Assembly: GCF_050920415.1 (NCBI RefSeq)
Contig: NZ_CP169309.1
DNA: 64,000 nucleotides
Source of the DNA: Escherichia coli
Lineage (GTDB): Bacteria > Pseudomonadota > Gammaproteobacteria > Enterobacterales > Enterobacteriaceae
Reading direction: 5' to 3' (one strand)
In this document: in pieces, positions 1 to 64,000 of the stretch
How positions within the stretch are numbered: position 1 is the stretch's first letter
Layout of the letters: every line of letters begins with the position of its first letter
The notes under the pieces: generated by a model
Seen by the model: the letters and a program-made list of their open reading frames with translations, nothing else
What the model was told of the DNA's origin: nothing
Database searches by the model: none
Position numbers and translations under genes: made by a program

Positions 1-63
1 CTGAAGTATGATGAAGCGCCGAGTAACGTTGCTCAGGCCGTAATTGAAGCCCGTGGTAAATAA
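1..63 (+). CDS. fusA: Elongation factor G, 3' terminal fragment (gene starts upstream of window)
   Basis: Frame 1 translates to LKYDEAPSNVAQAVIEARGK-stop, the EF-G C-terminus; followed 70 bp later by tufA as in the str operon. Confidence 0.85.
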   Translation: MKYDEAPSNVAQAVIEARGK

Positions 64-76
64 GCCTAAGGGTTAA

Positions 77-1318
<1,242 letters not shown>

Positions 1319-1342
1319 TTACACGTTAATTAGTTTCGAATT

Positions 1343-1369
1343 AAAAAGGGCGCTTCGGCGCCCTTTTTG
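1343..1369 (+). terminator. Rho-independent terminator of str operon (after tufA)
   Basis: GC hairpin GGGCGCTTCGGCGCCC flanked by A-run and followed by TTTTT, 25 bp after tufA stop. Confidence 0.8.
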
Positions 1370-1442
1370 CTGCCCGTAATTTGAGCTCGAAATATTTAGT
1401 CGTAATTTCACTCGCTGAACTATGGCGCAAATTAAACTGTGC

Positions 1443-1467
1443 TATTGTAATCATAACCATTCTCATT
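1443..1467 (+). promoter_or_regulatory. Putative Fur box upstream of bfd-bfr
   Basis: ATTGTAATCATAACCATTCTCATT resembles the AT-rich hexamer-repeat Fur consensus (GATAATGATAATCATTATC); bfd is a known Fur-regulated gene. Confidence 0.4.
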
Positions 1468-1500
1468 TACACTTTGCGCAGAATTTGAACGGGAGCAATC

Positions 1501-1695
1501 ATGTACGTTTGTTTGTGTAATGGTGTAAGTGACAAAAAAATTCGCCAGGCAGTCCGTCAGTTTCATCCGCAATCTTTCCAACAATTGCGTAAGTTTATTC
1601 CTGTGGGAAATCAATGCGGTAAGTGCATTCGCGCCGCGCGCGAAGTGATGCAGGACGAGTTGATGCAGATGCCAGAATTTAAAGAGATTGCCTGA
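1501..1695 (+). CDS. bfd: Bacterioferritin-associated ferredoxin (64 aa, 2Fe-2S)
   Basis: ORF MYVCLCNGVSDKKIRQAV...CGKC; Cys motifs and position directly upstream of bfr. Confidence 0.93.
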   Translation: MYVCLCNGVSDKKIRQAVRQFHPQSFQQLRKFIPVGNQCGKCIRAAREVMQDELMQMPEFKEIA

Positions 1696-1767
1696 AGCCC
1701 ACGCTTATTTTTTGACATCCCGCTAGCCCCATCTACGCTCTAATAGTGGAAGCGGAGGGACTATAAA

Positions 1768-2244
1768 ATGAAAGGTGATGTTAAAATCATAAATTATCTC
1801 AATAAACTATTGGGAAATGAGCTTGTCGCAATCAATCAGTATTTTCTCCATGCCCGGATGTTTAAAAACTGGGGCCTGATGCGTCTCAATGACGTCGAAT
1901 ACCATGAATCTATTGATGAGATGAAACACGCTGATAAATATATCGAGCGTATTTTGTTTTTAGAAGGAATCCCTAACTTACAGGATTTAGGCAAACTGGG
2001 GATTGGTGAAGATGTCGAGGAGATGCTGCAATCCGACCTGCGATTAGAACTGGAAGGCGCGAAGGATCTCCGTGAGGCTATCGCGTATGCCGACAGCGTT
2101 CATGACTATGTTAGCCGTGATATGATGATCGAGATCCTTGCCGATGAAGAAGGTCATATTGACTGGCTCGAAACTGAGCTGGATCTCATCGGTAAAATCG
2201 GTTTACAAAATTACCTGCAATCACAAATAAAAGTTAAAGATTAA
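1768..2244 (+). CDS. bfr: Bacterioferritin (158 aa)
   Basis: [40 protein letters not shown]..., canonical Bfr length and sequence. Confidence 0.96.
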
Positions 2245-2708
2245 CGGCCTGCCAGCAAACTATCCCAGCCTACAACGAAACCCGCAGCCGCCAGAAATGG
2301 CCCAAACGGCAGCGGGTTTTTTAATGACTCTTTTCCTCTCATGAGCAGACCAATAACTACGGCTCCGCAAGCGAATGAGGCAGCAAGGAAAACCAGTCGT
2401 GGCAAGAAGGTCCATGTATGCCAGGCACCAAGGGCGGCGAGAAACTTCACATCACCATAGCCTAATCCTTCTTTATGACGCAGTATGCGATACCCCCAGT
2501 AAATGACAGCGAATGTGCCGTAACCAATAATCGCCCCCCATAACGCATCGGCTAAACCGTCAGGATTACAAATCTGATAGAACAAAAGACCTGACCAGAG
2601 TAACGGGCACGTAAATCTGTCAGGTAACAAGCCATGATTTGCATCCCAGAAAAAAAGTAGGGCTGATAAACAAGCGTACAAAATCAGAAAGGGAAGGGTA
2701 GTGTCCAT
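2241..2708 (-). CDS. hopD: Short prepilin (leader) peptidase, peptidase A24 domain only (155 aa)
   Basis: ORF with multiple TM segments and [14 protein letters not shown] motif typical of type IV prepilin peptidases; occupies the position of gspO next to bfr; stop overlaps bfr stop by 4 nt (convergent). Confidence 0.8.
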
Positions 2709-2881
2709 AAAACATCCTCTGTAATTGGAGTATCACCATCGAATAACTGCGGATGCTCAGCAACAGAGAAATCGCTGATTTGTTAACCTGATTCCGGTGA
2801 AAAACGCTATCTTCACAACCTTACAAATTTCGTGGAATGCAGCTCGCAATCTGCGCGTTGCGATTAATTTCTACCCGATGC

Positions 2882-2909
2882 TTGCGTCAGGCTCAGATTT
2901 GCGTATAAT
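2882..2909 (+). promoter_or_regulatory. S10 operon promoter (-35 TTGCGT / 16-bp spacer / -10 TATAAT)
   Basis: Hexamers at 2882-2887 and 2904-2909; predicted start ~2916 gives a 172-nt leader to rpsJ ATG at 3087, matching the known S10 leader length. Confidence 0.6.
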
Positions 2910-2915
2910 GCGCGG

Positions 2916-3398
<483 letters not shown>

Positions 3399-3418
3399 TC
3401 AGGTCATTGAGCGATTGA

Positions 3419-5814
<2,396 letters not shown>

Positions 5815-5827
5815 TTTTAGAGGATAA

Positions 5828-6109
<282 letters not shown>

Positions 6110-6114
6110 GGTAG

Positions 6115-8043
<1,929 letters not shown>

Positions 8044-8067
8044 TACAGTACACTCTCTCGATACGAA

Positions 8068-8099
8068 TAAACGGCTCAGAAATGAGCCGTTTATTTTTT
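8068..8099 (+). terminator. S10 operon rho-independent terminator
   Basis: Hairpin ACGGCTCA-gaaa-TGAGCCGT followed by TTTATTTTTT, 25 bp after rpsQ stop. Confidence 0.8.
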
Positions 8100-8130
8100 C
8101 TACCCATATCCTTGAAGCGGTGTTATAATG
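8100..8130 (+). promoter_or_regulatory. spc operon promoter (extended -10 TGnTATAAT)
   Basis: TGTTATAAT at 8121-8129 immediately downstream of S10 terminator and ~80 bp upstream of rplN. Confidence 0.5.
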
Positions 8131-8195
8131 CCGCGCCCTCGATATGGGGATTTTTAACGACCTGATTTTCGGGTCTCAGTAGTAGTTGACATTAG

Positions 8196-9458
<1,263 letters not shown>

Positions 9459-9469
9459 GGTAGGGTTAC

Positions 9470-9778
<309 letters not shown>

Positions 9779-9805
9779 TTGTCACCAATTGAATCACGGG
9801 AGTAA

Positions 9806-11113
<1,308 letters not shown>

Positions 11114-11118
11114 GGTAG

Positions 11119-12252
<1,134 letters not shown>

Positions 12253-12259
12253 GTAGCAG

Positions 12260-13739
<1,480 letters not shown>

Positions 13740-13757
13740 TTTTTTCGCATATTTTTC

Positions 13758-13786
13758 TTGCAAAGTTGGGTTGAGCTGGCTAGATT
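13758..13786 (+). promoter_or_regulatory. Candidate alpha-operon promoter (-35 TTGCAA / 17 bp / -10 TAGATT)
   Basis: Hexamers at 13758-13763 and 13781-13786, ~100 bp upstream of rpsM; -10 lies inside palindrome GCTGGCTAGATTAGCCAGC (13775-13793). Confidence 0.4.
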
Positions 13787-13876
13787 AGCCAGCCAATCTT
13801 TTGTATGTCTGTGCGTTTCCATTTGAGTATCCTGAAAACGGGCTTTTCAGCATGGAACGTACATATTAAATAGTAG

Positions 13877-14242
<366 letters not shown>

Positions 14243-14255
14243 TCGGGGTGATTGA

Positions 14256-15302
<1,047 letters not shown>

Positions 15303-15327
15303 AGCTTAGTACCAAAGAGAGGACACA

Positions 15328-16317
15328 ATGCAGGGTTCTGTGACAGAGTTTCTAAAACCGCGCCTGGTTGATATCGAGCAAGTGAGTTCGACGCACGCCA
15401 AGGTGACCCTTGAGCCTTTAGAGCGTGGCTTTGGCCATACTCTGGGTAACGCACTGCGCCGTATTCTGCTCTCATCGATGCCGGGTTGCGCGGTGACCGA
15501 GGTTGAGATTGATGGTGTACTACATGAGTACAGCACCAAAGAAGGCGTTCAGGAAGATATCCTGGAAATCCTGCTCAACCTGAAAGGGCTGGCGGTGAGA
15601 GTTCAGGGCAAAGATGAAGTTATTCTTACCTTGAATAAATCTGGCATTGGCCCTGTGACTGCAGCCGATATCACCCACGACGGTGATGTCGAAATCGTCA
15701 AGCCGCAGCACGTGATCTGCCACCTGACCGATGAGAACGCGTCTATTAGCATGCGTATCAAAGTTCAGCGCGGTCGTGGTTATGTGCCGGCTTCTACCCG
15801 AATTCATTCGGAAGAAGATGAGCGCCCAATCGGCCGTCTGCTGGTCGACGCATGCTACAGCCCTGTGGAGCGTATTGCCTACAATGTTGAAGCAGCGCGT
15901 GTAGAACAGCGTACCGACCTGGACAAGCTGGTCATCGAAATGGAAACCAACGGCACAATCGATCCTGAAGAGGCGATTCGTCGTGCGGCAACCATTCTGG
16001 CTGAACAACTGGAAGCTTTCGTTGACTTACGTGATGTACGTCAGCCTGAAGTGAAAGAAGAGAAACCAGAGTTCGATCCGATCCTGCTGCGCCCTGTTGA
16101 CGATCTGGAATTGACTGTCCGCTCTGCTAACTGCCTTAAAGCAGAAGCTATCCACTATATCGGTGATCTGGTACAGCGTACCGAGGTTGAGCTCCTTAAA
16201 ACGCCTAACCTTGGTAAAAAATCTCTTACTGAGATTAAAGACGTGCTGGCTTCCCGTGGACTGTCTCTGGGCATGCGCCTGGAAAACTGGCCACCGGCAA
16301 GCATCGCTGACGAGTAA
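15328..16317 (+). CDS. rpoA: DNA-directed RNA polymerase alpha subunit
   Basis: [72 protein letters not shown]..., 329 aa. Confidence 0.98.
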
Positions 16318-16333
16318 CCAGATCACAGGTTAA

Positions 16334-16741
<408 letters not shown>

Positions 16742-16753
16742 TCTGAAGCAACG

Positions 16754-16783
16754 TAAAAAAACCCGCCCCGGCGGGTTTTTTTA
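16754..16783 (+). terminator. Alpha operon rho-independent terminator
   Basis: AAAAAAACCCGCCCCGGCGGGTTTTTTTAT: GC hairpin flanked by A- and T-runs, 13 bp after rplQ stop. Confidence 0.85.
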
Positions 16784-16847
16784 TACCCGTAGTATCCCCA
16801 CTTATCTACAATAGCTGTACTCTTTTTGTTCATCCCCTGGAGTATTT

Positions 16848-17216
16848 ATGTGGTTACTTGACCAGTGGGCAGAGCGTCATATTACTGAGGCACAATCCAA
16901 AGGTGAGTTTGATAATCTTCCGGGAAGTGGCGAGCCATTGATTCTGGATGATGATTCACACGTGCCACCGGAATTACGTGCGGGGTATCGCTTGCTGAAG
17001 AATGCCGGTTGCTTACCGCCAGAACTTGAGCAGCGGAGGGAAGCAATACAGCTTCTGGATATCCTCAAAGGTATCTGTCACGATGATCCGCAATATCAAG
17101 AGGTTAGTCGTCGATTGTCATTACTGGAGTTAAAGCTGCGACAAGCAGGATTGAGTACCGATTTTTTACGCGGCGATTATGCTGACAAGTTGTTGAATAA
17201 AATCAATGATAACTAG
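16848..17216 (+). CDS. yhdN: DUF1992 family protein YhdN (122 aa)
   Basis: ORF MWLLDQWAERHITEAQSKGEFDNLPGSGEPL...; conserved position between rplQ and zntR. Confidence 0.85.
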   Translation: MWLLDQWAERHITEAQSKGEFDNLPGSGEPLILDDDSHVPPELRAGYRLLKNAGCLPPELEQRREAIQLLDILKGICHDDPQYQEVSRRLSLLELKLRQAGLSTDFLRGDYADKLLNKINDN

Positions 17217-17226
17217 TGGAGTATGT

Positions 17227-17652
17227 ATGTATCGCATTGGTGAGCTGGCAAAAATGGCGGAAGTAACACCCGACACAATACGTTATTACGAAAAGCAGCA
17301 GATGATGGAGCATGAAGTACGTACCGAAGGTGGGTTTCGCCTGTATACCGAAAGCGATCTCCAGCGATTGAAATTTATCCGCCATGCCAGACAACTTGGT
17401 TTCAGTCTGGAGTCGATCCGCGAGTTGCTGTCGATCCGTATCGATCCTGAGCACCATACCTGTCAGGAGTCAAAAGGCATTGTGCAGGAAAGATTGCAGG
17501 AAGTCGAAGCACGGATAGCCGAGTTGCAGAGTATGCAGCGTTCCCTCCAACGCCTTAACGATGCCTGTTGTGGGACCGCCCATAGCAGTGTTTATTGCTC
17601 GATTCTTGAAGCTCTTGAACAAGGGGCGAGTGGCGTTAAGAGTGACTGTTGA
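17227..17652 (+). CDS. zntR: MerR-family Zn(II)-responsive transcriptional activator ZntR (141 aa)
   Basis: ORF (from internal ATG 17227) MYRIGELAKMAEVTPDTIRYYEKQQMMEHEVRTEGGFRLY... with C-terminal Cys/His metal-binding residues. Confidence 0.92.
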   Translation: MYRIGELAKMAEVTPDTIRYYEKQQMMEHEVRTEGGFRLYTESDLQRLKFIRHARQLGFSLESIRELLSIRIDPEHHTCQESKGIVQERLQEVEARIAELQSMQRSLQRLNDACCGTAHSSVYCSILEALEQGASGVKSDC

Positions 17653-17707
17653 TTTTTTACACTGGCAGGATTACACTCGCGCCGTTAAATAACCAATTGG
17701 AGTTTTT

Positions 17708-17926
17708 ATGAGCCGATATCAGCATACTAAAGGACAGATAAAAGATAATGCGATTGAAGCATTGCTACATGATCCTTTATTCCGACAGCGTGTAGAGAAA
17801 AATAAGAAGGGGAAAGGTAGTTACATGCGAAAAGGAAAACATGGCAATCGGGGAAACTGGGAGGCCAGTGGCAAGAACGTAAATCACTTTTTTACCACTG
17901 GCCTTCTGCTTTCAGGGGCTTTTTAA
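17708..17926 (+). CDS. arfA: Alternative ribosome-rescue factor A (72-aa reading frame)
   Basis: [49 protein letters not shown]...; 3' end overlaps mscL stop. Confidence 0.9.
17864..17903 (+). promoter_or_regulatory. arfA 3' stem-loop (RNase III processing site generating non-stop mRNA)
   Basis: Perfect 9-bp inverted repeat GGCCAGTGG ... CCACTGGCC with 22-nt loop inside the arfA 3' coding region; the known regulatory hairpin of arfA. Confidence 0.7.
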
Positions 17927-18333
17927 GAGCGGTTATTCTGCTCTTTCAGCAAATCACGGATCTCGGTCAGTAATACTTCTTCTTTAGTTGGTGCAGGTGC
18001 AGCTGCTGGTTCTTCTTTTTTCCGATTCAGTTTATTGATTAGCTTAATCGCCATAAAGATGGCAAAGGCCACAATCAGAAAATCAAAGACGTTTTGAATG
18101 AAGACACCGTAATGCATAACGACTGCTGGGATATCCCCTTGCGCATCGCGTAGCGTGACAGCAAACTGTTTAAAGTCGATCCCACCAATTAATAAACCCA
18201 GCGGCGGCATGATGATATCTGCAACCAGTGAAGAGACAATCTTACCGAAGGCCGCACCGATAATGACACCCACTGCCAAATCCACCACATTTCCGCGCAT
18301 TGCAAATTCGCGAAATTCTTTAATAATGCTCAT
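17923..18333 (-). CDS. mscL: Large-conductance mechanosensitive channel MscL (136 aa)
   Basis: [57 protein letters not shown]... Confidence 0.97.
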
Positions 18334-18462
18334 GTTATTCTCCCTATAAAGCCGACAATCATAAGTCTAACAAATGTTAAGCTATTTTCCTGCCGGGAAT
18401 GAATTTAATTAATCCTTGAAAAAAAAAGGGAAATAATAAGGCGCCAGAAGACGCCTTATTAA

Positions 18463-19839
18463 TTACAAGAAGAAAGGACTTGGCTGGAAGAGACGTTCGA
18501 CGTCGGTAATAAACTTTTTGTCCGTCAGGAACATAATTACATGATCGCCTTGCTCAATACGCAGATTGTCATTGGCAATCATCACATCATTGCCGCGTAC
18601 TACAGCACCAATAATCGTTCCTGGTGGTAGCTTGATTTCATCAATGACTCTGCCCACAACGCGTGAGGTGCTTTCATCACCGTGAGCAACAGCTTCAATA
18701 GCTTCTGCAACACCGCGGCGCAATGAGGAAACACCAACAATATCGGCTTTTCGCACGTGACTAAGCAACGCAGAAATAGTTGCTTGTTGTGGTGAAATCG
18801 CAATATCGATCACGCTCCCCTGAACCAGATCCACATAAGCGCGACGCTGGATCAATACCATCACCTTTTTCGCACCCATACGTTTGGCAAGCATGGCGGA
18901 CATGATATTGGCTTCGTCATCGTTGGTGACGGCAATAAACAGATCAACTTGATCGATATGTTCTTCGGCTAGCAGTTCTTGATCCGACGCATCACCAAAA
19001 AAGACGATCGTATTCTGCAACTTTTCCGCCAGTTCGGCAGCGCGCTGCTGATTACGTTCGATGAGTTTAACGCTGTAATCTTTTTCCAGACGACGCGCCA
19101 GCCCTGCACCGATATTACCGCCGCCAACCAGCATGATCCGCTTATACGGTTTTTCCAGACGTTGCAATTCACTCATCACCGCGCGGATGTGTTGCGAAGC
19201 GGCAATAAAGAACACTTCATCACCAGCTTCAACAATGGTCGAACCTTGCGGACGAATAGGGCGATCGTGGCGGAAAATGGCTGCCACACGAGTATCGATA
19301 TGCGGCATATGTTCGCGCATGGTCGAAAGTGCATTACCAATCAGTGGGCCGCCATAATAGGCTTTAACCACAGCCAGGCTGACTTTACCCTCAGCGAAGT
19401 TCACTACCTGCAGCGCGCCGGGATACTCAATCAGTCGGTAAATATTATCGATAACCAGCTGCTCTGGTGCGATCAGATGATCAATCGGTACAGCATCTGA
19501 ATGAAATAGCTTATCGGCATCGCGCACGTAGTCTGGTGAGCGGATACGAGCGATGCGATTAGGGGTGTTGAAAAGTGAGTAGGCTACCTGGCAGGCAACC
19601 ATATTGGTTTCATCTGAACTGGTTACAGCAACCAGCATATCGGCGTCGTCGGCACCTGCCTCCCGCAATACGCGTGGATGAGAGCCATGCCCCTGCACGA
19701 CCCGCAGGTCAAATTTATCCTGCAAGGTCCGCAGACGCTCACCGTTGGTATCGACAACAGTAATATCGTTGTTCTCGCCAACCAGGTTTTCCGCCAGTGT
19801 GCCGCCAACCTGGCCGGCACCCAGAATGATAATTTTCAT
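18463..19839 (-). CDS. trkA: Trk potassium uptake system NAD-binding subunit TrkA (458 aa)
   Basis: [33 protein letters not shown]... tandem Rossmann/RCK domains. Confidence 0.97.
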
Positions 19840-19860
19840 CAGTCGCGACCCGTTATCTCA

Positions 19861-21150
19861 TCACTTTTTGATTAGCTTAGCGTAAAAGAAGCCGTCGCCC
19901 TCTTCGGCACCAGGCAGATTTTGCTTACCCGGTTGCTCTGGTGTTCCTGTTTCGCAAAGTTCGGCATCAGCGGTACGTTGCAAAAAGGCTTTAATCTGCA
20001 GGCTATTCTCTTCCGGTAACACCGAACAGGTGGCATAGACCAGGGTTCCTCCGGATTTTAAATGTGACCAGATGGCGTCGAGAATTTCAGACTGCAACTG
20101 CGCGAGTTCTGGGATATCGCGATCGCGGCGTAACCATTTAATATCCGGATGGCGACGAATCACACCGGTTGCTGAACAAGGCGCATCTAATAAAATGCGA
20201 TCAAACTGTTGCTCGCCACACCATTGGGAAGGGTAGCGGCCATCACCTTGTTTCACGGTCGCCTTCATACCAAGGCGTTTTAAATTGTCGTAAACGCGAG
20301 AGAGGCGCTGTTCGTCAATATCAACCGCAAGAACCTGCGCTTCTGGTGCCACCTCAAGGATATGCGTTGTTTTACCGCCGGGGGCAGCGCAAAGATCCAG
20401 AATGTGTTCACCGTTTTGTGGCGCAAGCCAGGCCATGCAACCTTGTGCTGATGCATCCTGAACGGTAACCCATCCTTCTTCAAAACCTGGTAGCACATGA
20501 ACAGGTGCAGGTGTTTCCAGCCGTACAGCATCAGGGTAATCCGCATGCGGGAAACCTTTCATTCCTGCTTCATCCAGCAATGCAAGCCAGCTGTCGCGGG
20601 AATGATGCGTACGATTAACGCGCAGCCACATTGGCGGACGCTGGTTATTGGCTTCAATGATGGATTGCCATTGCTCTGGATACGCTTTTTGCAGACGCTT
20701 CAGCAACCAGGAAGGATGCAGATAACGTGCATCACTGGCATTAAACTCGGCTAATAACTCTTCTTGCTGACGCTGGAACTGGCGTAATACGCCGTTAATC
20801 AACCCTTTAAGTTGCGGACGCTTAATTGCGACAGCACCTTCAACCGTTTCAGCCAGCGCAGCATGAGGTGGAATGCGGGTATAAAGCAGTTGATACAAAC
20901 CAACCATAATCAGGTAATGCACAGTGCGCTGTTTGCCGGTCATCGGACGGGCCATTAACTTATTAATCAGCCAGTCTAACTGTGAAAGCGTACGCAGTAC
21001 GCCAAAGCACAATTCTTGAAGAAGTGCTTTGTCTTTATCGGAAACTTTTTGCTGGAGCGGTGGCAGAATGTTGCTTAATGATTGCCCTTGCTCGACGACT
21101 TGTTCAACGGCCTGTGCCGCCATGCTACGTAAATTACGTTGTTTTTTCAT
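19861..21150 (-). CDS. rsmB: 16S rRNA m5C967 methyltransferase RsmB (429 aa)
   Basis: ORF (from internal Met) [26 protein letters not shown]...; NusB-like N-domain + SAM MTase; fmt-def-rsmB-trkA synteny. Confidence 0.95.
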
Positions 21151-21195
21151 AAGTATAAAAATGCCCGGCAAGACCGGGCTTAGAAGAGTGGACTA

Positions 21196-22143
21196 TCAGA
21201 CCAGACGGTTGCCCGGAACAAACCATTCCCGACGAGAATTCAGGAGGTCTTGCGCGCTCATCGCTTTCTTACCCGCAGGTTGTAACGAGAGCAGGTTCAG
21301 GATGCCACCACCCGTCGCAACCTGAATGCCTTGTTTATTGGCTTCAAGGATCGTTCCTGGTGCAGCGTTGGTTGCCGTATCAATGACCGACGCTTTCCAG
21401 ACTTTAACCGGCTGTCCTTCAATTTCCAGCCAGCTCATTGGCCATGGATTGAAAGCGCGAACGCAGCGTTCAAGCTGCGCTGCCGAAAGCGACCAGTCAA
21501 TACGCGCTTCTTCTTTACTCAACTTTTCGGCGTAAGTGACAAGAGTTTCGTCCTGAACTTCTGGTTTCGCCGTGCCGTCTGCCAGTTGTTTCAATGTGGT
21601 GATAAGCCCTTGTGGGCCAAGCTCTGCCAGCTTGTCGTACAGCGTACCACTGGTATCTTCTGCAGTAATCGGGCAGGAGAGCTTATAGAGCATGTCACCG
21701 GTGTCTAAACCAACATCCATTTGCATAATGGTCACACCAGTTTCTGCATCACCCGCCCATAGTGAGCGTTGGATTGGTGCAGCACCGCGCCAGCGTGGCA
21801 GCAGTGAACCATGAACGTTGATACAGCCAAGACGCGGCATCTCCAGCACAGCTTTCGGCAGAATTAAACCATAGGCGACGACGACCATAACATCAGCCTG
21901 CAGGTCGGCGACCAGTTGCTGGTTTTCTTGTGGACGCAGGGAAACAGGTTGAAAAACGGGCAGACCTTTTTCCTCAGCCAGAACTTTAACCGGGCTGGGC
22001 ATCAGTTTTTTACCGCGTCCTGCCGGTCGGTCTGGCTGGGTGAACACGCCAACGACGTTATGACCAGAAGACAACAGCGCGTCGAGATGACGCGCTGCAA
22101 AGTCAGGTGTACCCGCAAAAATAATACGTAGTGATTCTGACAC
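21196..22143 (-). CDS. fmt: Methionyl-tRNA formyltransferase (315 aa)
   Basis: [49 protein letters not shown]... Confidence 0.97.
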
Positions 22144-22157
22144 GTTAATTCTTATCC

Positions 22158-22667
22158 TTAAGCCCGGGCTTTCAGACGATCCAGTTTTTCAACTTTCTGA
22201 CGAATACGTTGTTGTTTCAGCGGTGACAGATAATCCATAAACAGTTTGCCGACCAGGTGATCCATCTCATGCTGAATACAGATGGCTAACAGACCGTCTG
22301 CTTCCAGTTCAAATGGTTTACCGTCGCGGTCCAGGGCGCGAATTTTAACTTTCTCTGCGCGTGGCACTAAAGCACGTTGTTCAGGGATCGACAGGCAACC
22401 TTCTTCAATGCCTGTTTCGCCGCTTTTTTCTAAAAGCTCCGGATTGATTAACACCAGCCGTTCGTCACGGTTTTCCGAAACATCAATAACAATGATACGT
22501 TGATGGATATCAACCTGGGTTGCCGCCAGGCCAATACCTTCTTCTGCGTACATCGTCTCGAACATATCATCGACGATACGCTGAATTTCTGCATTCACTT
22601 CTTCTACCGGTTTAGCAACTTTGCGAAGCCGCTCGTCCGGAATATGTAACACTTGCAAAACTGACAT
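22158..22667 (-). CDS. def: Peptide deformylase (169 aa)
   Basis: [55 protein letters not shown]... with EGCLS and HEMDH motifs. Confidence 0.97.
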
Positions 22668-22796
22668 AAATCTCCAGAGATGTGTTCAGGAGTTAGAAAG
22701 ATTATTTCTTCTATTCTAGACAAATCCCCCTCTGATTGACAGCATCACTGACCAATCGCAAAGATTGCTAAGACTGCTTATGGCAGGGAGATAAGG

Positions 22797-23921
22797 ATGG
22801 TCGATACAGAAATTTGGCTGCGTTTAATGAGCGTCAGCAGCTTGTACGGCGATGATATGGTCCGTATAGCTCACTGGCTGGCAAAACAGTCGCATATTGA
22901 TGCGGTTGTATTGCAGCAAACAGGGCTTACATTGCGGCAGGCACAACGCTTTCTTTCATTTCCGCCAAAGAGTATTGAGAGCTCACTTTGTTGGTTGAAT
23001 CAACCAAACCATCATTTAATCTCAGCGGATAGTGAATTTTATCCTTCCCAACTTCTGGCGACAGCAGATTACCCCGGTGCGCTGTTTGTTGCTGGAGAAC
23101 TGCGCGCATTGCATTCATTTCAGCTTGCTGTAGTGGGGAGTCGGGCGCATTCATGGTATGGCGAACGCTGGGGACGATTATTTTGCGAAACTCTGGCGAC
23201 GCGTGGAGTGACAATTACGAGTGGACTGGCGCGAGGAATCGATGGTGTGGCGCATAAAGCGGCCTTGCAGGTGAATGGCGTCAGCATTGCTGTATTGGGG
23301 AATGGACTTAATACCATTCATCCCCGCCGCCATGCCCGGCTGGCTACCAGTCTGCTTGAACATGGCGGAGCTCTCGTCTCGGAATTTCCCCTCGATGTTC
23401 CACCTCTTGCTTACAATTTCCCGCGAAGAAATCGCATTATCAGTGGTCTAAGTAAAGGTGTACTTGTGGTGGAAGCTGCTTTGCGCAGTGGTTCGCTGGT
23501 GACAGCGCGTTGTGCGCTTGAACAGGGGCGAGAAGTTTTTGCCTTGCCAGGTCCAATAGGGAATCCGGGAAGCGAAGGGCCTCACTGGTTAATAAAACAA
23601 GGTGCGATTCTTGTGACGGAACCGGAAGAAATTCTGGAAAACTTGCAATTTGGATTGCACTGGTTGCCAGACGCGCCTGAAAATTCATTTTATTCACCAG
23701 ATCAGGAAGACGTGGCATTGCCATTTCCTGAGCTCCTGGCTAACGTAGGAGATGAGGTAACACCTGTTGACGTCGTCGCTGAACGTGCCGGCCAACCTGT
23801 GCCAGAGGTAGTTACTCAACTACTCGAACTGGAGTTAGCAGGATGGATCGCAGCTGTACCCGGCGGCTATGTCCGATTGAGGAGGGCATGCCATGTTCGA
23901 CGTACTAATGTATTTGTTTGA
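22797..23921 (+). CDS. dprA: DNA-processing protein DprA/Smf (374 aa)
   Basis: [34 protein letters not shown]...; divergent from def. Confidence 0.93.
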
Positions 23922-24366
23922 AACCTATATTCACACAGAAGCTGAGTTGCGTGTGGATCAAGACAAACTTGAACAGGATCTTACCGACGCAGGATTTGAT
24001 CGAGAAGATATCTACAATGCACTGCTTTGGCTGGAAAAGCTTGCGGATTATCAGGAAGGACTGGCAGAACCGATGCAACTGGCCTCTGATCCACTCTCCA
24101 TGCGTATTTATACCCCTGAAGAGTGTGAAAGACTGGATGCCAGCTGCCGTGGTTTTCTGCTTTTCCTTGAGCAAATTCAGGTGCTTAACCTTGAAACCCG
24201 TGAAATGGTGATAGAGCGAGTGCTCGCGCTGGATACCGCTGAGTTCGACCTGGAAGACCTGAAATGGGTAATCCTGATGGTGTTGTTCAATATTCCGGGC
24301 TGCGAAAATGCGTACCAGCAAATGGAAGAATTACTCTTTGAAGTGAATGAAGGTATGCTGCATTAA
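23893..24366 (+). CDS. smg: Smg protein (DUF494, 157 aa)
   Basis: [38 protein letters not shown]...; overlaps dprA 3' end. Confidence 0.92.
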
Positions 24367-24394
24367 TCATTTCTTTAATTCAGCATAAGTTGTT

Positions 24395-24937
24395 ATGGCG
24401 AAATCAGCACTGTTCACGGTGCGTAATAATGAGTCCTGCCCAAAGTGCGGGACTGAACTGGTTATTCGATCCGGGAAACACGGTCCGTTTCTTGGATGCT
24501 CACAGTATCCGGCGTGTGACTACGTCCGTCCTCTGAAATCTTCAGCGGATGGACATATCGTCAAAGTTCTGGAGGGACAGATTTGCCCTGCATGCGGCGC
24601 AAATCTGGTCTTACGCCAGGGGCGCTTTGGTATGTTTGTTGGTTGCAGTAACTATCCTGAATGCGAACATACCGAACTTATCGATAAACCGGACGAAACA
24701 GCAATTACATGTCCTCAATGTCGGACGGGCCATCTGGTCCAGCGCCGCTCCCGTTATGGCAAAACATTTCATTCCTGTGATCGCTACCCGGAGTGTCAAT
24801 TTGCCATTAACTTCAAACCTATAGCCGGAGAATGCCCTGAGTGTCATTATCCGCTACTCATCGAAAAGAAAACCGCGCAGGGTGTAAAACACTTTTGTGC
24901 CAGTAAACAATGTGGAAAGCCGGTTTCGGCGGAATAA
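24395..24937 (+). CDS. yrdD: Topoisomerase-I-like zinc-ribbon DNA-binding protein YrdD (180 aa)
   Basis: ORF with four CxxC...CxxC zinc-ribbon repeats ([23 protein letters not shown]...). Confidence 0.88.
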
Positions 24938-24941
24938 TAAC

Positions 24942-25514
24942 GTGAATAATAACCTGCAAGGAGACGCTATCGCAGCTGCGATAGATGTCCTCAATGAAGA
25001 ACGTGTCATCGCCTATCCCACGGAAGCCGTTTTCGGTGTCGGGTGCGATCCTGATAGCGAAACAGCAGTGATGAGACTGTTGGAACTAAAACAGCGTCCG
25101 GTTGATAAGGGGCTGATTTTAATCGCGGCAAATTACGAGCAGCTTAAACCCTATATTGATGACTGCATGCTGACTGATGCGCAGCGTGAAACCATTTTTT
25201 CTCGCTGGCCAGGTCCCGTCACCTTTGTCTTTCCCGCGCCTGCGACAACACCGCGCTGGTTGACAGGCCGCTTTGATTCGCTTGCTGTACGAGTCACCGA
25301 CCATCCGTTGGTGGTTGCTTTGTGCCAGGCTTATGGTAAACCGCTGGTTTCTACCAGTGCCAACTTGAGTGGATTGCCGCCTTGTCGAACAGTAGACGAA
25401 GTTCGCGCACAATTTGGCGCAGCGTTCCCGGTTGTGCCTGGTGAAACGGGAGGGCGTTTAAATCCTTCAGAAATCCGCGATGCCCTGACGGGTGAACTGT
25501 TTCGACAGGGGTAA
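24942..25514 (+). CDS. tsaC: Threonylcarbamoyl-AMP synthase TsaC (190 aa, GTG start)
   Basis: ORF region ...[37 protein letters not shown]...; start set at GTG 24942 just after yrdD stop. Confidence 0.9.
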
Positions 25515-25518
25515 CATA

Positions 25519-26337
25519 ATGGAAAACTATGCTGTTTTTGGTAATCCAATAGCCCACAGCAAATCGCCATTCATTCATCAGCAATTTGCTCAGCAATTGA
25601 ATATTGAACATCCCTATGGGCGCGTGCTGGCACCTATCAATGATTTCATTAACACACTGAACGCTTTCTTTAGTGCTGGTGGTAAAGGAGCGAATGTGAC
25701 GGTGCCTTTTAAAGAAGAGGCCTTTGCCAGAGCTGATGAACTTACTGAACGGGCAGCGTTGGCTGGTGCTGTTAATACCCTCAAGCGGTTAGAAGATGGA
25801 CGCCTGCTGGGTGACAATACCGATGGCGTAGGCTTGTTAAGCGATCTGGAACGTCTGTCTTTTATCCGCCCAGGTTTACGTATTCTACTCATCGGCGCTG
25901 GTGGGGCGTCTCGTGGTGTATTACTTCCACTCCTTTCTCTGGACTGCGCGGTGACAATCACTAATCGGACGGTATCCCGCGCGGAAGAGTTGGCTAAATT
26001 GTTTGCGCACACGGGCAGTATTCAGGCGTTGGGTATGGACGAACTGGAGGGGCATGAGTTCGATCTCATTATTAATGCAACATCCAGTGGCATCAGTGGT
26101 GATATTCCCGCGATCCCGGCATCGCTCATTCATTCAGGCATGTGTTGCTATGACATGTTCTATCAGAAAGGAAAAACACCTTTTCTGGCATGGTGTGAGC
26201 TGCGAGGTTCAAAGCGTAATGCGGATGGATTGGGGATGCTGGTGGCACAGGCGGCTCATGCCTTTCTTCTCTGGCACGGTGTTCTGCCTGACATAGAACC
26301 AGTTATAAAGCAATTGCAGGAGGAGTTGTCCGCGTGA
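25519..26337 (+). CDS. aroE: Shikimate dehydrogenase AroE (272 aa)
   Basis: ORF (from internal Met) [39 protein letters not shown]... Confidence 0.95.
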
Positions 26338-26591
26338 ATCAGGCCATCCAGTTTCCGGACAGGGAAGAGTGGAACGAGAGTAAAAAATGCGTTTGTTTTC
26401 CCGCTCTTGTAAATGGTATGCAGCTCACTTGCGCTATTACTGGAGAGAGTCTGGCGAACCGCTTTGCAGGAGATACGCCAGAACAGTGGTTAGCGAGTTT
26501 TCGTCAGCATCGCTGGGACCTGGAAGAAGAAGCAGAAAGCTTGATTCAGGATCAAAGCGAAGATGATCAAGGCTGGGTTTGGTTACCCTGA
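26334..26591 (+). CDS. yrdB: DUF1488 protein YrdB (85 aa)
   Basis: [49 protein letters not shown]...; start overlaps aroE stop. Confidence 0.85.
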
Positions 26592-27121
26592 TCCAGATAC
26601 TCGTCCTTCCATTTCACGTAGTTATTCGCGGAATAGCGTAATCCGGCCTTCTCTTCATCACTTAACGGGCGGATCTGTTTGACGGGGCTACCGAGATACA
26701 GATATCCGCTCTCCAGCCGTTTATTTTGTGGTACCAGGCTACCCGCACCAATCATCACATCATCTTCTACTATTGCACCATCAAGTAAAATTGATGCCAT
26801 CCCAACCAACACTCGATTGCCAATGGTACAGCCGTGGAGCATCACCTTATGACCAACAGTGACATCTTCGCCAATGGTTAATGGGTTGCCATCTGGGTTG
26901 TATGAGGACTTATGGGTGACATGCAACATACTGCCATCCTGGATATTGGTGCGTGCTCCAATCTGTACATAATGTACATCACCACGAATCACAACGAGTG
27001 GCCAGATCCCCACATCATCAGCCAAACGAACGTCACCGATCACTACACTACTATCGTCGATCATTACGCGCTGACCGATTTGTGGAAAAAGATCGCGGTA
27101 TGGGCGTAAAACATCAGACAT
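26567..27121 (-). CDS. yrdA: Gamma-carbonic-anhydrase-like hexapeptide-repeat protein YrdA (184 aa)
   Basis: ORF (trimmed to Met at 27121) MSDVLRPYRDLFPQIGQRVMIDDSSVVIGDVRLADDVGIWPLVVIRGDVHYVQIG...; 3' end overlaps yrdB by 25 nt. Confidence 0.9.
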   Translation of the reverse strand: MSDVLRPYRDLFPQIGQRVMIDDSSVVIGDVRLADDVGIWPLVVIRGDVHYVQIGARTNIQDGSMLHVTHKSSYNPDGNPLTIGEDVTVGHKVMLHGCTIGNRVLVGMASILLDGAIVEDDVMIGAGSLVPQNKRLESGYLYLGSPVKQIRPLSDEEKAGLRYSANNYVKWKDEYLDQGNQTQP

Positions 27122-27273
27122 ACTTACCTCAACAATAAATGATTTACTAATGACTTTGGGTGCATTATTGGCCTTGTGCAAGTCTTTTAGTATGCAAAAA
27201 AGCACCGTTTTGTGTGCGAATGCAGCAAAAAGGGTGAAAAAACAACAAACAGAAAAAAAGATCAAAAAAGTAC

Positions 27274-27301
27274 TTGTGCAAAAAAATGGGATCCCTATAA
27301 T
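27274..27301 (+). promoter_or_regulatory. rrnD P1 promoter (-35 TTGTGC / 16 bp / -10 TATAAT, GC-rich discriminator)
   Basis: Hexamers at 27274-27279 and 27296-27301 followed by GCGCCTCC discriminator; A/T-rich UP/FIS region upstream (27230-27270). Confidence 0.65.
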
Positions 27302-27381
27302 GCGCCTCCGTTGAGACGACAATGTGAAACACTTCACAAGATGGTCGGAACAACGAAGAGAAAAAATCCTGAAATTCAGGG

Positions 27382-27409
27382 TTGACTCTGAAAGAGGAAA
27401 GCGTAATAT
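27382..27409 (+). promoter_or_regulatory. rrnD P2 promoter (-35 TTGACT / -10 TAATAT, discriminator GCGCCACC)
   Basis: GGTTGACTCTGAAAGAGGAAAGCGTAATATACGCCACCTCGCGACAGTGAGC matches the conserved rrn P2 region. Confidence 0.7.
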
Positions 27410-27593
27410 ACGCCACCTCGCGACAGTGAGCTGAAAGCCGCGTCGCAACTGCTCTTTAACAATTTATCAGACAATCTGTGTGGGCACTCGAAGATACGGA
27501 TTCTTAACGTCGCAAGACGAAAAATGAATACCAAGTCTCAAGAGTGAACACGTAATTCATTACGAAGTTTAATTCTTTGAGCATCAAACTTTT

Positions 27594-29129
<1,536 letters not shown>

Positions 29130-29197
29130 CCTTAAAGAACTGTGCTTTGCAGTGCTCACACAGATTGTCTGATGAAAATGAGCAGTAAAACCTCTAC

Positions 29198-29274
<77 letters not shown>

Positions 29275-29316
29275 AATTTGCACCGCAAATTTGAAGAGGT
29301 TTTAACTACATGTTAT

Positions 29317-29392
29317 GGGGCTATAGCTCAGCTGGGAGAGCGCCTGCTTTGCACGCAGGAGGTCTGCGGTTCGATCCCGCATAGCTCCACCA
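29317..29392 (+). tRNA. alaU: tRNA-Ala (anticodon TGC)
   Basis: GGGGCTATAGCTCAGCTGGGAGAGCGCCTGCTTTGCACGCAGGAGGTCTGCGGTTCGATCCCGCATAGCTCCACCA in 16S-23S spacer. Confidence 0.97.
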
Positions 29393-29575
29393 TCTCTGTA
29401 GTGATTAAATAAAAAATACTTCAGAGTGTACCTGCAAAGGTTCACTGCGAAGTTTTGCTCTTTAAAAATCTGGAATAAGCTGAAAATTGAAACACTGAAC
29501 AACGAAAGTTGTTCGTGAGTCTCTCAAATTTTCGCAACACGATGATGAATCGAAAGAAACATCTTCGGGTTGTGA

Positions 29576-32477
<2,902 letters not shown>

Positions 32478-32663
32478 ACAACGCCGAAGATGTTTTGGCG
32501 GATTGAGAGAATTTCAGCTTGGATCCAGAGTCCGAAGGATTTTGCGCTGAGACAAGGCGGCAAATGAAGCGAAGGAAGGAGCATACTGAAGTATGTGACT
32601 GATTTTCGCGAATGCAGCCAACGCAGTATCAGCACAAAAGACACAGGACAGAGCACAGGAATT

Positions 32664-32783
32664 TGCCTGGCGGCCGTAGCGCGGTGGTCCCACCTGACCC
32701 CATGCCGAACTCAGAAGTGAAACGCCGTAGCGCCGATGGTAGTGTGGGGTCTCCCCATGCGAGAGTAGGGAACTGCCAGGCAT
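32664..32783 (+). rRNA. rrfD: 5S ribosomal RNA (120 nt), first copy
   Basis: TGCCTGGCGGCCGTAGCGCGGTGGTCCCACCTGACCCCATGCCGAACTCAGAAGTGAAACGCCGTAGCGCCGATGGTAGTGTGGGGTCTCCCCATGCGAGAGTAGGGAACTGCCAGGCAT. Confidence 0.97.
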
Positions 32784-32835
32784 CAAATTACGAAGAATGG
32801 CACTGACCTTTGAGGCAGTTCACTACTCGATAAGA

Positions 32836-32930
32836 GAGTAGGACAAAAGCGAAAGCTTTTGAACGTTGCGAAGCAACGGCCCGAAGGGTGAATCGCGAAG
32901 TGATTCATAAACTGCCAGGCATCAAATTAA
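32836..32930 (+). repeat. rrn distal spacer module copy 1 (GAACGTTGCGAAGCAACGGCCCGAAGGGTG hairpin + 5S 3'-end fragment AACTGCCAGGCATCAAATTA)
   Basis: Imperfect direct repeat of 33243..33345; includes a ~20-nt copy of the 5S 3' terminus. Confidence 0.7.
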
Positions 32931-32934
32931 GCGT

Positions 32935-33010
32935 GCTGATATGGCTCAGTTGGTAGAGCGCACCCTTGGTAAGGGTGAGGTCCCCAGTTCGACTCTGGGT
33001 ATCAGCACCA
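32935..33010 (+). tRNA. thrV: tRNA-Thr (anticodon GGT)
   Basis: GCTGATATGGCTCAGTTGGTAGAGCGCACCCTTGGTAAGGGTGAGGTCCCCAGTTCGACTCTGGGTATCAGCACCA between the two 5S genes, as in rrnD. Confidence 0.96.
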
Positions 33011-33047
33011 CTTTTTAGGTTAAAGTTCGGCAGATTAGAAAAGAATT

Positions 33048-33167
33048 TGTCTGGCGGCAGTAGCGCGGTGGTCCCACCTGACCCCATGCCGAACTCAGAA
33101 GTGAAACGCCGTAGCGCCGATGGTAGTGTGGGGTCTCCCCATGCGAGAGTAGGGAACTGCCAGACAT
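33048..33167 (+). rRNA. rrfF: 5S ribosomal RNA (120 nt), second copy
   Basis: TGTCTGGCGGCAGTAGCGCGGTGGTCCCACC...GGGAACTGCCAGACAT; near-identical to first 5S copy with terminal-helix variants. Confidence 0.96.
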
Positions 33168-33172
33168 CAAAT

Positions 33173-33213
33173 AAAACAAAAGGCTCAGTCGGAAGACTGA
33201 GCCTTTTGTTTTA
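33173..33213 (+). terminator. rrnD terminator T1
   Basis: AAAACAAAAGGCTCAGTCGGAAGACTGAGCCTTTTGTTTTAT: long hairpin with flanking A/T tracts immediately after second 5S. Confidence 0.8.
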
Positions 33214-33242
33214 TCTGTTGTTTGTCGGTGAACACTCTCCCG

Positions 33243-33345
33243 AGTAGGACAAATCCGCCGGGAGCGGATTTGAACGTTGCGAAGCAACGGCCCGGAGGGT
33301 GGCGGGCAGGACGCCCGCCATAAACTGCCAGACATCAAATCAAGC
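33243..33345 (+). repeat. rrn distal spacer module copy 2 (with 5S 3'-end fragment AAACTGCCAGACATCAAAT)
   Basis: Shares GAGTAGGACAAA...GAACGTTGCGAAGCAACGGCCCGGAGGGTG...AAACTGCCAG(A/G)CATCAAAT with 32836..32930. Confidence 0.7.
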
Positions 33346-33346
33346 G

Positions 33347-33377
33347 AAAGGCCATCCGAAAGGATGGCCTTTTTGCG
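33347..33377 (+). terminator. rrnD distal terminator (T2-like); bidirectional with yhdZ 3' end
   Basis: AAAGGCCATCCGAAAGGATGGCCTTTTTGCG hairpin plus T-run; lies 20 bp from the yhdZ stop on the opposite strand. Confidence 0.75.
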
Positions 33378-33396
33378 TTTCGAATCCATGTACAAT

Positions 33397-34155
33397 TTAA
33401 TGGATAACCTGCGATAAAAATGCCCTCGTACGCTCCGATTTAGGATGCGCAAAAAATTCATCAGGTGTAGCTTGTTCCACTATCTCCCCACGATCCATAA
33501 AAATCACCCGATCAGCGACGGTTCGCGCAAATCCCATCTCGTGCGTTACGCACAACATTGTCATACCCGACTGCGCCAGCCCAATCATCGTATCCAGCAC
33601 TTCTTTTACCATCTCCGGATCGAGCGCCGATGTGGGCTCATCAAACAACATAATTTTCGGCTTCATACACAGCGAGCGCGCAATGGCAACACGTTGCTGC
33701 TGACCACCAGAAATCTGTCCTGGAAACTTCTGGGCATGTTCGGCAATTCTCACCCGCTCAAGGTAATGCATCGCCAGAGCTTCAGCCTCTTTCTTAGGCA
33801 TCTTGCGTACCCAAATCGGTGCCAGGGTACAGTTCTGTAGAACGGTCAGATGAGGGAAGAGATTGAAATGCTGAAAGACCATTCCCACTTCCTGCCTGAC
33901 GCGCTCAATATTGCGGATATCTTCATTAAGTTCGATGCCATCCACCACGATCCGTCCCTGTTGATGTTCTTCCAGATGATTAATACAACGAATGGTTGTC
34001 GATTTACCGGAACCAGAAGGGCCACACAGAACGATCCGTTCTCCCGGTTGCACGGTTAAATTTATATTTTTCAAAACATGGAATTGTCCATACCATTTAT
34101 TGACGTTTTCCAGCGTAATCATCGCGTTAGCAGGTTGCAGTAAAATTTGGCTCAT
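33397..34155 (-). CDS. yhdZ: Polar amino-acid ABC transporter ATP-binding protein (252 aa)
   Basis: ORF with Walker [13 protein letters not shown] signature [15 protein letters not shown], Walker [12 protein letters not shown]. Confidence 0.93.
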
Positions 34156-34162
34156 AGTGTCC

Positions 34163-35266
34163 TCAATGCGGTGTACGCCCGGTGTTAAAACGTTTTTCCA
34201 GATGTTGGCTATAACGTGACATGCTGAAACAGAAGATCCAGTAAATCAGTGCGGCGAAAACATAACCTTCCGTCGACATACCCAACCAGGCGGGATCAAC
34301 GGTTGCCTGCTGAACGCTACTGAAAAGATCGAACAACCCGATGATGATCACCAGGCTGGTATCTTTGAAGAGTGCGATGATGGTATTTACCAGCCCAGGA
34401 ATCACCAGCTTCAACGCCTGTGGCAAAATAACCAGCCCCTGGGTTTTCCAGTAACCCAACGCCAGCGACTCTGCCGCTTCATATTGCCCTTTAGGCAGCG
34501 CCTGTAATCCGCCTCGCACGACTTCCGCAACATATGCTGACTGAAACAGGATCACGCCAACCAGCGCGCGGATCAATTTGTCGATACTGGTGCCTTCTGC
34601 CATAAACAACGGCAGCATGACCGAAGACATAAACAGAACGGTAATCAGCGGTACACCGCGCCAGAACTCGATAAAAATGACCGATAAGATACGCACAATC
34701 GGCATATGGGAGCGGCGACCTAACGCCAGTAAGATCCCCCACGGCAGCGCCCCCGCAATCCCAACTGATGCAATAATTAAAGTGAGCGTCAGCCCGCCCC
34801 ATTGCCGGGTTTCAACCCGCTCAAGACCAAGAAACCCGCCATACATCAGCCACCAGACAATCAGTGGGTAAATCACCGCCCATACCGCAATATAGCGACC
34901 GCGATGCGGGAGTATTTTCCAGAACATTGGTGCGATAGAAACAAGGCCAATCAGTAATGCCAGGTTAATTCGCCAGCGTTGGTCGTGTGGGTAGAGCCCA
35001 TACATAAACTGACCGAATCGTTCGTGGATGAAGACCCAACAGGCACCTGCTTTTGTGCAGTCGGCACGCGTTGAGCCAACCCAATTAGCCTGCAAAAATG
35101 CCCAGTTCAGCAACGGTGGGATCAGTTCCCACATCAACCATATGCAGCCAATAGTCAGCAGGCTATTGCTCCAGCTGGAGAACAGATTTTTTCGCACCCA
35201 CACCATCGCGCGGCTTGAGTTATGGCTCGCCGGGCGCGGGGGATGAGACAGCAATACTTTTGTCAT
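34163..35266 (-). CDS. yhdY: Amino-acid ABC transporter permease (367 aa)
   Basis: [16 protein letters not shown]... multi-TM permease; yhdWXYZ operon order. Confidence 0.9.
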
Positions 35267-35275
35267 CATGACTCC

Positions 35276-36457
35276 TTAGCGTTCAACGATCGCGATGCGG
35301 CGGTTATAGATATTCATCAGCAGCGAGATAGTCAGGCTGATAATCAGATAGACCGACATGGTCATGGCTATCGTCTCGATGGCTTGCCCCGTCTGGTTCA
35401 GCACGGTGCCAGCAAACAGCGAAACCATATCGGGATAGCCAATAGCGGCGGCAAGAGAGGAGTTTTTGACGATGTTGAGATACTGGCTGGTTAACGGTGG
35501 AATAATCACCCGCAGTGCCTGGGGAATAATGACCTGGCGTAGCGTAACCGGGTTGGGTAATCCCAGTGACCGAGCAGCTTCATGTTGACCATAAGGCACT
35601 GCCTGGATCCCAGCGCGGATAATCTCGGCGATAAATGCAGAGGTATAAACCGAAAGTGCCAGCGTTAAGGCTGCCAGTTCAGGAATTAAAACCATCCCGC
35701 CACGGAAGTTAAAGCCTCGTAGGGCTGGAACATCCCAGTGTAGTGCTGCGCCAAAAAGCCATTGCGCCAGTAAAGGCAAACCGATGATCAACACAACGGC
35801 GACCGGCCAGGTTCGGCGCAATTGTCCGGTCTTTATCTGGTACGTTTTATTAAAACGGAATATTCCAACAGAAATGGCTATAGCAATAACAACAGTCAGG
35901 ATAAACGCAATAAATCCGTCTCCCAGCTGCGGCGACGGAATATAAAGCCCACGATTGCTTAAAAAGGCCAGATCAAACGCACTCACTGCCTGGCGTGGTC
36001 CGGGCAAATTGCGCAACACGGCAAAGTACCAGAAGAAGATTTGCAGTAGCGGCGGAATATTACGGAAGATCTCAATATAAATTGTGGAAAGCTTTCGTAG
36101 CAGCCAGTTATCCGAAAGTCGTGCCAGACCGATAAAGAAGCCCAGAACAGAAGCGAATACAATACACAATGCAGAAACCAGCAGCGTATTGAGTAAGCCA
36201 ACAATGAAAACGCGTCCGTAGGTATCACCCTGCTGGTAATCGATCAAATGCTGGACAATACCGAAGCCAGCGCCGCGATCCAGAAAGGCAAAACCCGAAG
36301 TAATGCCACGATTACTGAGATTCGTCACAGTGTTGTGAAATAGCCAACCAACAATGCCGACAACAGCAACAACGGCAAGGATCTGGAATAACCAGGCGCG
36401 AACCGTAGGGTTGGCAAAGGAGAGTGAGCCTTTAACGGTTGAGCGGCGATGAGACAT
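35276..36457 (-). CDS. yhdX: Amino-acid ABC transporter permease (393 aa)
   Basis: ORF (from internal Met) MSHRRSTVKGSLSFANPTVRAWLFQILAVVAVVG... multi-TM. Confidence 0.9.
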   Translation of the reverse strand: MSHRRSTVKGSLSFANPTVRAWLFQILAVVAVVGIVGWLFHNTVTNLSNRGITSGFAFLDRGAGFGIVQHLIDYQQGDTYGRVFIVGLLNTLLVSALCIVFASVLGFFIGLARLSDNWLLRKLSTIYIEIFRNIPPLLQIFFWYFAVLRNLPGPRQAVSAFDLAFLSNRGLYIPSPQLGDGFIAFILTVVIAIAISVGIFRFNKTYQIKTGQLRRTWPVAVVLIIGLPLLAQWLFGAALHWDVPALRGFNFRGGMVLIPELAALTLALSVYTSAFIAEIIRAGIQAVPYGQHEAARSLGLPNPVTLRQVIIPQALRVIIPPLTSQYLNIVKNSSLAAAIGYPDMVSLFAGTVLNQTGQAIETIAMTMSVYLIISLTISLLMNIYNRRIAIVER

Positions 36458-36524
36458 AGAAACCTCGGAAAGCATAACGCTGAAGAGAGCGCCGCCGTAG
36501 CGACGCTCGTTACCTCACACCGAC

Positions 36525-37550
36525 TTAACGCACGGGCGGCGCGTACTGAATACCGCCGTTATTCCAGAGATTATTTTGCCCACGTTTAATCTTCAGGGGG
36601 CTTTCTGAACCTACGTTACGCTCAAAAATTTCCGAGTAATTACCCACCTGTTTGATGATGTTGTAAGCCCATTTATTATCCAGCTTCAGATCTTTACCGT
36701 AATCGCCCTCTTTACCCAGCAGATGCGCCATATCAGGCGTTGCAGGATTAGCCGCTTTTTCATCAACGTTTTGCGAATTAACGCCCATCTCTTCAGCATT
36801 CAGCATGGCGAAAAGCGTCCAGCGCACTATAGAGAACCATTCATCATCGCCACGACGAACTACCGGCCCAAGCGGTTCTTTAGAGATAACTTCCGGTAAA
36901 ACAATCCATTCAGCTGGGTTGCTTAATTTGATGCGCAGGGCATACAGTTGTGATTGATCCGAGGCCAGCGTATCGCAGCGGCCAGATTCCAGTGCCTTCG
37001 CGGATTCGTCAGAGCGATCGAAAGTCACTGGTGTGTACTTCATATTGTTTGCCTTGAAGTAATCGGCGACGTTGAGTTCGGTATCAGTACCCGCCTGAAT
37101 ACAGACTGTTGCGCCATCCAGTTCTTTCGCGCTTTTTAATCCCGCTTTATCGTGCGTCAGGAAACCAATGCCGTCATAATAAGTGACGCCAGTAAATGCC
37201 ATTCCCATACCGGCATCGCGAGAGGAAGTCCAGGTCGTATTACGGGAGAGCAAATCCACCTCCCCTGACTGTAAAGCCGTGAAGCGTTCTTTTGCAGTGA
37301 GCGGGGTATATTTCACTTTCGTGTCGTCACCAAATACAGCTGCCGCAACACCACGACAAACATCTACATCAATACCTGAAAACTTACCGTCAGCATCGGC
37401 ATAAGAGAACCCAGGTAATCCATCACTGATCCCGCATTGCACAAAACCTTTTTTCTGAACGGCATCAAGCGTCGCGCCAGCATGCGCCTGATTTGCAACG
37501 GCAAGCAGCACGCTGGCGGCAGCCAGTGTGGCTATCATCATCTTTTTCAT
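36525..37550 (-). CDS. yhdW: Periplasmic amino-acid-binding protein of ABC transporter (341 aa, signal peptide), intact
   Basis: ORF MKKMMIATLAAASVLLAVANQAHAGATLDAVQKKGFVQCG...; cleavable signal peptide; first gene of yhdWXYZ. Confidence 0.9.
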   Translation of the reverse strand: MKKMMIATLAAASVLLAVANQAHAGATLDAVQKKGFVQCGISDGLPGFSYADADGKFSGIDVDVCRGVAAAVFGDDTKVKYTPLTAKERFTALQSGEVDLLSRNTTWTSSRDAGMGMAFTGVTYYDGIGFLTHDKAGLKSAKELDGATVCIQAGTDTELNVADYFKANNMKYTPVTFDRSDESAKALESGRCDTLASDQSQLYALRIKLSNPAEWIVLPEVISKEPLGPVVRRGDDEWFSIVRWTLFAMLNAEEMGVNSQNVDEKAANPATPDMAHLLGKEGDYGKDLKLDNKWAYNIIKQVGNYSEIFERNVGSESPLKIKRGQNNLWNNGGIQYAPPVR

Positions 37551-37980
37551 AATGCTTCCTGTGAGGCGAAAATTATCGTTATAGGACGTTTGGGAAACGT
37601 CTTTTACCTGTCTGTGGCCATCCTCTTATAAGCAAAAGTAGTGCCAGCTTTTGCGCACGATTTCGCGTCGCAATAAGCTGAGTGTAGACAGGAAATAATA
37701 AAAACAGCGCCCCGCAATGGTGCGAAAATGAAACATGCGCCACATTTTGGCGCAAAATATTTACGCATTTTTTACTAAGCAGAATAATGATTGTTAGCGT
37801 GAGTATATTTCTGGTAGGAAGTGTGAAAATTAAATTGATGCGTTATTTCGAAAGCAGCGAAATAACGCGATATAACATGCTAAATCAGCAGGGAATTACC
37901 CAGCAGAATATAGCAATATTTTATCTTATGGAGAGATACTGTATCGTTAAACAGAGCGCGGTACTCCGCGCCCTGTTCAG

Positions 37981-38202
37981 TTATTTCGACAGAGCGATGA
38001 TCCCCATCGTCAGGCCAGCAACAGCTGCTGCCCCGCCAGCAATAGCCCCAGCCGTTTCCCAGTTATCCTGAGTCGTGCCTTTCATACAGGTATTGGTGTG
38101 AACCAGTCGACCCTGATCGTCATAAACCGGAACGCAGGGCGAATCGTGAGCACAGCCCGCCAGCAATGCGGTGAGCAATGCTACAGGAATTAATCTTTTC
38201 AT
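37981..38202 (-). CDS. yhdV: Small lipoprotein YhdV (73 aa)
   Basis: ORF MKRLIPVALLTALLAGCAHDSP... lipobox LAGC; Gly/Ala-rich C-terminal TM segment. Confidence 0.85.
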   Translation of the reverse strand: MKRLIPVALLTALLAGCAHDSPCVPVYDDQGRLVHTNTCMKGTTQDNWETAGAIAGGAAAVAGLTMGIIALSK

Positions 38203-38421
38203 GGTGTTACCTCAGTAATAAACGCTAACGCTTAATAAGTTAACTCTCTTATTAACGAGCTGAATGCCATTTTATCACTGGAGGTTATAAATCTTGCGGC
38301 ATGAATAATGACAAATTATGTGAATTGTAAAAATAGTGAAGGGAGCGGGAACTATAGAAAGTTTTTAAAGAGTGAGTAGAAGAATATCTTATTAATTTTT
38401 ATGGGTTTCACTGAAAATAAT

Positions 38422-38445
38422 AAAGGCACCCGAAAGCGCCTTTAT
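38422..38445 (-). terminator. Putative rho-independent terminator downstream of acrF
   Basis: AAAGGCACCCGAAAGCGCCTTT hairpin; on the minus strand followed by TATTATTTT, 10 bp after the acrF stop. Confidence 0.5.
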
Positions 38446-38454
38446 GTTTCTGAT

Positions 38455-41400
38455 TTATCCTTTAAAGCAACGGCGGATAACCACAAAGAACACCGGCACG
38501 AAGAAGATTGCCAGCAACGTTGCAGAGACCATCCCGCCCATTACCCCGATACCCACTGCGTTCTGCGCGCCACTGCCGGCACCGTTACTGATAGCTAGCG
38601 GTAATACGCCGAGAATAAAGGCGAGAGAGGTCATCAGGATAGGACGCAGACGCATACGTACTGCCACCAGTGTCGCTTCAACAACACCTTTACCCTCTTT
38701 CTCCATGAGATCTTTAGCGAACTCAACAATCAAAATAGCGTTTTTGGCCGACAAGCCAATTGTCGTTAGCAAGCCCACCATAAAGTAGACGTCATTTTTT
38801 TGATTAAAGAGTGTCGCCGCCAGTAGCACGCCGACAATCCCTAACGGCACGACTAACATAACCGAGACAGGAATTGACCAGCTTTCATAGAGTGCAGCAA
38901 GGCACAGGAAAACAACCACAAAGGAAATTGCTACCAGAGCGGGAGCTTGGTTGCCCGATAAGCGTTCCTGATATGACATACCCGTCCAGTCATAACCAAT
39001 GCCAGCTGGTAATTGTGATGCAAGGTTTTCCATCAACGCCATGGCATCGCCGGAACTGGTTCCTGGCGCGGCTTCCCCCTGAATCTCCATTGACGGCAGA
39101 CCGTTGTAGCGCTCCAGTCGCGGAGAGCCATACACCCAATGTGCAGTGGTAAAGGCAGAGAATGGCACCATTTCGCCGTTGGCGCTGCGGACATAAAGTT
39201 TATCGACATCTTCTGGCAGCATACGGAATTTGGCATCCGCCTGAACATACACCTTTTTCACGCGACCACGGTCAATGAAGTCGTTAACGTAAGTCCCACC
39301 CAACGCCGTTGAAATGGTCTGATTGATGTCAGAAAGTGAAACACCTAATGCCTGCGCCTTTTCCTGGTCAACTTCCAGTTTAAACTGCGCGGTGTCTTCC
39401 AGACCATTAGGACGCACGCTGACTAAGCTGGCAGGATGTTGCGCCGCCATGCCAAGCAACTGGTTACGGGCCTGGGTCAGGGCATCGTGACCCAGCCCAG
39501 CCTGATCAATTAACTCAAAGTCGAAACCCGTTGCCGTGCCCAGTTCAACAATGGCTGGCATATTGAATGGAATGACAAAACCGTCGCGGATCTTGCCCAA
39601 TTCCATTTTGGCACGATGGATTACCGCTTCCGCACTGTTTTCGTCACCACTACGCTCTTCCCACGGTTTCAGACTGACGAAAGCCATACCGGCGTTTTGT
39701 GCCTGGCCGCTGAAGCTAAAGCCGTTAACCGTAAAGACACTTTCTACGTTCGCTTTCTCGTTCTTCAGATAGTAATCCGTCACTTGATCCAACACTTTTT
39801 GCGTCCGCTCTTGCGTCGCGCCAGCGGGTAACTGAATCATAGTCAGAAAGACACCCTGATCCTCTTCAGGTAAGAAGGAAGACGGAAGACGTAAAAACAA
39901 CACCACCATTCCAGCAACAATTAGTGCATAGATCAGTAAATATCGTCCTGTGGAACCGAGGATTTTGCCGACGCTGTTGGTGTAGTGGTTAACGCTATGA
40001 TCGAAGGTGGTATTAAACCAGCCGAAGAAACCGCCCTTATTTTCGTGATGCTCAGCAGAGACGGGTTTGAGCAGTGTTGCACATAACGCTGGGGTAAGAA
40101 TCAATGCCACCAGAACAGAAAGCGCCATTGCCGAAACGATGGTGATAGAGAACTGGCGATAAATGGCCCCAGTAGAACCGCCGAAGAATGCCATCGGAAT
40201 AAATACCGCTGACAGCACCATCGCGATACCCACCAGTGCGCCCTGGATTTGCGACATTGATTTTTCCGTCGCTTCTTTTGGCGGGAGCTTATCCTCCATC
40301 ATCACGCGCTCGACGTTCTCCACCACCACTATCGCATCATCGACGAGCAGCCCGATGGCAAGCACCATCCCGAACATAGTTAGTGTATTGATGGAGTAAC
40401 CAAAAGCGGCGAGGATGGCAAACGTCCCTAACAACACCACGGGTACCGCAATGGTGGGGATCAGCGTTGCTCGCATATTCTGCAAGAACAGATACATCAC
40501 CAGGAACACCAGCATAATGGCTTCGAACAGCGTTTTTACCACTTCGTGAATAGAAAGCTGGACGAATGGTGTGGTGTCATAAGGGTAGAGAACCTTCATT
40601 CCCTGCGGGAAGAATGGCTGTAATTCCGCCAGTTTTGCCTTAATGGCTTTCGCGGTATCGAGAGCATTCGCGCCGGTTGCCAGCTTAATACCCAGGCCCG
40701 CCGCCGGTTTACCGTTGATGCGAGCGATAACGTTATAGTTTTCACCGCCAAGTTCAACCCGTGCGACATCTTTCAGGCGTACCACCGAGCCGTCACTGTT
40801 TACGCGCAGGGTCACTTTGCCGAATTCTTCCGGATTTTTTAACCGCGTCTGAGCAATAATCGAGGCGTTCAACTGTTGCCCTGGTAACGCTGGCGTTCCG
40901 CCCAACTGTCCGGCAGCGATCTGATCGTTCTGTACCTTCAACTGGTTAATCACATCAACCGGCGTCAGTTTATATTTGTTTAGCAGATCGGCGTCCAACC
41001 AGATACGCATCGCATACTGTGCGCCGAAAAGCTGTACATCACCGACGCCATTCAGACGGCTAAGCGTATCTTTAACGTTAGAGGCCACATAGTCCGAGAT
41101 ATCGTCCTGTGTGGTGCCTGGGTTATCAGAGACAAAGCCCGCCACCATCAAATAGCTGCTACTGGACTTTTCAACACTGATCCCCTGCTGCTGTACCTCC
41201 TGCGGCAGCAACGGCGTGGCGAGCTGGAGTTTGTTCTGCACCTGCACTTGCGCGATATCAGGATCGGTCCCGGACTGGAAGGTAAGGGTAATTGTCACGC
41301 TACCGGCGGAATCGCTGGTGGAGGACATATACATCAGGTTATCGATACCATTCATATTCTGTTCGATAACCTGCGTCACCGTATCCTGCACGGTCTGCGC

Positions 41401-41559
41401 ATCAGCGCCCGGATAGTTTGCCGAAACAGAAACCGCAGGCGGCGCAATGGTCGGGTACTGGGCGACGGGCAATTGTAGGATCGCCAGTGCGCCCGCCATC
41501 ATCAGAATAATGGCCAGCACCCATGCAAATATCGGTCGTCGAATAAAAAAGTTTGCCAT
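38455..41559 (-). CDS. acrF: RND multidrug efflux pump inner-membrane transporter AcrF (1034 aa)
   Basis: [70 protein letters not shown]...; adjacent acrE and divergent acrS distinguish it from acrB. Confidence 0.95.
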
Positions 41560-41570
41560 GTCAGATTGCC

Positions 41571-42728
41571 TTACTTCGATGCAGTATCTGCGGGGGTATC
41601 GGTAGTGGCTTTAACCTGCTCTCCCGGACGCGCTTTTTGCAGGCCGCTGACAATGACTTGATCGCCAGATTTCAGCCCTTCGCTAATCAACCATTTATCG
41701 CCAATCGCCTGGCTGGCAACGACAGGGCGCGCTTCAACCTGACTTTTATCGTTAACAATCAGCACGGTAGCATCACCACGCGGTGTGCGACTAACGCCCT
41801 GTTGCGGGATAAGAATGGCGTCAGGTTGAACGCCTTCATCAATCCGTGCGCGCACAAACATACCTGGCAAAAGCGTATGTTGCGGGTTAGGGAAGACGGC
41901 ACGTAGGGTTATGGATCCGGTGCTTTCATCAACGGTCACATCGGAGAATTGCAACGTACCTTTCAGGGGATAGGTTTGACCGTTTTCCATGACCAACTCT
42001 ACGTTGCTGGTGGCGTTTTCCTTATGCAAATTTCCTTGCTCTACGGATTGCTTCAGCCTCATAAAGTCGTTGCTGGATTGGGTCACATCAACATAGATAG
42101 GATCGAGCTGCTGGACAGTCGCCAGTTCAGTCGTTTGCCCATTAGTGACAAGAGCGCCTTCGGTCACAGTAGATTTGCCGATACGTCCACTAATTGGCGC
42201 AGTCACTTTGGTATAAGCGAGATTGATGCGAGCGCTTTCGACCGTGGCTTTTGCGGCAATCACGGCGGCATCGGCCTGGCGAGCATCAGCAATGGCCTGG
42301 TCGTACTCCTGCTGACTGATGTATTTCGTACCCACGAGCGGAACGTAACGTTTTACCGTCAAATGCGCGATGGCGGCGGCGGCTTCACTTTTCGCCAGTT
42401 CGCCTTTCGCGCTGTCATAACTTGCCTGATAGGTCGCGGGATCGATCTGGTACAGAGACTGGCCTGCTTGCACATCGCTGCCTTCAGTGAAATTGCGACT
42501 CAGTACGATCCCGCTAACCTGTGGGCGAACTTCGGCTATACGGTAAGCATTGGTGCGGCCTGGTAATTCAGTCTTAACTTCTAACGGGGCCGTTTTCACA
42601 ATATGAACGGTAACCTGCGGTTCACCGACGTGAGCTTTCTCTTCTCCCTTATCGTTACAACCGGCGATTAAAGCCGCGGAGATCAGAATAAAGGAGGGCA
42701 GGAGGAAAAACCTGGCATGTTTCGTCAT
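41571..42728 (-). CDS. acrE: RND efflux periplasmic adaptor lipoprotein AcrE (385 aa)
   Basis: [34 protein letters not shown]... lipobox, membrane-fusion protein. Confidence 0.95.
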
Positions 42729-43126
42729 TACTATTCCTCAAAAAACCAAAAGCGCGTTATTTACCCAAAAAGGCAACGCGTTAACTCGCAGAAAGAAAAA
42801 TACAGTTCGCTATCCTACAAATTATCATTCGTCGATGTAAGGAATAGTTATGAATACTGGCGTCTCAAGGCACATAAACACAAAAAAAGATTAATATTCT
42901 ACTGTTTTATTTTGACGCGGGTTGAAAGAGGTAGAATCAAATCCTCGTAAATTGAAATATATATTGATAGAGTGAATGTATTTTAGGTAAATAATAAACG
43001 TTATTTATTTGACGATTTATAGCAACTCAATATTAGCCTCTCGTATAAATATACATTAGGTGATAGATTAACCTTCGCTATTTTCTCATCCTGTGTCGAA
43101 TATATTTATTTCCTGAATAATTAATC

Positions 43127-43789
43127 ATGGCAAAAAGAACCAAAGCTGAAGCCCTGAAGACCCGGCAAGAACTGATTGAAACTGCCATCGCCCAGTTTGC
43201 GCAGCATGGCGTAAGCAAGACGACGCTCAACGACATTGCCGACGCCGCTAACGTTACGCGTGGCGCTATCTACTGGCACTTCGAGAACAAGACCCAACTG
43301 TTTAATGAGATGTGGTTGCAACAGCCTTCATTGCGGGAGTTAATCCAGGATCACTTGACTGCTGGGTTAGAGCATGACCCGTTTCAGCAATTGCGTGAAA
43401 AATTGATTGTTGGCTTGCAATATATTGCCAAAATTCCCCGCCAGCAGGCGTTGCTGAAAATCTTATATCACAAATGTGAATTTAATGATGAGATGCTGGC
43501 AGAGGGAGTGATACGCGAAAAGATGGGCTTTAATCCGCAGACTCTCCGCGAAGTATTGCAGGCATGTCAGCAACAAGGTTGTATAGCAAATAATCTCGAT
43601 TTAGATGTTGTGATGATTATTATTGATGGTGCCTTCAGCGGAATTGTTCAAAACTGGTTAATGAATATGGCGGGTTATGATCTTTATAAACAAGCACCCG
43701 CACTGGTCGATAACGTATTAAGAATGTTCATGCCAGATGAAAACATAACGAAATTAATTCATCAAACGAATGAATTAAGTGGCATATAA
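43127..43789 (+). CDS. acrS: TetR-family repressor of acrEF/acrAB, AcrS (EnvR) (220 aa)
   Basis: ORF MAKRTKAEALKTRQELIETAIAQFAQHGVSKTTLNDIADAANVTRGAIYWHF... TetR HTH; divergent from acrEF. Confidence 0.93.
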   Translation: MAKRTKAEALKTRQELIETAIAQFAQHGVSKTTLNDIADAANVTRGAIYWHFENKTQLFNEMWLQQPSLRELIQDHLTAGLEHDPFQQLREKLIVGLQYIAKIPRQQALLKILYHKCEFNDEMLAEGVIREKMGFNPQTLREVLQACQQQGCIANNLDLDVVMIIIDGAFSGIVQNWLMNMAGYDLYKQAPALVDNVLRMFMPDENITKLIHQTNELSGI

Positions 43790-43791
43790 AT

Positions 43792-43971
43792 TCACATTCT
43801 GTCCTGAAAATTCAGTTCGTCACAGTTAACCAGTTTTAGTGGATTAACTGAGTTCATATTGCGGCATTTGTCTGTTTCTGTTGCCAGCAGTTCAATCCAC
43901 TGCATCAGTAAAGTATCAAACAGAAAAACGAAGACAGCGAAAACGACGAGCCACCAATACTTGCGAATCAT
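43792..43971 (-). CDS. yhdU: Small membrane protein YhdU (59 aa)
   Basis: ORF (internal Met) MIRKYWWLVVFAVFVFLFDTLLMQWIELLATETDKCRNMN...; single TM. Confidence 0.75.
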   Translation of the reverse strand: MIRKYWWLVVFAVFVFLFDTLLMQWIELLATETDKCRNMNSVNPLKLVNCDELNFQDRM

Positions 43972-44054
43972 TACCTGAGCCTGTGCATGTTTAACCAAGT
44001 CTGGCAGGAAATATACACGAAATGAATAATCTGAAAACCAGGCTTACACTTCCT

Positions 44055-44939
44055 TTACTTTGCAATGAGATCGGGGTCAACTTCGCTTAACCGGCTTCGT
44101 TTTGACAGGTTGCCGGTCTTTCTTTTTTTCACTTTCGCCAGTTCTTCCGCAGAGTAATGCGACGTGACATCCAGCCGTCGAAGCCCCATTTTGATGTACT
44201 CGCTGTTGATCTCAATACCAATGAATTTTCGCCCGCTGGCGGCGGCTACGGCACCGGTAGTAAAGCTACCGGCAAACGGGTCGAGAACGATATCGCCTGG
44301 GTTGGAAGAGGCGAGAATAATGCGTTTCAGTAAGGCTTCCGGTTTTTGCGTCGGGTGATTCTCATATTCATCCATCAAATAACGCACGCGCGGAAAATCC
44401 CAGACGTTACCCGGTACTTTTTGATGATTGTAAGGCTGTGGAGGATTTTTGCGATAATCGATCAACGCGCGCTGCGATCCGGTTTTGGCTTCTACCAGAA
44501 TAGCATCACCGTTGAACGTGTAGTTCTTTGCGTCTTTCACCATCATCAGGATGGGTTCGTACATGGAGCCGTAGTGTTTTTTCGCCTGCACTCCAGAACT
44601 GTCATATGACCAGACGATGCGACTTTTGATGGTAAAAAGCTTGCGGCACTGGAGATCGATAAAGGGCATGTTTTCCGTGCTGTTCATGATGTACATGCTG
44701 CCCTGCTTTTTCAGAACGCGGTGGCACTCTGCAATCACTTCAAACAGCCAGTCGATAAACAGATCTTCTTTCCAGGCTTCGATCAGACCATCAAAATTTT
44801 TACCGATGTTATACGGTGGGTCGGCAAAGATCAGATCTACACTTTCGGCGGGGATCTTTTTAAGTTCGGTTAATGCATCACCCTGGATGATGGTCTTTGC
44901 TTCATTACCAAATCGGGTCGGTTCACATCCTGTTCTCAT
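44055..44939 (-). CDS. yhdJ: Orphan DNA N6-adenine methyltransferase YhdJ (294 aa)
   Basis: ORF MRTGCEPTRFGNEAKTIIQGDALTELKKIPAESVDLIFADPPYNIG... with DPPY catalytic motif and FxGxG SAM-binding motif (DPFAGSFTTG). Confidence 0.93.
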   Translation of the reverse strand: MRTGCEPTRFGNEAKTIIQGDALTELKKIPAESVDLIFADPPYNIGKNFDGLIEAWKEDLFIDWLFEVIAECHRVLKKQGSMYIMNSTENMPFIDLQCRKLFTIKSRIVWSYDSSGVQAKKHYGSMYEPILMMVKDAKNYTFNGDAILVEAKTGSQRALIDYRKNPPQPYNHQKVPGNVWDFPRVRYLMDEYENHPTQKPEALLKRIILASSNPGDIVLDPFAGSFTTGAVAAASGRKFIGIEINSEYIKMGLRRLDVTSHYSAEELAKVKKRKTGNLSKRSRLSEVDPDLIAK

Positions 44940-45024
44940 GGTCACTCCCTTTGTGACACCTATAAAAAAGGCGCTTCCCCATGCCGAGTAGCGCCTTTTT
45001 AATCAAGCATTTAGCTAACCTGAA

Positions 45025-45321
45025 TTAGTTCATGCCGTATTTTTTCAATTTTTTACGCAGCGTACCACGGTTGATGCCCATCATCAGCGCAGCACGGGTC
45101 TGATTACCACGGGTGTATTGCATCACCATGTCCAACAGGGGCTGTTCTACTTCAGCCAGTACCAGCTCATAGAGGTCATTCACATCCTGACCGTTCAGTT
45201 GAGCAAAATAGTTCTTCAGTGCCTGTTTAACCGAGTCACGCAGGGGTTTTTGGGTTACCTGATCCTGAGAGTTAACGGTAGAAACGGTCAGTACGTCAGA
45301 ATTTACGCGTTGTTCGAACAT
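45025..45321 (-). CDS. fis: Nucleoid-associated DNA-binding protein Fis (98 aa)
   Basis: [101 protein letters not shown]. Confidence 0.98.
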
Positions 45322-45346
45322 AGTTCTGTCAGCTCTTTATTTCTGT

Positions 45347-46312
45347 TTACGCAAAATTTTCGAAGTATGCCTCCAACGCCTCCAGCTGTTCGCTGGCATC
45401 CTCAATGGCGTTGAATGTGCGCCGAAACTGGTCATTTGGAGCGTGTTCCTGGAGATACCAGGAAACGTGTTTACGTGCAATTCGGTACCCTTTTGCCGGA
45501 CCATAAAAGTCATGCAGTTCCCGAACGTGCGCGCAAAGCAAGCGCTTAACCTCTGCCAAAGGCAGCGGGGGCAGCAACTCCCCAGTGTCCAGATAATGCT
45601 GGATTTCCCGAAAGATCCAGGGTCTTCCCTGAGCTGCGCGGCCTATCATCAGGGCATCCGCCCCTGTATAGTCGAGCACAGCTCTGGCTTTAAGCGGGTC
45701 AGTAATGTCGCCATTCGCGATAACCGGAATGGAAACTTTCTGCTTAACTGCCCGAATACTGTCGTACTCAGCTTCTCCATTGAACAAACAGGCGCGTGTA
45801 CGGCCATGAATGGTCAGAGCCTGAATGCCACAGTCTTCAGCCAGTTGGGCAATCTCTTCGCAGTTACGGTGTTCCGGCGCCCAGCCGGTGCGAATCTTCA
45901 GGGTAACAGGAACGTCCACTGCATTGACGACCTCGGTAAGGATCGATTTAACGACATCCGGGTACTGCAAGAGGGCTGAACCTGCGAGCTTGCGATTCAC
46001 TTTTTTAGCCGGGCAACCCATATTGATATCAATAATCTGGGCACCGCTTTCCACGTTAATACGTGCTGCATCTGCCATTTCTTTCGGATCGCTACCAGCA
46101 ATTTGCACGGTGCGAATACCGGGTTCATCAATGTGCACCATCCGTAAACGAGATTTGTCGCTTTCCCAAACCTGTGGGTTAGAAGACATCATCTCGGATA
46201 CTGTCAATCCGGCTCCCATCTCGTAGCACAACGTCCGAAAAGGTCTGTCTGTAATGCCAGCCATGGGCGCTGCGATCAGGCGATTTCTGAGCTGATATTG
46301 TCCGATGCGCAT
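45347..46312 (-). CDS. dusB: tRNA-dihydrouridine synthase B (321 aa)
   Basis: [47 protein letters not shown]...; co-operonic upstream of fis. Confidence 0.96.
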
Positions 46313-46640
46313 GAGTTAAGAAATGACCATACTGTGACTGCAAGGCGGCGTATATTACGCATTTTTTGCACGAGATGAAAGGCCAAACTTTGACCAATCC
46401 TCTGAGATGGATCAAAGAATTGCATTTAAAATGAGCTTGGCGCGATAATTACTCATAAAAATCATTATATTAGAAAATAGTGACTAAAATTTACACTCCA
46501 AGAAATTTGAGTAAGTTCTCAATTTTTCTTTATGAATGAAAATTTTGGCACGCAAATTTGCGTAAATAATCGGCAAATTAACGTGCCTTTTGTGACCTTG
46601 CTCGCACTTCGCCTTGCGTCACCATACGGCGATGCGAAAG

Positions 46641-47522
46641 TTAATTCTTACGACCGGTAATGCGGCACCACTCTTCTTTTTCCACGACCGGGTCCAGAGC
46701 GAAGCTGTCGGCATAAGCTTCACAAACGCTCTCTGCCTGGCTTGCCAGAATACCGGAAAGGCCCAGCAAGCCACCTGAAACCGGCAGGACGCTGATTAAC
46801 GGTGCCAGTTCACGTAATGGGCCTGCAAGGATGTTAGCGACCACCACGTCGGCTTTCATTTCTTCTGGCTGATCTTTAGGTAGGTAGAGTTCCAGACGGT
46901 CAGAAACGCCATTACGTTCGGCGTTGTCGCGGCTGGCCTGAATCGCCTGCGGATCAATATCAATACCAATGGCTTTTGCTGCACCCAGTTTCAGCGCCGC
47001 GATAGCCAGAATGCCGGAACCGCAGCCAAAGTCGATGACTGTTTTACCGGTTAAATCGAGGCTGTCGAGCCATTGCAGGCACAGAGAGGTAGTTGGATGA
47101 GTCCCTGTACCAAACGCCAGACCTGGGTCTAACATTACGTTGACGGCGTTTTCGTCCGGCACATCACGCCAGCTTGGGCAGATCCACAGTCGTTCACCAA
47201 AGCGCATCGGGTGGAAATTATCCATCCATTCGCGCTCCCAGTCTTTATCTTCCAGTTGTTCGATTTTGTGCGCGAAGCCTGCGCCGAGCAGCGGATGATT
47301 CTCCAGAATCGCCACTACTTCATTCATGTCGGTTTCAGCATCGAACAGACCAATCACATCGGTGTCGCCCCACAGGCGCGTTTCGCCCGGCAGCGGCTCA
47401 AATACAGGCGTATCGTGGGTATCCTGAAAAGTGATAGAAACGGCACCCGCTTCCATCAGCGCATCGCTAAGATCTTCCGCGTTCGCGCCGGTAGTGTTCA
47501 GTTTCAGTTGGATCCAAGGCAT
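46641..47522 (-). CDS. prmA: Ribosomal protein L11 methyltransferase PrmA (293 aa)
   Basis: [69 protein letters not shown]... Confidence 0.96.
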
Positions 47523-47533
47523 GGCAAAACTCT

Positions 47534-48985
47534 TTATTTATCAGTAGTCAAAACGGTAGCTTGCGGGACGGATGTACCGAAACGGTTTCCGACCAGGAAA
47601 GCCAGCAAACTTAGTAGTAACGAGGGCACGATAGGGTGGAAGCCCAGGTACTGAATATTCAGCGTCGCGAGTACGGCATACAGTACGCCGCCAACGATCA
47701 TCGCACTTAGCGCGCCTTTGGCGTTGGCGCGTTCCCAGTAAAGACCCAGCACCAGCGGCCACAGGAAAACGGCTTCCAGCCCACCGAAGGCCAGCAAATT
47801 CAGCCAGATGATCATTTCTGGCGGCTTCCAGGCGGCAAGCAGCAGCAACGCACCGAGAACCAACGTGATCACCGCCGACATCCGCTTCAGACGCGTCTCG
47901 TTTTGCATTTGATCCGGACGGATATTCAGATAGAGATCTTTAATGATCGTAGCGGAACTTTGCAGCAACTGGGCATTGATCGTCGACATGATCGCAGCCA
48001 TAGGTGCAGCCAGGAAGATCCCGGCAGCAAACGGTGGCAGCACTTTTACCATCAACGTCGGGATCACCAGGTCCGGTACGGTGAGATCGGGGATCACCGC
48101 CCGACCTAACGCTCCGGCCAGGTGCATACCGAACATCAGGATTGCGACCACAATCGTACCGATGATGATCCCCCGATGTACGGCTTTGCTGTCTTTATAA
48201 GAGATACAGCGCACCGCAGTATGCGGCAGGCCAATAACGCCAAAGCACACCAGCACCCAGAACGACGTCATAAAGGCAGGCGACAGAATATCGTCAGCGC
48301 CTTGTGGCGTAACCAGTTGCGGATCGATGGTTTGCAGCGTCTCTACTGCATTGCCTAAGCCGCCAGCAGCATGGACCACGCCAATAAGCAGCACAATGGT
48401 GCCAATCAGCATCACCAGCCCTTGCATGGTGTCGTTCAGCACGCTGGCGCGAAAGCCGCCAAAGGCGGTATACAACGCAATGCTGATACCGAAAATCAGC
48501 AGGCCGGTTTCATAAGGAATACCCGCCGCGGTTTCCAGCAGGCGCGCACCGCCGATAAACTGCACGGTCATCGCACCAACGAACGCAACCAGCAAACTCA
48601 AACTCGCCAGCCATACCAGAAGACGACTCTGGTAGCGGGCAAACAGCATATCGTTCAGCGTCACCGCATTGTAGCGGCGCGCGAGAATCGCGAACTTCTT
48701 GCCGAGAATACCGAGCGAAAGCCAGACCGCAGGTAGCTGAATCATCGCCAGCAATACCCAACCCAGGCCGTATTTATAAGCAGCTCCTGGCCCGCCGATA
48801 AACGAACTGGCACTGATATAGGTCGCGGTGAGCGTCATCGCCAGCACAATACCGCCCATAGAACGGCTGCCGAGGAAATACTCATTAAGGAAGGTGCCGG
48901 TGTTCCGTTTACGCATCGCATAAACTGAAATCCCGAACACCACCACCAGATAGGCGACCAGCGGTAGAATCACTTCAAGCTGCAT
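47534..48985 (-). CDS. panF: Sodium/pantothenate symporter PanF (483 aa)
   Basis: ORF (internal Met) [45 protein letters not shown]... SSS-family transporter. Confidence 0.95.
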
Positions 48986-49217
48986 CGTCATCCTCCAGTG
49001 GGATATCGCGATAGATAAATTTCACCATCGCCCAGCACAGTCCAATAAACAGCAGCGGCGTCAGGATGCAGGCCATCTCAAACCAGCGTGGAAAGCCGGT
49101 AAAACCGGGGGTAACGCCAGGTAAGTAAGCGGCTACTAACCATACCGCCAGATACAAAAGGGTCAGCCCCAGCGCCCAGCGCGCCTCTTTATGGGCCTGA
49201 ACAAAACGAGTGTCCAT
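48975..49217 (-). CDS. yhdT: DUF997 small membrane protein YhdT (80 aa)
   Basis: ORF MDTRFVQAHKEARWALGLTLLYLAVWLVAAYLPG...; 3' end overlaps panF start by 11 nt. Confidence 0.85.
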   Translation of the reverse strand: MDTRFVQAHKEARWALGLTLLYLAVWLVAAYLPGVTPGFTGFPRWFEMACILTPLLFIGLCWAMVKFIYRDIPLEDDDAA

Positions 49218-49325
49218 TTTTTGTCCCTGATGGGTGAAGAAAGCGGGGATTGTACCTTATGGGGGTTGTCGATCCCCAGTAATAAAAAAGGCCGGAAAAT
49301 CCGGCCTTTTGACGCTTTTGCAGTC

Positions 49326-50675
49326 TTATTTTTCCTGAAGACCGAGTTTTTTCTCCAGATAGTGGATGTTAGTGCCACCATGCTGGAAGTTCTCGTCATT
49401 CATGATGCGAATCTGCAGATCAACGTTGGTTTTGATACCATCGATGATCAGCTCCTGCAGCGCATTCTTCATGCGGGCAATCGCCACGTCACGGTTTTCA
49501 CCGTAGCAAATCAGCTTACCGATCATTGAGTCATAGTACGGCGGTACGGTGTAGCCCGCGTAGATATGAGACTCCCAACGCACGCCAAAACCGCCAGGTG
49601 CATGGAAACGGGTGATTTTGCCCGGACTTGGCAGGAAGGTGTTCGGATCTTCGGCGTTAATACGGCATTCCACCGCATGGCCGCGAACGTGAACTTCTTC
49701 TTGCTTGATCGACAGTGGCTGACCAGCAGCAATACGCAGTTGTTCTTTGATCAGGTCAACACCGGTGATCATTTCAGTAACCGGGTGTTCTACCTGAATA
49801 CGGGTGTTCATTTCGATGAAATAGAACTCGCCGTTTTCGAACAGAAACTCGAAAGTACCTGCACCGCGATAGCCGATATCAACACACGCTTTAGCACAAC
49901 GTTCACCGATGTAGCGACGCAGTTCCGGGGTAATGCCCGGTGCTGGCGCTTCTTCGACCACTTTCTGGTGACGACGCTGCATAGAGCAGTCACGTTCCGC
50001 CAGATAGATAGCGTTGCCCTGACCGTCCGCCAGTACTTGGATCTCGACGTGGCGAGGATTTTCCAGGTATTTCTCCATGTAAACCATGTCGTTATTGAAA
50101 GCGGCTTTCGCTTCCGCACGGGTCATGGAGATGGATTGCGCCAGTTCAGCGTCGCCGCGTACTACACGCATACCACGACCGCCGCCGCCGCCGGAGGCTT
50201 TGATAATCACCGGGTAACCAATGCGTTTTGCAATGGCGCGGTTTTTATCCATATCGTCGCCCAGCGGGCCGTCAGAACCCGGTACGCAAGGAACGCCCGC
50301 TTTTTTCATCGCGGCGATTGCGGATACTTTGTCACCCATCAGGCGAATGGTGTCTGCTTTCGGGCCGATGAAGATAAAGCCGGAGCGTTCAACCTGCTCG
50401 GCAAAATTGGCGTTCTCGGAGAGGAAGCCGTAACCCGGATGGATTGCTACTGCGCCGGTGATTTCAGCGGCGCTGATGATTGCCGGGATGTTCAGATAAC
50501 TTTTTACTGACGGAGCAGGACCGATACAGACCGTTTCGTCTGCCAGTAATACGTGTTTTAGATCGCGATCCGCACTGGAGTGCACAGCGACAGTCTTGAT
50601 GCCCAGTTCTTTACAGGCACGAAGAATACGCAATGCAATCTCGCCGCGGTTGGCAATAACAATTTTATCCAGCAT
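49326..50675 (-). CDS. accC: Biotin carboxylase subunit of acetyl-CoA carboxylase (449 aa)
   Basis: ORF (internal Met) [56 protein letters not shown]... Confidence 0.97.
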
Positions 50676-50685
50676 GTTCGCCTCG

Positions 50686-51156
50686 TTACTCGATGACGAC
50701 CAGCGGCTCGTCAAATTCTACCGGTTGTCCACTTTCGACCAGAATTGCTTTCACGGTACCGGATTTGTCCGCTTCGATCTGGTTCATCATTTTCATGGCT
50801 TCAACGATGCACAGGGTATCGCCCACGTTGACTTTCTGACCCACTTCGATGAACGCTTTTGCGTCCGGGCTTGGGGTGCGGTAGAAAGTACCAACCATCG
50901 GGGAACGTACGATGTGACCACTGATTTCCGCTGCTGCTGGCGCTTCCATGGAAGGAACGGTCGCCGGAGCGGCTGCGTTAGATTGAGCTGGCTGCTGCAT
51001 CATTGGTGCAGCGTAAGCTTGTTGCATCACAGGGAAACTTGCGGCAGGAGCTGCACGGCTGATGCGTACTGACTCTTCGCCTTCTGAGATTTCCAGTTCG
51101 GAGATGCCTGATTCTTCAACCAGCTCGATCAGTTTTTTAATCTTACGAATATCCAT
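50686..51156 (-). CDS. accB: Biotin carboxyl carrier protein of acetyl-CoA carboxylase (156 aa)
   Basis: [43 protein letters not shown]... with biotinylation motif EAMKMMN. Confidence 0.97.
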
Positions 51157-52133
51157 GAGTGGGTTCCGTACTCTTTGTTTAGTGTGATTGTGACAGGCGT
51201 TTCACCGCCGTCTGTAAAGCGTATGCCCCGACAGCTGTATGCATAGCGATAAATTCCAGCAGGCCGGGACGCCGGTCTATTTTGCCCCAGAGTGTCAATG
51301 TTAGACTTGACGGACATTGTGCAGCGATCTGCTGCTATCCTCCGGCAAAAAACAAAATATACCTTCGTTGCGCCAATGTCACCTTTTCCGCAGCGCAAAA
51401 ACTGCGTCAGGGAGGACGAGGTCGCACATTATAACGATTTCGTAGCAATTGGCAGCTAAATACTGGTCTTATCAGGGAAGATAATCAACAGCTAACATGT
51501 AAATAACCTTCAACACCGTGTAATTTGCAACAAGCCGCACAATTCACGAAATTAGCGCTATCGTCGACGGAACTTCTTATAACGTAAGGCTAAAAGCTGT
51601 AAAGCCAGCTCTGCGAAGATGAGGGGCTGCAATGAGATGATCCTCACAGACCACAAATAATGTAGGGATGTCAGGATCGCGGCAAGATAGACGACATTAC
51701 GCAGCGGTTGCTGGTGATTACTCAATTTTCACGGCATCGTCTGGATAAACGTGAATGCTAAAGCACGCAAAATCAACAAACTGACAATGCTCAGCATCAA
51801 ATACGTTCGAGTGGTTAATTTGTAGGCAAATAAAATCAGATTATTCACCCCATGGTACCAGAAATCAGTAACAGGTTAAGCGTAGCGTCGCCCAGGCAAA
51901 GCACCATAAACCTAACAGGCGACGGAGGCGTATCAATAATGGCTGTTTAGTGGAGTAACAGTGCGCATCAATTTATGGTCAGTCGAAATCATGACTTTCC
52001 AGTTTGGATGATGTTGTACAACTTCATGACCAAGATGTTCGACGAAAGCTGTCCGGCTAACCGCTTTTCCCGTTAACCGATTGAATAATGATTTCAAAAT
52101 GAGTTCCCTCTCTTATTAATCCTTGCTAAATGG

Positions 52134-53108
52134 TTAGTTAATCTTCACCAGCGTGCGACCCTGGATCTGGTTATTAATGATGGCTTCGGCAAATTTTGGT
52201 GCTTCTGCCAGAGATATCTCTTTTGCTGCCTGGGTATAGAATGATTCCGGTAAATCGGCGACCAGTCGCTGCCAGGCTTGTGCGCGGCGTGCTGGTGGCG
52301 TCATCACTGAATCCACCCCCTGTAAACGGACATTACGCAGAATAAATGGCATGACCGTGGTTGGCAGAGTAAAACCACCCGCCAGACCACAGGCCGCCAC
52401 GCAGCCGCCGTAATTCATTTGCGCCAGCACTTTCGCCAGCACTTTGTCGCCAACGGTGTCAATTGCCCCAGCCCAGAGTTGTTTTTCCAGAGGACGGGAT
52501 TCGGCAAACTCATCGCGAGGGAGAATACGGCTGGCACCTAAACTTTTCAGATATTCATGGGTACTTTCGCGACCGGAAACGGCAACGACCTGATAACCCA
52601 ACTTATGCAGCAGCGCCACGGCGGTACTGCCGACGCCACCACTGGCACCCGTTACGACAATCTCGCCGTCCTGCGGGCGAACACCGGCATCTTCCAGCGC
52701 CATCACACACAGCATGGCGGTAAAACCGGCAGTACCGATAATCATTGCTTTACGCGCGTCCAGCCCTTGCGGCATGGCAACCAGCCAGTCACCTTTCACT
52801 CGCGCCTGCTCCGCCAGCCCACCCCAGTGGTTTTCACCAACGCCCCAGCCAGTGAGTAATACGTCCTGACCGGCATGAAAACGCGGATCTTCGCTGGTGC
52901 GTACAGTTCCGGCAAAATCGATCCCAGGAATCATCGGAAAATTACGGATGATTTTTCCCTTACCGGTAATTGCCAGCGCATCTTTGTAGTTCAGGCTCGA
53001 CCAGTGAACATCAACCGTGACATCGCCCTCCGGCAGGCGACTTTCGTCCAGAGTCTGTACCGATGCGAGAGTTTTGCCGTCCTGCTGTTCTAAAAGTAAC
53101 GCCTGCAT
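52134..53108 (-). CDS. acuI: NADPH-dependent acrylyl-CoA reductase AcuI/YhdH (324 aa)
   Basis: ORF MQALLLEQQDGKTLASVQTLDESRLPEGDVTVDVHWSSLNYKDALAITGKGKIIRNFPMIPGIDFAGTV... MDR/quinone-oxidoreductase fold. Confidence 0.93.
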   Translation of the reverse strand: MQALLLEQQDGKTLASVQTLDESRLPEGDVTVDVHWSSLNYKDALAITGKGKIIRNFPMIPGIDFAGTVRTSEDPRFHAGQDVLLTGWGVGENHWGGLAEQARVKGDWLVAMPQGLDARKAMIIGTAGFTAMLCVMALEDAGVRPQDGEIVVTGASGGVGSTAVALLHKLGYQVVAVSGRESTHEYLKSLGASRILPRDEFAESRPLEKQLWAGAIDTVGDKVLAKVLAQMNYGGCVAACGLAGGFTLPTTVMPFILRNVRLQGVDSVMTPPARRAQAWQRLVADLPESFYTQAAKEISLAEAPKFAEAIINNQIQGRTLVKIN

Positions 53109-53259
53109 AAGTGGTCCTCATGTGCATGATGGATTGGAAAATAATTTCTGAAGACTATACTCGCTAATGGAAAAGCAAAGCCGATGAAGCGCAATAAATT
53201 GCGAGATAAATCTGATTTGCTAGTATGCCCGCTTCCTCACTATCGGAGTTAACACAAGG

Positions 53260-55200
53260 ATGAGATTAACGACGAAATTTTCGGCCTTTGTTACGCTGCT
53301 CACCGGGTTAACAATTTTTGTGACTTTGTTGGGCTGTTCGCTAAGTTTCTACAACGCCATTCAGTATAAGTTTAGTCATCGCGTTCAGGCGGTGGCGACG
53401 GCGATTGATACCCACCTTGTGTCGAATGACTTCAGCGCATTAAGGCCACAAATTACCGAATTAATGATGTCAGCAGATATCGTTCGTGTAGACCTGCTGC
53501 ATGGTGATAAACAGGTTTATACCCTCGCCAGAAATGGTAGTTATCGTCCGGTTGGCACCAGCGATCTGTTTCGCGAACTGAGCGTTCCGTTGATAAAGCA
53601 TCCGGGGATGTCGCTGCGTCTGGTTTATCAGGATCCGATGGGCAACTATTTCCATTCGTTGATGACCACCGCGCCGCTCACGGGGGCGATTGGCTTTATC
53701 ATTCTTATGCTCTTCCTGGCGGTACGCTGGTTACAACGGCAACTTGCCGGGCAAGAATTGCTGGAAACCCGGGCTACTCGTATCTTAAACGGTGAGCGTG
53801 GCTCTAATGTGTTGGGAACCATCTATGAATGGCCGCCCAGAACCAGCAGTGCGCTGGATACGCTGCTTCGTGAAATTCAGAACGCACGCGAACAACACAG
53901 CCGTCTTGATACGCTGATCCGCTCTTATGCCGCCCAGGACATGAAAACCGGCCTCAATAACCGACTCTTCTTCGATAATCAGTTAGCAACGTTACTGGAA
54001 GATCAGGAGAAAGTAGGTACCCACGGGATCGTGATGATGATTCGTCTACCGGATTTCAATATGTTGAGCGATACCTGGGGGCACAGCCAGGTTGAAGAAC
54101 AGTTCTTCACTCTGACGAATCTGCTGTCGACATTTATGATGCGCTACCCTGGCGCACTGCTGGCGCGTTACCACCGCAGTGATTTTGCTGCGCTGTTGCC
54201 GCACCGGACGTTAAAAGAGGCTGAGAGCATAGCCAGTCAGTTAATCAAAGCCGTCGATACCTTGCCGAACAATAAAATGCTCGATCGCGACGATATGATC
54301 CACATTGGTATCTGTGCCTGGCGTAGTGGTCAGGATACCGAGCAGGTAATGGAACATGCAGAGTCTGCCACGCGTAATGCGGGATTGCAGGGCGGCAATA
54401 GCTGGGCTATTTACGATGACTCGTTGCCTGAAAAAGGACGCGGTAATGTTCGCTGGCGTACGCTTATCGAGCAAATGCTGAGTCGCGGCGGCCCGCGCCT
54501 TTATCAAAAACCTGCGGTTACTCGCGAAGGTCAGGTTCATCATCGCGAACTCATGTGCCGCATCTTCGATGGTAATGAAGAGGTTAGCTCGGCGGAGTAT
54601 ATGCCGATGGTCTTGCAGTTTGGCTTATCGGAAGAGTATGACCGCCTGCAAATCAGCCGTCTTATTCCACTATTGCGTTACTGGCCGGAGGAAAATCTGG
54701 CGATTCAGGTTACCGTTGAGTCGCTGATTCGCCCGCGTTTTCAGCGTTGGCTGCGCGATACGTTAATGCAATGTGAAAGATCGCAACGAAAACGCATAAT
54801 TATTGAACTTGCAGAGGCCGATGTAGGTCAACATATCAGTCGTTTACAACCTGTTATTCGTTTAGTGAATGCTTTAGGGGTGCGGGTAGCCGTCAACCAG
54901 GCTGGTTTGACGCTGGTAAGCACCAGTTGGATCAAAGAACTTAATGTTGAGTTACTCAAGCTCCATCCGGGGCTGGTCAGAAACATTGAGAAGCGAACGG
55001 AGAATCAGCTGCTGGTTCAAAGCCTGGTGGAAGCCTGCTCCGGGACCAGCACCCAGGTTTACGCCACCGGCGTGCGTTCGCGAAGCGAGTGGCAGACCCT
55101 GATTCAGCGCGGTGTTACAGGTGGGCAAGGGGATTTTTTCGCGTCCTCACAGCCACTTGATACTAACGTGAAAAAATATTCACAAAGATACTCGGTTTAA
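53260..55200 (+). CDS. csrD: RNase E specificity factor CsrD (degenerate GGDEF-EAL protein, 646 aa)
   Basis: ORF MRLTTKFSAFVTLLTGLTIFVTLLGCSLSFYNAIQYKF... N-terminal TM segments followed by GGDEF-like and EAL-like regions; upstream of mreB. Confidence 0.92.
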   Translation: MRLTTKFSAFVTLLTGLTIFVTLLGCSLSFYNAIQYKFSHRVQAVATAIDTHLVSNDFSALRPQITELMMSADIVRVDLLHGDKQVYTLARNGSYRPVGTSDLFRELSVPLIKHPGMSLRLVYQDPMGNYFHSLMTTAPLTGAIGFIILMLFLAVRWLQRQLAGQELLETRATRILNGERGSNVLGTIYEWPPRTSSALDTLLREIQNAREQHSRLDTLIRSYAAQDMKTGLNNRLFFDNQLATLLEDQEKVGTHGIVMMIRLPDFNMLSDTWGHSQVEEQFFTLTNLLSTFMMRYPGALLARYHRSDFAALLPHRTLKEAESIASQLIKAVDTLPNNKMLDRDDMIHIGICAWRSGQDTEQVMEHAESATRNAGLQGGNSWAIYDDSLPEKGRGNVRWRTLIEQMLSRGGPRLYQKPAVTREGQVHHRELMCRIFDGNEEVSSAEYMPMVLQFGLSEEYDRLQISRLIPLLRYWPEENLAIQVTVESLIRPRFQRWLRDTLMQCERSQRKRIIIELAEADVGQHISRLQPVIRLVNALGVRVAVNQAGLTLVSTSWIKELNVELLKLHPGLVRNIEKRTENQLLVQSLVEACSGTSTQVYATGVRSRSEWQTLIQRGVTGGQGDFFASSQPLDTNVKKYSQRYSV

Positions 55201-55378
55201 CCTGCCGTTTAATCCGTTTTCACGTAGAATAACGCGCGCTGCGTCTCATGGGAGTGTGCTTGTCTGCTCGCCAGATTGTTGCAGCACATATGCAGATGAA
55301 TGACCTTACGCGGTTGCAAACAGGCGAGGAATGCTGCTGATGCATTAAGCCTTTCTGGACTCAGGCAGAGATTTGTAA

Positions 55379-56548
<1,170 letters not shown>

Positions 56549-56613
56549 TCGGATACAGGCAGGGGAAGCGTCTGTTTACCCTGCCTGGTCTGATACGAGA
56601 ATACGCATAACTT

Positions 56614-58214
<1,601 letters not shown>

Positions 58215-58222
58215 AGGTTTCT

Positions 58223-58816
58223 ATGACTTCTCTGTATTTAGCTTCCGGTTCTCCGCGTCGTCAGGAGTTACTTGCGCAACTTGGCGTGACCTTTGAACGT
58301 ATTGTTACGGGCATTGAGGAGCAGCGTCAGCCGCAGGAGAGCGCGCAGCAATATGTTGTGCGTCTGGCGCGCGAGAAAGCACAGGCGGGTGTCACGCACA
58401 CGGCGCAGGATCTCCCGGTGCTGGGGGCGGATACTATCGTTATCCTGAATGGAGAAGTGCTGGAGAAACCGCGCGACGCAGAACATGCGGCGCAGATGTT
58501 GCGCAAATTATCGGGCCAGACCCATCAGGTGATGACGGCAGTGGCGTTGGCCGACAGTCAGCACATTCTCGATTGCCTGGTGGTCACCGATGTGACGTTC
58601 AGAACGTTAACAGACGAAGACATCGCGGGCTATGTCGCCAGCGGAGAACCGTTAGATAAAGCAGGTGCATACGGTATTCAGGGGTTGGGTGGCTGTTTTG
58701 TCAGGAAGATAAATGGCAGCTACCACGCCGTAGTCGGCTTACCGCTGGTTGAAACGTATGAATTATTAAGTAATTTTAACGCACTGCGTGAGAAAAGGGA
58801 TAAACATGACGGCTGA
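58223..58816 (+). CDS. yhdE: Maf-like nucleotide pyrophosphatase YhdE (197 aa)
   Basis: [36 protein letters not shown]... Maf family signature. Confidence 0.93.
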
Positions 58817-60275
58817 ATTGTTGGTAAACGTAACGCCTTCGGAAACGCGAGTGGCGTATATTGATGGCGGTATTCTGCAGGAAATTCATATTGAACGTGA
58901 GGCGCGACGCGGAATAGTAGGCAATATCTACAAGGGTCGTGTAAGTCGTGTACTTCCGGGTATGCAGGCGGCTTTTGTAGATATTGGGCTGGATAAAGCC
59001 GCGTTTCTTCATGCATCCGACATCATGCCGCATACTGAGTGTGTGGCGGGTGAAGAGCAAAAGCAATTCACGGTGCGCGACATCTCGGAACTGGTCCGTC
59101 AGGGGCAAGATCTGATGGTGCAGGTGGTGAAAGATCCGCTTGGTACTAAAGGTGCGCGCCTGACCACCGATATCACTCTGCCATCTCGCTATCTGGTTTT
59201 TATGCCAGGTGCTTCTCATGTTGGGGTTTCCCAACGTATCGAAAGCGAATCCGAACGTGAACGCCTGAAAAAAGTGGTCGCAGAGTATTGCGACGAGCAG
59301 GGCGGGTTTATCATCCGTACAGCAGCGGAAGGGGTTGGCGAGGCTGAACTGGCTTCCGATGCCGCTTATCTGAAACGTGTCTGGACCAAAGTTATGGAGC
59401 GTAAAAAGCGCCCGCAGACCCGTTATCAGCTGTACGGCGAACTGGCGTTGGCGCAGCGTGTTCTGCGTGATTTCGCTGACGCCGAGCTGGACCGCATTCG
59501 CGTTGACTCGCGCCTGACTTACGAAGCATTGCTGGAGTTTACTTCGGAGTACATTCCCGAGATGACCAGCAAGCTGGAGCATTACACCGGACGCCAGCCG
59601 ATTTTCGATCTCTTTGATGTCGAAAACGAAATCCAGCGAGCGCTGGAACGCAAAGTAGAACTGAAATCCGGTGGTTATCTGATTATCGACCAGACCGAAG
59701 CGATGACCACCGTGGACATCAATACCGGAGCGTTTGTCGGTCATCGCAATCTGGACGACACCATTTTCAATACCAATATTGAAGCGACGCAGGCTATCGC
59801 TCGCCAGTTACGGTTGCGCAATCTGGGCGGGATTATCATTATTGATTTCATCGACATGAATAATGAAGATCACCGTCGCCGCGTGTTGCATTCGCTGGAG
59901 CAGGCGTTGAGCAAAGACCGGGTGAAAACCAGCGTTAATGGTTTTTCGGCGCTGGGGCTGGTGGAGATGACGCGTAAACGCACCCGCGAAAGCATTGAGC
60001 ACGTACTATGTAACGAATGCCCAACCTGCCACGGTCGCGGAACGGTGAAAACCGTGGAAACGGTATGCTATGAAATCATGCGCGAGATTGTTCGTGTACA
60101 CCATGCTTACGATTCCGACCGTTTCCTGGTCTATGCTTCTCCGGCAGTAGCCGAAGCCTTGAAAGGCGAAGAGTCACACTCGCTGGCGGAAGTGGAAATT
60201 TTCGTTGGCAAACAGGTTAAAGTACAAATTGAACCGCTCTATAACCAGGAGCAGTTTGACGTCGTAATGATGTAA
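58806..60275 (+). CDS. rng: Ribonuclease G (489 aa)
   Basis: ORF (internal Met) [61 protein letters not shown]... S1 + RNase E/G catalytic domain; start overlaps yhdE 3' end. Confidence 0.96.
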
Positions 60276-60342
60276 ACAGATGCTGGGCCGCCATCCGGCA
60301 AAGGGTTTTTGAGTCACATTTTTAGCAGACAAGGAGTGACGG

Positions 60343-63300
60343 GTGAGGCGATTGCCGGGGATTTTACTGCTTACTGGAGCCGCGCTCGTTGTGATCGCTG
60401 CCCTGCTGGTTAGCGGCCTGCGTATTGCTTTACCGCATCTTGACGCCTGGCGTCCGGAAATCCTTAACAAAATAGAATCCGCGACTGGCATGCCGGTAGA
60501 AGCCAGTCAGCTCTCAGCCAGCTGGCAGAATTTTGGCCCGACGCTTGAAGCACACGACATCCGTGCAGAACTAAAAGATGGCGGCGAATTTTCGGTTAAA
60601 CGCGTTACGCTGGCGCTGGATGTCTGGCAAAGCCTGTTACATATGCGCTGGCAGTTTCGTGATCTCACTTTCTGGCAGCTGCGCTTTCGCACCAACACTC
60701 CTATCACCAGCGGTGGTGGTAATGATAGCCTGGAAGCCAGTCACATCAGCGATCTGTTTCTTCGTCAATTCGACCATTTCGATCTCCGTGACAGCGAAGT
60801 CAGTTTCCTGACGCCATCCGGTCAGCGTGCTGAGCTGGCGATTCCACAACTCACCTGGCTAAACGATCCACGTCGACACCGTGCGGAAGGCCAGGTAAGC
60901 CTCTCCAGCCTTACCGGACAGCACGGCGTGATGCAGGTGCGCATGGATCTGCGTGATGACGAAGGGCTGTTAAGCAACGGTCGTGTCTGGCTCCAGGCGG
61001 ATGACATCGACCTGAAGCCGTGGCTGGGTAAATGGATGCAGGACAATATTGCGCTGGAAACGGCACAGTTCTCCCTTGAAGGCTGGATGACGATCGATAA
61101 AGGCGATGTAACCGGCGGCGACGTCTGGCTGAAACAGGGCGGTGCCAGCTGGTTGGGTGAGAAGCAAACGCATACGCTGTCGGTGGATAATCTGACTGCG
61201 CACATTACGCGTGAAAATCCGGGCTGGCAGTTCTCTATTCCCGATACACGGATCACGATGGACGGTAAACCCTGGCCGAGTGGAGCATTGACGCTGGCCT
61301 GGATACCGGAACAGGACGTTGGCGGCAAAAACAATAAACGCAGTGACGAACTTCGGATTCGCGCCAGTAATCTGGAGTTGGCTGGACTGGAAGGCATACG
61401 CCCGCTGGCCGCGAAACTTTCACCTGCGTTGGGTGAGGTTTGGCGCGCCACACAACCGAGCGGCAAGATAAACACGCTGGCGCTGGATATCCCGCTTCAG
61501 GCAGCAGACAAGACCCGTTTTCAGGCATCGTGGAGCGATCTGGCCTGGAAGCAATGGAAATTATTGCCAGGTGCGGAACACTTCTCCGGGACGCTTTCCG
61601 GCAGCGTAGAAAATGGTTTGCTTACCGCGTCGATGAAACAGGCGAAGATGCCTTACGAAACGGTATTCCGTGCACCACTGGAAATCGCCGACGGCCAGGC
61701 AACTATAAGCTGGCTGAACAATGACAAAGGTTTCCAGCTGGATGGGAGTGATATTGACGTTAAAGCCAAAGCCGTCCATGCGCGCGGCGGTTTTCGTTAC
61801 CTGCAACCTGCTAACGATGAACCCTGGCTGGGTATTCTGGCTGGCATCAGTACCGATGATGGTTCACAAGCCTGGCGCTATTTCCCGGAAAACTTGATGG
61901 GTAAAGACCTGGTTGATTACTTAAGTGGCGCGATTCAGGGCGGTGAAGCGGATAACGCGACGCTGGTTTATGGTGGCAATCCGCAACTCTTCCCCTATAA
62001 ACACAACGAAGGTCAGTTTGAAGTGCTGGTGCCGCTGCGCAACGCGAAGTTTGCCTTCCAGCCGGACTGGCCTGCATTAACTAACCTTGATATTGAACTG
62101 GACTTTATTAACGACGGTTTATGGATGAAAACCGATGGCGTTAATCTGGGCGGCGTGCGCGCGAGTAATCTCACCGCAGTGATCCCTGACTACTCGAAAG
62201 AAAAACTGCTGATTGACGCTGAAATTAAAGGTCCGGGTAAAGCCGTTGGCCCTTACTTTGATGAGACACCGCTGAAAGATTCTCTGGGGGCGACCCTGCA
62301 AGAACTCCAGCTCGACGGCGATGTGAATGCTCGCTTACATCTTGATATCCCGCTGAACGGCGAACTGGTAACCGCGAAAGGTGATGTGACGCTGCGTAAT
62401 AACAGTCTGTTTATCAAACCACTCGACAGCACCCTGAAAAATTTGAGCGGTAAATTCAGCTTTATCAATGGCGATCTGCAAAGTGAACCACTGACAGCAA
62501 GCTGGTTTAATCAGCCGTTGAACGTGGATTTTTCCACCAAAGAAGGGGCAAAGGCCTACCAGGTCGCGGTGAATCTCAACGGTAATTGGCAACCAGCGAA
62601 AACCGGCGTTCTGCCTGCAGCGGTGAACGAAGCATTGAGTGGCAGCGTGGCGTGGGATGGTAAAGTGGGCATTGTTCTGCCTTATCATGCTGGCGCGACG
62701 TATAACGTAGAGCTAAACGGTGATCTGAAGAATGTGAGCAGTCACTTACCTTCACCGTTAGCCAAACCCGCTGGCGAATCGCTGCCGGTTAACATTAAGG
62801 TCGATGGCAACCTCAATAGCTTTGAATTAACCGGACAGGCTGGTGCGGATAACCATTTCAATAGCCGCTGGTTGCTCGGTCAAAAGCTGACGCTCGACCG
62901 TGCTATTTGGGCGGCAGACAGTAAAACGCTCCCGCCGTTGCCGGAACAAAGTGGTGTTGAACTCAATATGCCGCCGATGAATGGTGCCGAGTGGCTGGCC
63001 CTGTTCCAGAAAGGTGCGGCGGAGAGTGTCGGTGGTGCAGCGAGTTTCCCACAACACATAACGTTACGTACGCCTATGTTGTCGCTGGGAAATCAGCAAT
63101 GGAATAACCTGAGTATTGTTTCGCAACCGACGGCAAATGGCACCCAGGTTGAGGCGCAAGGGCGTGAAATCAACGCCACGCTGGCGATGCGTAATAACGC
63201 GCCGTGGCTGGCGAATATCAAATATCTTTATTACAACCCGAGCGAGGCGAAAACTCGTGGTGATTCAACGCCGTCATCACCTTTCCCGACAACGGAGCGC

Positions 63301-64000
63301 ATTAACTTCCGTGGCTGGCCGGACGCACAAATACGATGCGCAGAGTGCTGGTTCTGGGGGCAAAAATTCGGTCGTATTGACAGTGATCTCACCATTTCTG
63401 GCGATACATTAACGCTGACCAATGGACTGATTGATACCGGTTTTTCGCGGCTCACTGCCGATGGTGAATGGGTTAACAATCCGGGAAATGAACGCACCTC
63501 GCTGAAAGGAAAACTGCGCGGGCAGAAAATTGATGCCGCCGCAGAATTTTTTGGTGTCACGACGCCCATACGCCAGTCGTCATTTAATGTGGATTACGAT
63601 TTACACTGGCGCAAAGCACCCTGGCAGCCAGATGAGGCGACGTTGAATGGCATCATTCATACTCAACTGGGTAAAGGCGAAATTACCGAAATCAATACCG
63701 GACATGCCGGGCAATTGCTGCGCTTATTGAGCGTAGATGCCCTGATGCGTAAGCTGCGTTTTGATTTCAGAGACACTTTTGGCGAAGGGTTCTATTTTGA
63801 CTCTATTCGCAGCACCGCGTGGATTAAAGACGGCGTTATGCACACCGACGACACGCTGGTGGATGGCCTGGAAGCGGACATCGCTATGAAAGGGTCGGTA
63901 AATCTGGTACGTCGCGACCTGAATATGGAAGCGGTTGTCGCACCAGAGATTTCTGCGACGGTGGGTGTGGCTGCGGCCTTTGCGGTTAACCCCATTGTTG
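60343..64000 (+). CDS. yhdP: AsmA-like inner-membrane/periplasm-spanning protein YhdP, 5' ~1219 codons (gene continues beyond window end; GTG start)
   Basis: Frame starting GTG 60343 (VRRLPGILLLTGAALVVIAALLVSGLRIALPHLDAWRPEILNK...) is open to the window end; absent from the ORF track only because no stop lies inside the window; follows rng as in E. coli. Confidence 0.9.
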   Translation, partial: MRRLPGILLLTGAALVVIAALLVSGLRIALPHLDAWRPEILNKIESATGMPVEASQLSASWQNFGPTLEAHDIRAELKDGGEFSVKRVTLALDVWQSLLHMRWQFRDLTFWQLRFRTNTPITSGGGNDSLEASHISDLFLRQFDHFDLRDSEVSFLTPSGQRAELAIPQLTWLNDPRRHRAEGQVSLSSLTGQHGVMQVRMDLRDDEGLLSNGRVWLQADDIDLKPWLGKWMQDNIALETAQFSLEGWMTIDKGDVTGGDVWLKQGGASWLGEKQTHTLSVDNLTAHITRENPGWQFSIPDTRITMDGKPWPSGALTLAWIPEQDVGGKNNKRSDELRIRASNLELAGLEGIRPLAAKLSPALGEVWRATQPSGKINTLALDIPLQAADKTRFQASWSDLAWKQWKLLPGAEHFSGTLSGSVENGLLTASMKQAKMPYETVFRAPLEIADGQATISWLNNDKGFQLDGSDIDVKAKAVHARGGFRYLQPANDEPWLGILAGISTDDGSQAWRYFPENLMGKDLVDYLSGAIQGGEADNATLVYGGNPQLFPYKHNEGQFEVLVPLRNAKFAFQPDWPALTNLDIELDFINDGLWMKTDGVNLGGVRASNLTAVIPDYSKEKLLIDAEIKGPGKAVGPYFDETPLKDSLGATLQELQLDGDVNARLHLDIPLNGELVTAKGDVTLRNNSLFIKPLDSTLKNLSGKFSFINGDLQSEPLTASWFNQPLNVDFSTKEGAKAYQVAVNLNGNWQPAKTGVLPAAVNEALSGSVAWDGKVGIVLPYHAGATYNVELNGDLKNVSSHLPSPLAKPAGESLPVNIKVDGNLNSFELTGQAGADNHFNSRWLLGQKLTLDRAIWAADSKTLPPLPEQSGVELNMPPMNGAEWLALFQKGAAESVGGAASFPQHITLRTPMLSLGNQQWNNLSIVSQPTANGTQVEAQGREINATLAMRNNAPWLANIKYLYYNPSEAKTRGDSTPSSPFPTTERINFRGWPDAQIRCAECWFWGQKFGRIDSDLTISGDTLTLTNGLIDTGFSRLTADGEWVNNPGNERTSLKGKLRGQKIDAAAEFFGVTTPIRQSSFNVDYDLHWRKAPWQPDEATLNGIIHTQLGKGEITEINTGHAGQLLRLLSVDALMRKLRFDFRDTFGEGFYFDSIRSTAWIKDGVMHTDDTLVDGLEADIAMKGSVNLVRRDLNMEAVVAPEISATVGVAAAFAVNPIV

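Follow-up and report, generated by a model that had tools for sequence, protein, structure and literature searches.

The 64-kb stretch of Escherichia coli DNA analyzed here, referred to below as the window, carries hopD, the gene for a 155-aa peptidase-only prepilin peptidase, in convergent orientation to the bacterioferritin gene bfr and divergent from the S10 (rpsJ) operon promoter (Table 1). The hopD reading frame starts with ATG and is the longest possible one, with an in-frame stop nine codons upstream; a Shine-Dalgarno-like AGAGGA lies 6 nt 5' of the start codon. RefSeq annotates the reading frame as "prepilin peptidase" (WP_000381754.1), and the same gene is known in O157:H7 as hopD or ECs4188 (strain Sakai) and as leader peptidase HopD of O-island 130 (strain EDL933). 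The stop codons of bfr and hopD both fall within a common TTAA at 2241-2244, the 4-nt overlap described in the initial annotation of this DNA; the distance from the hopD ATG to the -35 hexamer of the S10 promoter, put there, about rightly, at ~200 bp, is 173 nt by sequence reading. The hexamers of this promoter, whose identity we take to be established knowledge, are TTGCGT (-35, 2882-2887) and TATAAT (-10, 2904-2909). The window is at least 99.95% identical to NZ_CP169399.1 over all 64 kb, and bases 1400-3400 are 100% identical; the annotation of this near-identical sequence lists no pilus or secretion genes within the 64-kb window, and an N-terminus of the G-F/M-T-L-I-E prepilin type is absent from every window ORF, in agreement with the earlier view that hopD has no cognate secretion or pilus genes nearby. 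An Rfam search of positions 1300-3500 returned nothing. In sum, hopD is an already annotated, intact, conserved and ordinary housekeeping gene of E. coli.

Table 1. Features at the bfr-hopD-rpsJ locus, in window coordinates.
Feature	Position	Strand	Basis
bfd-bfr-hopD segment, 1.5 kb	1371..2902		BLAST junctions, K-12 locus map
bfr (bacterioferritin), convergent with hopD	1768..2244	+	ORF list, sequence, annotation
hopD CDS, peptidase-only A24 (GxGD) prepilin peptidase, 155 aa	2241..2708	-	ORF list
Terminator-like hairpin (2277-2320) with T6 run, downstream of bfr and inside hopD	2277..2322	+	Fold
Codons of G83-Y-G-D86, GxGD motif with the second catalytic aspartate	2451..2462	-	Sequence, alignment
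Codon of D22, first catalytic aspartate	2643..2645	-	Invariant in 122 diverse A24 peptidases
Shine-Dalgarno-like AGAGGA, 6 nt 5' of the hopD ATG	2715..2720	-	Inferred from sequence reading
S10 (rpsJ) operon promoter, -35 to -10, divergent from hopD	2882..2909	+	Sequence

HopD belongs to peptidase family A24 by its profile, its two aspartates and its predicted fold. The only Pfam match of the protein is Peptidase_A24 (PF01478), with 77.1 bits against a cutoff of 26.5 and an E value of 1.7e-21 over profile positions 2-103 of 104; the mechanism of this family has been described previously (PMC3584216). In an alignment of 122 diverse homologs, only D22, G58, G62, G83, G85, D86, and G136 were invariant; D22 and D86, the two catalytic aspartates of the family, are spaced 64 residues apart in HopD and are also kept in 15 orthologs plus GspO. 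A loss of both catalytic aspartates, which the initial annotation had considered as a finding that would speak against its reading, is therefore not what the alignment contains, and the GYGDVKF aspartate motif that it had pointed out corresponds to HopD residues 83-89. HopD is predicted to have the polytopic helical membrane fold of GxGD proteases; the model is a confident six-helix bundle, which, among PDB structures, matches only the GxGD protease FlaK strongly. A search of PDB sequences with the single HopD sequence gave no match, and the same search with a HopD profile gave FlaK alone, at a non-significant E of 6.9; NCBIfam contains no family or equivalog for HopD.

To judge from its sequence, HopD is not a bifunctional peptidase/N-methyltransferase of the PilD/PulO type, as both PF06750 (A24_N_bact) and the CxxC...CxxC site are absent. 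HopD did not match PF06750 even at E values up to 1, whereas PppA and long homologs score 106-118 bits; the HopD N-terminus begins ~20 residues ahead of D22. Upstream of hopD, tblastn detected no remnant of an N-terminal domain, in-frame stops are found there, and the room between the hopD start and the S10 promoter is only ~170 bp; the frame is not extendable and conceals no full-length gspO, which disposes of the wrong start call that the initial annotation had allowed for and leaves its description of a hopD-like A24 core without an N-terminal domain in place. Its statement that the protein is shorter than GspO/PilD-type enzymes with a zinc-binding and methyltransferase region is correct for the forms of 250-300 aa, where PF06750 with two CxxC pairs is found (for example in PppA, 269 aa), but not for the 225-aa GspO of K-12, which has no PF06750 match and no CxxC pairs. 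This K-12 GspO (L002 18826-19503) looks N-terminally reduced itself, since the syntenic GspO of the chiA-bfd-bfr-gsp module elsewhere (L011 10001-10777, L012 10001-10765) is longer, at 254-258 aa, and carries PF06750. The four-cysteine N-domain is required for N-methylation and dispensable for cleavage, and N-methylation is not required for pilus assembly (PMC3584216); TadV likewise lacks the N-domain (PMC10191384).

A search of 1.8 billion representative proteins yielded 6907 relatives of HopD, of which 13, at E<1e-30, constitute the HopD clade; the next-best hits, 220-300 aa in length and of the PilD/GspO type, align through their C-terminal ~135 residues with 40-50% identity. HopD shares 41% identity with K-12 GspO over 138 aa and 38% with PppA, and the HopD clade has 100% bootstrap support in neighbor-joining (NJ) trees. 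An origin of hopD as a truncated K-12 gspO is ruled out by this degree of identity and by the separate, well-supported clade; HopD does not appear to be an ortholog of the T2SS-alpha GspO, and there are no adjacent gsp genes. A second clade of short A24 proteins, 158-164 aa long, is encoded beside rpsJ in Cedecea and relatives (L013 5001-5477, L014 5001-5480, L015 4001-4495), in two of these three loci between bfr and rpsJ; its members share 51-53% identity with GspO-alpha, against only ~38% with HopD. A hairpin-containing spacer parts bfr from the short A24 gene in Cedecea and at locus L014, where the two do not overlap. A search upstream of hopD and of these Cedecea-type genes found remnants neither of gspM nor of an N-terminal domain. 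The node that links the HopD clade, the Cedecea-type short clade and GspO-alpha has only 57% bootstrap support in the NJ tree, with which both a single and a repeated truncation could be compatible as the origin of the short forms; possibly, as an A24 gene convergent with bfr is common to both locus versions, hopD goes back in the deep past to the last gene of a gsp operon. Whichever its deep origin, the gene appears to be maintained and not in decay.

Proteins of 155-161 aa with the HopD motifs occur in Salmonella, Citrobacter, Enterobacter, Lelliottia, Raoultella, Kosakonia, Phytobacter, and Intestinirhabdus, and another species encodes a sister protein of 170 aa at the corresponding position. 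Salmonella, Raoultella, Enterobacter, and Phytobacter have the identical gene order tufA-bfd-bfr-hopD-rpsJ, and the convergence of bfr and hopD recurs in five other genera, where the two genes overlap by 4-24 nt. Between genera, hopD has dN/dS ratios of 0.06-0.27 at saturated synonymous sites; within E. coli the ratio is 0.27. With intergeneric dN values of 0.3-0.45, the gene evolves much faster than bfr, which is far more constrained (dN/dS 0.01-0.06); since the dN/dS of hopD is low, yet that of bfr is lower still, these ratios argue for purifying selection on HopD that is real but looser than on bfr. Nearly all E. coli copies (2252 of 2255) span at least 80% of the gene; shortened variants occur in Shigella and a few E. 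coli (P0031, P0042, P0006). Between the window and O157:H7, the bfr genes (1768-2244 in the window, L001 3369-3845 in O157:H7) differ with a dS of 0.23, much above the values for bfd (0.03) and hopD (0.085). The higher dS of bfr than of both neighbors suggests that the 1.5-kb bfd-bfr-hopD segment is a mosaic of recombined sub-haplotypes.

A promoter scan of the hopD strand found no sigma-70-like promoter; candidates picked by eye were weak and not conserved, and the region upstream of hopD is poorly conserved between genera as a whole. Since no promoter was recognized and the upstream region is poorly conserved, expression of hopD may be very low. A transcript signal for ECs4188 has been reported in O157 arrays; such array signals are perhaps not strand-specific and could reflect read-through from bfr. 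Downstream of bfr, the hairpin listed in Table 1 is the sole terminator-like element; it lies opposite the codons of the most conserved C-terminal motif of HopD. Its fold has a free energy of -25.9 kcal/mol (for a 96-nt stretch), which is not significant against shuffled sequences (z -1.7); five genera conserve the hairpin, and a single compensatory pair, seen in Salmonella, involves an A-to-V change in HopD. This conservation cannot be told apart from constraint on the coding sequence. The spacer between bfr and the peptidase gene in K-12 and Cedecea contains a hairpin of its own. A CRP-S (Sxy/competence) site for hopD, sought as TGCGA-N6-TCGCA with at most two mismatches, was rejected, as the window contains 38 such matches where 40.5 are expected; the sole match within the hopD-rpsJ spacer (2833-2848, TGGAATGCAGCTCGCA, two mismatches; similar in Salmonella, TGGAATCATGCTCGCA) is at chance level and hints only weakly at regulation of hopD by Sxy/CRP.

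The locus between tufA and rpsJ exists in two versions in E. coli. Among 5426 complete genomes, hopD was found in 2255 and K-12-type gspO in 3159; these counts, like those for pppA and ppdD-hofBC below, are totals over genomes and not per-genome co-occurrences, but their sum of 5414 implies that almost all genomes have either hopD or gspO. Consistent numbers were obtained with a 2-kb query from the window, which was matched in full by 2253 complete genomes and only at 60-80% identity by 3158. In place of positions 1371-2902 of the window, K-12 carries ~16.6 kb with chiA, bfd, bfr, gspO-gspC, gspA, and gspB (L002 14954-31591); on either side, the two versions match exactly or almost exactly, through tufA and its terminator up to 1370 and again from 2903. 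The bfr and bfd genes on the hopD side show 82-89% nucleotide identity to those of Salmonella, Enterobacter, Raoultella, and Phytobacter, the usual intergeneric distance, whereas the K-12-type bfr and bfd are outliers with 76-80% identity to all others, hopD-type E. coli included (77-80% between the two E. coli versions); in its bfd promoter region, the window agrees with other genera, but not with K-12. Because its bfr, bfd, and bfd promoter region group with those of other genera, the hopD version is the vertically inherited one, and the K-12 version is an imported alternative; a module similar to chiA-bfd-bfr-gsp of K-12 is present in other species (L011, L012).

The right-hand junction of both versions falls inside the S10 promoter, between the -35 and -10 hexamers. 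From the -10 hexamer (GTATAATGCGCGGG) on, the versions are identical, whereas the spacer and the sequence upstream of the -35 differ, so that E. coli has two spacer and upstream variants of this promoter, the strongest of its ribosomal-protein promoters; the spacer of the window resembles that of Salmonella. The sequence from -10 onward, together with the leader, is invariant across all genera and both E. coli locus types. Just upstream of the -35 hexamer, an inverted repeat at 2844-2863 (TCGCAATCTGCGCGTTGCGA followed by TTAATTTCT) was flagged as terminator-like on the plus strand in a scan; conservation in Salmonella and other genera extends to the sequence TTAATTTCTA that follows, but not to the repeat itself.

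These data bear on the two alternatives that the initial annotation had left standing, an active leader peptidase for a system encoded elsewhere and a decaying remnant of the gsp island. A non-functional leftover of a type II secretion island, with a reading frame still open by chance, would explain why hopD occupies the position and orientation of gspO against bfr, why the N-terminal part of the syntenic 254-258 aa GspO is missing, why no promoter is recognized, and why shortened alleles exist in Shigella; yet such a leftover should not have kept its length, start, catalytic residues, motifs and synteny across genera with saturated synonymous sites at dN/dS ratios well below 1, nor an entire catalytic fold that is confidently predicted, nor near-full length in almost every E. 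coli copy, and the distance from K-12 GspO and the separate clade also speak against it. The remnant reading is thus most improbable, and already appears to be largely refuted by conservation; since hopD belongs to the inherited version of the locus, and not to a degraded K-12 gsp island, decay is not supported.

Conservation and the near-universal presence of a candidate substrate operon instead favor the active peptidase. HopD is probably an active, peptidase-only class III signal peptidase that serves the prepilins of the scattered enterobacterial type IVa pilus/DNA-uptake system without N-methylating them; activity, substrates and missing methylation are what we infer from an intact, conserved gene and its genomic context. 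The six-helix GxGD aspartyl-protease core would reside in the inner membrane, with D22 and D86 as the cutting residues, and would cleave the short basic prepilin leader after its conserved glycine; as the zinc-binding N-domain is absent, the new pilin N-terminus would be left unmethylated. The likeliest substrates would be PpdD and, named from the literature, PpdA, PpdB, YgdB, and PpdC; other prepilins might be matured opportunistically. At the rpsJ-adjacent locus, HopD is the vertically inherited counterpart of GspO in K-12-type strains, and the presence of hopD or K-12-type gspO in almost all complete genomes speaks for functional equivalence of the two. Pilin substrates encoded elsewhere, for which the initial annotation had proposed to look, are on hand: of the substrate operons, ppdD-hofBC was checked, and 5424 of the 5426 complete E. 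coli genomes carry it, consequently including essentially all hopD carriers. O157:H7, which carries hopD and not K-12 gspO at the bfr-rpsJ locus, has been reported to lack both chromosomal T2SS clusters (PMC3707838) and yet to produce pili of PpdD (PMC2649431). Only 3640 of the 5426 genomes contain pppA, the gene for the other prepilin peptidase of the chromosome. Since pppA is this common, and since pO157 presumably encodes EtpO, HopD need not be the actual processor of PpdD in a given strain. Luna Rico et al., in 2019 (Mol Microbiol 111:732), reportedly used EHEC DNA, including a single-gene 'gspO' locus, to reconstitute the type IVa pilus of this pathogen; we take this 'gspO' to be probably hopD, as O157:H7 has hopD at this locus.

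Prepilin peptidases are promiscuous, as illustrated by the cleavage of PulG, PilE, and PpdD by PppA (PMC4971541), and LngA in ETEC is partly processed by an unidentified chromosomal peptidase; many hopD strains possess other systems as well. The real clients of an active HopD could on these grounds be the pseudopilins of type II secretion systems (T2SS-beta, plasmid-borne etp) or the type IVb pilins of plasmids and islands, and not the PpdD/Hof/Ppd proteins. This appears unlikely to us, considering that hopD is kept at one locus across genera and strains whatever their T2SS content, and that ppdD-hofBC is near-universal in E. coli, unlike pppA and its T2SS-beta cluster; the two roles are compatible with each other and not mutually exclusive. 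A shift of HopD away from pilins altogether, toward intramembrane proteolysis of other substrates or toward a non-catalytic scaffold, would accord with its orphan position in the window, its fast evolution outside the motifs, the missing N-domain, and the missing NCBIfam equivalog; however, every residue that is invariant in bona fide prepilin peptidases is retained, the closest sequence relatives are of the PilD/GspO type, and there is no positive pointer to another substrate, which makes such a shift very unlikely.

The type IVa prepilin peptidase role of HopD can be tentatively extended into an evolutionary scenario that is possible, though rather doubtful. HopD would then be a dedicated, unmethylating type IVa leader peptidase, and HopD and GspO-alpha would form a long-lived trans-species polymorphism whose alternatives are swapped by homologous recombination through the ultra-conserved flanks, the tufA terminator and the S10 promoter; by the same tentative account, E. 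coli would keep one function in the form of two deeply diverged, non-orthologous versions. Within this scenario, T2SS genes at the rpsJ-adjacent locus may have been lost repeatedly while the catalytic core was spared, with the Cedecea clade as a further instance, and the bfr terminator inside hopD could couple the expression of hopD to the transcription of bfr.

Little is at stake here in terms of discovery, as hopD is annotated and the A24 family is well understood. The 'orphan' status of hopD is to be expected, since the type IVa pilus genes of enterobacteria are distributed among several loci. As a natural minimal peptidase of the PilD type, HopD could show directly whether the type IVa pili of enterobacteria can do without N-methylation, and could become a compact pilin-maturation tool in engineered strains. 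For the interpretation of E. coli genomes, the useful point is that the hopD version of the locus is the inherited state, and the chiA/gsp version of K-12 the outlier.

Among well-known systems, PilD of Pseudomonas aeruginosa, PulO, and PppA differ from HopD in carrying PF06750 with its CxxC...CxxC site, but their last ~135 residues align with HopD at 38-50% identity and contain the same invariant D...GxGD. The archaeal preflagellin peptidase FlaK (PDB 3S0X), the structural match, has only 19% sequence identity to HopD, and neither archaellum nor tad/flp contexts appear around hopD in the window annotation. A relation of HopD to the Flp prepilin peptidases TadV, CpaA, and FppA was considered from architecture and gene context: the short peptidase-only form is common to both, but the window has no tad/flp locus, and the nearest sequence relatives of HopD are of the PilD/GspO type. 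K-12 GspO (T2SS-alpha) resembles HopD in its A24 core, in both aspartates, and in its position and orientation convergent with bfr, and the two genes are mutually exclusive across E. coli genomes, as judged from the totals; in contrast to HopD, GspO has ~72 extra N-terminal residues and is encoded by the last gene of a gspC-O operon, and a 28-nt hairpin spacer separates gspO from bfr where hopD overlaps it. HopD of Salmonella enterica is 65-67% identical at the protein level, has the same length of 155 aa, and is encoded in the same tufA-bfd-bfr-hopD-rpsJ context with the same 4-nt overlap with bfr. The closest counterpart is hopD of O157:H7, the same gene with 96-98% nucleotide identity to that of the window; the proteins differ in a few residues only, for example in the C-terminal LLIGR of O157:H7, which reads LLAGR in the window.

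Follow-up and report, generated by a model that had tools for sequence, protein, structure and literature searches.

The arfA-mscL junction of an Escherichia genome and the conserved stem-loop within the arfA reading frame

In the stretch of Escherichia coli DNA analyzed here (the window, 64 kb in full), the genes arfA and mscL run tail-to-tail into each other, and the 3′ coding region of arfA contains an inverted repeat. This arrangement raises the question of what the repeat is for: whether it is the stem-loop through which arfA limits its own product in E. coli K-12, a transcription terminator, an element that serves mscL on the opposite strand, or a palindrome that serves neither gene.

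Gene content and stem-loop at the arfA-mscL junction

The features of the locus and its neighbors are collected in Table 1. The arfA product matched Pfam family PF03889 with 89.5 bits (E = 9e-26) against a cut-off of 25.5, which places it in the ArfA family, and it was identical to K-12 ArfA at 70 of 71 aligned residues and matched PDB chains of ArfA bound to the ribosome at 3e-45. Residues 1 to 55 are the same as those of the K-12 protein, from which it would be expected to rescue ribosomes together with RF2 on non-stop complexes. The product of the opposing gene matched the MscL family PF01741 (E = 2e-47, Pfam), and RefSeq labels both arfA and mscL on a 100%-identical locus, where the gene order is zntR-arfA-mscL-trkA.

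The arfA frame ends with TAA at 17924-17926 and the mscL stop codon, also TAA, is the reverse complement of 17923-17925; the convergent coding sequences thus overlap by 4 nt at the DNA level. An earlier note on this DNA had described a 72-codon arfA ending at 17926 and an mscL stop at 17923-17925, both in agreement with the list of open reading frames, and the 4-nt stop overlap that it reported was found as the TTAA common to the two stops. A 5-bp palindrome (GCTTT TTA AGAGC, 17918-17930) is centered on the overlapping stops, and a similar stop-centered palindrome occurs in K-12 and other Escherichia and is absent from other genera; this palindrome is probably incidental. Inspection of 17653-17707 by eye for an arfA promoter revealed no convincing −35/−10 pair.

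Table 1. Positions of genes and RNA elements at the arfA-mscL locus of the window
Feature	Position	Strand	Basis
rplQ	16358-16741	+	
yhdN	16848-17216	+	
zntR	to 17652	+	
arfA ORF, 72 codons, alternative ribosome-rescue factor A	17708-17926	+	ORF list, Pfam, K-12 identity, RefSeq, PDB
arfA part left after the predicted RNase III cut (55 codons, stop-less, predicted active truncated ArfA)	17708-17872	+	K-12 alignment
Complete regulatory stem-loop, arfA nt 146-206	17853-17913	+	Inverted repeat, fold, published coordinates
5′ arm of conserved 13-bp core, includes GGCCAGTGG	17859-17871	+	79-orthologue alignment, columns 12-24
Upper stem and loop	17873-17893	+	Folds, covarying pairs
3′ arm of conserved core, includes CCACTGGCC	17895-17907	+	79-orthologue alignment, columns 48-60
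Putative equivalent of K-12 yrdG, 54-nt arfA-derived sRNA antisense to the mscL 3′ UTR	17873-17926	+	K-12 alignment
Predicted mscL 3′ UTR (+1 to +70), mirror hairpin	17853-17922	−	Fold; transcript extent inferred
TTAA common to both stop codons	17923-17926	both	Sequence and ORF list
mscL ORF, 136 codons, large-conductance mechanosensitive channel	17923-18333	−	ORF list, Pfam PF01741, RefSeq
trkA	18463-19839	−	

Upstream of the arfA stop codon lies an extended, partly mismatched inverted repeat with arms at 17853-17880 and 17886-17913, in which GGCCAGTGG occupies 17863-17871 and CCACTGGCC occupies 17895-17903. The earlier note had drawn attention to this repeat as a perfect 9-bp stem starting at 17864; repeat and stem are both present, with the start corrected by one position to 17863 and the perfect Watson-Crick run lengthened to 10 bp (17862-17871 with 17895-17904). 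Counting G.U pairs, the stem reaches 14 bp (17858-17871 with 17895-17908), and an outer helix adds 4 bp (17853-17856 with 17910-17913). Folding, which the note had proposed as a check on its strong hairpin, bore the hairpin out: the 66-nt plus-strand RNA has a minimum free energy of −30.3 kcal/mol versus −15.7 ± 2.7 kcal/mol in dinucleotide shuffles (z = −5.4), 0 of 200 shuffles folded as well, and among all 66-nt windows on the same strand of the 64 kb the stem-loop belongs to the top 0.16%. The minus-strand RNA of the hairpin folds at −25.7 kcal/mol (z = −4.5). The upper stem and loop make up most of a 24-nt RNase III product known from K-12 (arfA nt 166-189, equivalent to 17873-17896).

Rfam 15 gave no match at 17853-17926 in a permissive search of 16000-20000, even at E ≤ 1, and at gathering thresholds no family was found at the hairpin in a scan of the whole window; the arfA hairpin is known from the literature yet is without a matching Rfam model. 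A consensus terminator scan missed the main hairpin, the loop of which is larger than the scan allows. Its only call was a weak 6-bp stem at 17903-17918, which we judged not meaningful.

Two other features of the window were recorded. One is an rRNA operon at 27594-33165 that probably resembles E. coli rrnD. It is complete by Rfam, with 16S, two tRNAs, StyR-44, 23S, 5S, a tRNA and a second 5S. The other is a pile-up of sub-threshold Rfam matches on both strands (STnc370, isrK, istR and others) at 16690-16830, between rplQ and yhdN, which is most likely the terminator hairpin after rplQ and not an sRNA.

Comparison with K-12 and conservation among orthologues

In an ungapped alignment to MG1655 over 271 nt, the locus showed 97% nucleotide identity. 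The K-12 arfA gene (yhdL, b4550) has the same surroundings, rplQ-yhdN-zntR-arfA on one side and mscL-trkA on the other, and the same TTAA overlap with mscL, and its regulatory stem-loop, experimentally defined at arfA nt 146-206 (PMC10070815), has coordinates equal to those of the stem-loop in the window. The two stem-loops differ at 3 of 61 positions, none at a cut site. At 17854 the window has A and an A-U pair where K-12 has G and a G.U pair; at 17902 it has C, and because this C gives G-C and not the G.U formed by the T of K-12, the 9-bp stem is perfect in the window. The third difference, C17878 (A in K-12), breaks one upper-stem pair and replaces Lys57 of K-12 with Asn57; it is unique among the 79 orthologue sequences described below, 76 of which keep that A-U pair. 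Apart from Asn57, the proteins differ only at residue 72 (Phe in the window, Cys in K-12), and both differences fall in the discarded tail. Over 90 nt, the predicted fold amounts to −33.4 kcal/mol in the window versus −37.1 kcal/mol in K-12.

Published RNase III cuts in E. coli lie after arfA nt 165 and nt 189 (PMC10070815). They map to positions after C17872 and after C17896, and on the comparison with the published site that the earlier note had suggested, the bases there proved identical to those of K-12. The two mapped cuts are staggered by 2 bp between the strands of the predicted stem, as expected of RNase III, and by alignment this strain would be cut at these same positions. In the K-12 RefSeq record, the final 54 nt of arfA are also annotated as an ncRNA, yrdG (b4846), with the description "arfA-derived small regulatory RNA".

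Positions 17600-18450, and probably the whole window, are 100% identical to E. coli strain MFDS1022581. Among 5425 matching E. coli genomes, identity to the window was at least 99% in only 4 and between 90 and 95% in 5416. The DNA probably comes from an Escherichia lineage, divergent or cryptic, that has been filed as E. coli.

A scan of a genome collection with a 10-sequence ArfA alignment gave 80 loci from 80 species, Enterobacteriaceae only, and these comprise 79 distinct sequences that were aligned without gaps over 75 columns. At all 80 loci arfA converges on mscL, the stops abutting (gap 0) or overlapping by 4 to 65 nt, and the same 4-nt overlap as in the window was found in K-12, other Escherichia and Citrobacter. 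Overlaps up to 65 nt were seen in Salmonella diarizonae and arizonae, Trabulsiella and some 'Enterobacter' species. The arfA ORF varies from 68 to 93 codons, and the mscL stop lies 3 to 18 nt from the hairpin base in every one of the 80 species; hairpin and mscL stop are fixed while the arfA stop shifts. The arfA stop is under no positional constraint, which would follow if the functional protein were something other than the full-length product.

The earlier note had reckoned with a repeat that might fail to be conserved in arfA orthologues. Instead, the same hairpin folds in all 79 distinct sequences, and hairpins were present in all 4 more distant ArfA genes as well. Standard pairs fill 1026 of the 1027 cells of the 13-bp core (17859-17871 with 17895-17907). 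Of the 75 columns 26 are invariant, including 11 of the 13 in the 5′ core arm, and the sole changes in the 3′ core arm are C/T exchanges opposite G, from G-C to G-U. In the upper stem, the pair at columns 33-39 covaries (CG in 46 sequences, UA in 28, UG in 5, unpaired in 0), as does that at columns 34-38 (GC in 44, AU in 11), and the formal covariation support within Enterobacteriaceae rests on these two pairs, the core being invariant and not covarying. Overall, 90.7% of cells are paired versus 42 to 62% when partners are slid by 1 to 3 columns, and RNAalifold independently recovers the same helix. The outer 4-bp helix is poorly conserved.

At third codon positions the entropy falls from 1.19 bits in codons 2-47, which encode the essential part of the protein, to 0.36 bits across codons 51-67, and it is close to 0 in the core arms. 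Such low values in the hairpin codons, over a dispensable part of the protein, indicate a constraint at the level of the nucleic acid. At codons 68-71 the amino-acid entropy climbs to 2-3 bits, and the C-terminal tail of ArfA (12 residues), encoded at and beyond the 3′ arm, is hydrophobic and poorly conserved. Within the core, 148 cells have a G.U wobble, which pairs in the arfA sense only, versus 1 cell with A.C, which pairs in the antisense only. Because of this 148:1 strand bias, we reasoned that the arfA transcript is the principal object of selection.

Distant orthologues, designated L083 to L086, were sampled separately and have an ArfA identity of 37 to 54%. Each carries a strong hairpin approximately 135 to 200 nt into the ORF (z from −4.8 to −8.0), the sequence of which is unrelated to the enterobacterial one. 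In L083 and L084 the hairpins are classic GC stems followed by T-tracts, like intrinsic terminators, and in L084 to L086 the gene called downstream of arfA is on the same strand and not convergent. According to Schaub 2012, as cited in reviews, arfA hairpins of other beta- and gamma-proteobacteria generate non-stop mRNA, and a strong hairpin at this distance into the ORF is reproduced structurally in our four distant genes. The enterobacterial hairpin, with its long and partly mismatched stem, resembles typical RNase III substrates, whereas some of the distant ones look like plain intrinsic terminators.

Two stray loci emerged from the searches. The E. coli plasmid pEC81-2 (NZ_CP088132.1, 71230-71859; 104 kb) carries an arfA-mscL pair in which arfA is of the Enterobacter type, with 80 codons, and overlaps mscL by 27 nt. 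This pair is located between Tn3, IS110, IS3 and IS26 remnants, and its hairpin region is 86% identical to that of the window; the pair appears to have been mobilized together. A 383-bp contig of 'Arthrobacter sp. 18067' (NZ_CACSJJ010000125.1) contains an enterobacterial arfA/mscL junction with 86% ArfA identity and is probably a contamination of the Arthrobacter assembly.

Proposed autoregulation of arfA and competing explanations

The gene identities, the overlap, the structure, its conservation and covariation and the strand bias were all observed directly, and nothing in the sequence speaks against a canonical arfA module. We are therefore highly confident that the locus is the canonical enterobacterial arfA autoregulatory module, set tail-to-tail with mscL. 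Cleavage, tagging and the antisense effect would operate here by analogy with the K-12 experiments in the literature.

In such a module, the 3′ coding region of the arfA mRNA would fold into the long stem-loop, which RNase III would cleave at positions that, by homology, follow 17872 and 17896. The hairpin may also give some premature transcription termination, as a second route to non-stop mRNA. Either route would leave a 55-codon arfA mRNA that has no stop codon and at the 3′ end of which ribosomes would stall. Once trans-translation is saturated, untagged truncated ArfA would be released and, together with RF2, would rescue stalled ribosomes, while the hydrophobic tail encoded beyond the hairpin would destabilize any full-length ArfA. 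The remaining 17873-17926 fragment, which is complementary to the mscL 3′ UTR because mscL ends inside arfA, would be released and would lower the stability of the mscL mRNA.

In E. coli, RNase III cleavage and premature termination of arfA both lead to non-stop mRNA, and full-length ArfA is unstable owing to its hydrophobic C-terminus (PMC3989581, PMC8012679). Truncated ArfA is constantly translated, SsrA-tagged by tmRNA and degraded, and it accumulates only upon saturation of trans-translation (PMC3989581). As related in reviews, the experiments of Garza-Sanchez 2011, Chadani 2011 and Schaub 2012 match this interpretation of the arfA hairpin. The earlier note had invoked RNase III cleavage and a non-stop mRNA, and in this it matches the published system; its statement that truncated ArfA is made only when tmRNA fails needs the refinement that the protein is always translated and under those conditions accumulates. 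The Rfam gathering-threshold scan of the 64 kb lists no tmRNA, which places ssrA outside this window.

The hairpin could instead act mainly as an intrinsic terminator inside arfA, with RNase III secondary and the non-stop mRNA arising chiefly from polymerase that stops past the stem. A U-rich stretch (TTCTGCTTTC, 7 of 10 T) after the stem and the terminator-like hairpins of L083 and L084 favor this explanation, and the U-rich flank together with rnc-mutant data (PMC3989581) makes termination plausible as a parallel route. However, the U-tract is interrupted and lies partly within the extended stem, the simple terminator scan passed over the main hairpin, disruption of rnc raises the level of E. 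coli arfA mRNA, and ArfA C-termini determined by mass spectrometry agree with the RNase III site (PMC3989581). We thus regard termination as a possible but rather improbable main source of the non-stop mRNA. The termination and RNase III routes have the same outcome and are not mutually exclusive.

A further explanation turns to the opposite strand: the hairpin would be kept mainly for mscL, as the stem-loop at the 3′ end of its transcript (a terminator, a stabilizer or an RNase III site), and arfA would merely overlap it. The nearness of the mscL stop to the hairpin base in all 80 species accords with this, as do the stable minus-strand fold (orthologue mean, −30.0 kcal/mol) and the cleavage of the K-12 mscL 3′ UTR stem-loop by RNase III in vitro (PMC10070815). 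Against it, the wobble cells pair almost exclusively in the arfA sense, the minus strand shows no U-tract past the stem (UCCCAGUUUCCCC), in L084 to L086 a hairpin occupies the corresponding ORF position even though the gene called downstream lies on the same strand, and synonymous mutations that break the stem alter E. coli arfA expression (PMC3989581). These observations make a primary role for mscL unlikely.

A chance origin of the palindrome, or its origin as a dispersed (REP/BIME-like) element with no specific function, is ruled out for practical purposes. A bare 9-bp repeat proves nothing alone, since approximately 6.8 perfect 9-bp inverted repeats with a loop of up to 30 nt are expected per 64-kb dinucleotide shuffle. 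The whole structure, however, has a z of −5.4 and is conserved over 79 orthologues with frozen synonymous sites. Its motif is unique in the window except for its own opposite arm; of 5426 complete E. coli genomes, 5425 have it exactly once, and in all E. coli matches listed it lies under arfA|mscL.

Probable antisense link to mscL and its meaning

The stem-loop at +1 to +63 of the mscL 3′ UTR was described in K-12 by Morra et al. 2023 (Life Sci Alliance, PMC10070815), who also reported that mscL and arfA are co-located, classified the overlaps of their coding sequences across Gammaproteobacteria and described a 54-nt arfA fragment with 24- and 30-nt derivatives. The arfA fragment is antisense to the mscL 3′ UTR and shortens the half-life of mscL mRNA (PMC10070815). 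ExcludonFinder 2025 lists mscL-arfA among the E. coli pairs with RNA-seq-supported transcript overlap (PMC12288877). For K-12, these two sources document the antisense passage of mscL transcription through the hairpin that the earlier note had deduced from the overlap. The window resembles this excludon in its convergent coding sequences and overlapping 3′ ends, and here too the arfA hairpin falls within the first ~70 nt past the mscL stop and both strands fold; the DNA architecture of this lineage is that of a predicted excludon.

Every synonymous site of the core arms is among the 26 invariant columns, and the mscL stop is held 3 to 18 nt away. In an ordinary hairpin, such sites could covary. 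From the invariant columns and the fixed stop arises the idea that the hairpin truly serves both strands, under joint selection for arfA self-cleavage and for the formation or processing of the mscL 3′ end. We advance this idea tentatively and think it somewhat improbable; it was already partly proposed by Morra et al. 2023 (PMC10070815). If it is true, a single palindrome would link the capacity for ribosome rescue and the abundance of the channel, in both directions.

The arfA stem-loop, its cleavage, the tmRNA fail-safe and the antisense link to mscL are already published. The finding is thus correct but ordinary, and it matters little as a discovery, although real biology was recognizable here from the raw sequence. 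For the organism, it means that the arfA module is intact in what is probably a divergent Escherichia lineage. For the family, the frozen synonymous sites, the 148:1 wobble bias and the shifting arfA stop provide a clean example of an RNA structure embedded in a coding sequence.

Follow-up and report, generated by a model that had tools for sequence, protein, structure and literature searches.

Conserved stop codons at the convergent coding overlap of yrdB and yrdA in Escherichia coli and related bacteria

The genes yrdB and yrdA of Escherichia coli converge without a spacer and share 25 nt of coding sequence, and each gene ends at a conserved position within the reading frame of the other. 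The explanation that we favor, and that we consider likely to be correct, is an ordinary tail-to-tail overlap which is evolutionarily frozen by mutually locked stop codons and lies at a spacer-less junction with Rho-dependent termination, the complementary mRNA tails being a by-product. The overlap was analyzed in a 64,000-nt stretch of E. coli DNA (hereafter the window), and was compared with the corresponding junction in other Enterobacteriaceae and in more distant Gammaproteobacteria.

Geometry and conservation of the overlap

Both reading frames are genuine protein-coding genes. YrdB is a Pfam DUF1488 protein (581 homologues carry PF07369) with a solved homologue, PDB 2GPI, and YrdA is a gamma-carbonic-anhydrase-like hexapeptide-repeat protein whose residues 2-184 match the E. 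coli 'Protein YrdA' entries PDB 3TIO and 3TIS (E = 1.4e-120), with a solved construct that extends to P184. The two coding sequences lie on opposite strands and have 3' nucleotides in common, which makes them a convergent overlapping gene pair (Table 1). A plus-strand gene run, yrdD-tsaC-aroE-yrdB, reaches the junction from the aroE side, and on the other side yrdA diverges from the rrnD rRNA operon.

The sequence and the RefSeq annotation confirm the overlap that had been predicted from the DNA alone, and its earlier description as the last eight codons of each gene is accurate when the stop codon is counted, since each gene contributes to the shared segment its stop codon, its last seven sense codons and a single base of the sense codon before those. 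The same coordinates are found in the RefSeq annotation of the nearest genome, E. coli MFDS1022581 (99.9% identical). The region is ~95% identical to most E. coli, and the RefSeq annotation of K-12 MG1655 likewise contains a 25-nt overlap between yrdA (3429236-3429790, plus strand) and yrdB (3429766-3430023, minus strand), so the overlap is already known from its long presence in the K-12 annotation. The aroE stop and the yrdB start also share nucleotides, and a 4-nt same-strand overlap of this kind is the usual signature of translational coupling.

Table 1. Features at and around the yrdB/yrdA junction (positions in the window)
Feature	Position	Strand	Description	Source
aroE (shikimate dehydrogenase)	25519-26337	+	upstream neighbor of yrdB	
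aroE stop/yrdB start	26334-26337	+	4 nt shared, GTGA (yrdB GTG, aroE TGA)	
yrdB CDS	26334-26591	+	GTG start, 85 aa, TGA at 26589-26591	ORF list, sequence, RefSeq
Mapped K-12 3' end	~26445		K-12 3429912; 5 nt beyond hairpin stem	
Hairpin	26450-26482	-	yrdA 3' UTR, antisense within yrdB codons 40-50; no U-tract	
Convergent coding overlap	26567-26591	both	25 nt	sequence, per-site table
yrdA stop	26567-26569	-	TGA, reverse complement of plus-strand TCA	
yrdB stop	26589-26591	+	TGA, inside YrdA codons 178 (Gln, CAG) and 177 (NNT)	
yrdA CDS	26567-27121	-	184 aa, ATG at 27121-27119	ORF list, sequence, RefSeq
-10 hexamer of yrdA-internal antisense RNA	26968-26973	+	CATAAT	
Start of yrdA-internal antisense RNA	~26980		mapped by coordinates	
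Ysr197 sub-threshold Rfam match	27231-27472	+	over rrnD promoter/leader	
16S rRNA gene	from 27594			

Codon positions 1, 2 and 3 of yrdB lie opposite positions 2, 1 and 3 of yrdA, the phase written (123:213) in the notation of Lillo and Krakauer (2007, PMC2174442). Because the third positions coincide, any change at a first or second position alters both proteins. The yrdA stop spans the third base of YrdB codon 78 plus the CA of Gln79 (plus strand T/CA, the slash marking the codon boundary), and the yrdB stop spans the CA of YrdA Gln178 plus the third base of YrdA codon 177, so that each TGA is the antisense of T/CA in an 'x-Gln' codon pair of the partner. As a consequence, the C-terminus of each protein reads x-Q plus six further residues, and for as long as the partner Gln (CAR) is kept the stop must be TGA; the single yrdA TAA stop among the loci described below (L018) occurs together with Tyr at YrdB position 79.

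A scan with a YrdB alignment, limited to a single genome for each species, recovered 80 loci from many Enterobacteriaceae genera, which together with the window, MFDS1022581 and K-12 gave 83 loci. The 25-nt geometry is kept in 80 of these 83 Escherichia and other Enterobacteriaceae loci, and the yrdB stop is TGA in all 83. The 80 comprise 78 exact cases plus two complete genomes, L055 (Kluyvera genomosp. 3 YDC799) and L079 (Enterobacter sp. EA-1), each with a single frameshift within yrdA and an intact 3' geometry. These two were at one stage candidates for exceptions, but were rejected as such because the frameshifts are internal and leave the 3' geometry unchanged; in each case the cause is pseudogenization or else an error of long-read assembly. 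The three real exceptions (L078, L056 and L059) have all lost the yrdA stop: in L078 the next stop creates a 40-nt overlap, and in L056 and L059 the antisense reading frame covers 286 nt, the whole of yrdB. In L056 (Phytobacter diazotrophicus) and L059 (Kosakonia sp. S29) the yrdA stop is removed by a change of YrdB Asp78 to Glu (GAG), and the open yrdA frame (positions ~2473-2758) would encode a putative YrdA extension of ~87 residues.

Codon usage was counted in 81 loci (the 83 without MFDS1022581 and K-12). YrdB codon 78 encodes 10 different amino acids and has T as its third base in 79 of 81 loci; the neighboring codon 77 is mostly Asp (GAC 43, GAT 34), with a third base that is T in 34 loci and C in 47. 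On the other strand, YrdA codon 177 encodes seven different amino acids, always with a third-base T (81 of 81), and uses only GCT for Ala and only AGT for Ser, and codon 178 is Gln with one His (CAG 77, CAA 3, CAC 1). Since the residue at codons 78 and 177 varies yet the third base stays T, both stop positions are under selection; retention of this base despite amino-acid turnover is direct evidence that purifying selection holds the two stops in place. The check proposed along with the original prediction, conservation of both stop positions in orthologues, thus comes out in its favor, and neither gene stops earlier. Where neither a Trp nor a stop codon dictates the base, shared third positions have an entropy of 1.3-1.7 bits, similar to that of flanking third positions, and because they are as free as their flanks no extra nucleotide-level constraint attributable to an RNA duplex or structure is seen.

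The locus in the window is a recombination mosaic with breakpoints near both ends of yrdB. The body of yrdB (26338-26566) is 97% identical to E. albertii and Escherichia sp. E1V33, 96.9% to E. whittamii and 90% to K-12, whereas the flanking aroE (25519-26337) and yrdA (26592-27121) segments are 95-96% identical to K-12 versus 85-94% to E. albertii, E1V33 and E. whittamii.

Contigs from representatives of the small DUF1488 family were inspected at the same junction to extend the comparison beyond these loci. The aroE-yrdB and yrdA genes converge without a spacer in nine outgroup lineages, from Vibrio to Pantoea, with overlaps of 4 nt in Vibrio fortis (TTAA) and a second Vibrio-like contig, 7 nt in a metagenome-assembled genome, 13 nt in Moellerella and an Edaphovirga-like contig, 25 nt in Rouxiella (with stops that differ from those of Escherichia) and one further contig, 28 nt in Edwardsiella and 46 nt in Pantoea stewartii. 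All overlap lengths observed (4, 7, 13, 25, 28, 40, 46 and 286 nt) are of the form 3k+1 and all are in one codon phase, a regularity which indicates that the gene ends shifted only where stop codons were gained or lost, indels playing no part. The register has therefore been kept since before the split of Vibrionaceae and Enterobacterales. A model based on stop-codon mutation predicts such shifts of gene ends and fits the frequencies of convergent phases in E. coli (PMC2174442). The spacer-less arrangement is not universal, because in one short scaffold (L091, 524 nt) yrdB is followed by AT-rich non-coding DNA.

Constraint on the two C-termini

It had been proposed that the overlap constrains both C-termini. 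This holds mechanically, since the third positions coincide, but the constraint is lopsided: the YrdB motif is conserved and the YrdA tail is variable. The conserved C-terminus of YrdB reads E-D-x-Q-G-W-x-W-L-S/P, in which G80 and W83 never vary, and residues 81-84 form a predicted beta-strand in the AF2 model (mean pLDDT 87), so the conserved GW-x-WL motif is also predicted to be a structured strand. By comparison, the last helix of YrdA (155-176) ends at L176, and the tail that follows the invariant Y175-L176 is 0-12 residues long and differs in sequence across families. Residues 178-184 of YrdA are coil with pLDDT < 50 in an AF2 model that is itself of low confidence (mean pLDDT 62.6), which weakly suggests that the tail is disordered, and for most solved gamma-carbonic-anhydrase homologues the alignment to YrdA goes no further than about residue 170-176.

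Several residues of the YrdA tail can be traced to codons of YrdB. For example, P184 comes from Gly80, Q/H183 from Trp81 and Q/H181 from Trp83, and N/S180 is set by the Leu84 codon, TTR or CTN. At the pair formed by YrdB 82 (V/I/L/F/Y) and YrdA 182 (T/I/S/N/Y), substitutions are coupled, the change of YrdB V82 to I, F, Y or L going with a change of YrdA T182 to I, N, Y or S, respectively. At paired codons the changes in YrdB are conservative and those in YrdA radical, and BLOSUM-based conservation ratios are lower for YrdA than for YrdB at every variable codon pair. We infer that the C-terminal strand of YrdB (Q-G-W-x-W-L) is the constrained partner and that the last seven residues of YrdA (Q-x-N/S-Q/H-x-Q-P) are tolerated as a passenger tail whose sequence yrdB dictates.

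Two residues of YrdA bear on this view. In Enterobacteriaceae P184 is invariant and Q178 nearly so. The invariance of P184 is forced by the invariant Gly80 of YrdB and is therefore uninformative by itself. Q178 is tied to YrdB through nothing but the third base of codon 85; either C or T there gives Gln, and C is present in 73 of 77 loci, a bias that may reflect selection on YrdA itself. The YrdA tail may therefore still have a function of its own.

Transcripts and RNA structure at the junction

A terminator and promoter scan of 26000-27500 found no intrinsic-terminator-like site at or near the overlap, and there is no G+C-rich stem with a U-tract on both strands between the genes, as a bidirectional intrinsic terminator would have. 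In the absence of such a terminator, both mRNAs must run into the coding sequence of the partner. Antisense pairing of the two transcripts, another element of the original prediction, follows from the coding overlap itself and is supported by published Term-seq, Rho and excludon data. These transcript data come from K-12 and not from the strain analyzed here, in which the hairpin described below is weaker and the yrdB segment is a divergent allele. In K-12 the dominant 3' end on the plus strand, which is the yrdA sense strand in that genome, is at 3429912, 122 nt past the yrdA stop and inside antisense yrdB (Adams et al. 2021, PMC7815308, supplementary file 1). The 3' regions of the yrdA and yrdB mRNAs are thus complementary over at least ~147 nt in K-12. 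On the K-12 yrdB strand a Rho termination region is reported at 3429916 (Rho score 2.48, p = 1.8e-7), with downstream/upstream reads of 79/98 in untreated cells versus 408/204 with bicyclomycin, so that yrdB read-through is limited by Rho (PMC7815308). In addition, ExcludonFinder lists yrdA-yrdB among 165 convergent excludons of MG1655, reported in at least 50% of 58 RNA-seq samples (PMC12288877).

A hairpin formed by the inverted repeat CTGGCG...CGCCAG within yrdB, in the antisense yrdA 3' UTR, falls at the K-12 Term-seq 3' end and at the coordinate given for the Rho region. Its fold energy is -17.9 kcal/mol in K-12 (z = -3.4) and -13.7 kcal/mol in the window (z = -2.0). Per-locus folds place it in Escherichia, Citrobacter and some further genera, accompanied by a few compensatory changes. 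RNAalifold on 79 sequences returned no consensus pairs for the hairpin, and the proposed structure is paired in 67.7% of cells versus 64.1% in shuffles; it was therefore set aside as a family-wide conserved element and is treated as lineage-limited. A third CTGGCG copy (yrdB codons 53-54) permits an alternative hairpin in Klebsiella- and Raoultella-like genomes. A second candidate, the near-palindrome GATCAAGG...CCCTGATC across the overlap, was rejected as a conserved hairpin because its outer arms need Asp at YrdA position 177 and are missing from most genera.

A search against Rfam at a permissive E-value gave no match at the junction, in yrdB or in yrdA; the only matches, to 16S rRNA, to tRNAs and below threshold, fall within or next to the adjacent rRNA operon. 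One of the sub-threshold matches, to Ysr197 (96 bits, with a gathering score of 167), is most probably due to the conserved rRNA leader and not to a separate sRNA.

Explanations for the junction and comparison with known systems

The explanation favored here builds on gene ends that moved by gain and loss of stop codons and on a 25-nt version that is fixed in Enterobacteriaceae. Selection keeps the T of T/CA in each partner and so locks each TGA; without its stop, YrdA would gain 5 to 87 residues, and loss of the stop is presumably selected against for that reason. The YrdA tail would be read off the strand opposite yrdB once the last helix has ended. Read-through from aroE-yrdB into antisense yrdA is limited by Rho, the K-12 3' end on the yrdA side, just past the hairpin, fits exonuclease trimming back after Rho-dependent termination, and the complementary 3' tails would be a by-product of the gene arrangement. 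The interference between the yrdA and aroE-yrdB transcripts that the original prediction had also implied is probably weak.

This pair resembles other prokaryotic convergent overlaps in that the 3' ends of two genuine genes on opposite strands overlap, with an origin that fits the stop-codon-mutation model, and the Vibrio-like outgroup junctions have the classic 4-nt TTAA form (PMC2174442). It differs from the modal 4-nt convergent overlap in its length of 25 nt, its (123:213) phase is found in just 22% of those E. coli convergent overlaps that exceed 4 bp (PMC2174442), and its register is conserved unusually deeply. The case is thus typical in kind and somewhat unusual in length, phase and depth of register conservation. 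Of the genes that take part in the 58 convergent overlaps of E. coli, only 20% carry a rho-independent terminator (PMC2174442). Bidirectional intrinsic terminators of convergent genes occupy the same place, between converging genes, but this junction lacks their G+C-rich stem flanked by A- and U-tracts. The K-12 3' end, 5 nt past a stable stem with no U-tract, is like the hairpin-protected, trimmed 3' ends associated with Rho termination (Adams et al. 2021, PMC7815308), for which that paper cites Dar and Sorek (2018) on hairpin protection after exonuclease trimming; here, however, the Rho region is reported for the yrdB strand, and the hairpin in the window is weaker and is not conserved across the family.

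As one of ~58 convergent overlaps in E. coli, and as a pair that is already listed, since 2025, as a transcript-level excludon, the junction carries little weight as a discovery. The comparative work adds a textbook example of two genes that lock each other's stop codons, in which a TGA antisense to an x-Gln pair of the partner, a T held through amino-acid changes and length changes in three-base steps are all visible. If the overlap does regulate expression, it would serve as a conserved and simple case in which to test termination and interference where a junction has no terminator.

Three kinds of alternative bear on whether the overlap is real, on what it does to the proteins and on what it does to the transcripts. 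That one gene in fact stops earlier, leaving an artefact of annotation or sequencing and no true coding overlap, is scarcely credible: assembly errors or pseudogenes do occur at the locus, as the yrdA frameshifts in L055 and L079 illustrate, but 80 of 83 loci, spread over many genera, have identical stops, conservation of YrdB extends to its final residues, the solved YrdA construct reaches P184 and the T at the third base persists while the amino acid changes, and this reading was rejected on that conservation. It is also very improbable that both C-terminal tails are functional, with YrdA requiring Q-x-N-Q-x-Q-P for trimer contacts or partner binding, for example. Selection on the yrdA stop position and the near-constancy of P184 and Q178 in Enterobacteriaceae are in line with such a requirement, but P184 is dictated by YrdB Gly80, Q178 depends on no YrdB residue and only on one third base, and residues 179, 182 and 183 change radically as they track conservative changes in YrdB; tails of unrelated sequence, or no tail at all, in other families and the early end of the alignment to most solved homologues also argue against it.

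The remaining alternatives assign a function to the transcripts. In a functional convergent excludon, the complementary 3' regions would make aroE-yrdB and yrdA antagonistic through polymerase interference, RNase III cleavage of the duplex or both, a proposal that we consider unlikely. The pair is like convergent excludons in having opposite-strand neighbors with overlapping transcripts and is named in the MG1655 'excludome' (PMC12288877), and a 3' end 122 nt inside antisense yrdB, a potential duplex of at least 147 nt, the lack of an intrinsic terminator and a spacer-less layout in a fixed phase conserved from Vibrio to Escherichia are all compatible with antagonism. However, classic excludons involve long-UTR overlap and reciprocal expression, whereas the overlap of yrdB and yrdA is forced by their coding sequences and the pair is known as an excludon from transcript overlap alone, a coverage-based call that coding overlap makes near-automatic once both genes are expressed; among the papers found, none reports an experiment with reciprocal expression of yrdA and yrdB. 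Freely drifting shared third positions and a 3' hairpin without a family-wide consensus also count against the proposal. Among the p19 dsRNA clusters listed, those at this locus cover the 5' part of yrdA and aroE, with none at the 3' junction (PMC7373196), which may speak against it as well. A stronger version, in which the junction is a selected device where head-on transcription and the 3' duplex couple tsaC-aroE-yrdB inversely to yrdA, which starts beside the rrnD promoters, and where collision and Rho replace a terminator, seems to us improbable. The persistence of the spacer-less arrangement across several orders of Gammaproteobacteria is nevertheless beyond the obvious neutral expectation, and selection on transcript overlap could contribute to it.

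The one antisense test at yrdA, which also bears on antagonism, was made with a different antisense RNA that starts inside the gene: mutation of its promoter left expression of yrdA::lacZ unchanged (Dornenburg et al. 2010, PMC2912661). The -10 hexamer and start of this RNA are located in the window as given in Table 1, and the p19 dsRNA duplex cluster of yrdA falls in the same 5' part of the gene as this internal promoter.

Follow-up and report, generated by a model that had tools for sequence, protein, structure and literature searches.

Two subtypes of tRNA-linked repeat behind the 5S rRNA genes of an Escherichia coli rrnD operon

The distal end of the rrnD operon in this Escherichia coli genome (contig NZ_CP169309.1) raises the question of what the two related modules behind its 5S rRNA genes are and how they came to be there. 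Our window, the whole 64,000-nucleotide stretch of DNA that was analysed, carries the operon on the plus strand: the 23S gene ends at 32477 and is followed by 5S rRNA gene #1 (rrfD, 32664-32783; Rfam RF00001, 92.8 bits), by thrV, which encodes tRNA-Thr(GGU) (32935-33010; called by ARAGORN and Rfam), and by 5S rRNA gene #2 (rrfF, 33048-33167; Rfam, 90.2 bits), the ends of both 5S genes being placed from the sequence. The convergent gene yhdZ occupies 33397-34155 on the minus strand. Module 1 begins directly 3' of 5S#1 and stops 5 nt short of thrV, in a 5S#1-thrV spacer of 151 nt, and module 2 lies downstream of 5S#2. A first-pass annotation had taken the pair to be the footprint of the tandem duplication that created the 5S-thrV-5S arrangement. 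We favor a different reading, to which we assign a probability of roughly 0.78: both modules are copies of tRNA-linked repeats (TLRs), co-transcribed with the operon as spacer RNAs that are probably freed by RNase E and RNase P.

The two modules as tRNA-linked repeats

TLRs (Egan & Landy 1978; Rudd 1999; both through Stenum et al. 2021, PMC8144298) are structured spacer elements of Enterobacterales that sit immediately behind stable-RNA genes. K-12 has 22 copies at ten loci, all following a tRNA or rRNA gene, and the last 18-19 bp of each copy match those of its host gene exactly (PMC8144298). Three of them, rrA, rrB and rrF, lie between the terminators T1 and T2 of rrnA, rrnB and rrnD (PMC8144298). 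The order T1-module-T2 is thus found in three of the seven rrn operons of K-12 (PMC8144298), which rules out the idea that all seven carry it; the number of operons with this order differs among strains.

Both modules in the window have the location and the ends of a TLR. Each stands directly downstream of a stable-RNA gene in the same operon, and each ends in the 18-19 bp of identity to the upstream gene that mark the family, for which chance predicts no occurrence. The 18-mer AACTGCCAGRCATCAAAT is found at 32771, 32910, 33155 and 33323 in the window (0 copies expected from shuffles), two of the four copies being true 5S ends and two being the fragments that close the modules, and the 30-nt core GAACGTTGCGAAGCAACGGCCCGRAGGGTG is found at 32861 and 33272 (again 0 expected from shuffles). 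Around module 1, direct repeat copy 1a, which joins the final 13 nt of 5S#1 to 7 trailer nucleotides (AACTGCCAGGCATCAAATTA, 32771-32790), is identical at 20/20 positions to copy 1b (32910-32929). Around module 2, the stretch at 33155-33175 agrees at 20/21 positions with copy 2b (AACTGCCAGACATCAAATCAA, 33323-33343), which has the same A variant as 5S#2.

The earlier claim that a module with a copy of the 5S 3' end follows each 5S gene is therefore borne out: the core is common to both modules and an 18-20-nt 5S-end copy terminates each. The self-alignment of the two post-5S regions, in which a lack of similarity would have counted against that claim, gave three colinear similar blocks, namely GAGTAGGACAAA (12/12 identical), a 33-nt stretch over the core (97%) and ATAAACTGCCAGRCATCAAATYAAGC. 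The two hairpins between the aligned blocks differ in sequence from module 1 to module 2, with the fold present in both, and homology of the modules is supported. The extent given for the first module needed revision, since the closing fragment starts at 32910 rather than 32909 and the module itself starts further 5' (~32798-32814). The first-pass annotation had also overlooked that 15 nt of module 1 (32814-32828) repeat the 5S 3' region in inverted orientation.

Homology to the family in sequence and structure was assessed with a covariance model, R1, built only from 5S-linked copies of the subtype that we call type A. The underlying alignment holds 40 distinct sequences from 5S-linked copies at 100 Enterobacterales loci among the matches listed; one match among the listed loci, from Delftia, is a chance one. 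R1 fits module 1 over its full length (145.5 bits at 32798-32926, E 3e-39) and extends, also over its full length, to TLRs of other kinds: module 2 and K-12 rrF (71.5 bits, E 2e-18; 33208-33339 in module 2) and the four K-12 tyrT TLRs (30-41 bits, E 1e-6 to 8e-10). When the tyrT copies are aligned, tRNA-derived sequence (GGGGAAGG/CCUUCCCC) takes the place of the 5S-derived GGCAGU/ACUGCC in the closing helices. A search of the window with R1 gave no matches beyond the two modules. The reciprocal comparison agrees: the Rfam RtT model (RF00391), built from tyrT-type copies, aligns full-length to module 1 at 29.9 bits and scores 18.8 bits on module 2, both below its gathering threshold of 45 bits. 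At gathering thresholds Rfam annotates nothing in either module, RtT and AaHKsRNA22 being the only sub-threshold matches, and the type-A copy is flagged neither in Rfam nor in the RefSeq annotations of these genomes.

Module 2 (33171-33343, plus strand) is the published rrF gene, as it matches K-12 rrF at every position save one base in the T1 stem. It has all the marks of the RrA,B,F group: it sits at the end of an rrn operon between T1 (a hairpin and T-run found by the terminator scan at 33171-33214) and T2 (hairpin and T-run, 33347-33372), it holds five GGA motifs, displayed in loops, it ends in the 5S-end repeat, and over the TLR it is identical to K-12 rrF, where the group is defined by more than 98% identity. 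The terminator structures that the first-pass annotation had expected here are thus present, and the second module does adjoin a terminator next to yhdZ, the T2 hairpin lying 24 nt beyond the yhdZ stop. The minus strand was flagged by the scan as well; use of T2 in both directions is no more than plausible, the minus-strand U-tract being interrupted (CGCUUGAUUU).

Module 1 (32787-32929, plus strand) is a type-A member of the TLR family and a new copy that has no K-12 counterpart, so that what was already known comprises module 2 and the TLR family itself. Its absence from K-12 is the reason that it fell outside the study of Stenum et al. 2021. Like rrA, rrB and rrF, it contains the invariant core, arranges its hairpins as H1-H2-H2b-H3 and ends in the 5S-end repeat. 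It differs from them in that T1 and any flanking terminator are missing, a tRNA gene rather than a terminator lies downstream, its H1 and H3 sequences are unrelated, and it has a single GGA and loops of GAA/GAAA. Since only the conserved blocks are shared, module 1 falls outside that sub-family.

Two candidate readings of module 1 were discarded. Its three hairpins might have been a tRNA-like structure; ARAGORN and the Rfam tRNA model call thrV only. The other candidate was a small protein encoded by the 14-codon open reading frame at 32797-32841; its start codon is conserved in close genera only.

Architecture, fold and subtypes

TLRs behind 5S and behind tRNA-Tyr genes follow the same plan, in which the last ~15-20 nt of the host gene recur twice, once inverted and once in direct orientation, and a conserved cassette of ~65 nt (hairpins H1, H2, H2b and H3) splits the direct copy in two. 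Pairing between the inverted and the direct copy gives rise to the closing helices P1 and P2, and the 18-20-nt host 3' end forms the terminus of the repeat. In 5S-linked copies the order is an inverted copy of 15 nt (93% complementary), a short loop, the first part of the direct copy (GAGAGTAGG), a cassette of about 65 nt and a last part of 20 nt; in tRNA-Tyr-linked copies it is an inverted copy of 22 nt (86% complementary), a short loop, GAATCGAACCTT, a homologous cassette and again a last part of 20 nt. The cassette interrupts the 5S copy at the junction before helix I and the tRNA-Tyr copy inside the T-loop.

Module 1 can be followed through this plan on the plus strand. The inverted copy (GGCAGTTCACTACTC, 32814-32828) is complementary to 5S positions 32763-32777 and supplies the 5' strands of P1 (32814-32819) and P2 (32821-32828), both of which are kept in the 40 sequences. 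The first part of the direct copy (32834-32842, a 9/9 repeat of 5S 32761-32769) is the 3' strand of P2, and ACTGCC at 32911-32916, within copy 1b, is that of P1. Between them lies the cassette (32844-32906), with GAAA/GAA loops and a folding z of -5.5, which is divided into H1 (32844-32861), H2 (32864-32878), H2b (32879-32889) and H3 (32890-32906).

Comparative evidence argues that this fold is maintained. Across the 40 Enterobacterales sequences, which are mutually related, 95.9% of cells are paired in the type-A fold P1-P2-H1-H2-H2b-H3, as against about 35-43% in slid controls, and in the five-helix fold 14 pairs are changed on both sides (four in H1, two in H2, seven in H3 and one in P2). 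None of 500 shuffles reached the observed values for cells paired, for either count of two-sided changes or for the covariation score; the number of further pair types was reached by 7/500. RNAalifold, run independently, returned the same helices. P1 shows only one-sided (G-U) changes because its 3' strand is fixed by the search pattern and tied to the 5S sequence. The 30-nt core is invariant, and the hairpins are maintained by two-sided changes across genera of several enterobacterial families.

The repeats also allow competing pairings. Folded by free energy together with its module, a 5S sequence pairs its 5' strand not with its real 3' end but with the repeat copy downstream. In module 2 the T1 stem can be extended through a 35-nt inverted repeat, the arms of which (33156-33190 / 33195-33229) bring together the 3' end of 5S#2 and the segment after T1, and this segment has alternative partners in the 5S end, as part of the extended stem, and in the repeat copy.

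The two modules exemplify two subtypes, which we compared in the 102 copies among the matches listed, so that the taxonomic picture is that of a sample. In type A the distance from the 5S end to the core is 91-101 nt, some 30 nt shorter than the 120-129 nt of type B, and there is no room for the T1 terminator that type B has upstream; copies before thrV or tRNA-Asp all lack these extra ~30 nt. Loops are GAA/GAAA in type A and GGA in type B, with mostly 0-2 GGA motifs in the former (3-4 in a few copies) and mostly 4-7 in the latter. The downstream neighbour is thrV, tRNA-Asp or a terminator for type A and a terminator for type B (one copy gave no call). Both subtypes occur across several families of Enterobacterales among the copies listed. 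In some copies from Yersiniaceae, type-A hairpins occur together with T1.

Two Rfam families resemble the modules to differing degrees. RtT, the tyrT-distal 178-bp repeats (K-12 rttR), shares the core (GAACGTTGC..GCAACGGCCCGAAGGGTGA), loops of GAA type, the design in which the host 3' end recurs inverted and as a split direct copy, and reciprocal model matches with 5S-linked copies; its P1, P2 and terminal repeat are tRNA-derived because its host gene is tRNA-Tyr, and it differs from the 5S-linked modules in standing in tandem, in 3-4 copies. AaHKsRNA22 (RF02902, Aggregatibacter sRNA 22) has the same hairpin order and, in its consensus, a GAACGUUG..CAACGGCCC..GGG core, with a sub-threshold full-length match to module 1 of 22.7 bits that comes from one alignment; it differs in belonging to another order, the Pasteurellales.

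Presence, absence and origin of the modules

Both modules are present in some strains and absent from others, and in each case the breakpoints coincide exactly with the direct repeats. Relative to the window, K-12 rrnD is missing exactly 139 bp, which corresponds to module 1 together with a single 20-nt repeat copy. At rrnH, where a type-A copy can stand before aspU-dkgB, strain 55989 and K-12 differ by the same kind of exact 139-bp unit. In strain 536 it is type B that is missing from rrnD: 5S#2 continues into CAAATCAAGCG and T2, an exact 168-bp loss between repeats. Among 5,426 complete E. coli genomes, 574 have a type-A copy anywhere, joined to thrV at rrnD in 9 and to aspU-dkgB at rrnH in 565, and 3,249 have type B at rrnD (T1 plus module), leaving it absent in about 40%. 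Type A occurs at both rrnH and rrnD in none of these genomes, and as about one such genome would be expected under independence, this absence is not significant. Because module 1 is absent from most E. coli and module 2 from so many rrnD operons, any function that they have should be subtle or redundant. Direct repeats would favor exact loss and gain by recombination, which would account for the polymorphism among strains.

The order seen in the window, 5S-TLR-A-thrV-5S, also occurs among the loci listed in E. whittamii, Pseudocitrobacter, Superficieibacter, three Brenneria and Rouxiella. This distribution suggests that the arrangement is old and that the K-12 form arose from it by deletion. 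Within E. coli, a 943-bp stretch with both modules is 100% identical to strain MFDS1022581, and the 7 kb downstream of the region are 97% identical to K-12. The 300 bp adjoining T2 depart from this remaining flank in having higher identity to E. whittamii (95.0%) than to K-12 (91.9%), which hints at a small haplotype that may have been retained or imported.

It is worth asking whether the modules are selfish or neutral repeats that are regenerated through their direct repeats and by gene conversion with the adjacent gene, and whose RNA has no function. We regard this as unlikely, if deserving of a hearing. In its favor, both modules come and go without obvious cost, some genomes hold tandem arrays of TLRs, the 5S-end fragment shares the G/A variant of its own 5S gene in 56/58 pairs, and deletion of rrA/B/F has been reported to cause only modest phenotypes (PMC8144298). 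What such a view leaves unexplained is the invariance of the core, the preservation of hairpins by two-sided changes, the strict correlation of subtype with context, and the specificity with which RrB binds Hfq and CsrA in vitro (PMC8144298).

A related and quite speculative idea, to which we would give only about the weight of an outside chance, is that the TLR is a self-propagating cassette that rebuilds host-specific flanks behind each new stable-RNA gene. It draws on the way in which a homologous cassette is embedded in a snap-back duplication, where the end of the host gene is present as an inverted copy and a split direct one. If it were true, an insertion mechanism so far unrecognised, mediated by RNA or replication and directed at structured 3' ends, could lie behind the pattern; type-A RNA could be abundant, at one per rRNA transcript; and a conserved partner could read the four C(GAA/GAAA)G loops of type A.

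The first-pass view, taken to mean that the modules are functionless scars of the tandem duplication behind 5S-thrV-5S, fares poorly, and we consider it very unlikely. It has the merit of explaining two 98%-identical 5S genes, 384 bp apart, with a related module behind each, and 5S-end repeats are the kind of sequence used in unequal crossing-over. Nevertheless, the element is restricted neither to rrnD nor to doubled 5S genes, as it also stands behind the single 5S genes of rrnA and rrnB and behind tRNA-Tyr. The arrangement 5S-thrV-5S exists without module 1 in K-12 and in all but the nine E. coli genomes noted above, and module 1 has counterparts before tRNA-Asp at rrnH, as well as before tRNA-Asp or terminators in other genera. 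Moreover, the modules are different and anciently separated subtypes, each spread over several Enterobacterales families, yet the 5S genes are nearly identical, and the structure is preserved through compensatory changes, which would not be so in a decaying scar.

It is highly improbable that module 1 is the remnant, between attL and attR, of an integrative element that targeted the 5S 3' end. In favor of this, 20-nt direct repeats from the 3' end of a stable-RNA gene stand on either side of the insert, in the manner of tRNA-targeting integrases, and the indel is exact. But the insert is only 139 bp long and its coding capacity is limited to the non-conserved 14-codon frame, the same cassette stands behind tRNA-Tyr with host-specific inverted copies, conservation is that of an RNA structure on the transcribed strand, and no integrase or phage genes lie nearby. 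Finally, the notion that module 1 is a terminator or attenuator between 5S#1 and thrV, suggested by its several stable GC-containing hairpins, can be dismissed with near certainty, given that T-runs are missing behind all hairpins in 32784-32934, where the terminator scan is negative as well, that thrV and 5S#2 require read-through, and that the pre-tRNA copies among the 102 listed have no room for T1.

Proposed processing and what the repeats may mean

We return to the reading that we prefer, in which the modules are TLR copies whose RNAs are released from the rrnD precursor. Precedent for this comes from K-12, where rrA, rrB and rrF yield RNAs of 173 nt and ~115 nt with ends compatible with RNase E cleavage, RNase E cuts RrB 3 nt past the 5S end and again past the repeat, and the RrA,B,F RNAs, whose half-life is about 2.5 min, bind Hfq and CsrA in vitro (PMC8144298). 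The first-pass suggestion that the modules provide structures for RNase processing is consistent with this work, as the 5S 3'-end copies recreate the context of the RNase E site.

By analogy with 5S and RrB, module 1 would be transcribed within every rrnD precursor, between rrfD and thrV, and RNase E would cut 3 nt past 5S#1 (after 32786) and 3 nt past the 5S-end copy (after 32925); the trailer CAUCAA|AUU is identical at both of these putative sites. P1 would present the 3' repeat as a helix, a single-stranded A/U stretch and a helix, a mimic of the context of the true 5S end. RNase P would then trim the 9-nt thrV leader, and a folded RNA of about 139 nt (32787-32925) would be released. From module 2 we would expect the 173-nt RrF and a short form of about 115 nt beginning at roughly 33225, these ends being transferred from the mapping of RrB by Stenum et al. 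2021 (PMC8144298). T1 is leaky, halting about 87% of transcripts (PMC8144298), and RrF would be made only from the ~13% that read through, as against all transcripts for the module 1 RNA. At the level of DNA, the flanking direct repeats would allow a module to be lost or gained exactly by recombination.

A comparable case is 3'ETS-leuZ, the sRNA sponge from the glyW-cysT-leuZ precursor, which is a spacer or trailer RNA cut from a stable-RNA precursor by RNase E; its level follows stable-RNA transcription because it is freed in this way, and in sequence and structure it is unrelated to TLR-A. As for a partner, binding of CsrA by RrB depends on GGA motifs in loops (PMC8144298), and module 1 has just one, which makes CsrA binding by module 1, and titration of CsrA by type-A RNA in the manner of RrB, unlikely.

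These additions are modest and none of them overturns current understanding, but they have several consequences. For annotation, what appeared to be a duplicated spacer is two TLRs, one being rrF and the other an uncatalogued type-A copy. Any model of TLR origin or function must account for the inverted and split direct copies of the host gene that surround the cassette. As the subtypes track both transcriptional context and GGA content, the binding of CsrA by RrB is probably a derived feature of the terminator-flanked subtype. Lastly, both subtypes exist in E. coli as exact, repeat-bounded polymorphisms, which provides natural knock-outs and knock-ins with which the function of these repeats may be approached.

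5S variants, predicted folds and an ORF in module 1

Each 5S gene in the distal part of rrnD agrees with the 3'-end copy that closes the module downstream of it. 5S#1 and its own fragment both carry GGCAT (window 32771-32788 and 32910-32927), while 5S#2 and its own fragment both carry GACAT (33155-33172 and 33323-33340). Across the fetched comparison loci the fragment had the G/A variant of its own upstream 5S in 56 of 58 pairs, an agreement between the sequences that is consistent with ongoing homogenisation or co-selection. In minimum-free-energy folds of window 32664-32934 and 33048-33380, the 5' strand of 5S was paired with the downstream repeat copy and not with the true 3' end; for module 2, the true 5S 3' end was placed within an extended T1 stem. 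Such pairing could be a true alternative, or it could be an artefact of the prediction.

Module 1 also contains a 14-codon ORF (ATG to TAG, 32797-32841), for which no clear ribosome-binding site was seen and whose ATG is kept only in close genera (Kluyvera, Raoultella and Superficieibacter). Ordinary Rfam matches elsewhere in the window were a StyR-44 element in the spacer preceding 23S (29460-29568) and an alpha-operon ribosome-binding-site leader (13807-13918).

Variation around the distal end of rrnD

T1 together with the rrF gene (33171-33343) is also subject to presence/absence polymorphism at rrnD. The pair adjoins yhdZ in 3,249 of the 5,426 complete E. coli genomes in the census; in E. 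coli 536 (comparison locus L104, 930-1030) the T2 leader is fused straight onto 5S#2 without T1 and rrF, and the loss in this strain's rrnD is an exact 168 bp between direct repeats. Over positions 33341-33640, which take in T2 and the 3' end of yhdZ, identity is 95.0% to E. whittamii versus 91.9% to K-12, and the 7 kb beyond are approximately 97% K-12-like and 90% E. whittamii-like. By these identities, the segment looks like a small patch adjoining the operon end, either recombinant or ancestral and retained.

At the other side of 5S#1, the 23S-5S spacer (32478-32663) is approximately 94 nt longer than that of K-12 because its middle section has been replaced or expanded. This long variant occurs in 368 of the 5,426 genomes, in one to five operons per genome.

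TLRs at other loci and possible TLR-like elements in Pasteurellaceae

Tandem 5S-linked TLRs were found in some Enterobacterales (comparison loci L084, 296-598; L005, 12594-12917; L041, 6344-7065; and L083), with a T1-like hairpin belonging to each of the two copies in L084. In Rouxiella silvae, thrV and 5S are surrounded by three TLRs. Erwinia typographi has a tRNA-Tyr-linked TLR between tyrU and glyT of its thrU-tyrU-glyT-thrT operon (L087, 507-630), and here the direct repeat is much longer, comprising the tRNA 3' end and approximately 35 nt of trailer. The Aggregatibacter sRNA family AaHKsRNA22 (Rfam RF02902) has the same consensus hairpin order and core as the TLRs, and its alignment to window 32836-32922 scored a sub-threshold 22.7 bits. 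TLR-like elements may occur, differently named, in the Pasteurellaceae.

Follow-up and report, generated by a model that had tools for sequence, protein, structure and literature searches.

An intact yhdW in Escherichia coli probably completes an ancestral polar amino-acid ABC importer that carries a frameshift in K-12

In the 64,000-nucleotide stretch of Escherichia coli DNA that we analysed (the window), the six-frame list of open reading frames gives yhdW as one uninterrupted ORF of 341 aa, read with an ATG start from the minus strand at 36525..37550. Together with its neighbours it very probably forms an ancestral and functional polar amino-acid ABC importer of the AapJ/BztA type, yhdWXYZ, and the lesion of the gene in K-12 would be both lineage-specific and recent. 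A first-pass annotation of the same DNA had described an intact yhdW of 341 aa with a signal peptide as part of a complete yhdWXYZ transporter. The ORF list bears out both statements, with the coordinates exact, and the yhdX, yhdY and yhdZ ORFs are likewise intact and have the lengths of their MG1655 counterparts. The genes and the sites that border them are as follows.

33347..33372, minus strand: terminator-like site 3' of yhdZ, an 11-bp stem followed by a T-rich tail (hairpin in the sequence)
33397..34155, minus strand: yhdZ, ATPase of 252 aa (ORF; 4 aa differences from MG1655 YhdZ)
34163..35266, minus strand: yhdY, permease of 367 aa (ORF; PF00528; 4 aa differences from MG1655 YhdY)
35276..36457, minus strand: yhdX, permease of 393 aa (ORF; PF00528; 8 aa differences from MG1655 YhdX)
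36525..37550, minus strand: yhdW, periplasmic substrate-binding protein (SBP_bac_3 domain and a C-terminal extension of ~90 aa)
37555..37560, minus strand: ribosome-binding site AGGAAG, 4 nt 5' of the yhdW ATG (block conserved across 80 upstream regions)

The DNA is 100% identical to the locus in E. coli MFDS1022581 (NZ_CP169399.1), where the PGAP annotation has four intact genes. In Pfam, YhdW matched PF00497 (SBP_bac_3) with 59.7 bits against a gathering cut-off of 26.4, and YhdX and YhdY matched PF00528 (BPD_transp_1), the HEQRo 3-TM domain TIGR01726 being above cut-off in both; the Walker motifs and the signature ISGGQQQR are visible in the YhdZ translation. A family-3 binding protein with an export signal, two permeases and an ABC ATPase in one operon is the composition of a PAAT-type transporter. 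The permease domain matches are confined to part of YhdX (393 aa) and of YhdY (367 aa). Permeases of the Aap/Bzt type are ~370-400 aa long instead of ~220-240 aa.

The best match of YhdW among solved structures was 4z9n (E=7.6e-122), which aligned over residues 22-341, that is the whole mature protein, with four cysteines conserved, whereas other family-3 structures aligned only to about residue 250. YhdW therefore shares the C-terminal extension that marks the AapJ/BztA type. The first-pass annotation had proposed a comparison of its architecture with that of AapJ and BztA, and the outcome is full-length homology to 4z9n with the extension included. The PDB entry is named only as a periplasmic amino-acid-binding protein, and "Brucella ovis BztA" is the naming of Borde et al. 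(May 2026; bioRxiv 10.64898/2026.05.04.722672), a preprint on which we draw throughout. Against the NCBIfam equivalogs for Lys/Arg/Orn, Glu/Asp, cystine and Gln binding proteins, YhdW gave sub-threshold matches only (80.6 bits against a cut-off of 375 for GltI, 35.9 against 303 for GlnH). Since all of these matches fall below cut-off, YhdW stands apart from the classical E. coli systems.

The export signal was read from the translation.

37479..37550, minus strand: signal peptide MKKMMIATLAAASVLLAVANQAHA, codons 1-24, predicted cleavage before G25

The N-terminus of YhdW, MKKMMIATLAAASVLLAVANQAHA followed by GATL, is built like a Sec signal peptide, with n-, h- and c-regions and an AXA motif. 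Nearly all of the 80 orthologues described below retain AHA before G, and the mature PDB chain 4z9n aligns from YhdW residue 22. Borde et al. purified the Citrobacter rodentium YhdW from the periplasmic fraction. YhdW would be exported by Sec, with cleavage of its signal peptide after Ala24, and would capture a polar amino acid in the periplasm. Asparagine is the most probable ligand if the C. rodentium result carries over, and from YhdW it would pass to the two permeases YhdX and YhdY, driven by the ATPase YhdZ, a direction and a role that we infer.

The case for asparagine comes from the same preprint. When C. rodentium YhdW was screened by thermal shift against all 20 amino acids, a strong shift was obtained with Asn alone, and ITC gave a Kd of 0.37 uM for Asn, with Val binding undetected. 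A C. rodentium mutant is reported to have no Asn-uptake phenotype in vitro, and yhd mutants of this species to have a colonisation defect in mice. The first-pass annotation had called the substrate not established. This is partly outdated, in that binding is now reported for the C. rodentium protein. By analogy with the orthologue, we would lean slightly towards asparagine as the physiological substrate of the E. coli system.

The same genetics could also belong to a transporter of broad specificity, either general (Aap-like) or for Glu/Gln/Asp/Asn (Bzt-like), rather than to an asparagine-specific one. The closest solved structure, 4z9n under its preprint name, points in this direction, as do the reported ranges of the R. 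capsulatus BztABCD, which takes Glu/Gln/Asp/Asn, and of the R. leguminosarum AapJQMP, which is broad (both cited by Borde et al.). The spread of the sub-threshold NCBIfam matches over four substrate families and the C. rodentium mutant's lack of an in-vitro Asn-uptake phenotype are consistent with it as well. We nevertheless consider broad specificity unlikely, though well short of negligible, given that the C. rodentium protein responded strongly to Asn only, bound it with sub-micromolar affinity and gave no Val binding.

Upstream of yhdW we found the following elements.

37631..37646, minus strand: sigma54 -24/-12 element TGGCACTACTTTTGCT, TGGCAC-N5-TTGCT (perfect match; inferred start near 37620)
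37708..37754, minus strand: two conserved dyad-symmetric elements, TGCGCCAaaatgTGGCGCA at 37736-37754 and GCACCattgcggGGCGC at ~37708-37724 (conservation profile and palindromes)

The sigma54 element is the sole match in the 64-kb window, where 0.12 would be expected by chance, and in every one of the 79 orthologous loci with enough upstream sequence TGGCAY-N5-TTGCW recurs 91-115 nt 5' of the ATG. The two dyads, TGCGCCA-N5-TGGCGCA and GCACC-N7-GGCGC, are centred at about -125 and -96 from the inferred start. Activator sites normally lie ~100-140 bp upstream of the start, and the NtrC consensus is 17 bp long. The dyads are candidate enhancer sites for a sigma54 activator, and their assignment to NtrC over ZraR would be our inference. 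The spacer of the 7-5-7 arrangement is two bases longer than in the 17-bp consensus, and either NtrC or ZraR may bind there.

A sequence identical to the sigma54 element of the window is a sigma54 ChIP-seq site in K-12, 70 nt from yhdW (PMC4591121), and an NtrC ChIP-seq peak lies at yhdWXYZ in K-12 (PMC4066584). The promoter yhdWp matches the consensus perfectly, yet it was among the weakest sigma54 promoters tested (PMC7045595). Borde et al. report ZraR as a regulator of yhdWXYZ. Transcription would start from the sigma54 promoter ~70 nt upstream of yhdW and would require an enhancer-binding activator. Because a sigma54 promoter needs such an activator, the operon would be on mainly under nitrogen limitation; the activator documented in K-12 is NtrC, with ZraR reported as well.

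A further conserved element lies between yhdW and yhdX.

36487..36508, minus strand: stem-loop with a 9-bp GC-rich stem and a 4-nt loop (RNAalifold, 81 sequences)

The stem-loop begins 17 nt past the yhdW stop codon, ends 29 nt short of the yhdX start and lacks a trailing T-run. RNAalifold on 81 Enterobacteriaceae sequences gave compensatory changes in eight of the nine pairs. At the stem-loop 99.4% of cells were paired, none of 500 shuffles reached that value, and the slid controls gave 33-54%. The stem-loop probably stabilises the yhdW message or partly terminates transcription, which would raise the ratio of binding protein to membrane complex and leave the former in excess. The available part of Borde et al. 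has no mention of this structure.

We then turned to related species. A scan of species-representative genomes gave 482 relatives, of which the best 80, with 90-99% amino-acid identity, were kept; they span Escherichia, Citrobacter, Enterobacter, Kosakonia, Phytobacter, Trabulsiella, Lelliottia, Cedecea, Atlantibacter, Yokenella, Siccibacter and others. Among these best 80 of 482, all 80 Enterobacteriaceae representatives have an uninterrupted 341-aa yhdW ORF, and yhdW-X-Y-Z is collinear in 78 of the 80 loci, the remaining two being cut by contig ends. The window yhdW differs from that of C. amalonaticus at 183 nucleotides and at only 7 amino acids. Across species the dN/dS of yhdW was 0.004-0.014 (Nei-Gojobori, seven comparators, with dS saturated). 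The low dN/dS and the 80 intact ORFs indicate strong purifying selection and argue against a silent or decaying locus. To have yhdW intact is the rule, and the window strain follows it.

We judge it very improbable that the ORF is intact here by chance in a locus which, as elsewhere, is silent or in decay, and which would then be cryptic everywhere. The promoter does depend on sigma54 and had low activity in reporter assays (PMC7045595), the complete C. rodentium system gave no in-vitro growth phenotype in the work of Borde et al., and some strains carry IS1 insertions at the locus. Set against these are the selection and the uniformly intact ORF just described, the conservation of the promoter and the ribosome-binding site, the intercistronic hairpin maintained with compensatory changes, and the colonisation defect that Borde et al. 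report for C. rodentium mutants in mice.

Within E. coli, the order acrEF-yhdV-yhdWXYZ-rrnD end is the same in the MG1655 and MFDS1022581 annotations, and the window is 97.7% identical to MG1655 in DNA over a collinear block of 13.7 kb. The yhd genes of the window (33397-37550) are 3-4.8% divergent from K-12, against ~2% in acrEF, and nearly all of the changes are synonymous. The window yhdW allele is at least 99% identical to that of only 20 of ~5,400 E. coli genomes. Import of the allele from another Escherichia species was considered and rejected: it is closest to E. coli alleles (40-47 nt differences), with 70-85 nt differences to representatives of the cryptic clades and 174-202 to other genera. 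It is a rare E. coli allele and reflects ordinary within-species diversity.

Two observations concern the flanks of the operon. The small lipoprotein gene yhdV (73 aa, 37981-38202, minus strand) precedes yhdW in 74 of the 80 loci, with 78-100% identity; the association may be a functional link or mere synteny. At the rrn end, ~150 nt (32782-32934, plus strand) separate the 5S rRNA gene from tRNA-Thr(GGT), where the gap in MG1655 is 12 nt. The insert resembles the post-5S distal region that recurs at 33166-33340, and a near-full-length match (at least 80% of the query) was found in 571 of 5,426 E. coli genomes; the insert is thus a common variant of this end of the rrn operon. Rfam gave no families in the spacer between 5S and tRNA-Thr beyond 5S, tRNA and 23S.

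The first-pass annotation had described yhdW as a pseudogene in K-12 MG1655 and had proposed an alignment with b3268 in order to locate the lesion. The description was correct: RefSeq annotates b3268 as a pseudogene of 1025 bp, and the alignment places the lesion at a single base.

37483, minus strand: the A that is deleted in E. coli K-12 and present here, gene nt 68, in codon 23 CAT (His) (alignment to MG1655)

Compared with the window, MG1655 yhdW lacks this one A and has 40 substitutions in 1026 nt, of which only 2 change an amino acid once the frame is restored; the K-12 gene is neither full length nor in frame. The deleted A sits within the signal peptide, in the context GGCGC[A]TGCTGG, which has no homopolymer. 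Frame 0 of the K-12 gene runs into a stop after 78 residues, and the remainder of the protein is open in another frame. The loss of one A in codon 23 shifts the frame within the signal peptide and leaves a 78-aa product without the binding domain. As read from the sequence, the first possible restart codon lies 3' of the signal peptide, and a restart product in K-12 would therefore be unable to reach the periplasm. The proposal that the locus is functional here and cryptic in K-12 stands in so far as yhdW is intact here and frameshifted there; "cryptic" is too strong a word, as deletion of yhdWXYZ in K-12 has phenotypes, namely sensitivity to lomefloxacin and mecillinam in the report of Borde et al.

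We searched 5,426 complete E. coli genomes with a 70-mer across the nt-68 lesion and with the corresponding intact 71-mer. The deletion probe was found exactly in 355 genomes and the intact probe in 3,609; most of the others differ by point substitutions. That the K-12 pseudogene is a sequencing or annotation artefact, the gene really being intact, can be dismissed with near certainty: a single-base indel is in principle possible as an assembly error, and nothing else was found in its favour, whereas the same deletion recurs in 355 independently sequenced complete genomes from many K-12 sublines, its site is no homopolymer, and Borde et al. describe the nt-68 deletion independently.

We inspected the 60 best-ranked deletion carriers and 60 sampled evenly through the 355; except for one mosaic assembly with K-12-identical DNA, every one derives from laboratory K-12. 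Carriers include MG1655, BW25113, DH1, DH5alpha, C600, J53, NCM3722, MC4100, JM109, TG1 and S17-1, and the deletion is older than the split of the K-12 sublines. The clinical blood isolate 744 has a yhdW that equals the K-12 allele at all 1025 positions and has the A in addition. As the K-12 allele exists there with the A retained, K-12 acquired its lesion in one recent mutation, the allele being otherwise undamaged.

The odd carrier, "EcN_Sk" (NZ_CP172017.1), was considered as an independent nt-68 deletion outside K-12, and this was rejected, its yhdW having 0 differences from that of MG1655. Its 10-kb acrS-yhdZ locus (1-10194) is identical to K-12 except for four tight clusters of mismatches. 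The genome is of 5.06 Mb and is labelled as a Nissle-type stool isolate; a frameshift lies in one of the clusters, that in acrF. The pattern suggests a hybrid strain with mosaic K-12-like DNA, or a mixed or mis-polished assembly, and no second deletion event.

Other lesions were seen at the locus in two further genomes. In strain 2015C-3121 (NZ_CP027340.1, positions 655-1528 of locus L086) an inserted IS1A separates the sigma54 promoter from the yhdW ATG; the ORF is intact and lies ~870 bp from its promoter instead of 96. This insertion is a different route to silencing the yhdW operon. In another genome (H40, EC-07) an IS1 adjoins yhdX and most of yhdW is lost.

Much of this had been described before. 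In 2012 yhdW' was used as a neutral pseudogene insertion site (PMC3467084), and a 2020 preprint presents yhdWXYZ as an amino-acid transporter under NtrC control for which the yhdW frameshift predicts loss of function. For K-12, Borde et al. give the deletion of a single A at nucleotide 68, which shifts the frame from residue 23 and leaves a product of 78 aa; they also describe the system as conserved in E. coli and Citrobacter and the locus as degraded in Shigella, and they have 4z9n as the best structural neighbour. The K-12 lesion is already annotated and published, and the genetic part of their work is independently reproduced here. As the annotation and the literature already cover the finding, the intact yhdW adds no new biology. 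The additions are minor: the count of the lesion's distribution, the evidence for a single recent event, the covariation-supported intercistronic hairpin, and an intact operon with its sigma54 promoter in far more Enterobacteriaceae genera than Borde et al. surveyed.

The idea of a scavenger relevant to colonisation has likewise been proposed by Borde et al.; the hairpin and the much wider distribution are what the present analysis adds to it. Extended by analogy, wild E. coli may have a working, NtrC-induced, high-affinity scavenger of asparagine or polar amino acids that is important in gut colonisation, with the stem-loop setting the excess of binding protein. We offer this tentatively and hold it to be doubtful in its full form. 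If it were true, decades of K-12 work on nitrogen physiology and amino-acid transport would have missed one transporter. K-12 is an incomplete reference for E. coli nutrient transport, as a strongly conserved, nitrogen-regulated importer is without its binding protein in every subline.

Compared to the known systems, YhdWXYZ belongs to the same superfamily as GltIJKL, GlnHPQ, HisJQMP and ArtPIQMJ, with SBP_bac_3, BPD_transp_1 with HEQRo 3-TM, and one ATPase. It differs from these classical E. coli systems in length, YhdW being ~80-100 aa longer and YhdX and YhdY ~150 aa longer than the corresponding permeases. With BztABCD of R. capsulatus and with 4z9n it shares homology over the full mature length and the ~90-aa C-terminal extension that is absent from ordinary family-3 proteins; YhdW and 4z9n are ~60% identical (by eye, from the alignment). 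The Bzt and 4z9n systems are alphaproteobacterial, and the range reported for Bzt, Glu/Gln/Asp/Asn, is wider than the Asn-only binding that Borde et al. report for C. rodentium YhdW. The Aap system has the gene order of YhdWXYZ (binding protein, two long permeases, ATPase), and regulation by nitrogen status is reported for both, but Aap is of broad specificity with reported uptake and efflux. That YhdW is an AapJ homologue, and YhdZ a member of KEGG K09972, is stated by Borde et al., and the likeness to AapJ rests on their statement. The K-12 yhdWXYZ has the same locus and synteny and an identical sigma54 promoter, and differs in that its yhdW is frameshifted whereas that of the window is intact. 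YhdWXYZ of C. rodentium, from a different genus, is an orthologous four-gene operon with an intact binding protein; its YhdW is probably ~93% identical to that of the window, judged from the reported 85/89/92% for YhdX, YhdY and YhdZ together with the medians of our own comparison. The Citrobacter species among the 80 loci, which do not include C. rodentium, have a YhdW that is 95-98% identical, with the same promoter and hairpin.

Follow-up and report, generated by a model that had tools for sequence, protein, structure and literature searches.

Two inverted repeats in the yhdV-yhdW intergenic region of Escherichia coli: a probable NtrC site of the yhdW sigma-54 promoter and a separate repeat found in Escherichia

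The two palindromes considered here are present upstream of yhdW, in the 430-bp intergenic region between yhdV and yhdW of E. coli, within a stretch of 64,000 nucleotides which was analyzed as a whole and is called the window. The genes around the palindromes are all on the minus strand, in the order acrF, yhdV, yhdW and then yhdX, yhdY and yhdZ. This gene context agrees with an earlier note on this DNA, which had placed the palindromes in the upstream region of a leftward transcribed yhdW, since yhdW and yhdV are both encoded on the minus strand. The genes referred to below are as follows.

38455-41559, minus strand: acrF
37981-38202, minus strand: yhdV, encoding a 73-aa lipoprotein
36525-37550, minus strand: yhdW, the regulated gene, encoding the substrate-binding protein of the YhdWXYZ amino-acid ABC transporter

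The segment from 37400 to 38300 matches E. coli EC42405 at 100% identity and other E. coli at 98-99%, and the yhdV-yhdW spacer carries no RefSeq annotation either in this strain or in K-12 MG1655. The yhdW gene is intact here with 341 codons and is annotated as a frameshifted pseudogene in K-12 (MC1061 and MG1655; loci L002 and L096). According to the literature, the YhdWXYZ system has recently been tied to antibiotic homeostasis and gut colonisation, and a promoter map of yhdW is useful because of this link. The neighbouring yhdV is strongly acid-induced in the literature, its mRNA being up about 2^6-fold at pH 4.4.

Both perfect palindromes described in the earlier note are present in the sequence; the position given for the second one was exact, and the first one lies one base to the right of the reported 37735-37753.

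37736-37754, no strand assigned: Pal1, a perfect 7-5-7 dyad TGCGCCA-cattt-TGGCGCA whose arms are NtrC-type half-sites
37840-37868, no strand assigned: Pal2, a perfect 11-7-11 inverted repeat GCGTTATTTCG-aaagcag-CGAAATAACGC

The arms of Pal1 (37736-37742 and 37748-37754) are 7 nt long with a spacer of 5 nt, those of Pal2 (37840-37850 and 37858-37868) are 11 nt long with a spacer of 7 nt, and the complementarity is 100% in both. Inverted repeats with perfect arms and loops of 3-12 nt were counted in the window, and dinucleotide shuffles were used as the null. There are 58 repeats with arms of at least 7 nt against 33 +/- 6 in the shuffles, and 7 repeats with arms of at least 11 nt against 0.2 expected, of which the six other than Pal2 are classical bidirectional terminators having an A-run, a GC stem and a T-run. 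Repeats with 7-nt arms are common in the window, so Pal1 is unremarkable as a palindrome and it is its content and position which matter. Arms of 11 nt are rare by chance and the other six repeats are terminators, so Pal2 is statistically unusual and also atypical in kind.

The search for the pattern TGGCAC-N5-TTGCW with at most one mismatch gave a single match in the 64 kb, which is exact and is located at 37646..37631 on the minus strand.

37631-37646, minus strand: sigma-54 promoter TGGCACTACTTTTGCT, with -24/-12 elements matching the consensus exactly

This promoter has the GG of the -24 element and the GC of the -12 element of the sigma-54 consensus and is placed 81 bp upstream of the start codon of yhdW. 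With the GC placed at -12, transcription would start at 37620 with a leader of 70 nt; Pal1 lies 125 bp upstream of this predicted start and the centre of Pal2 at about -234 relative to it. Bonocora et al. 2015 have reported the same motif, with a 70-nt leader, under the sigma-54 ChIP-seq peak OS34 for yhdW, and a peak of RpoN holoenzyme in gSELEX corresponds to the same site. We collected 80 orthologous yhdW loci from Escherichia, Citrobacter, Enterobacter, Kosakonia, Cedecea, Atlantibacter and others, 79 of them with upstream DNA, and the motif TGGCAY-N5-TTGCT is present 91-115 bp before the ATG in all the 79. A second sigma-54 promoter at or around Pal1 was also considered by eye and rejected, as the spacing from TGGCGC to TTGC does not fit on either strand.

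For the regulator sites the published 17-bp NtrC box TGCACCAnnnTGGTGCA was used, which has a 3-nt spacer and the cores GCA and TGC. No match to this consensus with three mismatches or fewer was found in the searched DNA at this promoter, and the matches obtained, counted from the ATG of yhdW, are at -204 (10/14), at -202 in an overlapping register (9/14) and at -174 (10/14). Ten K-12 promoter regions bound by NtrC in vivo, with coordinates from Brown et al. 2014, served as reference, and their sites have 9-13 of 14 matches to the same consensus. A symmetrised PWM was built from 17 sites in these ten regions.

37738-37754, minus strand: NtrC box 1 TGCGCCAAAATGTGGCG, 3-nt spacer, 10/14 matches, 10.9 bits, centre at about -126
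37708-37724, minus strand: NtrC box 2 CGCACCATTGCGGGGCG, 10/14 matches, 11.2 bits, centre at about -96, 30 bp from box 1

Box 1, the promoter-distal member of the pair, takes up 17 of the 19 bases of Pal1. The reference sites score 9.1-20.9 bits, so the two boxes are at the low end of the range, and a score of at least 10 bits is reached at only 7 positions in the 64-kb window. At box position 14, where T is strongly conserved, both boxes have G, and in box 1 the conserved A at position 4 is absent in all 80 species. The arrangement is that of an enhancer, with two boxes 30 bp apart at about -126 and -96 upstream of an exact sigma-54 promoter. The arms of Pal1 read with the 5-nt spacer match the NtrC half-site consensus at 12/14, the spacing being non-canonical.

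Footprinting was done on an alignment of 190 bp around the promoter from 80 species, and four nearly invariant blocks were obtained. The block of box 1 reads TTTTGC.C....TGTGGC..A.GTT, the block of box 2 reads TTTyGCACC followed by A in 65/80 and then by ...C.G.GC, the third is a 13-nt block and the fourth comprises the sigma-54 elements. The two highest-scoring PWM matches per species cluster tightly at the positions of box 1 and box 2, the best score at these positions is at least 10 bits in 72/80 species, and the position of box 2 is the best match in most species. The NtrC sites are thus conserved in the orthologous promoters, and the catalogued yhdWp sites, weak as their consensus matches are, come out as real conserved elements across Enterobacteriaceae.

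The perfect dyad behaves differently from the boxes. All seven pairs of Pal1 are intact in 2/80 species only, the pair 37751:37739 is mismatched in 58/80 and the pair 37752:37738 in 34/80. Positions 37738 and 37737, which are needed by the 7-5-7 dyad, are variable across species, and T37744 and G37743, which fall in the spacer of the dyad and correspond to T11 and G12 of the canonical box, are invariant. Since the dyad is found in only 2/80 species, the perfect symmetry is a peculiarity of E. coli. By this pattern of conservation the functional unit is taken to be the box in its canonical register, and the exact palindrome would be a lineage-specific overlay in E. coli. Of the conservation of both palindromes, which the earlier note had proposed to check, the part which holds is that of the NtrC boxes across 80 species, and not that of the perfect Pal1 dyad or of Pal2, the latter being an Escherichia-only repeat.

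The third nearly invariant block sits between the NtrC boxes and the sigma-54 promoter.

37680-37692, minus strand: conserved block CCTGTCTACACTC, 1.3-1.8 bits per position in 80 species, at about -60 to -72 from the predicted start

This block may be the site of a bending protein. One IHF-like match with 2 mismatches was found between enhancer and promoter, ACTCAGCTTATTG at 37683..37671 on the minus strand, and it overlaps the block.

The boxes were further compared with catalogued NtrC sites. Table S1 of Aquino et al. 2017 gives EcoCyc NtrC sites for yhdWXYZ at 3416898 and 3416868 (NC_000913.2). The centre of the sigma-54 motif of Bonocora et al. was used as the coordinate anchor, and with it the box centres map to exactly 3416868 (box 1) and 3416898 (box 2); as a control, the same mapping reproduces the EcoCyc glnA sites 4056270 and 4056238. 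The offset of the anchor differs by 1 bp between the loci, so the choice between the canonical register and the centre of the dyad, which is 1 bp off, is good to +/-1 bp, and the canonical register gives a consistent assignment for the one box as for the other. The EcoCyc sites of yhdWXYZ may have been assigned computationally.

As evidence in vivo, Aquino et al. 2017 have their own NtrC ChIP-seq peak at 3416958 with a coverage of 66, and Brown et al. 2014 have an independent NtrC ChIP-seq peak at yhdWXYZ with 16-fold enrichment; the table of the latter also cites expression evidence for yhdWXYZ, and their supplement makes no mention of yhdW. The peak of Brown et al. is about 46 bp downstream of the sigma-54 motif and their glnA peak is displaced alike. 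The summits of the two studies are 60-150 bp downstream of the boxes, which counts against the NtrC reading. Unlike other Ntr-regulon enhancers, the yhdW site was not recovered by gSELEX with NtrC alone, the yhdW spacer not being among the 93 targets in the available portions of that main text and supplement. The match of the EcoCyc centre together with the two independent ChIP-seq peaks makes Pal1, in 17 of its 19 bases, identical in extent to a known NtrC site. Pal1 is therefore an already known, database-listed NtrC site of a known sigma-54 promoter, and no new kind of element.

On this evidence Pal1 is probably the core of the promoter-distal NtrC (GlnG) site for the sigma-54 promoter of yhdWXYZ, and Pal2 is probably a separate element, most likely without conserved regulatory function. 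The present analysis itself shows the promoter and the two boxes with their geometry and conservation, and the occupancy by NtrC and sigma-54 in vivo and the nitrogen control of the operon are taken from the literature. Under nitrogen limitation, phosphorylated NtrC would occupy the two boxes at about -126 (inside Pal1) and -96, would oligomerise and, by looping of the DNA, would contact the closed complex of sigma-54 holoenzyme at TGGCAC-N5-TTGCT, where its use of ATP would drive promoter opening. For yhdWp, looping and ATPase activity are proposed by analogy with glnAp2. The earlier note had proposed an operator of a dimeric regulator and had listed NtrC among the regulators for comparison; the dimeric regulator and NtrC are retained here, and the site is an enhancer (upstream activating site) rather than a repressor operator. 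The suggested comparison with known motifs gave two NtrC boxes of 10/14 each which are listed in EcoCyc, the perfect dyad not being the conserved feature.

The layout is shared with the Ntr sigma-54 promoters glnAp2, glnHp2, astCp2, glnKp and rutAp, which have the same -24/-12 elements and two NtrC boxes about 30 bp apart. The boxes of yhdW and of Ntr-regulon enhancers are alike in being roughly 100-130 bp upstream of the start and in having TGCACCA-type half-sites, and NtrC and sigma-54 occupy the yhdW promoter in vivo as they do other Ntr-regulon promoters. At glnA the boxes lie at -140 and -108, a distance of 32 bp as compared with 30 bp at yhdW, and the arm variants of Pal1 (G4 and C14 of the box) recur exactly in the astC site TGCGTCAGAATGGCGCA. 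The differences are that the yhdW boxes are weak, with 10/14 matches and G14 in each against 12-13/14 at glnA, glnH and hisJ, and that in E. coli the distal box is overlaid by a perfect dyad with 2 bp more between its half-sites than in the canonical arrangement. In a reporter study yhdWp was among the weakest of twelve sigma-54 promoters, its perfect core elements notwithstanding, and this low activity is at least compatible with weak activator sites. The conserved form of the boxes is asymmetric with G at position 14 in both, which could interest those who model the strength of NtrC sites and may have a bearing on the low reported activity despite the perfect -24/-12 elements. The significance of these results beyond annotation is small.

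Pal2 was surveyed in E. coli genomes by a 45-bp query, which was found in 5355/5426 genomes with a median of 1 place per genome and a maximum of 2. A REP-like element, which the earlier note had offered as one possibility, has to be dropped because Pal2 is single-copy, at one place per genome in the 5355 genomes; a dispersed repeat or MITE was rejected on the same ground, the 61-bp enhancer segment with Pal1 being likewise single-copy per chromosome. This 61-bp segment occurs at one chromosomal place per genome, apart from which 25 weak plasmid matches of 80-90% identity were found, and it is 100% identical in 4142/5355 genomes; the 45 bp of Pal2, although the shorter sequence, are identical in just 2938/5355. 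At the equivalent place of the non-Escherichia loci, inverted repeats with arms of 8 nt or more are absent throughout, whereas the yhdV terminator hairpin is there in nearly all of these loci.

Within the genus some form of the repeat is present in all four Escherichia lineages examined, in which the downstream arm TCGAAATAAC is kept and the upstream arm and the spacing differ, the overall length being about 23, 22, 22 and 20 nt. A tandem near-duplication GTTATATCGC/GTTATTTCGC is seen at 37857-37876 on the minus strand, and its second copy forms the upstream arm of Pal2 in E. coli; in Escherichia lineages L003 and L004 it is single-copy and in L005 there is a different duplication. Among six E. 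coli strains the arm positions 37858, 37867 and 37868 are variable, in one arm only and uncompensated. The variable spacing argues against the operator of a dimer and the uncompensated arm changes argue against a selected stem. Judging from these comparisons, Pal2 is most likely neutral, a by-product of local duplication with no evidence of constraint; it may still be functional, in view of its 11-nt arms, which by chance would be about 35-fold rarer, and its persistence in all four Escherichia lineages.

The transcript end of yhdV has to be considered together with Pal2.

37950-37977, minus strand: yhdV terminator hairpin directly after the yhdV stop codon, -24.1 kcal/mol, z-score -7.8

In most genera yhdV is followed by a hairpin, usually AAAAGCGCGG...CCGCGCTTTT and a distinct T-run, and in E. 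coli the terminator ends with CTCTGTTTAACG, a short T-run in which most of the T-run of other genera is lost. Pal2 could on this account be an accessory RNA hairpin in the 3' region of yhdV, serving as a back-up terminator or a 3'-end stabiliser which offsets the short T-run, a reading that we consider rather unlikely. On the minus strand the Pal2 RNA folds at -13.9 kcal/mol with a z-score of -3.2 and is followed by AUCAAUUUAAUUUUC, the variation of loop length between lineages would be tolerable for a hairpin, and the strong acid induction of yhdV is relevant to such a role; the terminator scan nevertheless fails on Pal2, as the first 8 nt behind its stem contain fewer than 5 T, and the strain SNPs are uncompensated, 2/3 of them giving A-C mismatches on the minus-strand RNA. 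At most, Pal2 would act as an accessory hairpin in transcripts reading past the yhdV terminator. For the structured RNA also suggested in the earlier note, no support was found in Rfam and only the modest folding z-score of Pal2 speaks for it: over 37400-38300 the best Rfam match is MicA, which at 22.2 bits (E = 0.75) stays below the gathering score of 41, and this MicA-like match at 37732-37811, being at chance level, was rejected as a known RNA family.

A sigma-70-like promoter TTTTCA-16-TATACT was noticed at 37802-37829 on the minus strand, some 175 bp before the sigma-54 start. A block ATAyTCACGC which is recurrent in many genera contains the -10 hexamer of this promoter. From its sequence and position this site could be a second, NtrC-independent promoter of yhdW, as in the glnAp1/glnAp2 layout.

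Pal2 adjoins this site, and its dyad centre is at about -60 from the presumed start of the sigma-70-like promoter, which raises the reading of Pal2 as the operator of a dimeric factor, either ROK-type (NagC/Mlc-like) or LysR-type, for the adjoining downstream promoter. The perfect 11-bp dyad against 0.2 expected by chance favours it, as does the core TTATTTCG-N7-CGAAATAA, which spans 23 bp as NagC/Mlc operators do. The 23-bp TTATTT...AAATAA shape is presumably like that of NagC/Mlc operators, and Pal2 resembles these ROK operators in being a 23-bp AT-rich quasi-palindrome with TTATTT/AAATAA arms. The T-runs of Pal2, however, are 2 bp too far apart for them. The only invariant positions of NagC/Mlc operators are TT/AA at +/-5,6 (PMC4288165), and Pal2, taken as centred on 37854, carries T,C at -6,-5 with G,A at +5,+6, so the rule does not hold and a NagC/Mlc operator was rejected. 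The distance between the arms, moreover, differs among Escherichia lineages, and such variation would be incompatible with a dimer. None of the other genera has the repeat, although they keep the promoter-like block, the SNPs of O157:H7 and other strains affect one arm only, and no regulator gene divergent to Pal2 is present nearby. The generic motif of LysR-type regulators is T-N11-A, and neither this nor other consensus motifs that were considered fit Pal2 well by eye. The operator reading of Pal2 is thus quite improbable, and the suggestion of the earlier note to this effect was not borne out, given the absence outside Escherichia, the arm spacing that varies by lineage and the one-armed SNPs without compensation.

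Pal1 itself can be read as an RNA hairpin or intrinsic terminator, UGUUUCAUUUU following its 7-bp stem on the minus strand, which would shield yhdW from transcription coming from yhdV or from a sigma-70-type promoter. The earlier note had stated that neither palindrome has a T-run in a useful orientation, and this does not quite hold for Pal1, where TGTTTCATTT comes next on the minus strand, from which both flanking genes are read, and where a simple pattern scan flags the element as terminator-like on that strand. A hairpin energy of -11.6 kcal/mol, the sigma-70-like site upstream of it (37829..37802) and the induction of yhdV at pH 4.4 are consistent with such a role. The folding z-score of Pal1, on the other hand, is just -1.3 and 20/200 shuffles fold as well. 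Its stem is mismatched in most species as described above, the element is conserved as sequence and not as structure, and the T-rich stretch behind the stem belongs to the conserved flank of NtrC box 2. Intrinsic terminators are like Pal1 and Pal2 in being minus-strand stem-loops with T-rich sequence after them; the stems of these two, in comparison with the yhdV terminator, are short or AT-rich (-11.6 and -13.9 against -24.1 kcal/mol), Pal2 is without a proximal T-run, and, unlike in intrinsic terminators, neither stem is conserved across species. The combination of a stem conserved as structure with a T-run is accordingly found in neither Pal1 nor Pal2. We regard the terminator-like look of Pal1 as incidental, and the terminator reading as very improbable.

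It has further to be weighed whether the 7-5-7 dyad of Pal1 is the operator of some other dimeric regulator, or an alternative NtrC register which competes with or modulates the canonical binding in E. coli. With the 5-nt spacer Pal1 reaches 12/14 and a half-site sum of 16.3 bits, which is above either canonical register, nothing else in 11 NtrC-target regions reaches 11/14 with this spacing, and a Lrp ChIP signal at yhdW has been reported in the literature. Yet all the strong NtrC reference sites have the 3-nt spacer and the published box is 17 bp long, the right-arm positions 37738 and 37737 of the wide dyad vary while T37744 and G37743 of its would-be spacer do not, the centre of the catalogued NtrC site fits the canonical register, and no candidate second regulator for Pal1 is known. 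This reading is highly improbable. The compound view, in which the wide dyad of E. coli marks a distinct binding mode (an alternative NtrC register or a competing factor) and Pal2 is a lineage-specific operator or hairpin coupling yhdW to the acid-induced yhdV transcript or to the upstream sigma-70 promoter, deserves very little credence.

Some minor features of the spacer were also recorded. A Nac box was looked for, and the pattern ATA-N9-TAT present at 37910-37924 (ATAGCAATATTTTAT) was rejected because the window holds about as many such matches as chance would give (11, with 9 expected). The -24 element is flanked by two short dyads on the minus strand, TTGCG...CGCAA at 37650-37675 and GCAAAAG/CTTTTGC at 37632-37654, and the motifs TTGCG and CGCAAA near this element recur in other genera with variable spacing; these short dyads may be low-affinity NtrC half-sites or coincidence. 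In the 5' UTR of yhdW, at 37580-37606 on the minus strand, there is a hairpin GACGTTT-CCC-AAACGTC (sense orientation), which is kept in other genera with changes on both sides of the stem (GGCGTTT/GGACGCC; GGCTCC/GGAAGCC). The conserved stretch ATAACGATAAnTTTCGCCACACAGGA comes after this hairpin, just before the start codon of yhdW, and from their sequence the two together may constitute a post-transcriptional control element.

Follow-up and report, generated by a model that had tools for sequence, protein, structure and literature searches.

The yhdJ gene of Escherichia coli: a solitary ATGCAT methyltransferase gene behind the fis terminator, with relatives in EcoT22I-type restriction-modification systems

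The open reading frame at positions 44055–44939 of the DNA analysed here, a 64-kb stretch of an Escherichia coli chromosome that we refer to as the window, is the ordinary and already characterised E. coli yhdJ gene, coding for the DNA methyltransferase M.EcoKII. Our joint reading is that yhdJ encodes a solitary ATGCAT methylase which once belonged to a restriction-modification pair, that its expression is limited by the terminator of fis, and that it is kept by purifying selection; we put the probability of this reading at about 0.9. yhdJ is textbook E. coli K-12 content, with M.EcoKII present in REBASE, and thus the finding as stated in a preliminary description of this DNA (an orphan adenine methyltransferase gene next to fis) adds nothing and is already known. 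Only two aspects are modestly new: the sister relationship to EcoT22I-type methylases and the arrangement of the gene directly abutting a terminator. The similarity between YhdJ and M.EcoT22I is probably known to REBASE curators as well. The features of the locus are collected in Table 1.

Table 1. Features of the yhdJ locus, in coordinates of the window
Feature	Position	Strand	Remarks
yhdJ coding sequence	44055..44939	minus	ATG start, 294 aa; solitary beta-class N6-adenine DNA methyltransferase, M.EcoKII type
Shine-Dalgarno sequence AAGGGAG	44945..44951	minus	5 nt before the yhdJ ATG; identical in K-12
Motif IV DPPY codons	44811..44822	minus	residues 40-43; aligns to DPPY of CcrM 6PBD
NHPTQKP block codons	44340..44360	minus	residues 194-200; typical of this methyltransferase class
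SAM motif I DPFAGSFTTG codons	44253..44282	minus	residues 220-229; clade-specific FxGxF variant
ATGCAT site (the enzyme's own target) inside yhdJ	44873..44878		absent from the K-12 allele
Intrinsic terminator of the dusB-fis operon	44964..45000	minus	11-bp G+C-rich stem and inner 3-bp stem, then U6
fis	45025..45321	minus	NF001659 at 180.9 bits; upstream neighbour, same strand as yhdJ
yhdU	43792..43971	minus	DUF2556, PF10831 at 123 bits; small hydrophobic protein of 59 aa, downstream of yhdJ
Promoter-like site	44037..44010	minus	listed with yhdU; consensus scan
acrS (envR)	43127..43789	+	NF007430 at 434 bits; TetR-family repressor of acrEF, convergent with yhdU and yhdJ

YhdJ belongs to the beta-class N6_N4 methylases and falls into the YhdJ equivalog. 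The NCBIfam equivalog NF008572, titled "adenine-specific DNA-methyltransferase" (PRK11524), scored 588.5 bits against a cut-off of 292, with residues 1–294 of the protein matching positions 1–294 of the profile, and Pfam PF01555 (N6_N4_Mtase) covered residues 34–251 at 217.6 bits, the gathering cut-off being 26.7. The protein is identical to YhdJ of K-12 at 289 of 294 residues (98%), and none of the five substitutions that lead from the K-12 to the window allele (H19Q, A24T, I233A, A259T and T293A) falls into a catalytic or SAM motif. The K-12 gene shares with the window the flanking genes, the fis-yhdJ spacer and the equivalog, and differs by these substitutions and by having no ATGCAT inside yhdJ. 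Over the surrounding 1.7 kb (43700–45400), the window shows 100% identity with E. coli MFDS1022581 and 99.8% with IAI39 and CE10. In the identical genome, where the gene is annotated as yhdJ, RefSeq gives the order acrF-acrE, acrS (on the plus strand), yhdU, yhdJ, fis, dusB, prmA, panF, yhdT, accC and accB, so that both the name proposed for the gene in the preliminary description and its position between the acrS/yhdU pair and fis are confirmed, yhdJ lying 85 nt downstream of fis on the same strand. A mechanical list of open reading frames opens yhdJ two codons earlier, at a GTG at 44945; since this GTG overlaps the Shine-Dalgarno sequence, the ATG at 44939 is the real start.

The DPPY and SAM motifs that had been read from the sequence are indeed present, and an alignment with 82 clade members revealed no loss of catalytic motifs. 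The D, the second P and the Y of motif IV are invariant in 82 of 82 aligned sequences; the NHPTQKP block, which aligns with HPTQKP of CcrM and of 8URK, is nearly invariant among the 82 relatives; and DPFxG(S/T)F is invariant or nearly so. The last glycine of the textbook FxGxG is replaced by phenylalanine in all 82 aligned clade members, among them M.EcoT22I and the K-12 enzyme, which is active, and therefore this phenylalanine is not a defect. Motif IV precedes motif I, which is the permutation of the beta class, and the best match among solved structures was CcrM (6PBD, E = 2.7e-32, residues 10–265, with DPPY and motif I aligned). CcrM of Caulobacter is likewise an orphan adenine methylase of beta-class architecture with DPPY ahead of the SAM motif, but the CcrM equivalog NF050803 gave YhdJ only 136 bits against a cut-off of 830; we thus rejected YhdJ as a CcrM orthologue, and it may be called "CcrM-like" solely by its beta class. 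Moreover, CcrM recognises GANTC and is a protein of 366 aa with an extra C-terminal domain of ~80 aa, whereas YhdJ has 294 aa and is devoid of this domain; CcrM is also essential or cell-cycle regulated and has a large regulon, and nothing of the kind is known for YhdJ.

YhdJ is a solitary methyltransferase and not part of a restriction-modification system. No restriction, specificity or controller gene was found beside yhdJ, the neighbours acrS, yhdU, fis and dusB all being identified as non-restriction genes. Relics were sought with a profile of 40 full-length restriction enzymes from the relatives described below, run at maximum sensitivity against all stop-to-stop peptides (9266 in total): in the six frames of the 64-kb window and in the 24 enteric loci, nothing scored better than E about 3, and the same profile recovers frameshifted copies of the enzyme in control loci. 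A restriction-gene relic downstream of yhdJ, or yhdU itself as such a relic, was rejected because these profile matches, with E about 3 or worse, are at chance level. The absence of an adjacent restriction partner, asserted in the preliminary description, therefore holds for the whole window.

EcoT22I, AvaIII and NsiI are isoschizomers, all recognising ATGCAT. The relatives of YhdJ were collected in a scan of one genome per species in GTDB r220, which depended on peptide patterns and confirmed 435 relatives, the best 80 of which were kept. Twenty-four of these best 80 are encoded on chromosomes of Escherichia, Salmonella or Citrobacter (77–97% identity), and a search for a restriction gene at these 24 enteric loci found none. 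The other 56 of the best 80 of 435, with 58–71% identity, come from gamma- and betaproteobacteria, cyanobacteria (Nostoc, Anabaena, Prochlorococcus), Bacteroidota and others; such patchiness is characteristic of mobile restriction-modification genes. Of these 56 distant relatives, 48 have an open reading frame of 343–393 aa that abuts or overlaps the 3' end of the methylase gene and is co-directional in Bacteroidota-type loci and convergent in proteobacterial and cyanobacterial ones. This partner matches the PADLOC REase_II model PDLC03455 (E = 1e-149) and is named type II restriction endonuclease by NCBI; PADLOC alone recognises it, and neither a Pfam family nor a PDB relative was found for it. 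The partner gene is frameshifted in three loci (L052, L059 and L057), truncated in another (L076) and missing in 8 of the 56, which makes a route from pair to orphan visible elsewhere in the family. An adjacent gene of the PDLC03455 family, by which membership in the EcoT22I/AvaIII/NsiI type can be judged, is absent at yhdJ of the window. As only the best 80 of 435 relatives were kept and the scan was dependent on peptide patterns, the absence of yhdJ from Klebsiella or Enterobacter chromosomes is likely at most.

The plasmid counterpart of YhdJ is M.EcoT22I of E. coli pEC22 (NC_025058.1), the plasmid that codes for MR.EcoT22I according to Elhai, Cai and Wolk (1994), as cited in PMC5052281. 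The two proteins are 76% identical over 267 aa and share DPPY and DPFxGSF, and the recognition site of M.EcoT22I, ATGCAT, is the one reported for YhdJ. This identity supports the assignment of ATGCAT independently of the K-12 literature. Together with the 98% identity to the tested K-12 enzyme and with published work (PMC4444293), it speaks for the specificity that the preliminary description had ascribed to the gene; judging from these relatives, the product of the window allele is expected to catalyse the S-adenosyl-methionine-dependent N6-methylation of the second adenine in ATGCAT. The gene for M.EcoT22I is located tail to tail with that of a 343-aa restriction enzyme and accompanied by a controller gene on a mobilizable plasmid, whereas yhdJ of the window is chromosomal, has neither a restriction or controller gene nor a relic of one, and differs in the C-terminal 27 residues of its product. 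The same organisation appears on a 4.4-kb ColE1-type contig of E. coli, where an HTH controller gene is followed by the restriction enzyme gene and then by a convergent methylase gene. Such a controller-restriction-methylase system was also found on small mobilizable ColE1-type plasmids of E. coli and Enterobacter, and the restriction enzyme is also present, together with the controller, on a Klebsiella plasmid. Overall, the restriction enzyme family is represented on 11 of 72,556 PLSDB plasmid records, pEC22 included.

In a neighbour-joining tree, a distance tree that carries no support values, YhdJ proteins of chromosomal origin group together in a single clade as the sister of the plasmid M.EcoT22I clade, and both are nested inside restriction-linked lineages. 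Such a topology suggests that the methylase half was captured once, before Escherichia, Salmonella and Citrobacter diverged. We might thus picture yhdJ as the surviving methylase half of a Type II restriction-modification pair of the EcoT22I/AvaIII/NsiI type, which, in the ancestor shared by these three genera, would have become fixed directly behind the fis terminator without its restriction gene.

Since then yhdJ has been conserved vertically, being syntenic in Escherichia, Salmonella and Citrobacter rather than carried in a patchy, mobile manner. In all 24 loci of these genera (among the best 80 of 435 relatives), fis is located ~80 nt upstream of yhdJ, and acrS lies downstream in 23 of the 23 loci that reach far enough, the contig of the remaining one (L039) ending inside yhdJ. 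Among complete E. coli genomes, the 43700–45400 region was found in 5425 of 5426 and yhdJ itself in 5417, with at least 80% coverage in 5387; nine genomes have no match to yhdJ and about 30 more have a partial one. Strain LR-25 shows an IS1-flanked deletion that extends from codon 66 of yhdJ through acrF. The dN/dS of yhdJ is 0.12 in comparison with K-12 and 0.056 in comparison with E. whittamii, and comparisons across genera give a dN of about 0.13 and a saturated dS. Synonymous divergence of the neighbours is 0.05–0.19 for fis and about 0.3 for dusB, values typical of highly expressed genes. Purifying selection within Escherichia (dN/dS 0.06–0.12) shows that yhdJ is not a dead relic, and a gene kept intact in this way has some fitness value.

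What is published on the activity of the enzyme differs between the two best-studied hosts. Over-expression of M.EcoKII leads to methylation of the second A of ATGCAT, and the DNA is then protected from NsiI; deletion or disruption of yhdJ in K-12, where the gene is non-essential, has no detectable phenotype (PMC4444293, which cites Broadbent et al. 2007, J Bacteriol 189:4325, for YhdJ/M.EcoKII of K-12). ATGCAT methylation is undetected in wild-type K-12 (PMC4444293, PMC9150344), and the motif even serves as a negative control (PMC9150344). Only three methylases, YhdJ among them, occur in >80% of 84 E. coli strains, yet EcoKII has no core methylated sites across these strains (PMC13360123). 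In Salmonella Typhimurium, YhdJ is active at its native level, acting on 513 ATGCAT sites and being the most condition-dependent methylase (PMC9239280). About 61% of ATGCAT sites are methylated in Salmonella, more of them in mid-exponential than in late stationary phase (bioRxiv 10.64898/2026.01.27.702048).

The arrangement between fis and yhdJ offers a plausible explanation for the silence in K-12. The region 44930–45030, which contains the terminator of the dusB-fis operon, folds at -29.5 kcal/mol (z = -3.2 relative to shuffled sequences). Across the 24 enteric loci the hairpin and T-tract hardly vary, three loci differing by one base or a 1-nt indel, whereas the spacer flanking them does vary, with yhdJ starting roughly 18–26 nt past the T-tract. 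The stem and T-tract are kept even in a yhdJ-less genome with an identical Fis, in which homology extends precisely to where the T-tract ends and then gives way to a phage-like block. In the window, about 24 nt lie between the end of the terminator and the ATG of yhdJ; they hold the ribosome-binding site alone and leave no room for a promoter. The whole 85-nt spacer, with terminator and ribosome-binding site, is base-for-base identical in K-12. A crude consensus scan limited to sigma-70 revealed no sigma-70-like site upstream of yhdJ on the minus strand, including within fis, and a weak promoter match, TCGGCA-17-TATAGG (8/12), overlaps the fis terminator. Transcription of yhdJ would thus probably require that RNA polymerase reads through the fis terminator or starts at a weak promoter inside fis, and we propose that this requirement results in little or no methylation from the chromosomal copy in E. 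coli. Transcription of this kind would be consistent with the silence of the K-12 gene, with the preference of Salmonella methylation for the exponential phase and with the saturation of yhdJ at synonymous sites. The Salmonella spacer contains the same terminator and a ribosome-binding site weaker than that of E. coli, yet several hundred ATGCAT sites are methylated in Salmonella (PMC9239280), and therefore the terminator alone cannot explain the difference between the species. A promoter difference was considered and set aside, as the consensus scan found no upstream sigma-70 site in either species. An sRNA in the spacer was also dismissed: the Rfam family STnc40 matched the terminator at a sub-threshold 25.6 bits against 45, the match was not reproduced in two Salmonella loci, which points to chance, and Rfam gave nothing real at the yhdJ locus. 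Since yhdJ sits behind the fis terminator, its adjacency to fis looks more like a constraint on its expression than a regulatory partnership.

Why such a gene is retained invites speculation. One may suppose that YhdJ is kept as a genome "vaccine", its ATGCAT methylation shielding the host from killing by EcoT22I-type plasmids, whether incoming or departing; in a variant of this idea, host DNA or phages might pass through EcoT22I-armed neighbours. The complete systems with a 76%-identical methylase on small mobilizable plasmids of E. coli and Enterobacter, and the restriction enzyme with its controller on a Klebsiella plasmid, provide the threat that this idea calls for, and yhdJ is under purifying selection though no regulon is known for it (PMC9239280). 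There is also the precedent of Dcm and EcoRII (PMC11602122): Dcm, similarly to YhdJ, is a solitary methylase of the core genome with a plasmid-borne restriction-modification counterpart of shared specificity and host range (PMC11602122, PMC4444293). However, Dcm, which is related to M.EcoRII, produces m5C at CCWGG, is expressed, methylates the genome, is paired with vsr and does protect against EcoRII, whereas YhdJ is an m6A enzyme, silent in K-12, whose protective role is a hypothesis. The chromosomal copy of K-12, showing no detectable ATGCAT methylation, would give no protection under the conditions tested (PMC4444293, PMC9150344); even the methylation of about 61% of sites in Salmonella is too incomplete to protect (bioRxiv 10.64898/2026.01.27.702048), and an enzyme family found on only 11 of 72,556 plasmid records would exert its selective pressure rarely. 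We therefore regard protection as an unlikely reason for retention, although the one that fares best among the alternatives. The fuller version of this scenario is more doubtful: a domesticated YhdJ of the M.EcoT22I type would be gated by read-through of the fis terminator, its methylation would track the burst of fis at nutrient upshift, and it would blunt killing by EcoT22I plasmids, a second "vaccine" in the manner of Dcm and EcoRII.

An orphan methylase that is conserved, under purifying selection and located beside fis could also be taken for an epigenetic regulator, as the preliminary description suggested, with ATGCAT methylation controlling particular genes and being possibly coupled to growth phase through fis. 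ATGCAT is indeed the most condition-dependent motif in Salmonella (PMC9239280), and the excess of mid-exponential over late-stationary methylation fits co-expression with fis (bioRxiv 10.64898/2026.01.27.702048). Nevertheless, deletion of yhdJ in Salmonella changed only 12 transcripts in LB and none in SPI-2 medium, only one of the 12 genes holds a methylated site, and the deletion left growth and motility unchanged and hardly affected virulence (PMC9239280). No association was seen between differential methylation of ATGCAT sites and changes in expression (bioRxiv 10.64898/2026.01.27.702048). E. coli offers no better ground for such a role, there being no methylation in K-12 and no core sites in 84 strains (PMC4444293, PMC9150344, PMC13360123). 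Nor do the sites in the window point to regulation: there are 7 of them where dinucleotide shuffles give 22.2 +/- 4.3 and a maximal-order Markov model predicts 11.3, but this depletion ranks only 20th when compared with the other 63 six-base palindromes, and 4 of the 7 sites lie inside long open reading frames and 3 outside. As the depletion is not specific, the idea that avoidance of ATGCAT is a footprint of past restriction was dropped as well. For laboratory conditions, the regulatory reading is largely refuted, and we hold it to be very improbable in general.

Still harder to defend is the view that yhdJ is a decaying, functionless relic of a lost restriction-modification system. It could draw on the silence of the gene in K-12, on the 9 of 5426 genomes that have no match and the about 30 more with a partial one, including the IS1-associated deletion, on the truncated allele of most S. 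Paratyphi A strains (PMC9239280) and on a high dS, typical of weakly expressed genes. The selection data contradict it: dN/dS is low within Escherichia, and the reading frame is intact across three genera in spite of saturated dS. The motifs are invariant, >99% of E. coli genomes have an intact copy of the gene, and the enzyme is active both when over-expressed and, in Salmonella, at its native level (PMC4444293, PMC9239280).

That YhdJ is half of a cryptic restriction or defence system with an unrecognised or non-adjacent partner, e.g., yhdU, has next to nothing to recommend it: among PADLOC models YhdJ fits best, at 515 bits, to that of a Type II restriction-modification methylase, and a defence-prediction language model scores the protein high (bioRxiv 10.1101/2025.01.08.631966), but the profile of the cognate restriction enzyme finds nothing in the window or in the 24 enteric loci, all neighbours are identified as non-restriction genes, yhdU codes for a 59-aa DUF2556 membrane peptide whose very weak KwaA-like match (E = 0.004, 15 bits on a hydrophobic peptide) we judged to be noise, and an active cognate nuclease is incompatible with unmethylated ATGCAT and the phenotype-free loss of yhdJ in K-12 (PMC4444293).

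We thus return to yhdJ as a solitary ATGCAT methylase gene left over from a restriction-modification pair, limited in its expression by the fis terminator and held under purifying selection. The question that it raises is a modest one: why a methylase that is silent in E. coli is kept under purifying selection in >99% of strains. The existence of a 76%-identical plasmid methylase within a complete EcoT22I system, and of a terminator ~24 nt ahead of the gene, makes this question of retention more testable. In practical terms, strains with this allele should be assumed to be sensitive to NsiI and EcoT22I unless yhdJ is induced.

In L091, a genome (GCA_043358095.1) with an identical Fis protein and without yhdJ, comparison of L091:6290-12297 with window 44930-45030 placed the last homologous base at the exact end of the fis terminator T-tract, beyond which lies a phage- or satellite-like block. 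Since homology in L091 ends precisely there, we infer that the base directly 3′ of the fis terminator is a junction for lineage-specific DNA. The same terminator forms a sharp boundary between neighbouring genes with low and with saturated synonymous divergence: across genera (window 43127-46312 against L007-L017, loci from other genomes), the values were 0.05-0.19 for fis and about 0.3 for dusB, while yhdJ and acrS were saturated.

A natural, IS1-associated deletion in E. coli LR-25 has removed yhdJ from codon 66 onwards, together with yhdU, acrS and acrEF, and the remnant is fused to the yhdW-Z region; PGAP labels this stump as an 'RsmD family RNA methyltransferase' pseudogene. The yhdJ allele of another locus, L096, is C-terminally shortened, to 285 aa.

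Directly 5′ of the yhdJ AUG, there is a 5-bp hairpin, GUCAC-AAAGGGA-GUGAC, whose loop and 3′ arm contain part of the Shine-Dalgarno sequence; it is found in Escherichia and is not conserved in Salmonella. On the other side of yhdJ, the spacer towards yhdU contains a sigma-70-like site, TTTTCA-16-TATATT, and Salmonella has identical hexamers at the equivalent position; yhdU may thus possess its own promoter, independent of yhdJ. Between yhdU and acrS, Salmonella carries a cyclic-di-GMP (MHYT-GGDEF-EAL) gene that neither the window nor the other E. coli loci contain. Seven ATGCAT sites occur in the window; one of them falls within the leader or promoter region of accBC, some 83 nt before accB begins, and two more likewise lie outside long ORFs.

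Coordinates of the features discussed
Feature	Locus	Position (strand)	Size or type
Hairpin before yhdJ	window	44930-44960 (-)	
YhdJ motif I	window	44253-44282	
Sigma-70-like site	window	44010-44037 (-)	
Sigma-70-like hexamers	L016 (Salmonella)	4903-4930	
MHYT-GGDEF-EAL gene	L016 (Salmonella)	5282-7381	699 aa
MHYT-GGDEF-EAL gene	L089, L092, L093, L094 (Salmonella)	7665-9764	699 aa
ATGCAT site (accBC)	window	51239-51244	
Other ATGCAT sites	window	18112; 55340	
yhdJ deletion, LR-25	L003	6001-6912	
Block ORF	L091		314 aa, weak HK97-capsid-like
Block ORF	L091		462 aa, AAA_25
Block ORF	L091		765 aa, function unknown
R.EcoT22I-type restriction enzyme	L026-L083	downstream of methylase	
R.EcoT22I-type restriction enzyme, pEC22	L085	4549-5580	

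Throughout the YhdJ/M.EcoT22I clade, motif I reads DPFxG(S/T)F; where the classical FxGxG ends in glycine, these proteins have an invariant phenylalanine (82/82 sequences). The R.EcoT22I-type restriction enzymes, partners of M.EcoT22I, form a family of 343-393 aa proteins with >4000 homologues in the protein database, with neither a Pfam family nor a relative of solved structure. They share a conserved block, TGRTNANDGGIDF...FQVTE, which may represent the catalytic core of these enzymes.

Follow-up and report, generated by a model that had tools for sequence, protein, structure and literature searches.

Gene content of the acuI-accB interval

The window, by which we mean the whole 64,000 nt stretch of DNA that was analysed, is a segment of the Escherichia coli chromosome, reverse-complemented with respect to K-12. 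Its local gene order is csrD (53260..55200, plus strand), acuI (also called yhdH; 52134..53108, minus strand, stop codon TAA at 52134..52136), a gap, accB (50686..51156, minus strand) and accC (minus strand). The gap occupies 51157..52133 (977 bp), corresponding to K-12 3404459..3405435, and all features recognised in it lie on the minus strand in the order, from acuI to accB, yrdF', yrdE, promoter block and leader. Among complete E. coli genomes, 5420 out of 5426 carry it at 95-99% identity; it is 96% identical over its whole length to K-12-type genomes, and has a GC content of 42-47%, versus 52-60% for the flanking genes. None of the ORFs that reach 100 aa extends into 51157..52133, bearing out a sequence-only reading of this DNA that had reported an ORF-poor spacer of ~975 bp between the two genes. 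That reading had also called it by far the longest ORF-free stretch, which holds with a 60-aa cut-off (51399..52133 is then the longest in the whole window); with a 100-aa cut-off two stretches, 27449..28663 and 30104..33014, and only these, are longer, both of them in the rRNA operon (~27.6-33.2 kb). It had left several hundred bp of the gap unexplained; the 540 bp nearest acuI belong to two pseudogenes, yrdF and yrdE.

An acuI terminator had likewise been expected in the gap, and no intrinsic terminator is predicted there on either strand: a search for GC-rich hairpins followed by a T-run found 0 terminator-like sites across 51000..52300, and the next gene's relic begins 36 nt past the acuI stop codon. 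The low GC content of the gap, together with the polymorphism of the locus, which has two alleles in E. coli, might be read as the scar of a mobile element or repeat (REP/IS) insertion. We regard this as extremely improbable, since a scan of the gap for tRNA and tmRNA genes found none and most of its length can be aligned with related genera, either with ordinary chromosomal genes there or with the conserved promoter and 5' UTR. Direct repeats are absent and the inverted repeats amount to one short palindrome, on which grounds a REP/IS scar was rejected.

Relics of a DUF1444-like gene and of msrQ

A 36 nt spacer (52098..52133, minus strand) that includes a ribosome-binding region (AGAGAGGGAAC) runs from the acuI stop to the TTG start of a truncated DUF1444-like gene, and the same spacer stands before the DUF1444 gene both in E. 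albertii, where that gene is nearly full-length (271 aa), and in E. coli ECN24, where it is intact (276 aa). The relic, yrdF' (51955..52097, minus strand), comprises the first ~47 codons of the 276-aa gene, truncated by deletion, and corresponds to the 143 bp yrdF (b4697) annotated between yhdH and accB in K-12 MG1655. The 54-aa ORF that spans it (51933..52097) has its first 46 residues in common with the intact ECN24 protein and matches no Pfam or NCBIfam family; DNA homology to the intact allele stops at nucleotide 179 of the gap, window position 51955. Where the intact gene is present, as in ECN24, it sits directly after acuI. Its unique part occurs in 667 of the 5426 E. coli genomes (~12%), and the deletion that formed yrdF' is carried by the other ~88%, this strain included. 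PGAP names the intact 276-aa allele 'DUF1444 domain-containing'; its match to Pfam DUF1444 (PF07285) covers profile positions 16-254 of 264 with a score (15.7 bits) below the cut-off of 23.8. A hairpin and T-run (ACCGAAGCCGATTT...AAATCGGCTTTTTTATT) follow the DUF1444 stop codon of the intact allele, in a segment that is deleted from this window.

Adjacent to yrdF', yrdE (51558..51954, minus strand) is a relic of codons ~66-199 of msrQ, the gene for the yedZ-type heme-binding subunit of methionine sulfoxide reductase. The K-12 annotation of yrdE (b4646) covers 394 bp, equivalent to 51561..51954 (minus strand), and PGAP, in a strain with 100% identity to the window across the gap, assigns 51558..51948 to a pseudo 'sulfoxide reductase heme-binding subunit YedZ'. 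The arrangement acuI - yrdF' - yrdE - accB has been listed previously, with yrdF and yrdE stated to be pseudogenes (J. Bacteriol., PMC7648144). A conceptual translation of 130 residues, made by joining two reading frames, matched the NCBIfam MsrQ equivalog NF003831 over profile positions 69-195 of 212 (E = 2e-24, 86.3 bits, cut-off 130) and gave no match to Pfam, Ferric_reduct (PF01794) included, at E <= 0.01. Judged by this profile match, yrdE is homologous to the MsrQ/YedZ family without being a full member of it.

Lesions in yrdE were mapped by codon-wise alignment to Citrobacter msrQ. N-terminal codons 1-65 are missing; codon 96 is TGA (51865..51867) in this window, a lesion absent from K-12; a net +1 frameshift affects codons 100-101 (near 51846..51859); R141 is replaced by TGA (51729..51731), in K-12 as well; and a premature TAG stop occurs at 51558..51560. 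The loss of 65 codons, two internal TGA codons, one frameshift and the lack of an adjacent msrP identify yrdE as a pseudogene. No remnant of msrP, the expected partner of the ~199-211-codon msrQ, was found in the gap, and functional msrPQ is present at another locus in 5411 E. coli genomes. The K-12 yrdF and yrdE agree with those of this strain in locus, order and strand, and the truncation point, the frameshift and the R141 stop are common to both; the yrdE allele of this strain is nonetheless rare, being at least 99% identical to that of one genome only and 90-95% identical to those of 4997.

The 5' truncation point of the msrQ relic lies at codon ~66 in the yrdF-yrdE allele, at codon ~97 in the E. 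coli allele with intact DUF1444 and at codon ~121 in E. albertii. Three distinct truncation points suggest successive independent deletions from an inferred acuI - DUF1444 - msrQ' ancestor. Codons 66-96 of msrQ survive in the yrdF-yrdE allele but are gone from the ECN24-type allele, so neither DUF1444 allele can be derived simply from the other and an extinct common ancestor must be assumed.

Gene order upstream of accB in related genera

Scanning species-representative genomes for AccB yielded 80 loci from other species, in the majority of which msrP-msrQ-aroQ, or aroQ alone, lies immediately before accB. The order (csrD)-acuI-msrP-msrQ-aroQ-accB occurs in Citrobacter, Enterobacter, Kluyvera, Pseudescherichia, Cedecea, Erwinia, Pantoea, Serratia, Yersinia, Hafnia, Edwardsiella and others, and the intact genes of these relatives carry the Pfam domains Oxidored_molyb, Ferric_reduct and DHquinase_II. 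Most other Gammaproteobacteria sampled also have aroQ immediately 5' of accB, and in Acinetobacter aroQ-accBC has been given as one unit ('TU: aroQ-accBC'; PMC10865783). yrdE thus occupies the position of the intact msrQ in the msrPQ (yedYZ) operon, which encodes a periplasmic methionine sulfoxide reductase and its heme-b membrane partner; compared with that operon in Citrobacter, Enterobacter, Serratia and Yersinia, the locus in the window is without msrP and its msrQ is broken. Because related genera have an intact msrP-msrQ at this conserved position, we read yrdE as a vestige of the msrQ that stood there.

A different origin for yrdE, as the decayed product of a local duplication of E. coli msrQ/yedZ (a paralog), is suggested by older E. 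coli gene databases, which describe yrdE as a yedZ paralog fragment. It would also fit the 89% identity of yrdE residues 69-95 to E. coli MsrQ, with 63% over the rest, a difference that gene conversion could produce; the E. coli MsrQ sequence in this comparison served as a guide only, our conclusions being based on the NCBIfam profile and on Citrobacter msrQ. The same residues are, however, equally (89%) identical to Citrobacter MsrQ, indicating that the segment is simply well conserved. The ends of the proteins also speak against duplication: the tail of K-12 yrdE (RYKKFRR*WR, or ...FRQWWR) and that of E. albertii (RYKKFRQWWR) match the short tail of the syntenic Citrobacter protein (RYRKFRQWWR), and differ from the longer C-terminal tail of E. 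coli MsrQ. As intact msrP-msrQ fills the interval separating acuI (or csrD) from aroQ/accB in the majority of Enterobacterales loci examined, we consider a local duplicate improbable and retain the interpretation of yrdE as a syntenic vestige.

A conserved promoter block

From the msrQ stop, a spacer (51487..51557, minus strand) that varies between genera but not among the seven E. coli sequences compared block by block leads to a 66 bp block (51421..51486, minus strand) containing the accBC promoter, ancestrally that of aroQ-accBC. On the minus strand the block holds a -35 hexamer, CTGCCA (51450..51455), a -10 hexamer, TATAAT (51428..51433), and a FadR-like palindrome, CTGATAAGACCAG (51463..51475). 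CTGCCA-16-TATAAT is the best sigma-70 match of the region, agreeing at 10/12 positions with a spacing in the 16-18 nt range. The block is conserved in at least 11 genera and near-invariant across Escherichia, Citrobacter, Enterobacter, Kluyvera, Serratia, Yersinia, Brenneria and Photorhabdus. Its -10 hexamer is separated from the accB ATG by 584-586 nt in loci with an intact aroQ and by 268-291 nt in those that have lost the gene.

The position of these hexamers suggests that accBC transcription starts near 51421/51422; Li and Cronan are said to have placed the start roughly 300 nt upstream of accB. Of the contents that the sequence-only reading had assigned to the gap, the accBC promoter and long leader are supported (the conserved 66 bp block with its TATAAT lies ~265 nt upstream of accB) and the terminator was not found. 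Other hexamer pairs in or near the conserved region are TTGATT-17-CAGTAT, upstream, and GTGACA-17-TATTTT at 51354..51382; promoter-like sites in the region number 4 against 2.4 ± 1.6 expected, which is chance level.

Patterns of the FadR type (CTGGT-N3-ACCAG type) occur 3 times in the window, against 0.24 expected, and the palindrome CTGATAAGACCAG is near-invariant across the genera examined. FadR acts on acc promoters according to published papers, and 51463..51475 is a probable FadR site and candidate operator.

A collapsed aroQ in the accBC leader

Transcription from this promoter would produce an accBC leader of ~265 nt whose 5' part (51318..51420, minus strand) corresponds to the ancestral aroQ 5' UTR, with a weakly supported 5' hairpin, the motifs GGTGACA and AAGGTATATTTTG (both invariant in alignments A2 and A3) and a degraded aroQ Shine-Dalgarno sequence. 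It is followed by a 139 bp relic of aroQ, the gene for type II 3-dehydroquinate dehydratase (51179..51317, minus strand; ATG at 51315..51317, TAA at 51179..51181), and by a 22 nt spacer (51157..51178, minus strand) that runs from the aroQ stop to the accB ATG and contains the accB ribosome-binding region. E. coli uses the type I dehydroquinase AroD.

The relic consists of the ATG and ~10 recognisable N-terminal codons, an internal loss of ~314 bp, and the last 15 codons of the gene (51182..51226), which lie in a different frame from the surviving ATG. With Enterobacter AroQ as query, tblastn matched residues 136-150 at 93% identity, and by blastn aroQ nucleotides 407-453 are matched at 93.6% in 5425 of 5426 E. 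coli genomes, at a place that carries no annotation; none of the 5426 genomes holds more than 10% of aroQ. For comparison, the aroQ of Enterobacter cloacae encodes 150 aa and ends 21 nt before accB, and the intact Enterobacter gene scores 201 bits against Pfam DHquinase_II (PF01220). The relic has no full DHquinase_II domain (~138 residues) in one frame; only two end fragments occur, in different frames, and the middle of the relic (~51227..51285) has no detectable similarity to aroQ.

In an alignment of 11 genera (A2) the stretch between the msrQ stop and accB is collinear throughout. The start context of aroQ (GCACAATG) is kept at 51315..51317, the relic's stop codon is separated from the accB ATG by 22 nt, in keeping with the other aligned genera, and the 22 nt spacer, which matches the aroQ-accB spacer of other Gammaproteobacteria, is near-invariant across genera (A2 columns 728-751). 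The window retains the promoter block, 5' UTR motifs, aroQ start context and last 15 codons of the aroQ-accB-accC unit of Gammaproteobacteria. The ~314 bp are missing in both Escherichia and Citrobacter, and Superficieibacter and Phytobacter have aroQ remnants of differing length, which suggests separate deletions. The aroQ Shine-Dalgarno GGAG is intact in every species that bears aroQ and mutated in 6 of the 7 lineages without it, this window having GCAG. Given the loss of ~314 bp and the mutated Shine-Dalgarno, the region now appears to serve only as untranslated accBC leader.

One ORF crosses this region, of 89 aa at 51129..51398 (minus strand), which the sequence-only reading had described as featureless and overlapping the accB start. 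It exists and matches no Pfam family. It reads through the ancestral aroQ 5' UTR and the relic in the wrong frame, with the aroQ ATG as its codon 28, and ends 27 nt inside accB; in Citrobacter it is not conserved, a stop occurring 9 codons after the ATG (alignment A2). As a gene it was rejected on these grounds.

Origin of the interval

We think it very probable that the gap consists of the decayed remains of three genes (the DUF1444-like gene, msrQ and aroQ) around a working accBC promoter and leader. The homologies, the synteny and the lesions described above are direct observations, and from them we infer the order of the deletions. The ancestral order in Enterobacterales would have been csrD - acuI - msrP - msrQ - aroQ - accB - accC, with the aroQ-accBC promoter upstream of aroQ. 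In the Escherichia lineage a DUF1444-like gene would then have taken the place of msrP and the 5' part of msrQ, and a later deletion would have fused DUF1444 codon 47 to msrQ codon ~66, creating yrdF' and yrdE. An internal loss of ~314 bp would have collapsed aroQ, such that the old aroQ promoter and 5' UTR, the 139 bp relic and the 22 nt spacer became the promoter and ~265 nt leader that accBC has at present. The parts working today would be the sigma-70 promoter, the probable FadR site and the leader, the remainder being non-functional relic.

The pseudogenes yrdF and yrdE were already known, as was the long accBC leader with its far-upstream promoter. Added here, from sequence comparison, are that the leader is apparently a collapsed aroQ under the ancestral aroQ-accBC promoter and that yrdE is apparently a syntenic vestige of msrPQ. 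Both points are absent from RefSeq annotation and from the literature searched (where no earlier account of an aroQ relic ahead of E. coli accB was found either), a search whose coverage was incomplete and extended to few subscription journals, so their novelty is not firm. The collapsed aroQ and the yrdE vestige are both ordinary gene decay, and with yrdF and yrdE already annotated in K-12 the finding is itself largely ordinary. Its practical value is in annotation: the gap should not be flagged as empty, since pseudogenes already catalogued make up two of its parts and the remainder is promoter and leader sequence that is likewise known. As yrdE marks the ancestral site of msrPQ, the active E. 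coli msrPQ copy stands at a non-syntenic locus. The long E. coli accBC leader, for its part, would have a simple historical origin, as what is left of an aroQ that in most relatives still lies between the same promoter and accB.

Conservation and possible functions of the leader

A conservation comparison to look for constrained sub-blocks had been proposed by the sequence-only reading, and one emerged: the 401 bp promoter-leader half of the gap, between the msrQ stop and the accB ATG, is at least 99% identical to the window in 5425 of 5425 E. coli genomes, and mostly 100%. The accB coding sequence is 98.5-100% identical, a 401 bp control from acuI is 95-99% identical in 5202 genomes, and yrdE is variable, as described above. 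Variation gives way to invariance at the yrdE stop codon. Ten further assemblies have 0-2 mismatches to the window in the leader and ~3% divergence in accC, and no more than 2 bases of the 401 bp vary in the genomes and loci sampled; leader blocks are 88.7-98.5% identical to those of E. albertii. This pattern, which is observed directly, fits a constrained regulatory region adjoining a freely decaying pseudogene. Constraint over the 401 bp is stronger within E. coli than a promoter plus a passive relic would predict, and since near-complete invariance exceeds that expectation, some function of the leader is likely. Co-option of the relic-derived leader for a new function, however, strikes us as rather unlikely. 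A sequence-specific regulatory RNA, such as a target of AccB feedback or of OmrA, would agree with the pattern, and so would a translated uORF that runs from the aroQ ATG to inside accB and could couple to accB translation.

The accBC operon is under known feedback control, and a candidate for its mediator is the 5' part of the leader, as a cis-regulatory RNA (an attenuator or stabilising hairpin, for example) that would be homologous to Ysr190 (Rfam RF02764, Yersinia sRNA 190) and yield a short transcript of ~100 nt. In Yersinia and Serratia Ysr190 scores 77-131 bits at the orthologous place upstream of aroQ, and its model ends in a long stem and U-run. The E. coli match, at the orthologous position 5' of the aroQ start (51354..51453), is full-length (model positions 1-102) and ends in UAUAUUUUGUUUUUU, but at 25.3 bits (E = 0.04-0.4) it is far below the cut-off of 66. 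Most of this score is contributed by the promoter hexamers together with the invariant U-rich AGGTATATTTT motif, and the Ysr190 stems are poorly conserved in the window, several of their pairs being non-canonical. The Rfam model itself reaches over the -35 and -10 hexamers at its 5' end, which makes part of the modelled 'RNA' promoter sequence.

Within 17 Enterobacteriaceae sequences a recurrent 5' hairpin has a consensus energy of -7.7 kcal/mol with 4 covarying pairs, some changes being compensatory, which is weak support, and folds of individual sequences have a mean z of -1.47, with 15 of 31 below -1.5. Across 31 genera-wide sequences, however, RNAalifold found no consensus structure; the fold of the whole leader is not distinctive relative to shuffled sequences (z = -1.2), and no terminator is predicted. 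Even with the near-invariance of the leader in 5425 genomes on its side, a functional cis-regulatory RNA of this kind seems to us rather unlikely.

The remaining proposal, raised by the sequence-only reading, is that a small-protein gene, or an sRNA gene standing on its own, lies unannotated in the gap. Three observations could be cited for it besides the weak Ysr190 match and the near-invariant 401 bp on the accB side. A 62-codon ORF extends from the aroQ ATG (51317) to 51129; in E. albertii a pair of indels with opposite signs, separated by 33 nt, keeps the 62-codon ORF open; and the 54-aa ORF at 51933..52097 is labelled 'hypothetical protein' in some genome annotations. The last of these is, however, the truncated N-terminus of the DUF1444-like protein continued into out-of-frame msrQ sequence, and the 62-codon ORF has the mutated Shine-Dalgarno (GGAG to GCAG) and is closed after 9 codons in Citrobacter. 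Neither Pfam nor NCBIfam gave a match. An Rfam scan had been suggested as a check, and scans of the gap at permissive and gathering thresholds returned nothing above threshold, no family reaching its gathering score. Promoter-like sites stand at the chance level given above, no terminator is predicted, and the K-12 annotation has no small gene or sRNA in the gap. No gene of either kind is supported, and we judge one to be very improbable here. If the leader is instead what aroQ left behind, the genera that still bear aroQ can be used as natural comparisons in studies of its regulation.

Allelic variation between acuI and accB

Within-species variation changes sharply right at the yrdE stop codon, which separates window positions 51157..51557 from 51558..51954. 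The accB-side 401 bp (51157..51557), comprising the accBC promoter and leader, show at least 99% identity, and mostly 100%, in 5425 E. coli genomes, whereas yrdE, an msrQ relic (51558..51954), retains just 90-95% identity in 4997 genomes. In E. coli this leader half varies less than the coding sequences of accB (98.5-100%) and accC (~97%); despite such near-invariance within the species, it diverges by up to ~10% from E. albertii.

Two alleles of the acuI-accB locus exist in E. coli. An intact 276-aa DUF1444-like gene is present in 667 of 5426 complete genomes (~12%), and in the allele that carries it the gene has its own hairpin and T-run and the msrQ relic is shorter. The arrangement in E. 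albertii is similar, with a 271-aa gene and an msrQ relic that is shorter still (among the accB loci fetched from other genomes, the gene lies at 2366..3196 in L003, 2859..3689 in L005 and 2308..3123 in L007, the E. albertii locus). Neither E. coli allele is simply derived from the other.

aroQ decay and the accBC leader

Upstream of accB, aroQ is also degraded in Superficieibacter (L015, 3710..4000), Phytobacter (L026, 3622..4000), where its Shine-Dalgarno sequence is still present, and Citrobacter (L008, L009 and L057). Across these three genera the distance from the -10 element to accB is 268-379 nt. The remnants differ in length, which suggests that aroQ was lost repeatedly and independently.

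A 62-codon ORF (51129..51317 in the window; 3840..4028 in L007) begins at the retained aroQ ATG and ends 27 nt within accB. The frame is uninterrupted in E. coli as well as in E. albertii, where a single-nucleotide deletion is offset by a single-nucleotide insertion 33 nt away. Given the mutated Shine-Dalgarno sequence of this ORF and its closure in Citrobacter, the open frame is probably due to chance.

The Rfam family Ysr190 ('Yersinia sRNA 190') maps onto the promoter-proximal 5' UTR of aroQ-accBC (L063 and L041, 3380..3481; L043, 3238..3339; L028, 3379..3480). Since the model takes in the conserved promoter's -10 element, TATAAT, the family may describe a leader fragment and not an independent sRNA gene.

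Gene order and other features

Several Enterobacterales lack acuI at the accB locus, with msrP-msrQ-aroQ-accB directly following csrD (L010, L013, L020, L021, L026, L031, L034, L035, L040, L049, L051). Some assemblies encoding the identical AccB protein (L088 and L092) have DUF4432 and PfkB-family genes after accC on the opposite strand (4423..5471) in place of yhdT-panF, so gene content beyond accC varies.

The FadR-like palindrome pattern CTGRTNNNACCAG has two further exact matches in the window (19464..19476 and 62502..62514), giving three with the site upstream of accB, versus 0.24 expected by chance. The window's other long ORF-free stretches are explained by an rRNA operon at 27594..33165 (16S, two tRNAs, StyR-44, 23S, 5S, a tRNA and a second 5S). 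The window also contains an Alpha_RBS element (13807..13918).
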